A DNA stretch of 55,916 nucleotides, filler included, from Sphacelaria rigidula (GCA_964200075.2; 5 parts of 5 records of this genome joined end to end with filler, not necessarily neighbours in it); one strand, 5' to 3'; shown: positions 1 to 55,916, counted from the first letter of the whole stretch. Notes: generated from the sequence alone by a model not told the origin. Made by a program: numbers and translations.

Positions 1-299
1 GGGGGGGGGGGGCAGGGGGGGAGGGTGGGTGGCGCGGCGGGGCGCTGGGGGGGGCGGGGGGGCGGCGGGGTGGGGGGGGGGGGGGGGGGGGGGGGGGGGT
101 ACTTATTCCTTGCTTGCCGTAGTCGTTCGACCATTGACCACGCATCCCTTTCAAGACGGAGCCGGGGGAGGGGGGGGTAGCATGGAAGCTGGCACCCCTG
201 CCTTGCCCTTCCGGTTGTTAACTTTTTGGAGCTGCTATGTCGATACCTTCCGGTACTCGTTGAGACTGTTCCAGCACACCTGTGCGTTTTTTCGGTAGT

Positions 300-560
300 G
301 AGTGATGCTACGGCAGGGATGCACAAATATTTTCTGAGTATACAATTGTTGGGAGCCCTTCATCTAATCCAAAACACGACGTATAAAGTATGTGAAACTA
401 CACCAGGATTCCTATTTCAATGTGCTAAGGGTGGGTGCCCCGAATGAATTTGCAAAGGGGGGTGACCTGTGCCATATTCTTGTGCATCTAGAATCGTTAG
501 GAGCCCCTGAACTAGACAAGATTTCGCGGATAACGTGCACCCCCTAGCGTTGCATTGCTC
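300..560. mobile_element. ~260-bp MITE inserted into an arm of a foldback element
   Basis: Imperfect TIRs GAGTGATGCTACGGCAGGGATGCAC / (rc) GAGCAATGCAACGCTAGGGGGTGCAC, with flanks TAGT/CAGT. Removing the element restores the host motif CGGTAGTCGCAG seen intact in sibling arms. Further copies at 32928-33135 (inverted) and 33804-33930. Confidence 0.75.
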
Positions 561-770
561 CAGTCGCAGTTTTTTTCTTGCCCAAACTGGCACTTTTCCG
601 GGAGACCGGTTATTTTTCTGAGAGACCGGTCAAGCCCAGGCAAATCTCGGAAGTTTTTCTGGACTTGATGACCGTTCTCCGAGAAAATGACCAGCCTCCA
701 AGAAAAATGCAAGTTTGAGCAAGAACAAAAATTGCGGCTACCAGAAAAACGCACAGGTGTGTTGGGGTAA

Positions 771-1284
771 GGCCGCTTCTTATCATGGCAGATGTAAATC
801 AAAATCTGGAATACCGCTTTTTTGGAGTTTCTGCGTCATTTTACGCTCTAACAGGGAGATGGGCAGATTTTGACACCTTGGAGTGCCTTGCTGTACTCAT
901 TGAGACGGTTCCAGCACACCTGTACGTTTCTCTGGTGGCCGCAGTTTTGTTCTTGCCCAATCTTGTTTTATCCTCGGAGGCCGCTCATTTTTCCAGACAA
1001 AATACACACACCAGTGCGTTTTTCCGGTCGGGACAGATTTGTTCTTGCCCATTCTTACATTTTTCTCGGCGAGCGCTCATTTTTTTCGGAGACCGGTCAA
1101 GTCCAGATAAAGTATACGTACAAAGCACAGGCGTGCTGGAAGCGTCTCGGCGAGCGCAGCAAGGCGCTCCAAGAGGTCAAAAGCCTCCCAGCTCCCTGTT
1201 GGGGAATTAAACGAGACAGAACCTCTAAAAATGCACTTTTCACTTTTCCATAATTTTATCTTTGTCTGCCATAAAAGGAGCGGC
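771..1284. mobile_element. PIF/Harbinger-like (Tourist-type) foldback MITE
   Basis: ~160-bp imperfect TIRs starting GGCCGCTTCTTATCATGGCAGA and ending TCTGCCATAAAAGGAGCGGC, flanked by TAA/TTA. Related arms occur at ~240-770 and 1290-1729. Confidence 0.7.
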
Positions 1285-1289
1285 TTACA

Positions 1290-1729
1290 GCAAATAAATA
1301 TGAAAAATATGGAAAACTCCCTTTTTGGGCCTTCTGCATCGTGATACACCCTCCGAGAGGGCTGAGCGCATTGTGACACCTTGGAATTACTTACTCTACG
1401 GGTTGAGACGGTTTGAGGACACCTTCGCGTTTTCCGGTGGCGGCTGTTATTCTCCTGCCCACACCTGCGTTCTTGCCCATGGACGGTCAAGTCCAGAGAA
1501 GACTGGCAGATTTTTCTAGATCTGGCCATTCTTGACCGTTTTTGTACACAAAGGCAGGTTTGGTCAGCAAAAAACTGCGGCTACCGGAAAACGCGAAGGT
1601 GTCCTGCAACGAGCAAGTTATTCCATGGTGTCGGAAATCCGCCTAACCCCCTTTTAGGGGTAAAACGACGCAGAAGATCCAAAAGGGCAGTATTTCACTT
1701 TTCTTCCTTGTTTGCCATAAGGAGCGGCC
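1290..1729. mobile_element. Second foldback MITE of the same family (left end truncated)
   Basis: 1310-1500 is an imperfect inverted repeat of 1520-1700 (GGACACCTTCGCGTTTTCCGGT / ACCGGAAAACGCGAAGGTGTCC). Ends TGCCATAAGGAGCGGCC. Confidence 0.65.
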
Positions 1730-1815
1730 TGAGGCACAAGAAGAATTTTCTCGGACAAACCGTTCCGTCACAAACGGCGATCGAAACAAATCTGCCTGAA
1801 AACGTTTCCATTTAT

Positions 1816-2362
1816 CTGGGGGGGGGGGGGCGGGGTATTTTCTATTTTCCGCTTCTGAGACATTTGACGCGGTTTTTGGCCCCCACAGAGGGAAATGGTC
1901 AACATCTGACTTGGACACTTTGCATCACCCCAGGGAGAGGAGTCCGACTTGCTTCTCCAATTAGCTCGGCTCCGAGGTTTGGAGAGTGGCCTCTGAACAA
2001 AACTGCGGCTAGACGAAAAAAATGGGGTGTCTGCAGGTACTTATTAATGACTTCAAAAGATCTGCAGATAGCACACTATTTTTCCCAGGCGTCTTCTTGT
2101 TCAGAGGCCACTTTCGAAACGTCGGAGCCAAGTGAATCGGGAAAGTGGGCTAGACTCCTCTCGGCGGGGTGATGCTACGTGTACAAGACGTATGATGGTA
2201 ATATTCCCTGCTCGGGGGCCAAAAACCGTATCAAGCATCCCAAAAGTGAAAAATAGACATCCCCCAGAAATACCGACCGTAAAGAAACGGCCTAAAAACA
2301 ACCAGAAAAAAAAAAACTCAAACGGATACTTTCGTATCATACAGTAGCACAAGAAGCGGTCC
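1816..2362. mobile_element. Long-armed palindromic (foldback) element
   Basis: ~220-bp arms 1816-2036 and 2061-2270 (e.g. AGTGGCCTCTGAACAA / TTGTTCAGAGGCCACT; GGTTTTTGGCCCCC / GGGGGCCAAAAACC) with a ~25-bp loop. A family-like end AAGAAGCGGTCC lies at ~2362. Confidence 0.65.
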
Positions 2363-4189
2363 CAGCATACCGCAACAATAATTGTATTTTTTTCTAGTGT
2401 TTTGCCATCCCCCTTCCCTCTCCCCCTCCCAGGCCTCGCTCATGATGACCTGATCACAAAATCAACAGGGTTGGAACTGGCCTTCAGCTGGTAGGATTCC
2501 TTGGAACAGTTTTCCCCTATAATATCGCAATGATCTATATGGTATCTGGCGGGTGTTCCCTTCTCGAAACGGGTCTACCCGCCGCGCCCGCTAGGCTTTG
2601 CTCAACTCTTCCCGAAATCGAGGAGGCGGGGTCACGGCCTGCAGGTGGTCGGGGCACTTGCAAGGAAGCATACAACGACGCAACGGATATCATGAAATAA
2701 CAGAGGGAAGCTCCACGTGTTATGATCGTTAACCTACGTATTTCCCCGACACATGGCAACAGGCTTTGTGGCCTAAATTTTCCCGGCACTCCGATCGCCT
2801 TTCTACAGGTGAATAATAAAAAAAAATGAAACAGTTGGTCTTCGTGTAGGGCTCATTTTTTGGCAGGGTTTTGGGACGAAGGAGAGCACGGTGGCAAGAG
2901 GGATGCTACCCATCTGCTTTGCCCAGGCTTGCCATGAAAGCGATCTTTATCACTCCGCTTTGCTTCTCTTCTGTTTTTTTTATTCCTCATGGCTAATGGG
3001 TGCGCGGATATGAAACATCAGGTGTCTCAAACCAACTTGCGTTCTACACCCACCTCCGCATGGCGACACCGTGCACAGCGAGGTTCAAATCTCAAATCTT
3101 GTTTAGGAACACGCTATCTCTTTTTAGAACGCTAAATCCGGGGAGGGGAGTTGGCTTTCCACGAGCCACATTTCCACTCTGGCGATGCTGTCCCGGCGGC
3201 CATCGATCGCTGAATGCATTACGCTGTATGGCTCACAGGTTGTGGTATCTAGTGACAACAGTCGCCCGGCTCAACTTGCGGACCATAGAGGACCACAGCC
3301 GAGGCATACCCAGGCACGACGAAGACGTAGGGGCAAATGCATTTCTTACCTTCACAGCTGTATGCCATGCTTTCAATTTCATACCCCTCCATTTCCTTGG
3401 GACGAGTCCGGAGTTTCTGGGGATCAGCCCATTTCCCCCCCTGTACATGCACTGAACTGTACTACTGTTCGAAACGCTTTGTGGTGCAAGCGCTGTGAGT
3501 TTGCACGAGGCAATGTGGCATCTGAGTGGAGAGACACGTTGCCCGAACACGGAATGAGCATGTTTTAAGTGCAAGTTCCTGGATGACATATTTTGACGAA
3601 CGCGCCTGCTTGGGAAGAGGGAGGGTGCTATCCACCGCCTCATCCGAGGCAACGCCCCCTCTGAGGTGAAACGGTGAGGGCTTCAAGGCCTTCTGCTATT
3701 GCAGAACGTAAGGTAATCTTGCCTCGAGACATGAATGCGAATGAATCGGAACAGAGGATTTCAAATCTTGCCCATTATCACAGTGCCCATGCCTCACCCC
3801 ATCCCCATTGTTGACCTCGGTTTCACAACAAGACCAACCCATTGTTTGTTCCGGGCAGTATCTGTCCGCCGATCATCGGCGACGGTGTGGGGGTGTACCC
3901 TGGAAGGCACCACACTGTGGCACTCTAGACAAAGGAAGGTGAATCTTCAACCCGGATTTATGCTTTAGCACGATGCAGCAGAGTAGTACATATGCCGCAA
4001 TCCACGGCAGTTACAAAGGCCGGGACCTACAATACGCAACGATCCAGACAAATGGCTGCGCAACTTGCCTGTCCGCGTCGGCAGGCGGTCTCCCTCGGGA
4101 TACAAGTGTACTGATGTGTACACTACTGCCGGAGAGATGCGGTGACCACAGCCCTTGCTACCTGCTACGGCAAGAGCAACATTCCTCAC

Positions 4190-4303
4190 CATAGATCTTT
4201 CTGTGAGTGCACCAGCCATGGCTAACAGCGATCCCAACAGCAGCGCTTTGGCAGCACCCAGCGACATCATCCCAAGGCCAGCACCTTTGCGATATCTCTC
4301 CAT
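4190..4303 (-). CDS. Candidate first exon encoding a signal-peptide-like N-terminus (unknown protein)
   Basis: ATG at 4303 gives MERYRKGAGLGMMSLGAAKALLLGSLLAMAGALTERSM (basic n-region, hydrophobic core, AGA cleavage-like site), followed by donor GTGAGG. Downstream exons could not be resolved uniquely. Confidence 0.35.
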
Positions 4304-5156
4304 CGTCCACCCAACAGTCAACCTACCACAGCTTGCGGGCCCTCGTCGTCTGATTCTTGTAACACTTTACTGGAATGTATTGTAGTTTCTACTGCAGCGG
4401 CAGACCGATGAAGGCGACCACTCCTTGGTTACGGGCTGCGGAAGTGATCCCAGGTACCGTGGAGAGAAGGGGGACTGCACCAATAAATACAAAGAACACT
4501 TCCTCACCAAGATATCTGAGAAAGGATGGGAAAGCGAAGGGGTGTTATTGAACGTGATATGATAGAGTATGACTCGAAGGCATTGCGTGCATCTGAAGCA
4601 TGTGTAACAGCGCAGCAGCAGCGGTTCATCTTATTTCTCTGTGTTGCGATTAAGTGAGCTGCGATATTCATGCTGAAAAGCATGGTAAAGCACAGTGTAG
4701 CATAAGTAACGGTGCATGTGTGCCTTCATTGCTGGAAGAGAGAAAGCGAAGTAATCGAAGAAAACGTACTGACAGTGTAGTTCAAGAGGCATAAAAAAAG
4801 CGCTCAAATTTGCAAATTTGAATTTGACTTACGACGTTCAAGGGCGCCTGGAGGGCGGGCTGGGTATTCGGGGGGCGAGAGGCTACGCTGTGCTTTCTAT
4901 CTCGTGATCCAGAGGAAAAGCTTCAGGGTAAGGGGAAGAGAAGGAGAAAGATCAACACCAGCAGTGACAGCACCAGTAGCGTCCTGTCTCGAGAGGACCT
5001 TGCGAATTTAGCTTCAGATAGCGCAGAGGACATCACGTCTGGGAGGCAGGACAAACAGCCCAGCTGGCCACGTCGAGAGCGGCAGCAGGGAGATAAGCCG
5101 GGACAGTGTCGTCGCGCCTTCGTCTGGGCCAAACGTGACTTGAGTAGCCTGTGATC

Positions 5157-5275
5157 ATGTTTTCTTTGGGAAACCGTGGTGGTGGTGACATGGACATGGA
5201 AGAGGACGAAGTGTACCAGTACAGCAAAACCAAGCCAGGTCCCGTCTTTGCAGCAATCGAAGACATTTTGAGATG
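5157..5275 (+). CDS. Candidate first exon of an unknown protein
   Basis: ATG at 5157 gives MFSLGNRGGGDMDMEEDEVYQYSKTKPGPVFAAIEDILR(W), followed by donor GTGAGC. No homology recognised. Confidence 0.3.
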
Positions 5276-5559
5276 GTGAGCGGACTGAGATCTTGTTGAC
5301 ATTAAGATTACAAAAATGTACTCCTATACTGTACTGTAATAGAACAACGCCACCAATATGATGGGGTTTAACACCCCCAATGTGCGATGGTGCTTCTCTA
5401 GGGAGCAAGACCCTGCGCTACCGAAGAGCCACCCCCACATGCTGTACGTCGAGGTTGATTTAGGGGACTTTTCACAGGTTTTAATTTCGATAAACGCGAA
5501 GATCGGAAACTGAAAGAAGCAAGGCTGAGTGCGTTGCACTCCTGTAGTCTGGTGGTAGT

Positions 5560-6260
5560 CGCACACTGCATTTCTGGTGAGGTCTCTCAATAGGCATACC
5601 TCAAGCCGCAGCGCCCATGACTATCACATGCTGCGATACCATGAGGTCCTCGAAAGTACAAGCTGCGAGTGCATTGAGGTCGCCGTAATGAAATGAACCC
5701 TGCTACACGCCGGCAGCGTTATGCGCATACACGATGAACGCCTCCCCAGCATCGTCATGCGTGGAGAGATGTGCTGTACTGTGGGGAAGTACACTCGCTA
5801 TTAATAGTGAATCTGCCGTCTTTCCGAACAGCTGTGGTAGTTGTCCATGAGGGTGCCTGGGGTTGTTTTTGAGCTGATCCTCGTGTCATTAGACTACTTT
5901 TCTTTTCTGTTCTTTTCTCTTATTTCCCTTTTTTTTTCCTCTTATTTCCCTTTTCTTCCGGTGTTCAGCCGATCCGAAGTTTTTTTTTGTTTCCCGTTCA
6001 TTCTGTTGAACTCGGGGTAGCTACTGTACTCGTACTTTTCGCATGTTTTCCTGGCGTATCTCTTCTTATTTTCATTTTGGTAATGTTTTAGTCGATTGTG
6101 TTTGTTTTTTGTAACTAGTCTTGAGTCTCGGGGGAAAATGACGAAGACTCCATGTGTCTTGTGAGAAGTAGCAGGGATGGTAGTGAAGAGACAAGCCTAC
6201 GTCTGTAACCACGGGTTCGAGAGATCGGACTAACGTACGGAAATAAAGAAAATAATAATC
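5560..6260 (+). mobile_element. 5'-truncated RTE-type LINE fragment with 3' UTR and tail
   Basis: 5560-5772 aligns with 43290-43502 (YHEVLE..C.E..H.G..RIHDERLP..VMRGE). 6120-6260 aligns with the LINE 3' end at 44060-44215 (AGCCTACGTC..ACCACGGGTTCGA..ATCGGA). Confidence 0.8.
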
Positions 6261-7160
6261 AAAGTGGGGTGTCGGTCATTGTGACTGATAGCTTGACAGA
6301 ATGTCCCATATGAACTGATTCGCTGGGAAGTCGGACAAGGTGGCAAGATGGATGTCTGTACCCAAGGTGATGAAATAAATAGGAACGCTTGCTGAAGGAC
6401 ACTCTGTGAAAAAACGCAGAAAACAGATGACTGAGGAGAGCAAACAGAGTAAACTGCAATGCAAACGGCACAGAAAGAGTAATACCAGCACTCGTGGAGA
6501 ACCAGAAAGCCTTTCGAGCTGAGTGAAGTAGGCGGTCTAGAGTTCTTAGTCCCGAGAAAAGACAAGAAACGAGAACGAGAACATAAGCCAGAAGATAAAT
6601 GCAAGAAGAAATGGGAGGTCCCTGCGACATGACTTTAGGTGAGGCGGTCGTTCAAGAGTGGGGCGGTCAAGAACGGAACAAGAACAAAGCAACACAAGGA
6701 CTTGGAAGCAGGTTGCGACTTGGCTGTCTGAGAACAAGACTATCTCTTCGGACAGCAGCTCTCACATACGAGCTTCGTAATAGCGCACCCAAGAAATGTA
6801 CCGTACCCGTACGGTAAGTGACTATAGTACAGGCATTGCAACAGACACCGTACAGGACAGAACTGGACAATCGCACAGTAGATCACAGTACAGTACGGTC
6901 GTCGATGAATCATAGTTTTTTCGAGCCTCGATTTCCTTGAGAACAGCGGCGACGATCATCTGCACGTATCTCGCGCGACCACGCCGCCCGCCGAACATTC
7001 GTTGAGTCCCGTAGGTTACGTTATATACCACCCCGCTTTACACGAGTAGGGTTCAAGTACGATAGTCGTGAACAAAAAAGAGGGGGATAAAATCGAAATC
7101 GCAGGCTCGTGGGAGAGGGCTTCGTGGAGTCACAATAGTTGTGGTGCTTTTTTTTATTTT

Positions 7161-7330
7161 ATTTGATTGATTGTCGCACTTGAAGTGGCTCCCAGAAGTC
7201 CAGCCGTGCTTATTATCCATATAATAGACGTACCAGAGACAAAACACAACTAAAACACTCCCTGAAGAAAAAGAGAACAAAACAAGGCAGAACTGAACAA
7301 AAGAGTAGAGTAAAATACATATATATACTG
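7161..7330 (-). mobile_element. Non-LTR retroelement 3' end with (CAAT)n tail, copy 1
   Basis: Plus strand TGATTGATTGTCGCACTT..CCAGCCGTG..ATTATCCA..GACGTACC, then a purine-rich tract. Shared with 10212, 17348 and 26525. Confidence 0.65.
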
Positions 7331-7840
7331 TATATATGTACACAAGAAAAAAGATGTGACACTTCCCGGTGTATAGAAATGTCCATGGGTTGTGCACAAA
7401 ACTATTCAACTGCCCATGTTTTGTGAGATGAATATGAAACGTGACCCCCCCCCCCTGTGATCTGTATATTTTTGGATGAGAAATCCGTCACGCGGGAGGT
7501 GGTATTTAGAGGGTAGGAGGGTACGGTGCGTGCGTGTGCGTGTGTGTGTGTGAATGAGTGACTCCCCCGACGAAGACAGATTTTTTAATTCGATGGAACT
7601 CAGGGTTTTGAAAACTTACTCGTCGTGGTAGGGATGGCGCAAGGTGTGCGTCGAGCTACGAACGCATCCCGGTATATTATCAAACGGGTCATCAACCCCG
7701 CGAGCGCCTAGTTCCCTTCAGTAGTCCGACCCCAGTTGGACGGGCTGAGGCTGGGAGGGGGAGGAAGGGGGAGGAGAACACAGCGTTCGGGCTAGAAAGT
7801 ACGGCTCGGCTAGGAAAGACCGCATTTTTTTTCTCTGGCA

Positions 7841-8695
7841 AGACTAGTTTTTTTGGCAACGCAAATCTCCATCTTTACGCAAATCGGGGAAGCTCAGAGC
7901 CAGGATTTGTCCTGTACGGCCCCCAATATGACCCTGATCAGGAGCGCTCAGAGCGGAATTATTCGATTTTTCGCACGAATTTTGCCCAATCCGCGCTACA
8001 GATCGAGGAATGTGGAGGTCCCTCAATCTTAAGGAAAGTGACTTGAAGTACGTTAGGTGACGTACGATGATAGGGCAAGAGGCATTTGATCTTTTCGAAA
8101 CTGCAGCAGCAGACAGTCTCGTGACAGCACAGATCGTACCTACCGGCGCTAGTTGCTGGGGCACCTTTGTAGCGCAGGTGACGCTCACGGGGTCTGGCAG
8201 GCGAATAAGGAGTGTTGACGCCGTACCCTGCGGCGATGGTACTATACTGCACTGCACTGCCGTATGTGTCGCCGCAATAAACGGTGCTGAACTATCCTAC
8301 TGTCTGTTGTCGATGGACTTTCAGGGTGGTGTACGGCACTGTACTCGTACTACCCTCTTCTCCCACACTGTTCTGGCAGTATTGACTGTACCATTGTGCT
8401 TTGACGCACGGCATTCATCATCGTCTGTACTGTGATCATGGAGTGTACTGTACTGCATTTCCCTAGGGTACCACGGTACGACACTGCACTCAAAAGATGA
8501 TTTCACTGCCTGCAAGCTCTTCGGCTCCACTGGAAAGCGATACCACACCCCTGCAGAAAATGACCCTCCATGTACAGAACCATTTCAACAAATCTAGTGA
8601 AACCGTAACGGGCCCCCTGCAAATATGACTCACCCCGATTTTGCTCAAACCGGGGTCTCTGCAGATTCGGGATTTGTCTCCAGGAGGACCAGTCT
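7841..8695. mobile_element. Possible degenerate TIR element
   Basis: Left AGACTAGTTTTTTTGGC..CAAATC..CAAATCGGGG vs rc of right AGACTGGTCCTCCTGGAGACAAATC..CAAAATCGGGG. The interior is rich in (CTGTA)-like units. Confidence 0.35.
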
Positions 8696-9458
8696 AACGT
8701 GGTGAAGTTATTGGTTATTGGGCGTTAGTCTACGAAAAGTTCACTTGTGCACCTGTCGCCCCGAAATGGCACTGTTTTGGAGCAAATAACCGAAATTTGA
8801 AAAAACGCGCCATTATTGAAGCGCCATTTTCGCTCGGACTTCTTCAGGTACATCAATCGCGGATACGTGTTGCTCTTTCGTACCTCACAAGAAAAATGAA
8901 GAAGAAAATACATGTATTCTTGGCTCATATAGGCATTGCGCAAAAAAGCGCTCATAGACCTGAACCCAACTTAACGCTAGAGAGACCAGATCCCGACAGG
9001 GTACATCTTATGCTCTCATGTTTTTTTTTCCCCCTCAAGCACCGCTTCTGGTCTGTCCTGTCCACAGTTTCTTGGGCGATTACGTATTATTTTGAACACC
9101 TCCTGTGGTTTCTATGTCGAACTTCCTTTGGTTCTCGACTGATTGCGCGCCATTCGAGCCTCGTTTTTCGGACGCCATTGACCTGCTCGTTTTGACCCCT
9201 CTCTCTTCTCATCTGCACGCCCCGTGGTTCTGGTTGTTGAATGCCGTTCTTCGGTTCTCGTCTGAACCTCTATGGATCTCCGTCCTTGTTTTTTTTTTTT
9301 CAACAGCGCGATCTGTCGAGGGGTCTCCGATCCTCCGTTGTCGCTGCCCTGCTGTCAGCAGCTCTTCTGCTCCTTTTGCATACGAGAGTACCTGGTCACA
9401 ACCAACCCTCGTTGCCCCAGCTGCAGATGCGAAGGTGACTACACAGGGACACCACCCT

Positions 9459-9500
9459 GTACCGCACCGTACCGTACCGTACCGTACCGTACCGTACGTA
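9459..9500. repeat. (CCGTA)n pentanucleotide microsatellite
   Basis: accgcaccgtaccgtaccgtaccgtaccgtaccgtacgta. Confidence 0.9.
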
Positions 9501-10038
9501 CTTTACTGTACCTGTCCCTCACAAGTTAGCATTTTCTGACGGTGTTGCGTTTATTTAGTTGTGATTGATAGGTCTTGTCCATAATATCGTTTTTCCCTTT
9601 TATTCCTCGCCTTCTCCGGCGTTTATGGCTCACCTCGATCCTCTTCGCTAATTCCGACTCATTTTGGTCTTCGATGAATACATATGTAGTCCTATATTGT
9701 ATTTATCGGATTGTCTCTTCATCTTCTCTCTGTCGACTACTTTTTTTTTTCGTTTCCACGTAACCTGGTGGTGGGTACATACATGTTGCGACCGCCTGCT
9801 GGATTCGCAAGCAGATTAGTTGAATGTGATACGGTCGACCACCAAAGTCTATTGCCTTAAAAAGGTATACCTTCCGGTGGCTCACCCCACCCCTCCGCCC
9901 ACCGCTTTTCTATTGTGCGTGCATTCGTACGTGCGTGTTTTGTATCGTCTACCCTGCGCCAATATCTGTCGATGGCGTACAGCTGAGCCGAGCAAGCTGA
10001 TTCTCAGCAAAGGGCTGCGATCGGTGAGTTGCGAATGG

Positions 10039-10160
10039 CATTTCATCCTACACTACAACACTACGTCAAAACAGTCGGCTGTTTCCGGGAACGTGTCTCC
10101 ATTTCATCCTACACTACAGCACTACGTCAGAACAGTCGGCTGTTTCCGGGAACGTGTCTC
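10039..10160. repeat. 61-bp tandem duplication (2 copies)
   Basis: CATTTCATCCTACACTACA..GGGAACGTGTCTC repeated with 2 substitutions. Confidence 0.9.
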
Positions 10161-10211
10161 ACGTTTTTTTAATTCTCAGCGTAATTTTTCTTCTCCTTTT
10201 GTAAATGTGCG

Positions 10212-10440
10212 TTTGATTGGTTGACTGATTAATTGATTGATTGGTTGATTGTCATCATCCACTTCCACTGACCCCCTAGGTAGTCATGATCCAGCCGTGG
10301 TCATTATCCACATGATGGACGTACCCGAAACAACTCCAAACTGAAGCACTCGCTGAAGAAAACTAGGAGAAGAAATAACAGAAAACGCAGAACAGACCAA
10401 CAGAATAAAAGCTAAAAAAAAAGCAGAGATAAAAAGACAA
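10212..10440 (-). mobile_element. Non-LTR retroelement 3' end with (CAAT)n tail, copy 2
   Basis: (ATTG)n-like run followed by GATCCAGCCGTGGTCATTATCCACATGATGGACGTACC. Confidence 0.65.
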
Positions 10441-10503
10441 CAGATAAATATATGAATGAATATATATATATATATCACGAATTAAGAGACGGTTCTGAAA
10501 TCC

Positions 10504-10865
10504 TCCCCCCCCCCCCTATGAGATCTGCGTCGGTTGGCAATGACGCTGTAAAACACGCCACTCACTGCGTAAGCTGTTATTGGGTACCAGGTTACCGACT
10601 TTTTTTTTTGCGCGCTTGTGTTTTTCTTGCGGTAACCATGATGGTGGTCGAGCTAGATCATGGTGTGCGACGTGGGAGAACCTCAACTCCGCGCAAAGAA
10701 CATGGTCGTACTATAATACGTGGTGTTTGCATGGTGAGACACTCATGAGGCGGTGTATGAGCCGTGGCTGTCTCTGGAAGTGTCTATACCAGAAAGTGAA
10801 GCAACTCATTGGAGACTGCCATCTAAGTGCAAGATACCCGGTACGCTTCGGGCCGAACAATCTTA
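10504..10865 (-). repeat. Dispersed ~500-bp family A, partial copy
   Basis: Reverse complement aligns with 16040-16390. Confidence 0.85.
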
Positions 10866-11106
10866 TTACGGGGGAACATTGTTAGTAGGGATGGATACAT
10901 GACAAGACGTAACTCCAGTATTTTGGGGTCGATTTCAACAAACGATAGCTCGGATGAACCGCAAGGTACACGCGAACAATGGCCAGCAAGAAAAAAGAGG
11001 AAGAGCAAGAACACTGAAAGTTAAGGCCCATTCCGTGAAATTTTCCTGTTGGTTTCCCCCCGATCATGGATGAACGGTTGAGATATGGCGGGCGATATCT
11101 AGGGGG

Positions 11107-11206
11107 NNNNNNNNNNNNNNNNNNNNNNNNNNNNNNNNNNNNNNNNNNNNTTAATTAATTAANNNNNNNNNNNNNNNNNNNNNNNNNNNNNNNNNNNNNN
11201 NNNNNN
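11107..11206. other. Artificial contig spacer
   Basis: 44N + TTAATTAATTAA (stops in all six frames) + 44N. Confidence 0.98.
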
Positions 11207-13283
11207 GATTCGAGCAAAGGTGGCTGAGGGCCAGACGCGACACGGGTCGAGAGGGGCTGGAGGACGAGGTAGCCCCCGATGATGACCATCATGACTGTGA
11301 TAATGGAAGTGATGGCGATGGTGATGATGGTGGTGATGACAATAGCAACTAGTCATGATGCTGGAGTCTCGAGTTGCAGTGGCGCAGTTGGAGAGTGAAA
11401 GCAATAGGTTCACATACAGGTCGGGATGCGGGCGCGAACATACGGTTCAGGGCGGGGTCGAGATGTTGTCATGTAGTATGATTCGGTGTTGCGATGGTGT
11501 GTATGGCGGGACCGTACGAAGCGATCTTGGGGGTGGATGCCAACGATTTCTCTTTCGACAGAGACATTGCCGCCTCATATATGCTCGAACCGTATAGGAA
11601 AGGTCGACGGGTATTTGCCGTACGGTTGAGTTGTGCAATAAAGTATTCACGTTGTGCATCGGCCGTCGATGCTTCAGGACAGTGGACGCCCAATCATCCG
11701 CTCGGCGCATCACTGCGTTGGCAGTGATATCCCCCCACCACGTCACTGACAGCACCTTACTGACCTCACTGACAGCAACTTGACGCCCGAGATTTTTGTC
11801 TGGACACGAGCTTCGAGATGAACAACAGTGAGAACATCGTCGACAATCGAACAAACGTTGTTATGCTCCGTCGCCCGCAGCTAATCAGGGATGGGCGGCA
11901 TGTGAAACCACGGACGCACTTCCTACTCCTCCTAAAAATTGCGCATCAGCAGTGTCGTGCGGTACTCCTGAGGGCTTTTCGTCATTCAACGGCTAGGGTC
12001 TTCAAACCTCATTTCATTGATGAACCTCATTTTATCGAATCCCCTGTTAAAGGATGAAGTCTTATGATCGCCTTGTGTTCTTCCTATCTTTCAAGCATTA
12101 CCAACAAAACAAATATTCGAGCAACTCTACACACAGACCCCACAAAAATGCCACTTGCAACCACCCTGCGTTGCTCACAGGTGCCCATTGTTTTCGTGCA
12201 TATTCCAATACGTCCCCACACCTTACATTGTAAAAAACAGCAGATCTCAAAAATACAATGAAAATTATCTCCTCAATCTTCCAACTGACATATGCAATAA
12301 CCCGAAATACCTCGTTTGCAGGTCTTCATAGTGCTTCAACAGATGCGCAAAACCCGACACCAGTCGTGGATTCCAAATTTCATTGCTAGCTGTTCTCCCC
12401 CTGCTGAAGGATTCTAGTACGAGTATCAGTGTCATTCGCTTGGTTTGGTCGGACAATCATTGTACCTGTTCCTCCCAGCTCTGACAGTAGTATCGAACTC
12501 AACAGTGATCGAAAATTTATCACTCAAACATGATGAGAGCAAACAACAGTGCACATTCCCACCCTACTCCGGGAAAACATTTTGACATGTAATTATCCAA
12601 CTCATCTGAACGCAGGTCCAGTTTCCCCCAAGCATTATCGCTTGAAAACGATGACATGCAACATCAAACAGAGCTGGCTTTCTAACGATCTGTACAGCAG
12701 AGACAAGTGCCACCGCAGCGTGCACGCATTGACAATTTTTCCTTACATAATGATACTGCAATATTCCACCAGTCCACTCAGCATATGTGACTTGTTTGAC
12801 ATCGATTTCATTTTTGACGCATCCGCGTGACCAACTGCAGCCAACCAAATCAAGTGATCTACACTTTCCGTATTCGCATCAAATGCACCTTCCCGAGGAA
12901 CCTCATTCTGAGATTTTGACTGTACTGTACTGTTCAACTACACAGGGCTCCACTGTTTTACCCTCACGTGTTACATACTGAGAGTCAGGCCAAACGTGTT
13001 CCTTACAGATCACTTTCCATGATGTGGCTATATAGCAGCTAAGGACCACCCTCGAACAGGCTTCTTGGTTGTCAGTCGGCCAAGGTTGGTAAAGGGATAA
13101 TTCAGTACCCTCCAAAGCCATTCGACGCTGGGAGGGAATCGGCACTTGCATGGAGGTGACTCCTTTGGGCAACAATTTGATCAAAATATCCGGTAGGATT
13201 GCTCTCAGGAACGGAAGCGATTCAACTTGCACCAAAACTCACTCTCTGAGATCTCACCACTACCAGGTATAGCCGATGGGGGG

Positions 13284-13442
13284 CTACTGGATAAGGACCT
13301 TTGACTTGACATCGTCCTCCGCTCGAAGCTTTTCGGCAATCTCCTTATACTCCGCTGTGGCCGTAAACTTATTAATCAGGTTTTCTCCAAGCATTTGAGT
13401 CACTTCCTGTTCTGCTTTGGCGAAAATTCGAGCTTTCGAAAC
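13284..13442 (-). CDS. Terminal exon of an RGS-domain protein (C-terminal helices of the RGS box)
   Basis: Acceptor CTACAG| then VSKARIFAKAEQEVTQMLGENLINKFTATAEYKEIAEKLRAEDDVKSKVLIQ*. It fits the RGS pattern F..A..E...ML..N....F...Y and aligns without gaps to IFRAAAGEIRLMLGQNFVSDF of the contig-5 gene. Absent from the ORF track. Confidence 0.75.
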   Translation of the reverse strand, partial: VSKARIFAKAEQEVTQMLGENLINKFTATAEYKEIAEKLRAEDDVKSKVLIQ

Positions 13443-14374
13443 CTGTAGCGGTTGATCGTCACATCGCGAGCGTCACGGGGAATTCCGTTCACAAATTAAG
13501 GGCGTTGGGTGATGCAAGGACCCGCAGAGCCGCAGTACCCTGCCGCTGGAAAGCGATGATATGAAAGACAGCTCAAACATGTTACGCATGCTGAATGCGC
13601 ACGTTTGCGTGTCGCTCTGCAACCAGCACGTGACAGAACTTGGTGTCGCCTCAAGTGTGGCCCAAGAGTGACGATTCCTCGCGTACTCGTTCTCCATTCT
13701 TCCGTCGCCAAATACTGGGCTCGCGCATGCGGTATGCAAACAGTGGACGCGGCGCACCATGCGACAGCTTTCCATGCTATATATAGGGTATAACAATATA
13801 CATTTTTCATGGCATGCTATCTCCTGTTCAAGTGTTGTTGCATGATGTTAGTAAAGGGTAAATGATGTCGTGCATGCGTGAGGTTTTTTTTCTGGGATTG
13901 TTAAACGGGAGTGGAATGACGATCTTCGAAAGTAGGCCCATTTTTATCGGCCCTTGATGGTATGCGAATAAAAATTAGTGCAAATTACAGGCGGCTTCGA
14001 CGATACTTGAGCAGTTATCGTGAGGTTAGGTCATTTGGCCAGGCGGTAGTTTTTGAGTCACGTTCCATGCTCATTCGACAGATCACTTACGCTCGCGGTC
14101 AAAGGAAAAACACTTCAACACCGCCAGGGCGGGCGGTCTGTTGAATCGACATCATCCACGTCATTTTTGAAGTGTGAATGATGCCGATTGCACAGATCAC
14201 CTAACCTAGCGGCCAAAGGATCAACATCAGAATAGTCTGAGATGCACGCACAGGTACGTGCAAACTACCAGTTACGGGTTCGGAAGCACTTTTGCATGCG
14301 GTCTCCAAAAAGCAAGAAACCTCATGCACGACTCGCGTTGGGAAAAACTGTGAGCAAAAGTGCCCCAGGGGTCC

Positions 14375-15633
14375 TGTAGACCTCTGTCACTCAAGATCAG
14401 ATTGCCATGTGGACTCCTCCCATAACGGGCACATGGACTTCAGCAGCTTTTGGTATTTATGTATTACCCTCAGCATAGTACAGGAGAACAGGACCATATA
14501 GCATCTCTCCACCAGAGTAACAAAACCAAGCCTACTCGCCATGGAGGTCACCATCACAGAGTCCGGCAATCAGACCCGCAACTCCACCTACAAAGTCCCT
14601 GACCTTAGGTAACAATGGTGGCTAGGTCTACAGCACCCCCAAAGCTCTCTACTACCAACAAGTAGTTACATCAGAGCTTGACAAACTCAGACATCATTGG
14701 TGCCTGATAGTACCGTCGTTTCCCGCAAAGAATAGCAATCTCTTCCGCTGCTTTCGACAATAGCTCCAAACAAGCTTGCCCCACTTTCGGCCGTAGTACG
14801 GCATCTCCAGCGCCAGTACAGGAACAACACGACCATCGACGATGGCATATTCCTGCGCCTCGTACATTTCAGTCAGCAGTACAGTACTCCACACGCCTTT
14901 TTGAAAAATGAAGTCGCCTCCCACTCACAGGAACAACAACTCTCTCCTTACAACGAGACGCGCTGTGCCACCGTACAAAAACAATGGCCACAGCGCCTCT
15001 TCCTCACGCAGGTCTCACAACGTGTTTGAAGTCCTTAGACTCCTCTTCCTGGCCGTACCTGGCCAAGCGTGGAACAAGCGACTCTCGCTGGCTCTACTAG
15101 GCAGTACGGTAATTGCGCCGCTTTTTTTGGAACGCGCACGGGCTCGCCAGCTGTCGGTCAACCCCCCGCACCTCTCGCACGAGCGATACCACAGCCCACC
15201 CAAGCACTGCCTCAGAACCTCCTCGGCTCTACTTCTCCAACTCCTCACGACGTTAACACGCCCTGAGCTGGTCTCGTTTGCTGCAAACTAATCAGGCCTG
15301 CAGACTTCCCTATCTTGAAATGTCAGCTGCTTTGCAGCAAAACTGCCGCCTCAGCGGACTTAATGAACGTTCATTGTAGACCTCTGTCACTCAAGATCAA
15401 ATTGCCATGTGGACTCCTCCCATCACGGGCACATGGACGTCAGCAGCTTTAGTTATTTATGTATCAATACTCAGCATAGTACAGGAGAACAGGACCATAT
15501 AGCCTCTCTCCACCAGAGTGGCAAAACCAAGCCTACTCACCACGGAGGTCACCATCACAGAGTCCGGCAATCAGACCCGCAACCCCACCTACAATGTCCC
15601 TGACCTTAGGTAACAATGGTGGTTAGGTCTACA
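14375..15633 (-). mobile_element. TRIM-like non-autonomous LTR retroelement
   Basis: Direct repeats 14375-14632 and 15375-15633 (~17 differences counted by eye, ~93% identical). Each is bounded by TGTAGACCT..AGGTCTACA. The 742-bp interior has no recognisable coding sequence. A PPT-like AGAGAGCTTTGGGGGTGC abuts the left LTR on the minus strand. No TSD seen. Confidence 0.85.
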
Positions 15634-15878
15634 TACTGTACTGTACTGTAGTGCTTTCTACATGATGTGGAATCGTAAGATATGCGGAGGATGTCCAAGT
15701 GTTACTGACGTTTTTTGTAACTGTAACTGTTGTTGGTGATTCAAGTCGAAAATTGCCGGCTGCTTCAATTCACCCTGAATTTTTATCCCCCTGCTGCGCC
15801 TGTGCCAATTACTACTGTTGCATAAACTGAGCTACCTTGGGTTATATTGCATGCTCCTCGAGTACAGCAGTGCTGTCA

Positions 15879-16542
15879 TACTCATGATCTTACATGCCGT
15901 AGTCATGCGGCCATTGACGTCGCATTCCTACAAAGCCGGGACGGAGCACGCCGGGTTTTCGCCAGACCAGGCTCGCAATCAATCACCAAGTTCGAAGCGT
16001 CGTGGTGTGTTCGACGAGTCGCATGAAGGGTGAGCTGCATCTTGCTGAGATTAATCGGCCCGGAGCCTACTGAGTATATTGCACTCGAAAGACAGCCTAC
16101 AATGAGTTGCTTTAATTTCTGGTATCGCCACTTCCAGAGACAGCCACGGCTTATACACTGCCTCATGGGTGTCTCACCATTTCAACACTACGTGGTGCGA
16201 TCATCCCCATTGTGCGGAGTTGAGGTTCTCCCACGCCGCACAACATGATCTAGCTCGACTACCATAATGGTCTCCGCGAAACAAACTCAAGCGCGCAAAC
16301 AAAAAAAACAGTAACCTGCTTGCCTAGCTTACGCAGTGAGTGGCGTGCTTCACCGCATCATTACCCACCGACACCAGGCACATGAGGGGGGCGTCTCTAC
16401 AAAGTCGAGACGGAGCACGCCGGGTTTTCGCCGGACCAGGCTCGCAATCGATCAACAAGCGCGAAGCGCTGTAATGTGTTCGGCGAGTCGCATGAATGGT
16501 GAGCTACATCCCGCTCAGATTGTTCGGCCCGTCGCGTACCGA
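15879..16542 (+). repeat. Dispersed family A: full ~520-bp copy plus tandem partial copy
   Basis: 15879-16396 runs TACTCATGATC..CATGAGGGGGGCGTCT. 16397-16542 repeats CTACAAAG..GACGGAGCACGCCGGGTTTTCGCC..GACCAGGCTCGCAATC. Confidence 0.85.
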
Positions 16543-17347
16543 TTAGGGGGAGGTGGAGGTGTAGTTGGCATTGGCATCTCCTTCATAACGTGTCGAGATA
16601 TTTTGGACACGGATCGTGAAGGATGAACTAGGCGGACGCCAAGGTGGACTGGCAGGGGTGGCTCTGGAGAGCGTTGAACTGACGCCGGTGGCGAGGCGGA
16701 GGGGGTTGAAGAGAGAAAACATCCCAATGCTCGCGTGGAGACACGTGAAGTGCAATGGTTAACCACGGAGGGGGGGGGCTCACAAACATCAGGTCAGACG
16801 TCGGCAAAAGCGAATTAAGAATGTTATTTCTGTGCCAGCTGCGGCAAGTGTGACTGGCATGAACTGCTATCGAATCAAAATTATGACGAATACAGCCGCT
16901 GTGGGGTGCATTCAATTTTTGTGGGGTCGAACATGGAAATGTTCTGCATACTCTCACCCCAATACGAGACTGAGGGGAGGGACTGAAGAGTCTGGGGGCC
17001 TCAACAAGGGCGGCAAGGTATGACCAGGAAATATTTCAAGTACGCACGCAGTGAAGGGTTTTCGAAGGGGTTTGGGGGTAATATCATGTTGGTTTGTAAT
17101 TGAAGTTGGCACATCAGACACCATGCTAACTCTGTACACACGTTCGCTACGGCCGACCCCCTTCGGGTGTTTCATCATTTTATCGGGTGAGCTCTCAGTG
17201 AGGTCTACAAGTTTTCAGGTGTACTTGAATGAAAGCGTTGGATAAAACATTAACGCTCATAGAACAGTGCTGAGTCGGTGAGCTTATATTCTGGTCAGTC
17301 AATCCATTGAACATATGTGGACTCATACTGCTACTTGATTGTCAACT

Positions 17348-17570
17348 TTTGATTGATTGTCGCACTTCAACTGATCCCCCATTGATCCCACCGCGGTACA
17401 GTGCAACGCATGATAGACGTAATCGAGATAAAACAACGCGGTAACACTCCCTGAAAAAAAGTGAACAAAAAACAGAAACGTAAGACAGACAAACACCGTA
17501 GGCTAAGAGAAAGGAAAACACATAAAACAAAAGAAGAGGAGAAAAAACAAAGACAGAAAAAAAAACACGA
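17348..17570 (-). mobile_element. Non-LTR retroelement 3' end with (CAAT)n tail, copy 3
   Basis: TTGATTGATTGTCGCACTTCAACTGATCCCC..GATAGACGT..AACACTCCCTGAA. Confidence 0.6.
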
Positions 17571-17774
17571 GAAATGGCCGGTCTCTCTCTGCGTGCGACA
17601 TGACTTCGGTGAAAAAGGTCTTGCGCAAAAAGCATAAACTCATACTCAATCGCGACAAAACAAACAGCCGTCTAAAGAGATTGCAGCGCTTCTTTCAAGT
17701 GTAAACTCACGTCATGCAAGTTACTCTACTCTGTCGTGCACTTTATACGACACCATATTAAGGTTAGATCGTAC

Positions 17775-19072
17775 CATAACGGCGACGCGGATGCCATGTA
17801 CCCCGTCGTTATACATACCCCTAGTGCATCATAGGCGGGGGGCGTCACTTTGGCATATCCGATACAGGCTGTCACTCTGTGGGCTGTCATCTTACGGTAT
17901 ATCTCATCCTGCGGTTTGTGCTGTACGTTTCCACGATGCCACCTATATACTGCGGGTTGATCATGCCTGAACACAGTCGTACTTTGTGTTGCGTGAGGTT
18001 TATTACTCCGGCTGGCGCTATCGCGTCCGGACCGTCTGTCCTCGTGGGCAGCGTTGGCGTTTCATGCAATGATACCGTAGTATTACACACCTTCTGTCTT
18101 CTTGCATGGAGGACCGTAGCATCGTTATCCAGCTACACTGGACGGTAGTGAAGTCTGTTTACTGGCTGTCAATGTAGTTGGGTTAGGCTGGTTGCGAAAG
18201 GCTGTCCCGGTCGGCTGTCGACCATTCACTAGTATATCGCCTGTGTGGACGCTTGCAATCCCGTCCACCTGGTGTTTCCTATAGAATCCTGCGTGCCTTG
18301 CAGCATTTTCTCTTGCCGCGGTTACTGTGTTGACGTCCGGTAGGCGAGTGAGGGTGTGTGTGAGCGCAAGGGCAGTGGGCTACCCCAACCGCTCTTGCAG
18401 CTTTTTCTGCGAAACATCTAGCAGCATCCTGGCCGTGCTTCTCAGACACTTCTTCCAGCTGAACGTTAGTTGCATATGGGTCGCTCTTCAGTGATTCCAC
18501 ATGTGGTGACGGGATTTCCACTTGCTCGGTCATATCATTGTCGCCGTTTAGTGTGGCTTCCTACGCTCGCAAAGTCTTGATGATACAGCCCACTAAAACG
18601 GTGTACCATTCTAATTTCAAGTATACCTGTGCATTACTCTAAGTTCAAGTATAATGATGTGGCAGATTCGTCAACCGAACTCAAATTGACGTTTTTCCCA
18701 CTGACAAAGATCACATATGGGAGTTTGTGCTGTTTTGCGAGAGTTCTGCCGATGTATACAACTGGACACACTTCGCTCGTTGCGTGACATTGTTGGACAA
18801 ACCCAACCTGACCGCCCCGGGGCCTCATTTTCGGTGCGCATCCATGACATATGCTTCTGGAGTCTTCTTTGTTCCTCCAGAGTAAAACCGGTTGCCGTCT
18901 GTCTTTTCTGTTCGCATATTTTCTTCTTTGTCAGAACATGAAATAAAGAGGCGTCTGGCCCGGGGACGGGAGAGGAGGGTTCCAACAGGGTCAAGTGTAG
19001 ATACTGGAATGCAGCGTGGTCCATCTACATCCCATACAATATAAGGCTGTGTAAAGGCTAGACAACGACCTT
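17775..19072. mobile_element. Decayed ~1.3-kb element, homologous to 29948-31013
   Basis: Colinear blocks shared with contig 3: GGCGACGCRGAYGCCATGT; TATACYGCGGGTTGATC; TGGACACACTTC..TCGTTGCGTG..TTGGACAAAC; GGTTGCCGTC. Both copies end in CC-TTA. Confidence 0.6.
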
Positions 19073-19150
19073 ACACTGAAGGGCCGGCCGCACGAATAAC
19101 CCCCCCCCCACCGCCCCACCCATCAACCCCTACTATTTTTATTACCAATT

Positions 19151-19448
19151 TGTCGCTTTTTAAACCTCTCCCCTTCCTCGGGATGAGTCCGTGGTCTCCA
19201 GGGATCAACCCATCTCTCCCCGGTACACGTTTGGAATTTTGGTGTCGCGGATTGGGTCATGACTATCAGCACTCCCGCACCGCGTCAACTCACGTGAAAC
19301 AAACTCAGTCAACTACTTTGTTTACTCACGTTCTCACACTTTCCACGGTGGGAATCAGATACTAGAAAGAAAAAACCCAACGCATCGGGAATCGAACCCG
19401 CGTCTCTCCACCCTAATGGCGACAGTCGGACCATCACACCACCGGGGC
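19151..19448 (-). mobile_element. tRNA-derived SINE
   Basis: Head with A box TGGTGTGATGG and B box GGTTCGATTCC but no acceptor stem. The ~220-bp body ends GGACTCATCCCGAGGAAGGGGAGAGG..GCGACA and is shared with 3362-3450, 26055-26255 and 37902-38184. Confidence 0.8.
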
Positions 19449-20742
19449 GCGGCACCCCTGGAACCACCGAATGCCAACTCTACAGGCTTTGATGCCTTGT
19501 GCAACTTTTCGGATACAATTGACGTAGCGCAGGATATCCTGGCATGTGGTTCCAGCACAGCGGTATTTATGACGGTGCTGCCCAGGCATATTTCGAAAAT
19601 TGTCAAGTCAAGAGCGATAATTGGGCCATCTTCCCCACACGGTATCTGCCTTTACCCAGGGGGCGTTTAAAGGACGAGGTTCATATGGACCTGCCGGACT
19701 TTTGCAATAGAATTTTGATGATGCCCAGGCGATGTCCATTGCCTTGCGGACGTAGGAAGCGATGTGTGACGAGAGTAGCGGCAGTCTGTCGCAACCACGG
19801 AGATGGTCCGCTCGGGGTGAGTGGTGAGCACGAGATCACCGACAAACTCCGCCGCCCTTCGTCTAATGCTAATTCATTGCCCTGATGCGTCGATTTTACT
19901 TTGCCCCTCACATTATATACTGTAGCACAGGCTGCTTCACGGATGTGATACCAACATTTTGATATCCGCAAAAGTCGACGCCGTTTCTTGGAGTTAGATT
20001 CTGAAAATTCGCACACGAATACTATGGTCCATTAGGAAACTTTTGTACGCACGGGTTTCCTTATAAATTCTTCGCCGGTTATCGGGAGTCCAAGGGTCCT
20101 GGGGAGTCACATGCCATTCTGGAACCCCGAAAACAGCAGAAAAAGGCCCATCCATCGAAAGTTTCATAATGACCCATTGTATATGTATGCATTTTTTCAG
20201 AGTCTAAGTACAAGAATCGACGTGAGCACTCGGGCCTTTGTACGACGAAGTGAGCTTGGAAGGGAAAACTTTAAACTACTTACGTTTAGTGTAGAAGTGA
20301 CTTTTTCGGGTACAGTTAAGCCTTAAACAGCAGCCCACCCGCAGGTGGACTGAGAGGGACTACGCCACACTTTGGGTTCAGAACAGCTTTTTCCCCGCAA
20401 CACAAAACGCCTTTTTTTTATGAACATGTGCATGTTGGGCATCTGTATAGAAAAAGTAGCGGAGAACCCCTGATCGGTTTTCATCCTGCGGTCTATTGCG
20501 TGCAGAGTCAGTATGTGTGCTGCATGTCTTCGCTGGATGCAATGGCAAGAAGCAGTCAGCGCACCATCGCTCTGCACGGAACACACTCTACTGCACGCTG
20601 CTGATGCCAATGCTTAGTGTTCCACGATAACACTGCAGCTATGCCGGCAATACATGAGGGGTCAAGCAGGCGGCATAGGCCACGACCAGAGTAAAAAGCA
20701 CGCGATGTGTGCCCATGTTATCTTTAATTTCATTGCCTTCAA

Positions 20743-21745
20743 GACCGCTTCTTACAGACTGAAGAAAGTCACTGAAAGCAGTCTTTTTGGTCAGTTTCCA
20801 GAGACTTTTTTCATAACGCGACCTTATAGGGCCATTTTTCATTAGAAAAGTATCTGGAAACTGCGAGCCGTTTCCAGAAAGCGAGATTTTTCCAAATCTC
20901 GCTGAGAAAAGCCGTCAGTTTCTAGTGAGATCAAACTGCTTGGAAGGTGACATTCCATCACACAACCCTCGCACACCGCACCCGCAAAAGTACAGTCAGT
21001 GCTTCATCACGCACTCCGCGTATACAAGTGTTGTACAGTCAGTGCAAAAGTAGCTGCGCACGTTGTATGTACAGTACCGTAGCAGCAGCATATCTGCTGC
21101 AGCACTCCGTGCATCCTTTTCATGAACGTAGGACCTGGGACAGTCAAAAACAGTCAGTACAGTGCTTTTTCGTCGGCAGCATTACTACTAAAATATAGCA
21201 CGTGTCGCCCCTGCTGGCTGTACTGACTGCTCTGCTTGTATCGTTTCAAACTCGTCGCACCCGCCACCGGTTGCGAACTCTGTAGTATTCTGTGTACTGA
21301 GACGATTGCTACCGCATTACTGACTGTCACGTGAGTTTGTTGTGTGCGGTATGGCACAAACCACAACCGTACTGCTGCACACTGCACCGCTTGCGACACT
21401 TCTACTGTACCAAGCAGCCGTCGGCTGAGGTAAGGATTGTTACGCCTGTCATTTCGATCCCTATTATACCAGTAGCTACTGTGTGTCCGCGCGCGCGTGT
21501 GTGTGTTGCCATCCAATCCATCCTGTACCTGGACGGGATTACGTGTTAGTCTACCGCAGGTGGCATAAGCACAAAATCTCCACGCAGGCTAGATAACGGG
21601 CTCGGGTGTACAAACTCCCAGTTTTTTTTTCTTCTATAGACTATAAGGTGGGGTTTTGACAACCGACTTCTCTGAAAAAAGTCACTGAGAAAAGTCGTCC
21701 GCCCGAACTTTTTTTAGTGACATTTTCAATCTATAAGAAGCGGCC
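20743..21745. mobile_element. ~1-kb non-autonomous TIR element with the same terminal core as 771-1284
   Basis: GACCGCTTCTTACAGACTGAAGAAAGTCACTGAAA vs rc of right end GGCCGCTTCTTATAGATTGAAAATGTCACTAAAA. Confidence 0.55.
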
Positions 21746-22311
21746 TCACCAAAATAATAAATACGGAACAGCGAAGTAGTCCAACTGTAGTCGACCTGCA
21801 AGGGAACAAAGTGACCATTTTGATAGCCGTGGTTGGTCAGAATGGTCACGCGGCGCCTCTCCGGCCTCGTTCCTAGCTGATAATTTTCCAGAGGAAACTT
21901 TCCACGGTTCGGACGAATCATCGCCGCTTCGATTCACCAAATCCACGATTTTTCAGGCCTGACTGTCCAAAAAAGAGCAAAAAGTTAACCGCTGGTCAAA
22001 AGGGTCTCCACGCAAATTTTGCGCCATTCCACGTGCCTGGGCTGCGCGTACCTGGGTTGCATCGCTGAAAACAAAGCCGAAGGACTGATTCGCATGGTAT
22101 GAATCAATGACACTAAGATCACGTAATTTCCAGACGAATCATTAATTCGTCCGCCCCTTGAAACTTTCAAACACACATGGTTGACTTGGTAAGCTTTTTT
22201 ACTGTTCTGTGAACAGGCCACCGCCGCCCTGTCAATAGCAAACGCAGCCCACGCCCCGCCAGCGCGCGCCCAGAACAAGGGGACACAAGTCAAGCCGCGC
22301 ACGCCCCCCAT

Positions 22312-22411
22312 NNNNNNNNNNNNNNNNNNNNNNNNNNNNNNNNNNNNNNNNNNNNTTAATTAATTAANNNNNNNNNNNNNNNNNNNNNNNNNNNNNNNNN
22401 NNNNNNNNNNN
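22312..22411. other. Artificial contig spacer
   Basis: 44N-TTAATTAATTAA-44N. Confidence 0.98.
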
Positions 22412-22869
22412 CGACGAAAGCACGGTAGACCATGAACATCACAGAGTAACACGATGCTGCGTGCGGCTCACCCCGACTAAATGTACGCAGCCGACCGTCT
22501 CTGCCCGTAACCCCATCCCCACCCTCGATCAACGATCTCTTCCTCCTTCTCCTTACGCTCCGGGCCGTCAGTAGTGTGCACTCCGTTTCCGGCACTCGTC
22601 AGTCATCTCACTTTGGGCCGCTGCTGTTGCGGGCATCTGCCTCTTTCCTTCGTTCTTGGGTTTGATGGTATACTCGCCTCGAAGCTTCCGCTGCAATGGA
22701 GCAACACCCCCTCCCCACATCGGCAGACTACAAGTTGTCTGCTGTCCGCTGTGCGGCATTTGTATGTACACTGTGCGTGTGTGTGTGTTGTCGTCTTATC
22801 TATTCTGGACGCCGGTCTCGACATGTTGGTATATGTCGGCGCATAAGCCTGTCACACACACAGAAGGTC

Positions 22870-23146
22870 CGTGTTCAGGTTTTGAAACTAAAAAACACTG
22901 CATACTGCCGTGTTGTCTGGTGTTGAGTGTAGTAGTCTGTACTCCATACACCACTACAAAAGTATCTTGTTTTGAGTGTACTGGCCTGTACTCAAGACAT
23001 TGGGGTCATGGTTCGAGCAGTTTTTCAAAAAGTTCTGCTCGTTTTTCAAAACGTATTCCGAAGCAAACGAGAGTGCTTTCTGCCACAGAAATCTAATGCC
23101 GAATCTGGAATAGCCCGAGACAACAACCAATTTGAACATTGGAATC
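22870..23146 (+). repeat. Dispersed ~280-bp repeat (second copy at 35012-35295)
   Basis: AAAACACTG..TGCCGTGTTGTCT..TGGGGTCATGGTTYGAGCAGTTTTT..GAGACAACAACCAATTTGAA.ATTGGAAT in both copies. Confidence 0.85.
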
Positions 23147-25636
23147 GACTATGATCTGTTAGCGAGTTGCTACCCCCATACAGTAGCATTTTCAGCACAA
23201 GTACAAATCTCTTGTTCCCCTCTGTATTGACCGCTGACGTCATTCCCATCACCAGCGGCAGCCACGCGTGAGAGACACACCCGCACAGCTCGCACAGAGA
23301 GATGCGTGCAACTATATCTCCCAGCACTTAACCTTGTGAGGAAGCATAGACCTACCGACGGGTAGTACGGACCACCGCTTTCCAGCACGGTGGCTATCAT
23401 GTGCAAGGTGCGTGGTGGGTGTTGTAGTGATAGCACGATGGAAACGCGGACCGTCTCTCCCACGAGTAAGAAAGGCAGCAGCAGCAGTGTCGGCACCGGC
23501 TGATTTAGCCCCACACCCAGCCGCGTACATCTACTGGCAAAAAAAATGCTGCTGATACTGCTGCTGTTGCTTCTTCTCGTGCGGAAGGCGATTTGCGTCT
23601 CGATCTGCGACAATACCCATACCCCCTTGCGCGTGATTGCCGCCCTTCTTGAAGTCGCTGGTCTGTTCGCGTGCTGTTTTACCGTCTCTGTATCACCTGT
23701 TCCCTATCCTAGCTTGCTCGATTAAAACAGCACGTGGTTTCTCGTGATGATGAAATTGTTGCCACTTCACTATCACCATCACGAGATAATCATAATGTTC
23801 CTTGTTTCGTTCAAACACCGCCTTACCCTTTGGGTGTAGAGCCGATACTGTGTATCGGCCGCGGCGTGACGCCTGCGGCGGTACTACCTGCTCACTGCAC
23901 AGCGGCAGGGTTTAGGGTGACAGAGCACACCGCAGAACGTCGCATCCTTCGTCTATCCCTGTCCTGTATTGATTTCGCGTTGTCCTATGCAGTTCGCAAC
24001 ATCATGAGAGCAGCCGTTGTATCGCAGCCAAGGTGTACGTAGATGGGATATAAACTTCCTCGCCAATCGCTATATTGCTACATCACATTTTTTAAAGATG
24101 TCCTTGTTGCAGCTACAGCGTGCGTTTGCCCCAGGTGGCGCACCCAGGAGTGAAAGGCTGCCTCCGTCGCTGTAATGGCTGCCTGTATCTTGGGCGAAGC
24201 TGTATGGTTACACAGCCGCGGCTGGTGCGCCCACATATACCGAAAGGGGGAGACCGGCGTCCAGATTTATGGGACGAGAACACACGCAGCACGCTCGACG
24301 TTGCGCAGTACACTTTCCACATACATCGTGTTCGTACTGTCTGTAGAAATCTTTTGTCCACGGTTGGGTACATTTTCCATATACTATGCAGGGGCAACAT
24401 CTGGGCGAATCGCAGGTGAGGCAATCGCCGAAATATTCACCTGCAAGCTCTGCTCCAGTGTACTGTAAGTTGATATCGCTAGAAGGAACCTACCATAACC
24501 ACCTTGCCGGCTGCCAGACTGTCATAGACTCTCAGGACGTAGGATCCGCTGGCGTTTCTACTGTCTGTACGGGGGTGTTGCCCACTTGTCAGGTACGTTT
24601 TGGAGCATGATACTCGATGTAGATCATCCTTGTACATGGGCACTAAACGCTGGGGGTTTTCACTCAAGACTTCGATTTGGAGGATGATACTAGGTAGGCA
24701 GCGGCAACTTCTGTGTGTCCAGGTGCCCCTTGGAGCAGGATGCGTTTGGTGTCCGTTTGACGAAGTTATTCGCAAAAAACGAAATCGATAAGAGTTTTGG
24801 ACTGGAAACATCTAGCAAAACAAATATCGCAAGAACCATGACGCAAGGACCACGGCGCAAAAAATCTCTTAGTCGAATTTTTACCGCAGCAGAAACCAAC
24901 TTCACTTCGTGAAATTAGAAAATTGATTCAGGCGTCGAGAGTACGTTACAGGACTCGGAGCAAGGGTGCGCACTCTTTTTTTCGAGCCATTTGTACGGGT
25001 TGGGTGGCCGCGAGTGAGAAACATCAGACTAACGTGGTGATCGAAACAATCACAAGTGAGATGCCTGCCTTTTTCAAGTTCTCTAGAGACAGAGCCGCAG
25101 CCTGTAGAAGGGGGTAGGGTGAGAAAAGAACAGTTCATTAAGCCAGCCGTCTGTGTACGTTGGAGCACTCCTGCAGCTAATGCAGCAGCTTGTAGACGCC
25201 CCCATAATGTTTATATTGTGTTTTCCGGGCCAATATGTATGTTATGATATGTGAACGTTTCCGCAAGGCAAGAAGAAGTGGGGGGAGGGAAGGCTGTGGG
25301 GGGGGGGGGGGAGTCTGTTGCCTAGACGGAGAGATGAGCAACCTTGTGTTTGGAAGCGGTTTATCACGTTTTTCGAGTGGNNNNNNNNNNTTGGGGGGTT
25401 GGGGTGGGGGTCCGTGTGGGTGCTGTGGCGGGCGGGTGGTGTGTGAGGGGGGCTGGGGGGGGGGGGGGGGAGTCTGTTGCCTAGACTGAGAGATGAGCAA
25501 CCTTGTGCTTGGAAGCGGTTTATCACGTTTTTCGAGTGGGGGACAAATAGCGCTGAGTCACAGGTAGGATGGGAGCGGAGCTGTTTGAAGGTTTCGACAG
25601 GATGAAGCTTATGCTTGTCGCTGGCGTCGGTCCCGG

Positions 25637-25826
25637 TGTAATGCGTTAGAGGACCGCGTGCTTAAAGGACTGCATCAGAATTTAACCCCTATAGTTAGTG
25701 TTGGGTTTGGGGTCAGGGGCGTGGTCCCTGCAGGGACTGGCCCGATTGGTTTTGAAAAAAGTCGATCCTGAGGTGTTTTGGACTACGATGCGGTCTTCTA
25801 AGTATGCGGTCCTCTCACGCATTACA
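25637..25826. mobile_element. 190-bp MITE with TGT..ACA termini and CCGG flanks (Ginger1-like)
   Basis: ~40-bp TIRs TGTAATGCGTKAGAGGACCGCRTRCTTARARGACYGCATC, with CCGG at 25633-25636 and 25827-25830. The interior has GGTTAG-like units. Confidence 0.75.
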
Positions 25827-26054
25827 CCGGAAACATTGCTTGGTTCGGAGGCTTCTTGATGCTCCCAATCTCACTACGGACTTGCTACCAATCTGATGTC
25901 CCTGACAACTACGCTACGGGCTGCCCGCTGCTCTCTCATCATTACGCAGGTGTAGCTCGTGAGTTTTGAGCATGGTTACGGGATATGTGGCCCGGTTCGT
26001 TTCTGTACTACTACCCTCGTACTCCACCTAGCCGTTTTCCTGTTTGGGGTGTTC

Positions 26055-26255
26055 GTCACACTTTCGATCCCTGCCCTTTCTCGGGGTCAATCCTGGGTTT
26101 CACGGGATGAAGCCATACCTCTCCCAGCACAAGTCCCACTATACACTTTGGTATCGCGGACTGGATCAGCCCAGCCGCATCGCGTTGACCCTCTCAAACA
26201 ACCGTTCTTTGCTACTCGCGCGCCCTCGCGTTTTCATCGATTCAAGTATGATACA
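26055..26255 (-). mobile_element. SINE body, diverged copy
   Basis: Aligns with 19151-19360 (CCCTT.CTCGGG..TCC.GG..GGGAT.A.CCAT.CTCTCCC..TTTGGTRTCGCGGA.TGG). Confidence 0.65.
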
Positions 26256-26524
26256 AGCACTACTGTACTCCTCGGACAAAAATCCGAAGTATATCTGGCG
26301 CAATTCGGATGGGCACTCTCCCGACTCGAGTCGTTTCATTCGTACCACTTGGAACGCCGATGCGTGGCGGCACCATGGCGAATCACGGTGAACGCTAGAT
26401 ACCAAAAGTCGGCGATGGGGAAATGGTGTTGCTCAGAACAGATCATGAAAGGAAAATCAGTTCCATCATACACTTGGAATTGCTGATGGGCGAGCCGGTC
26501 GTCGGGGGTCCCACAAGCAAATTC

Positions 26525-26700
26525 ATTGATTGACTGACTGATTATCGCACATAATCTGATCCCCAAGAGATACAGCCGTGGTCAATATCCACAACATGGA
26601 CATACCCAAGGAGCACAAGACAGCAGCACTCGCTAAAGAAAAGTCGACAAAGGGAGACGACAAGAGAAGATGGGGGGGGGGGGGACGAAGAGGAGGTTGA
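26525..26700 (-). mobile_element. Non-LTR retroelement 3' end with (CAAT)n tail, copy 4
   Basis: ATTGATTGACTGACTGATTATCGCAC..CTGATCCCC..CAGCCGTGGTCAATATCCAC..ATGGACATACCC. Confidence 0.65.
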
Positions 26701-27184
26701 ACAAACGGGGTAAATGGAGCAAAAAAGGGAGACGAACAAAAGCGTAGACAGAAAGTTAAAAACTACATAACCCGAGGTTCTGCCTGTTCCATGCACTCTC
26801 TCGATCAAACCAATTCCATTACACCCTTCTGGTGGACAATCGTCCGTGATTGGTGTTGATAGTACATAGCTATTTATTGCGCTGCAGCCGGGAAGATAAA
26901 AATATATTTTTGGACCACGATACGGCAAATAGCACTTCCATGGGAACGGACTTCATCTTGTGAACCGTGATCCTTCCAACACACAAAGTTGAGTAATAAT
27001 TCCAATGGATACCGATTGGAGAAATTTCGGATGAAAACAAAAAATGGCCCGCGATAAATTTTCGATTGACTCATTTGTCCGTTTGAATGCTGTCTAGTGT
27101 ATATCGAACATGATAATGCATGCACGTATACAAGTACAAGCTGCTTTACGCTCATCACCCAAAAATGTGTAACTAGCAATTGAC

Positions 27185-28670
27185 CTACAGTAGTTTTCAG
27201 CTGAACCAGAGGATTTTTGTAGTTTTGTCGTAGTCGGAGTTTATTCAATCGCCATTTCGCGTGACACCGCTCAACCCAGTGAACGCTTGATTCCCAAGTT
27301 GAAGGATCGGGAAATACTTGGCATCCAGTCCACGTTCCGAAACAAAAATCATATTTGCGCTCAATACTGAACGACTTACGGGTTGAACTTACCGGGAGTG
27401 TTATCGACCGTATTTGGTCCAAAACATATGCATTTTCGGCTCTGGCGCGATGGAGAGGTGACAACGGAAAATAAGGGTCTGTGAAAGTATTCACGAGAGC
27501 GATCGGGATTGGTTCACCCCACCCTGTGCTACGCAGAGCTCGGCTGGGCAATTTTCGTCGTTGGATACTTTTCGATTTTGTTTTCTAGAATAGTCTTTTT
27601 CCCTTTGCACTCGAAAGTCCTCGCGTCGGTGGATATTAGGAAAGAGGCAGGTTGTGCTGAGGACACAATCCTCTATTGGTGCCGTCGGGGTGATACAGAG
27701 TAAGTACCTCGTTTATCAGGAGGTGTTATCGGCTTTCACTGGTCCAAAAAACACAGTTATTCGGCTCTAGCGCAATGGATGGAGAGAAATTCAAAAAGGT
27801 ATTTCTCGTCATTTGCTCACGAGAACGAACAGGATTGCTCCAGCCGAGCGAAAATACCCGAGGGTCAGAACCTGGGGCTGGGTAATCGCAGGACTCCCGA
27901 AAGCCACTCAGCCCGCAAGTCGTTCAATATTGAGTGCAGATATGATCTTGCTCTGCAATGTGGAGCGGATATTAGCATCTCTCGATTACCATACTTTGGT
28001 ATCAAACGTTCACTGGGATAAATGGTGGCACGCAAAAACACTATCGAAATCGCAGGCTACGAAACAATGACAAAAATCTCCTTTTGCGGCTGCAAGCTGC
28101 TGTACTGTAGTGCTCTTCCTTTGCACTCGAGAGTCCTAGCTTCGACAGATGGTGAGAAATGAAGCAGGTGGCGCTTAGGACACAATTCTCAAGTTGGTGT
28201 TGTCGGGGCGATACAGGGTAAGGATCTTGGTCATCGGGGGAGGGGGGGGAGGGGGTTATTGACAGTCGCTGGTCCAATAAACGCAGGTTTTCGGCTGTAT
28301 CGCAATGAGTAGGTAGGAACTCAAATAACATATATATAAAGTCTATGTAAACATGTTTACATTTGTGCAAGAGAACGATCGGGAGTGCTTCAATCGTGAA
28401 ACAACTACCCAATGGTCGGAGCCTGGGGCTGGGAAGTCGCAGAGCCCGCGAGGACCGCGGTCACGCGGTAAGTCGTTCGGTATTAAGTACGGAGATAAGC
28501 TTTGTTTCGGAATGTGGAACGGATGGCTAGTACCCCCCCATCTCCAAACTTGGGGATCAAACGTTCACCGGGATGAGCGGTGACACGCGAAGAAAATACA
28601 ATATTGAAAATCGCCGACTACGAAGAAATGGCAAAAACAAAATTGTGTTCAGCTGGAAACTACCATGTAT
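27185..28670. repeat. Cluster of a diverged ~520-560-bp unit: two tandem copies, one partial copy, one inverted partial copy
   Basis: Units ~27595-28110 and ~28112-28670 both start CCTTTGCACTCGARAGTCCT. A middle part recurs at 27395-27515, and the 3' third is inverted at 27185-27385. Confidence 0.8.
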
Positions 28671-29947
28671 CTACTCCATAGTCGCATACACGGCATCATG
28701 TTGACCGCCGTGGACAACTTAAGAGGGTGACATCGCCGCACTCATGTTTGAAGGGTGGCGCTAGGAGGATAAAGTGCCGAGATCAGCGGCCTCCAAGTTA
28801 TTCGAAAATGAAAAGTACGAAAATCTCCATGCACTCGTTGCCCAGTCTCCACATGCTTCAAATCCTCGAAACCACCATCAGCTCGGGGATCTTACCGAGG
28901 GAACAGGTTTCAGAATGTTTGCTCCTATGAGATTGAATTATACCCCAAGCCGTGGTATTTTGGTGATGTGAGTTCTATTTGACGTGTTCGGATTTCCACT
29001 GATGATGTGCACCGAAGACTCATGAGGCCTCCTGATGGTTTACCTTATCTCTGTGGTAGAGAAGTTCAGATCCCCCTCAAACTTGTAAAGTAGGTAGGTC
29101 TTGATACTCCAAACGGAAGAGATGCATTTTCGAGGAAAAGAAATCAAAGTTTATGCGGTCTTTACTAGCTTTCTGGGGGTCCTCGCGTGAAGTTCCCCGA
29201 AAACCGGTACAGAATGCCTCAGGCTAAATATAGATATAATATATATATATATATATATTTGCTGCCCGGGATAGTCCAAGGAACATCTGTACGAAGTGTC
29301 GTTGCGTGATACAAAAAAGCTGATGCAACAGATCCATGAATCCCTGCTATGAATGATATTTTCCCCGAATAATTTGTTTTTTTCAGGGAGGGATACGTGA
29401 CACGTGACGTTTTAACCCTTTTGGAACTCACAATGGAAAATTGATCATTTGCAATTGACGGTTTCTGAGCAAGATATGGTTGATGGTTCATAGCTTAGAC
29501 GCAACAATTTTGGCCAAACCCGTATTTTTCAGACCCGTACGAATGACAAGTGGGACAAGAGAAGGTTTCCTATTTTCTTGCTGCGATCCGTCGGCTTTTT
29601 TTTCTACACTCATAAGGTCCTTCCTCGGCCACAGTGCGCAGCAGGCCTCTGTGAAGCATGCTTCCGGCCTGACCTGCACGCCCTGCCCGCTGCAGTTTAT
29701 ACTCTTTGCAGTGCCATAGCAACAAGGGCAACGCCGATGGCACATTCGCTAAATGTATGAACTGGCATGGCGGTATGCAATCCCAGGCAGTCACCTTTCC
29801 GTGCCACCGGGGGTGCTGCGACACTGCCCTATACAGTATTGGGTGTGTTCACAGCAGTTTGACGTAATCTCGACTGCAGACACACGTCATGCACAACATC
29901 GCGCTCATGCACGTTCCGACAGCACCATCCCGCCCTTTGAAAAATGA

Positions 29948-31013
29948 ATAAAGGCGACGCAGACGCCATGTGCCCTGCAGTTATGCACCGTCACTGTGGT
30001 GTAGAGTCTGCCAAGTGCCGTCGCCCCAGGGGTGATACCTTACTGCTTCGTGTCATGTCTGTATTGTATTTTGAAAATATCTCTGTAAAACGCGGGGCAT
30101 GCACAGAACTGCGCTCTGCCAAGTACGTGCCGACAACATCATACTTCGGGCTGACTATTACACAACGGCGTAGCGAAAGGCACAGTTGCCCCACCACATC
30201 TATACCGCGGGTTGATCGTTCCCGACCGTTGCATAGACATACTTCATGCTGCATGAGATTCATGACGCCGGCTACCGCTATCGTCTCGTGCCGTCTACTC
30301 TCGTGGCCGACTTTTCACGACATGCCCATATTTATCTTGCACGGAGTGTAGCCGCAAGTCAATACTGTAACCTACTGTACTTACTGGCTGTAGTGTTTTT
30401 CTCATCTGGCCTGACTACGGTAGGCGGTGTCCGTTAGCTCCCTCCCGTGTACATGTATATAGCCTGTTCGGACGCCTGCGATTACGCCCGCCATGTACCG
30501 TCCGAACAACCCACTGTGCCTTCCACATGTAGTGACGAGATTTCGCTGGGTTCAGCCATACTATGCTGTATGTACGGTGTGGCTTGGCAAATTCGCCACC
30601 CGATGCTGCAGCCCGTCAAAGCGGTGCTTCCCTTATGTACAAATGCTAATATACAAACGTACCAGGTTGGACCCTGGAGCCCATTGCTATTTTTTTAACG
30701 GAATGTTTCATAGTGGTTTTGCTAGTTATTGTCGATGGATATAATTGGACACACTTCATTCGTTGCGTGGTATGATTGGACAAACTTTACCCAAATTCTC
30801 CATGGAGGACATTCTTCTTCGGGCTTCCATTATAAAAATGGTTGCCGTCGGCCTATTCTGTTTCTATGTTTTCCTCTTCATCAGGGCTTCTCATAATAAG
30901 GCGTTTGGCGAGGGAACAGGAGGGGAGCGTTCTTAAAGGGTTAAAAGGGGAGCGGTGGGGATGTACTTCCTCTGTCTCATAAGTCTGGGAGGCTATGTTT
31001 GTACGAGCCCTTA
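29948..31013. mobile_element. Decayed element homologous to 17775-19072
   Basis: Same colinear blocks as 17775-19072. Confidence 0.6.
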
Positions 31014-31124
31014 ACGGTGTCCGATTTGATTTCCGATTTTTTTAATTGCATTCGTTGACGTTTTTTGAGCGAAAGAAAACACTCCTTCTACAACGTGGGT
31101 GCTTGACGCGTGCAGTCTCGCGGT

Positions 31125-31608
31125 CGAGAAAAAGTAGGTCGGCCAAAAAATGGCAATTTTTCGCTTTTTTTCCCACTAAAGCATGGGAGACCGGGGAACA
31201 CGACAAATCGACAAAAATCGTGAAAAAAAAGCGAAAATCGCAAAATAACCACTAATTTTAGATATCTCCGTGACGTTAACGTACGCACGCGCCATCTAAC
31301 AATTTTTCAGTCTGTAATCATTGGTGCTCGACGTAAAAACGTCCAAAATCGGTCAATATTGGGGTGACGAGAAAAAGTTGGTCGGCCAAAAAGTGGCAAT
31401 TTTTCGCTCTTTTTCCCAGTAAAGCATGGGAGACCGGGGAACACGAAAAATCACCAAAAATCGTATTGAAAAAATGAAAATCGCAAAATAACCAATAATT
31501 TTGGATATTTCGGTGACGTTAACCTACGCACGCGCCATTTCACAATTTTTCAGCCTGTGATCATTGGTGCTCGACGTAGAAACATCCAAAATCGGTCAAT
31601 ATTGGGGT
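31125..31608. repeat. 243-bp tandem duplication (2 copies)
   Basis: CGAGAAAAAGT.GGTCGGCCAAAAA..CAAAATCGGTCAATATTGGGGT starting at 31125 and 31368. Confidence 0.9.
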
Positions 31609-32927
31609 ATAAGTGGGCCAAATAGGGCCAAAACGGGTACATTTCGACATCTTCTTCATATTGACAACTAACTTTTTTTTTTTCGCATCAGCTTTGTTGG
31701 CGCGTAATCTTTCCAACGAACCCAACTATAGGATGATCGGAAAAGTTTGAATGTGCACACGATTCAAAGCCCATAACTTTCCAGACTTATGAGATAGAGG
31801 AAGTATTCCCTCGCGTATCGGTAAAAGCTGGAGTGCTTCCTTCATCTTCCATCGGAAGCAAAAACGTGCGGTATATCGCCCACTGCACTCAACGCCGAGG
31901 CTACTGTACTAAAGGCGGCTCCCACCTTCTGCCGTGCTTCTTGCTCTTCTTTCATGCAGGCCCGGTAGTTCTCAAAAAATGGCTGGCATGCTGCCTGTCC
32001 ACACGGGCGCAGAATCGAGCACGCGCGAGGGGTGGGGGTGGGGCACAGGATCGACAGAAGCGCAGCGAGAGATGGGACAGTGTGAGGGAGATACGGGGGT
32101 AGATGCAGATATATAGGCAGATACTAAACTTACAAAAAAAGGACAATGGAGAGGGAAACAGAGACGTGGAGAGGTTGGTAAAACAGAGGGAGAGAGGGAA
32201 TGAACGGGCGCTCGACAAGGGCGCAGAGGCAAACCTACAACGCGTTGGTGGTGGCTTCGATCTAATACCTCAAAATTGAAAATAGAGCCGAATTTATCAT
32301 TTGAGGCCCCGTACATCCCGGCAAAATCGCACCGAATGAACTCCGCATGACGGGGGCACGACAACTTGCCCCTCGAATAATGTCACAGCTGTTAGGCGAC
32401 TCGCACAGGGGGCGGCGGGGGGGGGTGGGGGACCTTACACAGGACAGGCGACTTTTGAACAGGACGGCGATGCGCAGGCGCTCTCTCAAGGAGAAACGGT
32501 GACGCATCCGCGAGCTTTCACCCACAACTTTGCGGCCACGATTAATCCTTTCATTGGAGAGGTCTCGGGATCGGGATTGGAGTCTTGAGTGAAATAATTC
32601 AATCGCACAATATTGCAATATTTTATACAACTTTGCAAACGTTCGACCGGCCATCACACACACTCCCTGGAAAATGACATTTTGAAAGTAAAGGATATGT
32701 CGGTGACATAAAACTTCAACGTGTCGAACGAGTGCGAATCTTGATCGTCGAGCGCGTAGTCCTTGGTTTGATCGACCGACTCGTCCCCCAGTTTTGCCTT
32801 TTGTTGGCCCTATCATGGCTCGATTCAACTCGTGGCTGCCAATTCTTGAGGAGGTTCTCGCCAACTCGGCGCCCCAAACCCGTGGTTGAACATACTTCGT
32901 TGTCGTCAAGCTTCAATCCTTGCTGAG

Positions 32928-33135
32928 GAGCAATGCTACGGTAGGGGTGCACTTTTCCCGCAAAATCTTGTCTGGTTTAGGGGCTCCTGACGATTCTAGA
33001 TGCACAAGAATATGGGTCAGGGTATCCCCGCTTGCAAATTCATTCGGGACGTCCCTAGGACATCGGAATAGTAATCCTGGCGTACTCTCACATATTTCAT
33101 AAATCGTGTTTTGGATGGGATAAAGGGCTCCTTAC
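32928..33135 (-). mobile_element. Partial copy of the 300-560 MITE
   Basis: GAGCAATGCTACGGTAGGGGTGCAC..GATTCTAGATGCACAAGAATATGG..TCGTGTTTTGGAT..AAGGGCTCC matches the reverse complement of 345-560. Confidence 0.8.
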
Positions 33136-33513
33136 AACCCTCACCCATACCCCAACTCAAGGGAGGTAGAGAACCCTTGGGCAAAGGGGAAGCAAACGGT
33201 TTCCCAAGCAACCTTGGTAGAGCTCAAAATCGGTCAAATCGGAACAGTTATTTGAGCCAACACGCGTGCTGAGGACGCTGGCCGAGCTCTTGAAACCATG
33301 AGCCCTGTAGACTTTCGCGTAGGATCGTTTGCACCAATGTCAAATATTTTTTAACCATGAGCTTTGGGAACCATTAAGCCGGAGGGAACTCTCTTGCAAA
33401 TTCTTCGGGATTACTTGCCATCACTCGAGTCAGACGCCCCCCCCTCATGATCATGAGTACACCCCCCCCCACATCACCACCCATGGGGCAGTGTCAAAGC
33501 TGTGGCTGTCTCT

Positions 33514-33613
33514 NNNNNNNNNNNNNNNNNNNNNNNNNNNNNNNNNNNNNNNNNNNNTTAATTAATTAANNNNNNNNNNNNNNNNNNNNNNNNNNNNNNN
33601 NNNNNNNNNNNNN
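33514..33613. other. Artificial contig spacer
   Basis: 44N-TTAATTAATTAA-44N. Confidence 0.98.
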
Positions 33614-33803
33614 GCTGGTACGTGACGTTGCTTACCGTTTTGTATGCGTGTGCTGCGCGCGCGTCTTACACAAATCATCATTTCTCAATGAATTCCGAAC
33701 AGATGTGAGTAAGGTCACGCACAACGTGCACAGCTGATGTGCAGCTACGGCTCGATTTGCTGCTAAACAAAGACTGCTGTGTGTAAATTAGCAAGGGCTA
33801 GCA

Positions 33804-33930
33804 GAGGGATGCTACGGTAGGGATACACAAATATTTTCTGAGGATAGAATTGTTGGGAGCCCTTCATCTCATCCAAAACACGACTTATGAAAATGTACGA
33901 GAGCACGCCAGGATTACGCTTCCAATGTTG
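33804..33930 (+). mobile_element. Partial copy of the 300-560 MITE
   Basis: GATGCTACGGTAGGGATACACAAATATTTTCTGAG..TTGTTGGGAGCCCTTCATCT.ATCCAAAACACGAC matches 304-430. Confidence 0.8.
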
Positions 33931-33952
33931 TAGGACTTGGGACTGGTGGTTA

Positions 33953-34145
33953 GGCCGTGTCTTATCAAATTGTTCTTGTTGACTCGAAAATGTACGGTGG
34001 AATCGAATTTGCTCGTACCTGATACGTCTACAGATTTCATGTTCTCAACCATCGGAGAAAATTAGTAGCGTGGACAAACCAGAAACGAGCGAATTCGATT
34101 CGACCGCACGTTTTCGACACCAAAATAATTTGATAAGACACGGCC
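33953..34145. mobile_element. PIF/Harbinger (Tourist-like) MITE, 193 bp
   Basis: ~75-bp TIRs starting GGCCGTGTCTTATCAAATT, with a perfect TTA TSD at 33950-33952 and 34146-34148. Confidence 0.88.
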
Positions 34146-35011
34146 TTAGGGCCTGTCTTTTCGGTCGAAAAACGGAGCGGTGGAATCGATCTGAGCGAAA
34201 AAATCTTTTTTTGATGCAGTTGGGTCCAGGATACTGACTGATACTGTATATTACAGAGAGACGAATACAACAGTACAGCACATCGAGCAATCTCAACGAA
34301 GACGAAACCGTCTTCGCAAGGTCTAAACACACCCCAGAACAGTGATAGCTACAGCAAATGAGAGCGGAAGTGAGTGTGTTTGTATTGCAGTACAGTGGGA
34401 CAAGATATGTCCCATGTTTTAGTTCTTCGGCTGATGTTAAACGGGCCCTCACTGTTTGCAGGGTGCCGATCTTGAACGCTCGGACATGTTCGCCCTTCGC
34501 GCAAATAATTGTAAATTAAATTATTCCTATGTATGGGTCCTGTGCCTGACATTCGTGACACGGGACATGCTCACTCGTGTACAATACACAGTCTGTACTG
34601 TCTGCACCGTTCACAAGCAGGGTGTCTTGAGTGCGTGTGTGCGTGTTTCGTTCAGGAGAATATGAAGAAGAAGCGGGCAACATGCAGTGCAGATAGCCCA
34701 GGACTATCAGTTCTCCCTGCTTACAATGCGACGTGAAGAGAACTTCAGCAACGCGCAGCTTTGTACAGACTGCACTATCCATGAGCGTGCACGCAACTCG
34801 GTTGCCCACCGTACCACGCAGTTATGTCGCTGATGCCCATCATGAGAGAAGACATGCAAGTTTTCACCAACAAAAAATAACAAAGCATACCCAGCTACTG
34901 CAGTGTATCTATCCACAAGTGATCGCGTGCTGTTCACCCCCCCTGTCCGAGTACAGGCTGTACTCTGCAAGCGCAGAGAGTACAGTAGTGACGGTGTCAT
35001 AATGTATACAG

Positions 35012-35295
35012 CCTGTCTCCAGGTTCTAAAATTGTGATAGAAAACACTGGAGAAGTGCCGTGTTGTCTTGTTTTCAGTGTAGTACTCTGCACTCCATATA
35101 CCACTGCAGAATTGTCTCATTTTCAGTGTACTACCCTGTACTCCAGATGATGGGGTCATGGTTTGAGCAGTTTTTGACAAGTTCTGTTTATTTCTCGAAA
35201 AGTTCCTGAAAAGCTCTGCTTGTTTTTTTGTCACATAAACCCAATACCGGATCTGAAATAGCCTGAGACAACAACCAATTTGAAAATTGGAATGT
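35012..35295 (+). repeat. Second copy of the ~280-bp dispersed repeat
   Basis: Aligns with 22870-23146. Confidence 0.85.
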
Positions 35296-36527
35296 CTGGG
35301 TTCTGGTGTCTAGGTCCTGGTCGCTTCTTTTTCAGCGTCGTTGCCACTCGATGCCAACCAAAGAGTCTAGGTGTGACGGAGGGAGGGGAGAATCAAGCTG
35401 ACTCTGAGTCCCAACGTTTCTCGCATCAAGCTGGTTTCCGAATCACCAGCTATTTGGTCGGCATCGCGTGAAATGGCAAAAGCCGAGCGCATCGAACAGT
35501 ACGAAAGTTCCACTTTTATGATAGTGTTAGCCGGTGTCACCGGATGAGGCTCGTCTTTGAGTGAGAAACCAGCTATCATGCGCTACGAAACCCGCTGACT
35601 CTCTAAATGACCGATTCTTCGATGCACGTTTTGGGCTGTTGCTTTTTTTTGGGCGGGGGGGGGACTGGCAGGGGGGGGGGGGGGAAGGGATTTGTAGAAA
35701 GTGTCAGAAGTCGACTTCCCAAGCAGGCCCGCCGCGGGTCTAAATGTTGAATTCATACGCAGAATACCTTTGAGAAAAAACATGTATACAATAGCGTCGA
35801 AGAAAGTGTGCATATGAGTGTCGTCGATTGCGATGCGGTTTCTCAATAGCATAGATATGTGTTTCATACAGCATACGGTCTGATGAGTTCACATTCCAGA
35901 GTGTTTCGGGAAACGAATGAATCTTTTGTCCGAGTGTTCGCCAAATGAATTATACCGAAGTTTCAACCGGAGTACTTGGTCTCGAGTAGAGCCGAAGTAA
36001 TCGATCTAAAGTATGCCTTTAAAGCGGCCAAATTTCGCAGCAGCCAACGTGAGAAGACCACATGTCGCGACCGTTGGTAAGTCTCCAAAATCCAAGAGAA
36101 GATAAACTTTTGTCTTATTCCAGGGATTCTGACCGAACTGATTCAGCGTGCTGGCATAAACACGCGGTCGAAAAACAATCACCAAGTCAGACACCCTGTT
36201 TGCGGGAGCGCTTTAATTAATTCGCATGCGCGCAGGAAGTATTTTTACGACGCATGAAACTTACCATCGTAGTACGCCACTCTCAAACCACCACCCACCT
36301 CTTCACTTTCATCGAATGCAGTTTTCTGCGTATTCTCAGACACATTGATCGAGGCCTGCGAAACAAGGCGGAAAAAAACGGAAAAAAACAAAAAAAACAC
36401 TGTAAACAACTTTTGGAAACCAATGAAATTCTTGCTTGCTCGCGATCCTCCAGAGTTTGGTATGTATTCAACTTCTCACGTGTGGAACTATCCCCTCTCC
36501 CCCACCTCTAATGCCCCCAACCGTGTA

Positions 36528-36691
36528 TTACGAGTCGACCGTCGTAAATACATGCCGAGCACGTTCTACATAGGTAGCACCCGGTTGTAGGTAGACCGAG
36601 TCTCGCCATGCCTCTTTGTTCATGGCGTCTGGAAAATGTTGGGTTTCCAGGCAGACGGCGTAGTGTTGCAAATGCGGCCTGTCCGCAGGGT
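36528..36691 (-). CDS. galM: Aldose 1-epimerase (galactose mutarotase), last exon
   Basis: Acceptor TGTCAG|, phase 1: (D)PADRPHLQHYAVCLETQHFPDAMNKEAWRDSVYLQPGATYVERARHVFTTVDS*. CLETQHFPD contains the catalytic Glu motif of the family. Confidence 0.92.
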
Positions 36692-37901
36692 CTGACAAGG
36701 TCCAAAAACGCAACATCGGTGGCCGGAGGGGAGACGGGAGGGTGAAGGGGGGTTGGTGTAGTCGGGAGACGAACGACACGGCGTGTGCATTGCATTGAGG
36801 GAAACGAAGTAGGATGGAGCTTATTCCCGTCAAGAGACAACAATCCCTCAGCAGATCGTTCCTCTAAAGGTGCAAGGAGTAGATACCGCATATAACGCAT
36901 CCACTTGACGCCGGGATCGAGGCAAATGAAACGCCATGGCCAAACTCTCCCGGCAATCTCTATAAACAAACCTGCCATGCATAGAAGCTGTCCGTACTGG
37001 GTGTGATGTGAAATGGTTCATCACGTGATAGGCTCGAACTTGAGCGAAATCTCCAATACGGACGCGTGAGCAGCGAAGCACTGCTGCGGCTGCTGATGAT
37101 GGCGCAGGTACGGCATACCCAGAAGCATACTTCTAAAATGGTACGTAGCTCGTGGTGGGTTGGGCTGTTGCCTCTAGATACAACGATTATATTTCAGCTC
37201 TTGACTCGGAGTTGTACCCCATTATCACGCTCAACTGCGTTTGGTACACCGCCATATAGAAGCCTGTTCAGGCGCAATACACGAACCTTGAAACTGTAGA
37301 TTCCTGCAAAAGCGCGATACACGGCTCGAATCTGTCATAAAGACCGGTCGCAGCGGGGTATATCAAAATCTAACACAGAGAGAACCAGTACGAGCCGCAG
37401 AAAAACATTGAGAAACAATAATCGCACACGTGCCACTACCGACAAGTGCGCCGCGTGCTCTGCGCGGTCTCACTTGCATGATTTTACACCATGTTGGCCC
37501 AACCGAATACAGCCTCTGGTTAAGCAGTTAAAGGACGGTTTGATCGGTGCAATAATCGAAAAGATCGAAATTGGTGCTCAGTCGTCCCAAAGGTCCAAGG
37601 AGAATGGCATCTCGGATACTTGTGAGCTATTTCCAAGTTCTTCATTATTTCACTTTCAACATCATTCCACAAATGTGATCCCGAAAATATATCAAAGTCG
37701 GCGTGACTACCAAATTGTTCGAACCATGGTGATGTAGGCCTTGAAATGGTCGATTTGCGCAGTCCCCCCAAATTCGTCAGATCTCATTTTTTCAACTTCG
37801 AAGTGGCAACCAGCCGAAGGCATGCTTCGTTCTGTTCCGCTGGGGCCCTCCTGAACTTCGAGTGACAACCTGGCGGAGACAGTCTCGGTCTGTTCTGCGG
37901 A

Positions 37902-38184
37902 GTCCGGTCGTATCAGCGCTGCAGATGCCGTACAGTCGGCAGAAGGCAGGTTCAATTCCCGGCCTATGCACATGTTGTTGTCTGATAAATGTCTGGTTTC
38001 TGAGGTTGAAAACGTAAGCATGTAGGTAGGAAAGGAAGGGTGTTTGACGGAAGTCGGCGCAGTGCAGGAGTGTTGATCGCATCCACGATACCAAAATGTG
38101 GGGCACTGCGTCTCTGCAGAGGTAGATTGCTTCCTTGAGACCAAGGACTCGTCCGAAGGAAGGGGAGGGGTCCTAAGTGCGACA
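37902..38184 (+). mobile_element. tRNA-derived SINE copy inside the galM last intron
   Basis: B-box-like GGTTCAATTCC at ~37949. The body ends GGACTCGTCCGAAGGAAGGGGAGGGG..GCGACA as in 19151-19448. Confidence 0.75.
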
Positions 38185-39616
38185 CCATTGAAGAAAACGA
38201 AATAGGTTCCGCGTACACTATTGAATGTCGGAGTGGGCATTTGCTTGCTGCAATGCAAAACATTGAGCACACCGAACGGAGAGCCGACGGCAAGCAACGG
38301 CATCAAGCAATCAACGACCAGTCACCTTTCGGATATGACGGAAAATGTGCAAATTTCGAAAAAAACAAGAAAATATATTGTCCGAGCGCGCCTGATAGCG
38401 CATCAGAACCAACGCTTTGGGCCATGAAATAGCTGTCATGATACACGGTCGAAAACTGTCTCGAGCTCCAAGAAGCATCTTCATGTTACCTGTCCGTTTT
38501 GGAGTACTGTGGTGGTGTAATTCCTTCCGCCTTCTTCAATTGTGAAGTAGACCTGTGTGTCACCGGGCCCGGAAGACGAATCACCTCCCGCATACCATGC
38601 ATTTGGCCATGTAACTCTTTCGTGCGAGTTATACGCTCAGAACCCAACTCTGCTGGTCATTGGTGACGGATCGACGTTGAAGGTGGCGAATACATGAGCT
38701 CTCGGTGAACATCAGCGGTGCTCCAACCATCACCCCCGACAGGAATCACCCGAGAGTGGTATGGTTTGGGCCAGTGTTCGTACCATGTTGATATCCGCAG
38801 TGCTGTCGGTACCCTACCCATGCCTACAGTGCTGTGCCAGGGTACGCTTCCTATAAACCCGCCCCTGGATCCAAGCCCCGCGTCAAGTGTTGGAGTATGG
38901 AGCCGGGGGTATACAGCGTCACCTACGTTGGTAGTCTTGCCATGCCACCGAGATTATTATTCTCCCTTCCTCGGACGCAGCACACACACAGCTACGAGTG
39001 CACAACACTTCCGATGAGAAAAAAAATCATTGCATTCCCTTTTCTGCAGAGACAGTTGAGGTTGTCACTACATCACCAGGGGGTGATATCCTCAGCGATG
39101 GACGGAATTGAGGTTTTCCCCCCCGGACTTTGAGAAGACAAACGTCTTCAACCAACCGTAGAGCGGCCTTGCCGCGTGTCTTTGTTGTTGCTACATCTGC
39201 TTCACTATTGCGGAGTTTGTGCACCATTCGGTCGTTGAAGACATGCTGGAGAAATGTACGTCAAGCCAAAGCGCTACCATCTTGCACCTCTCCCTGAATA
39301 GACAGTGATGCTTGATATCGCTACTATCGAACAAAACAGAGTAGTACAGCAAGAAAGAAGCCCATGCCACCACACATGGTGCGCGAATCTCGGTGATGGA
39401 AGGTCAAAAGTTGCCCACATTAAACGAGAAAAACGCCACCCCCGGCGATCAATATTCAGCCTTGGCGTTCTCGCGGAGGCAACAACGCTTTCGTACTGAC
39501 GCCAAAACGGACTTTGCATTTCGGCAGTGCAGCGAAATTCCTCGACTGTCGAGAAGAAAAGCACACGAAGTATGTTCACCTGCAGCTCATATATGGATTT
39601 AACCTAGGTGACTCAC

Positions 39617-39743
39617 CAGTAGACAAGTAGTTGGACGTGTACACCTGGAGCGCGGGTTGCGAGCCGAACACCTCCATCGCTCGCCCGCTACGTGGATCTC
39701 TCAGGCGTCCCATGAAGGGTAGATCGCCCGTACTTGATGAGAC
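39617..39743 (-). CDS. galM: Aldose 1-epimerase, penultimate exon
   Basis: TAG| VSSSTGDLPFMGRLRDPRSGRAMEVFGSQPALQVYTSNYLST G|GTGAGT. It matches the family motif DPxSGRxMEVxxxQPxxQxYTxNxL and splices in phase to 36691 across a 2925-bp intron. Upstream exons not found in this contig. Confidence 0.92.
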
Positions 39744-40299
39744 CTAGTTTACCGTGGTGATGGTGGTCATCGTCATCGTTGTTTCCACGGGGGACGGCAT
39801 GTGTGTGCAAGGGACGGGAACAAATGGTGGTTTTTGGTGAGAAGCTTTTTTTACTGCAGATCATGAAAAAGTACACGGGACAAACACCAAACAAGACAAC
39901 GTCTGAAAATGTCGGAAGATGCGTTTAGACCGAGCTGTGTCCGCCGGGGACAACGGACACGCCATCAAAAATACGTCTGGACATGCCAACCACTCCGCGC
40001 CACAATCGTGCGAAGACTGAAAAACTCCTACTGTCAACCAGCCCCTCGGCATATGGTGGATACAACCGGTAACACACTCCTCGCTGCCCCATGGTGATGA
40101 TCTCAGACGATGCCTTACACCTGACAGTATTGGCCCCTTATTTGAACCATCAGCAACGACGGACGCACTGTGGCCATAGCTTTAGCAGCAGCCAGCAACG
40201 TGCGTGTGAAATTCGACTCGGTGGAGGTCGACGTGTACAGAGCCCGCTAATCCCCGTGCAGGGCAGGCTGGAGAGAGAGTGGAGACGGGGAGTAGCCTA

Positions 40300-43200
40300 T
40301 GAGCGGCGCATCAGGCACGAGGAGAAGAGATCTGTGGGGATGAGAAAAAACAGAAGGAGAGAAAGGCCGGCTCGGCGAGCAGCCAAAGCACATGCCCACA
40401 AATATTGCTCTGCTCTGAGGACGGTGGCACGATTCAAGAACTAGGGTTTTTTCCACCTGGAACGTACGCAGCATGGCTGGGAGACGTACCAACGGTGCAG
40501 GCCACGCGCAGGCTCTTTTGCTTTGGCTCCAAGTACAAATGTGATTTTGACGCCGTACAAGAGACCTGTCGCGACCAAAGAACAGTCTTTTAAGCGCCAA
40601 CCGCCGGGTATGTCATCCACTCCAGCGGTCACTGCAATTGAGACTTGGAAGAGCAAAGAACGCTCGGAATCGGCCTTCGCCACAAAGGAGTCTATCTCCT
40701 GCGAGGTACGCCCGGGAAACATCGTCCCCGGGCACATCCGTGCCAGGATGCTGAAGGTGAGAATAGCTTTCAGACAAGGAGTTGCCACGACACTCATTGT
40801 AGGATAGGCTCCTACTAAAAGAGCAGCCATCCCTAGCCACCCCTGACAATACCAAGTTCTGGAAGACTCTCAGTAGTAGTCCCGTCGCTGAAGCTCCCGC
40901 CAAAAAACACCTGATACTCCTGATGGATACAAACGCTCGCAACGGAAAAAAAGGAAAAGGAGGAGGCCTGGGGGACGATTGGGCTGTGGGAGAATATGCC
41001 AGATACACCTTCGATGACAACGGCATGCAGCTGCTGCGCTGCACAGCATAGGATTAGTATCACCGGCACAGGTGTCAGCGTTCCAACCAGTGGGGAGAGC
41101 GAAGGTGCACACTCACGAGGGGTCGGCGGGCGACGTCTGGACTGCATCCTGCTATGTCTACAAGACATGAGACTGGTTTGAAACATCACCGTGCGCCTCG
41201 AGATGAAATCACATAATCGATTGGTAGCAGCCTCGATCCGTCTCTTTCGACGGCGCGCACCGACTCGTCGGCCGAACCGAGAGAGGGGGATTGCGGAGTG
41301 TGTTTCAACCAGATACTCTTTACGTCCGACCGGCGTTGCAGAACGATGTTATCGCAGGTCGCTGTCCCCGAGATCCCGAATGCCACCAACTATACAGCAG
41401 TCCTGCATGTCTACGACATGGCTTCTAGCTTCGCGAACACCATGCGTCAGACGATCGCGGATACACTCCCTGGCTGCCCGAAGAACCCTCCCCTTTGAAG
41501 TTTCATAGAATCACCACAGGGTTAAGCACGTCTGCGACAGGCGTACACGATCAGAGAGCGTATACCGGATAACCTACGCGCCAGCCTCCACGACCCTGGC
41601 CTGAGAAAGGCGCTGAGGGTGAGAGAAAAGGCACTCACGCTGGTGAAGCACGTTGAAGTGCAGAGACCCGACTTCTCCGCCAGGACACCGGAGTCGATCC
41701 GCAAGAAGAATCAGGCAACACTATACCAGCACATCGAGTCCTTGGAACTGGAGGGGAAGAGAGGATGTATAGGAGAACCTACATCAGGGGTCATGACTTC
41801 TTGCACCACCGTCATGGTTGCCATATTGGGAAATCATCACGATGCGGCCTTGTCTGCTGTTCGAAAGTGCTGCTTCCTGGTGTACTGTACTACCGTACGA
41901 CCGACTGTTTGTACAGTATCGCTGTAGTTCACCGTACCGCAATGTACTGGGCACATTCGACGAGCTGCTGCCGAACAAGCATGTTATCCTGAAGGAATGG
42001 AGATGGTGGTATGAGAAGACACTTTTCAACGCAACGTCGTCTACGCTCGACCCCTCTGTCATCGTTTGCATCGAATAAATGTCGGAGCACGCGCCGCTTG
42101 CGGCCGAGCCCTCGATGGATGTAAGGAGTGAAGGAGGTAGTGGGCGAGCTGGCGAAGGGCGAGGTCATTGGGGCCGACAACCTGTGTGATGAACCATTGA
42201 AGCTCGGCCTCACCGTGGACCCTGCCGTTCTGATTCATCCACAGCATTGTGCTCACAGTGTGACGTCATGCAGAAGTGCCACAGGAATGGGGAAAAGCTA
42301 TCATCAAGGTGCTGTTCAAGAAAACAGGCCCGCACGAGTGCGGCAAGTATCGAGACATTGTGCTAGAGGCCCGCGCGGGCAAGGAGGTTCTCGAGGTAGC
42401 TGCGATTCGCCTCAGCACCTGCTACGAGTCGAAGGAAATCTTACCAGAAGTTAGTGCGGTTTCCGACCCGGTCGGTTCACAGTCGACGTGATCTACGTTG
42501 TGCACAAACTCTACGAGCTGAGCAGCGAGAATAATTTAACGCTGTACATGTTCTTCATCGACCTCCAGAAGGCGTGCGACCTAGTCGATCGTTCTCTTCT
42601 CTGGAAGGTGCCACCACAATGTAGCGTCCCCGCCAAAATCGTGGCCATCATCTGCCAGTTCCACGACGGCATGCGAGCGTGTGTGCGCCTTGAAAGCATT
42701 GAGACATCCGCGTCGTTTGACGTGGACCAGGACTTCCGCCGCGGCTGTGTGATCACCCCGATTTGTTCAACATCTTCGTGACGGTAGTCAACGATCAATA
42801 AGGCCGTGGTGGATGACTTCGTTCGCATCGTTGGGAGGGGTGGGATGACCAGGGACGGGCATAGCCAGGTTCTTTGGGTCATGCTGAACGCCGACGACAC
42901 TGGCATCGCTGGGCGATCTCAACTAAGCCCGTCAAAGATCACGACGGCCATCGTCGAGGTCTGTGCGGCGTTCGGTCTCGCTGTGGTGGAAAAGAATAGG
43001 TCAACCATAAGAACGCGCTCCCCGAGCAAAAAGGCAGATGCGGTTGAGGTGCAGGCAGCAGGCCAAAGGTGAGTTCAAGTAGAGACTCTCTTCCATCTCG
43101 CTAGCGCCGTCAAGAGCATCGGCGATGTCACTCGTGAGGTAAATCGCCGCACTGGCCATGCCTAGAGGTCCTTCGTCAAACACAGAAAAATGGTCAACGA

Positions 43201-44215
43201 CAACCCATATATCACTATGGCCGAGAAGGCTCGTTTCCTGAACGTGTGACCTCGACCCTTTCACCCTATGATCTCGACACGTTGTGGAAAGCATACCACG
43301 GGCTTTTGATGAGGTGCCTCAACGAGCACACCTCAACTTGCAGCGCTCCCGACCACCACATGCTATCATACCACGAGGTCCTCGAAAGGACTGGCCGCGA
43401 TTGCATCGCAGCTACCGTGACGAAGCGAATCCTACTTTCCGCAGGCCCTGCCGCGCGCATGCACGACGGACGCCTTCCCAAATCGCCATACGCGGAGAAG
43501 TGTTGGGAGGGAAGAGGGAGGCTGCCCAACCCGTGAAACGCCTACAACACCTGGTCACCGAAGACTGCTACGCCTTTGGAATAGACTCGACAACATGGAC
43601 GCAGACCGCCTAAATGTTCCCGAGTAGTACCGGGTCGTAGAAGAAAGGGCTAAGGAGTACATGACAAACTGGACGATCACGCACGTGAAAGAAACCGACG
43701 CGAGCCATGCCAAGGATCGTTTCCTCTTGTTACCACTAGAGTCTCCTCTGGGTCTATTGAAGGTCGCCGAAACGTAACGAGAAGCCCTCCATGAAGCATG
43801 CTTGCAAGTGCATCTGCTGCCTTCCTGTGAGTTTCTTGTTTTCCTCCGTGGTTACTTGAGGATGTTGTTTCGATACTCGCTTGGTCTCCGTATATTCTCC
43901 TGGGGTGAACTTCGTGTAATTTCGCGTATTCATACGTTTCTCAGGCTATTTTACTCTAGCGGCAGATCTCATTTGTTCATCTTCCCGTACCTCTGACCAG
44001 CTCAGGGGGGAGTTCTTCTCTTCTGATTCATTGACGTCTCTCTACCTCTTTGTTTAGTATTGTCGGGGTCGGGGGTCTCAGAAGACGTCGCAAAAGAAGC
44101 GCTCCTATCTCATGTGAGGAATTGTCGTGATGGTACTGGAAGGGCGAGCCTACGTCAATGACCACGGGTTCGATAAATCGGATTAATGTCCGGTGATGAA
44201 AACAATCATGATAAA
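40300..44215 (+). mobile_element. Decayed, near full-length RTE-clade LINE (AP endonuclease + reverse transcriptase)
   Basis: APE motifs TWNVRS, AVQET, LIVG*APT, LLMDTNAR, RLDCIL. RT motifs IIKVLFKK, CGKYRDI, CGFRP, LYMFFIDLQKACDLVDR, FHDGMRACVR, RRGCVITP, MLNADD. Many stops and frameshifts, plus a ~170-bp insertion at ~41790-41958. The 3' end matches 6120-6260. Confidence 0.93.
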
Positions 44216-44715
44216 TATTTTATATCAAAATTTGGTTACGGACCAGAGGATCACGAGAACGAGCATACTATGGTTCAGCACTGGCTCAGGCGCCCTCTTC
44301 AGGGTCACCTAGTCTTTGCTTTTGAGAGCCTAATATTTGTCAAATACCTTGCGTGATATAGATCCACGAAGAACAACCGGCGGGTGGCAGCTTGATGAGC
44401 GGGATGGGTGCTGTGGTCCCCAAATACAATGTTACATGTCGGAATTATGGTACGGAGTAATGTACGCAAGTGAAGACCCAATGCACTCTGCGATCTGCAC
44501 TCGTCAAACAGCTTTCGTATTTTTGATGTCCACTGTTTCCGTTTTTGCGGAACCCTTCAACTGGAACGAAACCCTACCATGTTGGCAACGAATACAGCAA
44601 GCCCCCGCCCTGTTTTTCGTAGATGAACGGAGGGGGGGGGGGGGGGGGGGGGGGGGAAGGGTGGGGGGGGAGGGAGGGGAGACAGGGGGCGCGCGGCCCT
44701 TGCGGAAAAAAGAAA

Positions 44716-44815
44716 NNNNNNNNNNNNNNNNNNNNNNNNNNNNNNNNNNNNNNNNNNNNTTAATTAATTAANNNNNNNNNNNNNNNNNNNNNNNNNNNNN
44801 NNNNNNNNNNNNNNN
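44716..44815. other. Artificial contig spacer
   Basis: 44N-TTAATTAATTAA-44N. Confidence 0.98.
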
Positions 44816-45899
44816 TGAACCTCATCTCGAAGTTAAACCTCAATTCGCACAATTTGTTGTTAAAGTTCAGTTGGGCACGTTGTCCTCCCGTGTAGTTATC
44901 GTTTCGGAACTCAGGGAAGAGACGTGGGTTGCTCTGCTGGTCGCGGTTTGCTGTACTCATCGTAGGGTTACCTTGTGCGCCTGCACCCAAATGCGTACCC
45001 CTTTTTCTTCCGTAATCTATAATAGCATCGTGTTTTGCGGCCTCAATAAGCTCTGCCTGTTTTCCTTCCATCTCTGCTTGTTTTTCTTCCATGAACCCCA
45101 GTTTTTCGGCCTGTTGTACCTTCACAAGCCAAAGCTTCTCCGTCAACTCTTCCGTACTGAATTCCTTTCTGTTAGTCATTGATCGACTCCAATTATCTAT
45201 TACTGTTGCTTGTTATTATCTCACACTGTATCAACCTCTCACTTCTTGACTCCCTCTCATTGGCTCAAGCGCTTCAAATGCTGCTGTATGTTGCTCAAAC
45301 TGTAACAAACGCTAACTGCATGACTCTCACGTTGGCTCAAGCGCTTCGAACGCTGCTGTATATTGCTCAAACTGGAACAAACGCGAACTGTGTGCCTTCC
45401 TCTCGTTGGCTCAAGCGCTTCGATTGCTGCTGTATTTTGCCTCAAGTTGGCTCAAGCGCTATGAATGCTGCTGTATGTTGCTCAAACTCGCTCATTACTC
45501 CCCTGCTATACCCGGCTGCAATCGACCCGTTCCAAATCCGCTAGCGTAATTGATCAAAAGGAACGTCTCTTCGAGGACACGCTCTGGACAGGGGAATGTG
45601 TAGTACCTTCTTCTTGTATTAAACTCTCATAGCCTTCACTCACCAAACATCAACCGTGCAAGTTCCACCCGAACTGCTCTCTCTCACCCATAGTGCAATG
45701 TCAAAATGCACCAAAACATGAAACATGGTGAACCGTGAAGGGAAGACCGCATCCTAGGTTCCCTTATATGTCATACATCCAGTCATCACACAGTCCGTCA
45801 CTGCAGACGATATCCGGTAATCATGATATGCCGTCAATCTGTCCCGAATGTACCATAATTAACGCACGTACACATGCACTAATGTTCAGGTCGGCAACA
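44816..45899 (-). mobile_element. Probable 5' part of an LTR retroelement: LTR-like block, repeat-containing leader, open gag-like ORF
   Basis: 45899-45551 runs TGTTG..TGATCA with a CATATAAGG TATA-like box. Tandem repeats lie at 45260-45488. An intronless ORF from ATG 45179 (coiled-coil-like EEKQAEMEGKQAELIEA) stays open to the contig end. No PBS or second LTR confirmed. Confidence 0.45.
45260..45488. repeat. Tandem array with a ~41-bp core (4 copies; periods 72, 74, 41)
   Basis: Core TTGGCTCAAGCGCTTCGAATGCTGCTGTATGTTGCTCAAAC at 45260, 45332, 45406 and 45447. Confidence 0.9.
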
Positions 45900-45915
45900 T
45901 TTAGTTAGGGTTTGC

Positions 45916-46560
45916 ATGGATGAAAGACCCGTGGTGGAGGGACATCATTACAACAAAGAGTTTGAAGCTTGGCGGATTCAAAATGGCTGTGAAGCAATAC
46001 CTAGCGTGGTTCCTGAAAATATGAGATTACCGGAACATAACCATCGTGGCTGTGCGATGACGATGTTAGGAGAAAAGACGCAGCTTTGTCGTCACGGTGT
46101 TCAACGGTGTCACGCACGTCTCATAAAAGCGATACATCGTCGAGGACTCCGGCTTCTCCGACTAGTGGACACCGTGAACACTGCGCCGAGAACTGTGGGC
46201 AGGCGGGAGTATCTTGTGCAGCAGCACCCACAGTGATACAGCGGTTGAGAACGGACGACCACCGGCAGCGAACACTATATACCACACTCAACAAAGAAAT
46301 AGAGAAATAATAATGTCCATTCTTACCAAAACGACGCGCGGAGGAGCGGCATGCCGAGTGATGAAGGAACCCGCGTAGTAACGAACGACAAGCTGCACGA
46401 TCCGGAAGTTGCTAGCGCAGTGCAAGATAAGGTCCCCAACAGCACTGCCACCGGCGCGAAAATCAACATCTAAGACGACCCCGTCGCAGATCTGGCGATT
46501 TTCGTGTGCAATCCGCCGTGTTCGCTGGAAGGCTTGGTACACGTTCTTCAGGCCAGCAAG
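45916..46560 (+). pseudogene. Decayed coding-like sequence, possibly a retrotransposon gag remnant
   Basis: Protein-like stretches (KEFEAWRIQNGCEAI..; TNDKLHDPEVASAVQDKVP..) broken by stops and frameshifts. The family assignment is an impression only. Confidence 0.3.
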
Positions 46561-46575
46561 GTGCGGCTCTTCAAC

Positions 46576-46637
46576 CGCAGTGTTGTTATTGAACCAAGTA
46601 GACCAACGCAGTGTTGTTATTGAACCAAGTAGACCAA
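46576..46637. repeat. Perfect 31-bp tandem duplication
   Basis: CGCAGTGTTGTTATTGAACCAAGTAGACCAA x2. Confidence 0.92.
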
Positions 46638-47153
46638 TGTGTCGTTTATGTCGACCGAGTTGAAAACAAAATTATTTCACCTGAACGACCTTCAAGAAAT
46701 GGCATTACTATTTCGGTAGGTAAAACACTACAGGCTTCGCAAAGGTGACAGAGCAACCCACCACAACCCCTACAGCGCTCTTGATGAGGCTTCTACAGCT
46801 GAATCCAAGCCTCGGCAAGAGGAGGGCGAGAGATCTGGCCGTTGCGGCATGTCGTTCCTCAGCGAAGCACGCGAGCCAGCAGTTGGATTTTATCAGCCGC
46901 GTTTTCGACCCATGTGTTTAAGCCTTTCTGAAATCACCAGAAACGCAGGCGGCCTCCTCGCTTCTGCGTGTTATTCGTTTCCCCCGGTGCATTTACGTGT
47001 AGCTTGTGGATTGTTACCCTCGCTACGTTCGCGTGACATGTTGTTGATCTTTACATTGCTTACCTGCGAGTCGACGCTCACAACACGGAACTCCGCTTCC
47101 ACTCTAAACAGGAACGCTTTATACGGGGCCAGTGTCGATACGATCCGCTCTCA

Positions 47154-47397
47154 CAGCATCCTGCTAAGATTGTTGAACTCGAAGCATACTGGTTATCTCG
47201 CACATGGATGGAGGCCTCGAATGAGTTTCTTCATTCTCTGGTCTCACCACTTTCAGATACAGCCAAGGGTTATACATTACCTCATGGGTGTGTCACCATT
47301 TCAGCCCTGCGTAGCATGATCATCTCCTTTGCGCGGAGTTGAGGCTCTCCCACCCGGCACAAAATAATCTAACTCGACCGCAATGATGGTAAGCACC
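47154..47397 (+). repeat. Dispersed family A, partial copy
   Basis: Aligns with 16035-16275 (CAGCCA.GG.TTATACA..CCTCATGGGTGT.TCACCATTTCA..GCGGAGTTGAGG.TCTCCCAC). Confidence 0.85.
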
Positions 47398-49493
47398 AGC
47401 AATGACCTACTAGAGTACTTGGCTTCAGAGTACTCCTAGTACCCACCCTTGCATCTCTTGGCCCAGGTGCGCAAGCGTTTTGGGGGACAAGATTTGCATT
47501 TCGTTTTACTTTCATCCGTGTATAACCTTACCTCCTGTCTTCATCATCATCACTGTATCCTCATTTTTTCCTCGTTCGAATGGCGCTGGGAGTTTTTGCT
47601 CCTTACGTACGTCGAAACATGCCGTGCGATTAATACTTTACTTTCCCCTATATGACCTTATCGTTTCATAGGACAGGTAGGATTCCTTTATAGATACACT
47701 CCGGGTATCCTGCACCGTGCTGGTACCCTGAACCCAAGTGCTAGGCACAGTGCAGGGGTATTCCTTTTCGCAGTGCTCAGAGAAAAGGCATGTTATCGAA
47801 GTCCTACAGAAAAAGTGGCCATACTTCCTCGGCCCGATAAGCGAAGTCGGCTATGTATACACTGGCCCCTAGGCGTGTCCGATACGTCTCTGGTGATGAT
47901 GTTTTCGAAATTTTGGTTATGTTGTTATTTGAAAACATATCTTGCTGCTGTTGGCGTACTACCCTACATGAGCGAACGGTTGGGGGGAACAGCAGTCGAC
48001 CCGAAAACCACCGTATTTCGCTCCCGATTCCGCGGGGGAAACGACGGTAGAGGAATGACCGACTTTGCACGATAGCCGTGTGTAGCGCCGCGGCCTTTGT
48101 TGAAGTAAGAAGCGACGGCCGCCCACTCCGACGTTTATTTGAGAGGTCGAGATCCCTGGTATCTTCTATCGGAGCTTTGTCGTATTACATCATTTTGTCG
48201 AATAATCGGGGACCAACACCCTTGCGCTCGGTGGGCGGACCTAGGGTACCCTTCCGCGCCGTTGAGTTGCCTGGCAGAACCTCCAGCGCTATGTCCATCG
48301 CCACGGCGAAACGGCGGCATAATCATGCCTCGGCGCCCCTTTTACGACGTGGGGTGTGTGCACGGGGGACTTCATCATGGTTGTGATAGGCAGTGGGCGA
48401 TTAGACGTCGAACTCCTGGAAAAGGCGGACAACACGACACCGGATCTCGAAACCAATCCCCAAAATATTGCCAAAATATGAGAAATTTCACCCAAAGCAT
48501 TCTGAAAAACTGTGTTTGCTTCGGCTCAAGAATCCTGGTAATATGTGTTGTCCCGTTTCTACGTACGGCAGTGTCCCACTAGAAATACCACAAATTAAAA
48601 TACCTGCAACCAAAACAAATCGAACTCAATGCGGTATGCCCTCGGTGCATTTTTGTCCTCATCAACTCATCAACCACTACATACTATTAATTAGGCTAAC
48701 CCGAGAATCGACGCTGACGATTATGTTATTACTATCCCCTGCGGGGCTATCCACCTCTCCCCCTACTGTTACAATAGTGTTACTCCGCACAGCCACCTAT
48801 CCACTTTTTGCACCCTGGTTCCACCCTTTCTTGAGCAACGGGGCGGCGGGTGGGAAAGTCGATCGATCCTCTGCAAAGCGCGCAAGTTCTTGCCTACTTC
48901 TCCCTACTTGTGCTGCTTATACCAGTAGGCCGCTGCTAGATGAAGGCTACTCGTTGCTGGTGATAGTATCTGTACTCGTGTGTGCAGCAATCTAGCTGCG
49001 ATGGCCAACTTTTCTACTGGCAGCGGCACTGCAGCTGAGAGACAAGGACAGACAACGTACCGTTTTTCTTTACGTACGTCCCACATTGTCAGAATTCGTA
49101 CACGCCTCCGAAAACACCGCTTTCATACTGAACGCTGCATACTTCGATTTTTCCTTTACCGTGAGCATTTCCATAAGTTTAATTTCCGAATGAACCGTAG
49201 GCACCTTCGTTGGGGAGATATGATGTGTACCCCCATCCCATAACCGATTATTTATAGGACAGAGTATGTATACACGCCATCAGCGAAAGGGCATGAATGC
49301 TTTCAACAGACGAGGAAAGCTCACACGCCTCACGCTTCTCTTAATCAATAAAGGACCAAAGTTCCTGTAGGCTACCTCGAAGGCGAGGGACCCTCGAGCC
49401 AAACCGACATCTCTCAATCTGGCGTCTGTTCACCCGAGGACGTGATTGGACCATGATCCATCTGCGCCTCTTGATACCTAGAGCCCCAGTGGC

Positions 49494-52400
49494 TCATCCA
49501 AAACGACGAGCGCCGGATGCTGCGTATTCTTCGTGAATGTGCGTATCATCTTGATATGTCTTGAACGATTTGCATCGGTGGAAGTCTGATACGAAGTTCT
49601 GGCCTAGCATGAGCCTGGACGGAAAATCGGCCGAGAAAGTGATTGTCGCGGCGAAATCCGTTGTAGCGTGCTCCTTCACATGCATTTCAGCTTGAGCACT
49701 TCCGGCCCGAAGATCAATAGCTCGTAGTCGGTTGCTTTGTCTCGGTTTGTTGGTAACTGAGTGGTTACGGCGGTTGAGTGCATTCAACGAGAATGATCTA
49801 CGAGGGGCCTGTGCAGTTGTTTCTAGTCGGACTATTCCTGTACTATTGGACCTTTGACTACACTCGGGGTCAGCTTGCGTAACAACTACCGTAACAACTA
49901 CCGTTCACCCGCTCCAGTGGCTAGGGTATTGCTAATCTCTCTTACCGCACCCCAAAGAGGCATGTAGTAGATCTTTTTTTGCCAATCGGTGGTGATTTGT
50001 ACCTGATCTCTCCCGCGGCAGCTCGGAAGATGGAGAGTTTCTTCTCGGTGGACAGACACTCGAAAAGCTCTGGCGACGACACCTGGAGACAAACATGACC
50101 AGTGTGAGTAAGGGCGCGCAAAGACTTTGAGAAATTAAAAAAACGGGCGTGATAGCAGAGCACTATTGCCAACCTCGTCTGAAAAGGGGGGTGGCGTTCA
50201 ACCGACCCGGTTGGGAAGATTCAGACCCTATAATTGCATGTGGTGCAGTTCGAGGTCCGAGTCGCGATACGTCAGAAAGCGGGAGAAATAGTCGCTTTCT
50301 ACTGTTGTGAATATTGGTCAATGGCTGACGTCTTTCCCTCTACTGGTACATCCAGATTTCTTCAGCCGGCTGGCGCCTTCGTCTTCCCCCCAGATTCGTG
50401 TCGTACATGACAGTATCGTAGAATTGCCATGTAGAACTGATGGCGATATGCCACACCTTCATTACGTCATCGCGCATCTTGGAGTGAATATTGACCTCAA
50501 AGTTGCTGCCTTGTTTGATATACTTGTTCTGGATGGTCTTGACCTTCTCGAATGGGGCGAAGCTTTGTCCAAAGTCCATCGCTTCGTATTCATATACCTG
50601 CGCATATCATTGCATAGCACCTACACATCAGCTTGGATGCTTTCAAGGTGAATCTGCAGCACCTATATTCAACAGCCGATTTCAAAAGTGAGGATAGAGC
50701 TTTCCACTGAGTTTGAGGGTGATGACACGAAGAATTAAGATGTTCGTATCTACACCAAGTATTCAAAGTATAGGTGCATTCCCTTCACCTGCTGGTAGCT
50801 AGTGACAACAACTACACGCCATACAAGTGTGGATTCCGATAACCAAATCGTGTGATCCGCCGGCGGATCACCTCAATTCCGCAGATTTGTTTTTACCTAG
50901 GACCCCAAAATTTCGGTTATCGGAATACGTATTTGTGTGGCGTGTGGTTGTTGTCAATAGCTATCAGCAGGTGAAGGAAATGCAACTATATTTCGAAGAA
51001 TTGGTGTGGATACGAACATGTTAATATTTCTTGTTATCATCCCCAATAGGAAGCTCTATCCTCATTCTGAAAAACCGGCTGTTATTACGGCATTTCGTCG
51101 TGGGTGTGTTTAGGCACTCACTGACTATGATAAGGCAATACAAATGAATGAAGAAGGCAATAAAAAAATACCATAACCGTCTTCGCTGTTGGAGCGGCTG
51201 CATTGATAGACGAGATTATCTCGGCGTGCGTCCGCCCTGTGCATAAGCTGGCGCGAGCATTACGGGGGGCATCTTGCGCGCGCTACCGATCCCATGAGCG
51301 GCAGAGACCAGCACAGCCGCATGCACGCATAGCGGATTACACACCCTGACCTATTTTCAACTTTGAAGAGATTTGTTCACATCATCGACTTCGTCGGCGT
51401 TCAGAATCAAGTAGTTCTGCTAACAGTGGCGCTAGTTTCACTCGAGTAATGGTTTCCCGTTTCCCATGAGAGTTCTTCTCATATTCCACTGAAGAATATG
51501 CGTTCTTCTGATTGCCACTGACCTCGTCTAAAAACCAGAGCGATTCGCCGCAGAGGTGTTGCTGAATGAACTCACGGAATATCGGGCACAGCTCGTTGTT
51601 CCCCATTATATTCTCCACGGTCCGGAAGTGGACCGAGCTCTACCGGCACAGCAGGGGGCGTGGGGCGGGCAATGGGCATGTGGCTGTCCAGGGACCAACG
51701 GAACACGATACAAGTAGCACGACTAATGGCTTATGTGGTGATGCAGCCTTGCGTGGCGGCAGAGGCTGACGATGGTCACGACAAAGCTATTCGTGCGACA
51801 CATTTTTTCACAGAATACATCACAGATCTTCATCCCGAAAGGACAACCAGGAACCGAGGACAGCTCTGCAATAAATATCTTGATACAACTCTCGGCGATA
51901 GATGAAAAACATCAGACCGGGGGAGGGGATGTGCTCGTGAATTATCTACTGCTCATCTTCTAGAAATGTCGCATGCTACGGTTTCGTGTATCCAGGTCCT
52001 CACAGACCGTTGCGAGGAATGTATCCACAGTACCTATGTCTTGCAAAAGAATACTAGGAACAAAAACTCCCAGCTAGGCGGCAGTGGCTACTCGGCATCA
52101 AACCAAATTAAAAACACAACCCTTGCGGCGCCATACTCCTCAACATTGTCCAGATGGGCCGGGCAACGCCTGCGTCGAACACAAGGCATCGCCGTGGACA
52201 CAACATATTTCTTACGCTACCAAGCGTCGGAACACCGTGGTTTCGAACGAAGTTAGCCGTCGTCACATCGCGGGAATAGGTACGAAGACTGCGCAACAGG
52301 CTACCTCCATATCCTGTCTCGGAAACGACGAGGGAAAAGTACAGCTACTTTTCCATCGCCAGAAACGTCTCATGTATGTAAAGTATTTCATCGTGCAGCG

Positions 52401-55056
52401 TTACCGTGCCCGTCGGTACGTACAGTCGACACCCCTCCCAAGGTAGAGTGAAATAAGAGCAGCCCGATTTCCGTCGAATCACGGTGAACGTGGGTGGGTG
52501 TGGTGAGCGGTTTTACGACTATAATATCGATCGTGTGATGCTAGCGGGGCATGCGGACAGCGTACGAGTAGAGACTATGCGAAAAGCTCAGCATTCATGA
52601 CGAACTTGCAGGAGAAGAGCTTGAAATAGCCTAGGGCTGTTCGGTGAACTTACTTGGTTCTCGCCATCGTCTATAGCGATCTTCTGCGCCCCGCGTTTGC
52701 TGTTCCAGCGCACAGGAGAAAATCTGCGGCGAGAAGCAAGCGCTCGAATGGGTTACGAGAATGCGCTGACCCCATGGTAATCGCCAAGTTGTTCAGAGTC
52801 AGCATACTACGCTCTTGGCCACGCCAAGAGGATGTTCGCAAGCAGAGTGGGTGTTAACACGGGTGGCTGTTACACCTCCTCTGTTCGATGCGACATAAAT
52901 CTGACTTTTATAGCCAAGCCACCAGTTCGGATTGCCGCAACCCACACAGAATGCCACTCGTAAAACAACAGCCTCCACCACAGTGGCTGTTGGACCTTAT
53001 CCCCAACGAATGCAAATCAGAACATACTCACGTGTTGACTTGTAACAAAACCAGAAGGCCGGCCAGCACTAGTTGGATGGAACTGTTGATTCGCAGTCCA
53101 TCGAACTTGTGCCAGAGGAATATGCAGTCTACCCGAAGATCAGGAAGTGAACAAGCGTTCATAGAGAGAGCGAGCAGACATTGTGTGCGAAGTCACTCGA
53201 GCAACGTATTGCAAGTCGTTTGTCGGTGACGATATTACGCCCACCAAATACAGACCAACTAGCTCACATTTGACGAGAGTCAGCAGAACTACGGTTGAGC
53301 CTCGAGTGCAAACATAATACCGTGAACCGTACCCATATTTTTTCTCATCAATCGCATTTGCTTAGCTGCCATCATTTACAGCCACTCTAATCTCCTGTCG
53401 ACCGACAACACATGCATGGGCATAACTCCAAATGAACATGCCGCGTCGTCCACCAAGAGCAATCAATATGTCATACATCTATGCGCGAACAAGATCAACA
53501 CACGTAGTTGGAACACGTCGATGTGTTCATACCATGCCCAACGATGTGCTTGGTCTACAGCCGTTCTGATATGTTCCCCGATCTCAATCGAGAACAGAGT
53601 ACGAGAGCGGCAAATAGGGTCCTGTTGACTTCATGAGTCAACGCCGACAATGTTGCAGTACAATTGAAAACACCCAATTATTAGTGTATGGATTCACCCT
53701 CTACAGTAGAGCACTCTGTGCCCCCCTTTTGCCCGTTCCGTAGCAGGGTATACAAGTTGGGCTAAATTATTTTTCGTTTCGGCAGGGAACCAAAACGGTG
53801 GGTATAACTCACAGTACAGTGAAACGAAAATGAACATAGCCGCGAAGGTGGGTATGAGCTCGTTGGCGAGGTTGACCTTGTCCCCGAATCGTAGAATTTT
53901 CACCGACAACGTGCTCAATGCCACGATCTGGGTTTCAGTACAAGTACGGTGGTGTAGAAAGGGCTGGTATGCTCAGTGTGGGGATTCAACTGCAACAAAA
54001 GCGTTCAAGATAGCAGTCGCGGCACATTGGAGCCGCTGGTGGAAACTTGGAGCGAACTCTAATTTTTTTACAATGGTGATAAATTGCTTTTTAAGATGGT
54101 ATTTGACGTCATACCTCGGGACACAATAGCACCTATCCATACTGCAATACTTCAAGCTTCGGTATCCTCCTCTGTACGAACATTTTGGCAACGTGGAGGG
54201 GCACATGACGGTATGATTAGTACTCGTGCCTAATTAGCGTTTATCTAAGGATAGGTATGTTTTTTATGTTTCGTACGGATTGGCAAGTGCGCGGGTGACT
54301 AGGCGCATGGATAACTACACAAATAATGGGTACACGTATGAGTGAGGTAACTGTTGAACGTGAATTCGAGCTCATTGCTTCACGGTAGCTGTTCAAGCTC
54401 GCCTGGATCGCAGCAAAGGGCACCCAGAACCAGACCTGTTGATGCAGGAGGCACGTGCGTTCAGAGCCCTTATCGACATTTCTGAGAAACATGGGAGCAT
54501 ATGGTGAGGACGCATACAACAAACAGGTGCACAGCTAAGCACAGTTGGCATTGGGCGAAGCAAAAGGGTATATTGATAAGCATACAAAGATAACACTGAC
54601 GTTATCCCAACAGTGACGCCTTCCGAATGCATGGTAATGTGCCTGAAAATTAAGTTATGTCTATTTCGCTCGAACACGACCGGCCGGTATTTTTGTATGA
54701 ATGCCACTTACACTTCCCACCTCATACACGATCCGAAAGGAAACACCTTACCAGAGTACGGTCTAGAAAACGCACGAATTATGGCAGCGCGATAGAGGGG
54801 AAGCAAGGCAGTACGCAGACACTGTTATTCAGGAAACGACCTACCATCCAGAGAGCATGTGACGATGCCCATCAACCTGGACGTCCTCACCGTGATAATC
54901 ATGAACAAGATGTTCAGGCCCGCTCCCCACTTCACCTGTAGTAATCCATCTTGACAAAGACCACGGCCATTGCAATGAGCATGGGTGTCAAGCCCTGGAT
55001 GTACAATAAGATCACGCCACGAGTGCTTAGCATCCAGCTCATCTTTTTCCGGAGTT
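49494..55056 (-). CDS. Transmembrane RGS protein (7TM-RGS, AtRGS1-like architecture), 5'-partial, 9 exons
   Basis: Exons 55056-54936, 54481-54403, 53927-53813, 53128-53032, 52723-52654, 51639-51523, 50597-50457, 50082-50003 and 49614-49494 are all phase-compatible. Spliced product: ..LRKKMSWMLSTRGVILLYIQGLTPMLIAMAVVFVKMDYYRNVDKGSERTCLLHQQVWFWVPFAAIQIVALSTLSVKILRFGDKVNLANELIPTFAAMFIFVSLYYCIFLWHKFDGLRINSSIQLVLAGLLVLLQVNTFSPVRWNSKRGAQKIAIDDGENQSSVHFRTVENIMGNNELCPIFREFIQQHLCGESLWFLDEVYEYEAMDFGQSFAPFEKVKTIQNKYIKQGSNFEVNIHSKMRDDVMKVSSPELFECLSTEKKLSIFRAAAGEIRLMLGQNFVSDFHRCKSFKTYQDDTHIHEEYAASGARRFG*. It has four hydrophobic helices and a complete RGS box. Confidence 0.88.
50717..51044. mobile_element. 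Intronic foldback element / long hairpin
   Basis: ~130-bp arms 50717-50847 and 50911-51044 (ATGTTCGTATCYACACCAA..CCTTCACCTGCTGRTAGCTA.TGACAACAAC..ATTCCGATAACC). The loop contains the perfect palindrome GTGATCCGCCGGCGGATCAC (50852-50871). Confidence 0.88.
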
Positions 55057-55696
55057 CTGCATGGCACACGATTTGTTCAACGATAAGCCGAGGGGCGGAC
55101 GGGAGCTTCCGCACATGTTCCTAGAAGTGAATTCAAGTTTGTGAAGCTCCTGAACGAATTTGTTCCTACTCAGCCCCTGTCGGTTGAAGTCTCCAGGGAG
55201 TTTATCAATTCGCCTTATATTACTGACCGGTTCTGGTCTACTGACCTTATTTTCCAACGAAAGCTACTCCTGTTCTGATCGATCAACTACACTAGCGCAT
55301 GGTTTGAAACGAACTGCGTAATATCGGGTAAGCTGGGAATCGGTTTCGCAACCGAACGCGGATATATTACAACGGACAGAGTCAAGAAAACAACGGGCGA
55401 AATCATCACGAATCCACAAGAGAGCCAGCGGGAAGTGGTAAGAGATGGGATCGGCGTGGGTCGAGCTGGGGCACGCGAAGGAGGACAACAACGACGAGAA
55501 GATTGGCACCACAGCGAAAGAGTGCTGGTAGAACACCGAAGCGAGGCAGCGAGTACGCCAGCCAGGAGAGTGACGACCCACCAGCAGGAGCGTTTCGACC
55601 CGGCAGCCAATGCAAGTGAAGACCTTATGTCTAGGTTCTGGTGGCTTGTTTTAGAGCGCCGTTACCACTCGACGCCAACCCGAGACTCTAGAGGTG

Positions 55697-55916
55697 AGGG
55701 GGGGGGCGTACTCATTTGTTGCTTGCCTTCGTCGTTTGACCATTGACCACGTATCCCTTCCGAGATGGAGCACCTCTGGAGGTGAGGGATGGATGGGGGG
55801 GGTGTACTCATGATCATGCATGCCAAAGTCATAAGACCATTGACCTCGCATCCCTACAATGCCGGGACGGACCACGCCGGGTTTTCGCCGGACCAGGCTC
55901 ACACTCAATCACCAAG
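55697..55916 (+). repeat. Family A left end: short variant plus start of a full copy (runs off the contig)
   Basis: 55697-55775 matches 90-165. 55795-55916 matches 15879-15990. Confidence 0.85.

Follow-up and report, generated by a model that had tools for sequence, protein, structure and literature searches.

A 5'-truncated candidate gene for a multi-pass membrane protein with a divergent RGS box in Sphacelaria rigidula

The minus strand of the last contig (44816-55916) of the Sphacelaria rigidula DNA analyzed here probably carries a 5'-truncated, intron-rich gene, whose predicted product is a multi-pass membrane protein with a cytosolic, C-terminal and divergent RGS box; we place the probability of this reading at roughly 0.7. 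The whole stretch of DNA that was analyzed, hereafter the window, has 55,916 nucleotides and consists of five contigs of approximately 11.1 kb each, with spacers of the form N44-TTAATTAATTAA-N44 between them. An earlier sequence-only reading had described the locus as a multi-exon receptor-RGS gene. Of that description, the joining of membrane-domain exons to an RGS box stands, but the label of a 7TM receptor is only compatible with the data.

Structure of the proposed gene

The exon chain was rebuilt independently of the exon list of the sequence-only reading, which had nine exons spliced in phase, and the same structure was recovered: nine exons on the minus strand with identical outer coordinates (Table 1), eight introns that are all GT-AG and phase-compatible, and a joined E1-E9 frame of 311 open codons closed by a TGA. 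The seven introns from 2 to 8 measure 308-1014 nt, and intron 1 measures 59 nt. E1 opens at the acceptor TGCAG/AA (55057/55056) and contains an in-frame ATG at 55042, while the acceptor of E3 (CTGAG/CA) is the sole phase-1 acceptor within the open frame, its donor being CT/GTGAGT. As the acceptor of E6 overlaps a TAG stop, E6 is not a first exon; moreover, the RGS match of E6 begins before its only Met, and the two features together require upstream coding exons.

Table 1. Coordinates of the predicted exons, intron 1 and the contig-end repeat, counted from the first nucleotide of the window.
Feature	Position	Strand	GC3	Description
E0 (newly proposed)	55410..55623 (approximate)	-		Frame f2, VFTCIGC...PLALLWI; two or three hydrophobic stretches
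E1	54936..55056	-	0.74	Membrane exon with the strongest hydrophobic segment (VILLYIQGLTPMLIAMAVV), KD19 2.17
Intron 1	54877..54935	-		59 nt, GTGAAG...TCCAG; alternatively coding in f0 (VKWGAGLNILFMIITVRTS)
E2	54845..54876	-	0.70	32-nt exon (LMGIVTCSLD); donor ATG/GTAGGT, phase 1
E3	53813..53971	-	0.67	Weak helix IVALSTLSVKIL, loop RFGDKVNLANE, start of strong helix LIPTFAAMFIFVSLY
E4	53032..53128	-	0.65	Last TM segment (CIFLWHKFDGLRINSSIQLVLAGLLVLLQVN); donor AC/GTGAGT
E5	52654..52723	-	0.65	Basic linker (FSPVRWNSKRGAQKIAIDDGENQ) from last TM segment to RGS box; donor AA/GTAAGT
E6 (RGS exon A)	51523..51639	-		First RGS-box helices, motif CGESLWFLDE; Pfam RGS match of its ORF
E7 (RGS exon B)	50457..50597	-		VYEYE...KYIKQGSNFEVNIHSKMRDDVMK, conserved Asn loop; Pfam RGS match of its ORF
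E8 (RGS exon C)	50003..50082	-	0.73	VSSPELFECLSTEKKLSIFRAAAGEI; phase-2 end; no Pfam match of its own
E9 (RGS exon D)	49494..49614	-	0.49	LMLGQNFVSDFHRCKSFKTY, 18-residue tail, TGA at 49494-49496; GC3 low
Interspersed repeat	55698..55916	n/a		79-88% identity to 89-162, 15879-15990 and 16391-16459 (other contigs of the window)

The interspersed repeat at the contig end probably caused the assembly break that removed the 5' end of the gene. A further repeat, a non-coding foldback (MITE-like) inverted repeat at 50680..51073 with arms of 135 nt that are 83% complementary, lies in the intron between E6 and E7; it is also seen as a self-match in the window, and one of its arms is present too in the read-through ORF of P0001, the closest relative. 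In a Pfam scan of 140 ORFs no G-alpha was found in the window, where a piece of an aldose epimerase was the sole match.

A divergent RGS box and a conserved exon 7

The RGS box encoded by the four predicted 3' exons, with its conserved Asn loop, is divergent but genuine. The Pfam RGS profile matched the ORF at 51385-51639, which holds E6, with 15.1 bits (E 0.032, profile 2-41), the match extending 11 residues into the translation of the intron, and the ORF holding E7 with 13.6 bits (E 0.089, profile 47-79), so that both fall below the PF00615 gathering score of 23.9 bits in these exon-wise scans. In the same scan of 14 ORFs (E up to 10), the other three matches belonged to three different, unrelated families, and the order of the exons agrees with the order of the profile; none of eight trimmed exons, E6 alone included, matched RGS. 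The RGS domain had also been described as uninterrupted, which holds at the protein level but not for the gene, where three introns split the box. By hand count, the box is also approximately nine residues longer than that of AtRGS1 in a stretch between helices.

The Asn of the E-V/I-N-I/L loop of RGS domains contacts G-alpha, as described for RGS4 and Gi-alpha1. In E7 this loop reads F-E-V/I-N-I, and its Asn (N36 of exon 7) is invariant in 11/11 sequences of the exon-7 family, which bears out the claim that it is kept. The Glu of the G-E-S/T motif, which we take to be GAP-critical in AtRGS1 (a literature search for the name of an AtRGS1 Glu mutant returned no match), is likewise present in this copy as claimed: in a hand alignment, the Glu of G-E-S in E6 falls on the G-E-T/S motif that 19 plant sequences have at this point.

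Exon 7 was searched against 1.84 billion representatives (E <= 0.001), and 10 of the 12 matches were true relatives, with 47-76% identity; a profile search added P0014 and P0015, giving 12 distant relatives. Pfam RGS matches 9 of 11 members of this family (best E 0.0019), and any other Pfam family matches at most one. In tblastn, matches to the 12 distant relatives start at 50552-50618 and end at 50424-50454, and in all 12 the homology begins after a Q/K codon (AG) and stops at MK/V (GT), so that its limits lie only a few bases away from the splice sites predicted for E7. These alignments show that exon 7 is conserved across a wider family, whose members have the splice boundaries in common. 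The relatives are solely unannotated genomic ORF fragments, and no plant protein was retrieved at E 0.001.

Upstream exons and alternative readings

The exons upstream of the RGS box carry a codon-position bias equal to that of the RGS exons. Using a codon-position table trained on the RGS exons only, each of E1-E5 has a positive score in the frame of the model and a negative one in the other two frames; among 898 control ORFs (GC3 0.50 +/- 0.08), 1 scores as high as E1, 37 as high as E2, 12 as high as E3, 8 as high as E4 and 11 as high as E5. Joined, the five exons have a GC3 of 0.68, and nine of the 898 controls score as high. Individually, the membrane exons range from 0.65 to 0.74, as compared to 0.50 in the control ORFs.

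We propose in addition an exon E0, 353 nt upstream of E1, with boundaries inferred from splice motifs and from a drop in GC3. Its core has G or C at the third position in 37 of 44 codons, a value reached by only 6 of the 23952 stop-free 44-codon windows of the whole window, three of which are E0 itself. The sequence-only reading had presumed that TM1-3 lie past the end of the contig. This is contradicted by E0, which resembles a coding membrane exon and lies inside the contig at approximately 55623-55410. As E0 contains no ATG, the missing part of the gene is just its 5' extremity.

It is possible, albeit unlikely, that the protein is instead a short and complete one of approximately 307 residues, translated from the ATG at 55042 with a non-coding, spliced leader in front of it; it would then be a TM-anchored RGS protein with three or four helices plus the RGS box, rather than a seven-helix receptor, and E0 would be unrelated or untranslated. 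That ATG lies in frame 14 nt inside E1 with an A at -3, and the two best upstream donors, AAG/GTCAGT at 55245 (score 9.4) and CCG/GTCAGT at 55227 (7.7), would each leave 0-3 codons between an in-frame stop and the 55056 junction, which a 5'-UTR intron would be expected to show. Fusions of RGS with one or more TM domains are, moreover, reported from most eukaryotic lineages (de Mendoza et al. 2014, PMC3971589). What speaks against it is E0 itself, which lies on the same strand, exceeds the rest of the window in GC3 periodicity and ends in a phase-1 donor (TTC/GTGATG) that fits the 55056 acceptor.

Intron 1 invites a different doubt. Read in frame f0 it has a GC3 of 17/19 and an LLR of 0.213 per codon, and of 56161 control windows 193 match it in GC3, 1394 in LLR and 40 in both; as it is coding-like in another frame, it may represent a one-base frameshift at approximately 54936. 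A real 59-nt intron and a one-base frameshift after E1 appear about equally probable, and a frameshift, if present, would be either an assembly indel or a recent lesion, which look alike in assembled sequence. Taken as a real lesion from f1 to f0, it would suggest a pseudogene of a multi-copy TM-RGS family that lost its start through the contig-end repeat, an alternative that we regard as improbable. The coding-like composition does go on in f0 precisely where f1 ends, exon 7 has at least 12 diverged relatives with sequences of their own, which agrees with a gene family, and an interspersed repeat does occupy the contig end. Nevertheless, outside that one site no stop interrupts approximately 400 codons and every splice site is preserved, a real GT-AG intron of 59 nt restores the frame equally well, and an indel of the assembly would leave the same trace as a lesion.

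Chain building could also have produced the membrane exons as an artefact, the RGS exons then deriving from a soluble or differently built protein with its true upstream exons elsewhere, but this is very unlikely. Chance does often yield hydrophobic open frames and GT-AG pairs of compatible phase, chains of the latter are easily assembled, no homologue backs E1-E5, and neither these exons nor E0 have a Pfam match. Yet the opening of E6 demands coding exons upstream, the six other open frames of 54824-53976 lack the GC3 bias that E1-E5 share with the RGS exons (LLR -0.12 to -0.43 per codon), and the ends of E3, E4 and E5 coincide exactly with three of the seven GT[AG]AGT motifs that the contig has on this strand.

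Returning to the preferred reading, the truncated gene for a multi-pass membrane protein, the model extended with E0 has KD19 peaks at residues 35, 86, 121, 181 and 206, all >= 1.4, and weaker hydrophobic stretches at residues 1-16, 59-71 and 155-168; the basic stretches GRHSPGWRTR, LRKKMSWMLSTRG, KILRFGDK and SPVRWNSKRGAQK alternate with the peaks. Hydrophobicity is weak evidence for membrane exons because such segments are common by chance: 19-mers with KD >= 1.6 arise at 1.35 per kb per strand, and the majority of the 12 on the gene strand of the region lie outside the model. Of the four TM-like helices claimed earlier, three correspond to clear peaks and the remainder is weak. Similarly, the claimed 7TM layout is compatible with the five hydrophobic segments and the two or three weaker ones but is not proved by them, and the 5' end is missing. 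A homology search with E3 yielded no candidate relative, and the protein sets searched hold no homologue with TM and RGS in one chain and no full-length or annotated relative.

In the mechanism that we propose, the membrane exons (E0, E1/E2, E3 and E4) would be spliced to the RGS exons, with which they share one strand, phase-compatible GT-AG junctions and the GC3 bias. The predicted protein would have up to seven helices, its N-terminus outside, its C-terminus inside and its basic loops in the cytosol. By analogy with receptor-GAPs of the AtRGS1 type, it may be a GTPase-activating protein that is tethered to the membrane and turns off a G-alpha subunit. The GPCR-independent switch with an unknown ligand envisaged earlier is pure inference.

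Relation to known RGS proteins

The box was compared by hand and by eye with the 19-species alignment of Urano et al. (2012, Figure S3; PMC3386157, supplement file 3), in which the AtRGS1 motifs given in the sequence-only reading are printed in the form given there. The predicted protein and the plant 7TM-RGS proteins both have a membrane domain N-terminal to a single RGS box, the stretch that opens with R-F-D/G and closes with the last helix is 62 residues long in both (by eye), and they have in common the blocks G-E-S/T-L-x-F-x-x-E-V-x-E, K-Y/F-I-x-x-G-x-x-x-E-x-N-I/L and N-x-V-x-D-F/Y, E9 aligning with the MNLVRDY block of AtRGS1. Hand-counted identities to the plant boxes in three colinear blocks are 11/28, 7/23 (11/23 for Selaginella) and 7/32. 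These hand counts show more identity to plant boxes, but the plant-type assignment that had been made, which is built on hand-aligned motifs, is tentative. Only this copy has the exact EVYE match, the residue following V being other than Y in 10/10 relatives. In contrast, the strongly conserved motifs of the plant 7TM domain are not recognizable by eye in the TM exons described here, the linker from the last helix to the box has approximately 25 residues instead of approximately 45, approximately nine extra residues separate the Asn loop from the last helices, and the C-terminal tail has only 18 residues. Moreover, for the present protein the seven-helix layout is a possible one predicted from hydrophobicity.

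Membrane domains combined with an RGS box have been described before in plants, in fungi and in numerous protists. De Mendoza et al. (PMC3971589) place TM-RGS or 7TM-RGS proteins in many bikonts, Trichomonas, chytrids, filastereans and ichthyosporeans, and these protist and fungal proteins have the domain order that is predicted here for an intron-containing gene of a non-plant eukaryote. As such fusions are widespread on that account, the novelty is modest. Soluble animal RGS proteins of the R4 type share the RGS fold family (Pfam PF00615) and the conserved Asn loop, but they lack a membrane domain, and with E values of up to 10 allowed, neither E6 nor E7 nor the exon-7 profile matched any RGS chain of the PDB.

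The practical value of this work lies mainly in a corrected gene model, with an extra upstream exon, a doubtful 59-nt intron and a missing start codon. If transcripts confirm the model, it would represent a membrane-anchored RGS protein in a lineage without an annotated relative among 1.84 billion representative proteins. Its RGS box resembles those of plant receptor-GAPs more than expected, which bears on whether receptor-GAP regulation of G proteins is ancestral. It is tempting, if decidedly tentative, to suggest a repeat-rich non-plant eukaryote with a diversified family of true seven-helix receptor-GAPs, in which a plant-type RGS box is combined with a membrane domain unrelated to that of plant RGS1. 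Should this be the case, the plant-style RGS box would predate plants and would have been joined to different receptor domains in each lineage.

The RGS box and its relatives

The last four exons of the minus-strand chain (E6 to E9, RGS exons A to D) probably encode a genuine RGS domain, to which we give a probability of roughly nine in ten from sequence comparison. When Pfam was scored for each of 14 stop-to-stop ORFs, the exon-6 (E6) ORF matched the RGS profile at positions 2-41 (15.1 bits, E 0.032) and the exon-7 (E7) ORF at positions 47-79 (13.6 bits, E 0.089), both below the gathering score of 23.9 bits; at E up to 10 the remaining matches were three, each single and to three unrelated families. 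None of eight trimmed exons gave an RGS match in Pfam. Exon 7, searched exhaustively against 1.84 billion representatives, returned 12 proteins with an E of 0.001 or less, namely 10 true relatives (47-76% identity) and two repeat proteins, and a profile search gained two further relatives; the single match of a word-index search was P0001, the closest relative. The relatives are short ORFs (45-237 residues) on unannotated genomic contigs, with no full-length protein among them. Moreover, nine of the 11 aligned exon-7 members, scanned singly, matched Pfam RGS (best E 0.0019), and each non-RGS family was matched by at most one member.

The stretch of homology with the 12 distant relatives opens directly after a Q/K codon (AG) and closes on MK, with V (GT) next. 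It falls within 50424-50618, as compared to 50457-50597 for the predicted exon. These limits at AG and GT indicate that both exon 7 and its splice sites are conserved, and the Asn of its F-E-V/I-N-I loop is invariant. No RGS chain was retrieved from the PDB by exon 6, exon 7 or the exon-7 family profile (A1) as sequence queries, so that the box can be regarded as divergent. Matches to insulin B chain, pneumolysin and an MG075 homologue were discarded as chance, including the biologically meaningless likeness of FIQQHLCGESL in exon 6 (51523-51639, minus strand) to insulin B chain (PDB E 1.5). Scanning bacterial and archaeal contigs with A1 gave a sole match, spurious and 18 residues long, in a Bacteroidota MAG (L001); the pattern of this match could not fit the window's own FEVNI. 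The ESM Atlas gave exon 6 best scores of 0.82-0.79 and ranked an RGS-bearing cluster second, which we treat as a lead only; exon 7 had no usable match there. The AlphaFold2 model of A1, with helices predicted at low confidence at residues 2-5, 13-28 and 37-46, had a mean pLDDT of 59.8, which did not justify a fold search.

Exon chain and genomic surroundings

Rebuilding the chain from a three-frame reading of the minus strand and location of the boundaries recovered all nine exons of the sequence-only reading, with the same outer ends. The chain belongs to the last contig of the window (44816-55916). All eight introns (59, 873, 684, 308, 1014, 925, 374 and 388 nt, in order) are GT-AG with compatible phases, and the joined frame holds 311 open codons followed by TGA. 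Added exons in intron 2 at GTAAGT (54711) and GTCAGT (54600) were rejected, their frames being non-coding-like (LLR -0.20 to -0.43). One arm of the foldback repeat is also translated at the N-terminus of the read-through ORF P0001.

The window joins five contigs, each 11101-11106 bases long, end to end, and features are therefore not readable across the joins; interspersed repeats common to the contigs point to one repeat-rich genome as source, with a GC of ~0.49. Of 140 open frames of at least 95 residues across the window, Pfam matched only one, a piece of aldose 1-epimerase, as would fit a eukaryote whose genes have many introns and short exons. Five GC3-rich segments elsewhere in the window, of a composition like that of the RGS gene exons, are probably exons of other unannotated genes. 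No paralogue was found in the other four contigs by tblastn of the gene model against the window, and Rfam gave no match in the gene's contig or in the whole window. The segment 25381-25470 comprises a 10-N gap and, after it, a long tract rich in G, with G runs and T interspersed.

Features of the gene model and of the window
Feature	Coordinates	Strand	Details
E0	~55623-55410	(-)	VFTCIGC...PLALLWI, f2; plausible acceptor 55624/55623; phase-1 donor TTC/GTGATG 55410/55409
E1	55056-54936	(-)	membrane/linker
E2	54876-54845	(-)	membrane/linker
E3	53971-53813	(-)	membrane/linker
E4	53128-53032	(-)	membrane/linker
E5	52723-52654	(-)	membrane/linker
E6	51639-51523	(-)	RGS exon A
E7	50597-50457	(-)	RGS exon B
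E8	50082-50003	(-)	RGS exon C
E9	49614-49494	(-)	RGS exon D
Foldback (MITE-like) inverted repeat	50680-51073		~394 nt; intron between RGS exons A and B
Interspersed repeat	55698-55916		end of gene's contig; matches 89-162, 15879-15990, 16391-16459
Interspersed repeat	47156-47390		matches 16037-16271, 10635-10865
Aldose_epim C-terminal part	36531-36863	(-)	Pfam E 4e-05, profile 246-293 of 299
GC3-rich coding-like open frame	32657-32809	(-)
GC3-rich coding-like open frame	46303-46470	(+)
GC3-rich coding-like open frame	4386-4559	(+)
GC3-rich coding-like open frame	5343-5510	(+)
GC3-rich coding-like open frames	1-135	both
Spacer	11107-11206		N44-TTAATTAATTAA-N44
Spacer	22312-22411		N44-TTAATTAATTAA-N44
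Spacer	33514-33613		N44-TTAATTAATTAA-N44
Spacer	44716-44815		N44-TTAATTAATTAA-N44

Putative membrane exons and the 5' end

Hydrophobicity alone is weak evidence for membrane exons, because such segments are frequent by chance: 19-residue windows with a Kyte-Doolittle mean of at least 1.6 occur at 1.35 per kb per strand in stop-free frames of the whole window, and the majority of the 12 on the gene's strand of the region lie outside the model. Phase-compatible GT-AG chains are also easily assembled. Codon-position composition is the stronger evidence. With a coding-score table trained solely on the four RGS exons, and 898 open frames as controls, E1 to E5 each had a positive score in the model frame and a negative one in both others; their GC3 was 0.65-0.74, as compared to 0.50 +/- 0.08 in the controls. 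Scores as high were reached by 1, 37, 12, 8 and 11 of the 898 controls for E1, E2, E3, E4 and E5, respectively, and by nine for the five exons joined. All six other open frames scored between E2 and E3 (54824-53976) were non-coding-like. In addition, the exon 6 acceptor shares bases with a stop codon, and the RGS match begins ahead of that exon's only Met, so that upstream coding exons are required. A word-index homology search with the E3 ORF found no candidate, leaving the membrane exons without a confirming relative.

The 59 nt between E1 and E2 are either a real, unusually short intron or the trace of a frameshift (assembly error or lesion), with chances near even. In f0, one of the three minus-strand frames (f0, f1 and f2), 54935-54877 reads VKWGAGLNILFMIITVRTS, for which GC3 is 17/19 and the per-codon score 0.213, on par with E1; of 56161 stop-free 19-codon windows elsewhere, 193 attain at least this GC3, 1394 at least this score and 40 do both. 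The coding signal switches from f1 to f0 at a single base (~54936), the pattern expected from a one-base indel, while the good GT and AG and a length that restores the frame favour an intron. Reading f0 through E1 was dismissed, as GC3 there is only 0.32.

The earlier proposal that TM1-3 lie beyond the contig end is contradicted by E0, a coding-like membrane exon inside the contig. A GC3 frame scan of 55720-55040 revealed an f2 stretch (~55563-55431) in which 9-12 of 12 codons end in G or C; the E0 core (55551-55420) has a GC3 of 37/44, a value attained by six of 23952 windows of the whole window, three of them E0 itself. The E0 donor phase fits the acceptor at 55056, and Pfam matched none of four frames (E0 and its neighbours). 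As E0 has no ATG, at least one further exon is missing, and the contig ends 300 nt upstream of E0, in an interspersed repeat. The less likely rival to such upstream coding sequence is translation that starts at ATG 55042, with a UTR intron ahead of it, and this gains support from the two strongest upstream donor motifs (55245 and 55227), each of which would leave an in-frame stop directly ahead of the junction.

The extended model, in which X marks the possible frameshift, has 403 residues. On the Kyte-Doolittle scale, hydrophobic peaks fall at residues 35, 86, 121, 181 and 206, and weaker stretches at 1-16, 59-71 and 155-168. Basic loops alternate along the model, which, judged by hydropathy, would fit a seven-helix layout in which the N-terminus is outside and the RGS box inside.

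Likeness to plant receptors and known architecture

The box had been called plant-type after motifs of AtRGS1, the Arabidopsis 7TM-RGS receptor-GAP, and these motifs appear in the form cited in the alignment of 7TM-RGS proteins from 19 plant species that Urano et al. 2012 (PMC3386157) give as supplementary Figure S3. Ungapped hand counts against this figure gave identities with AtRGS1 of 11/28 in block PIFREF...EAM, 7/23 in KYIKQG...VMK (11/23 with Selaginella) and 7/32 in LSIF...KTY; the likeness to plant boxes is thus real at motif level. The exact EVYE match belongs to this copy alone: in 10 of 10 relatives, V is followed by D, A, R or Q. Unlike plant RGS1, the candidate's box has ~9 more residues ahead of the last helices, and its TM region, compared by eye, bears no recognisable similarity to the plant membrane domain as aligned in Figure S3. 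No plant protein appeared at an E of 0.001 or less in the exon-7 search of the 1.84 billion representatives.

The AtRGS1 mechanism is described by Urano et al. 2012 (PMC3386157); a literature look-up of its GAP-dead mutant by mutant name found nothing. According to de Mendoza et al. 2014 (PMC3971589), most eukaryotic lineages have RGS joined to one or more TM domains, and 7TM-RGS proteins are reported from many bikonts, chytrids, filastereans and ichthyosporeans, but not from metazoans. The architecture is therefore already known, and the candidate gene is a new, divergent member of it.
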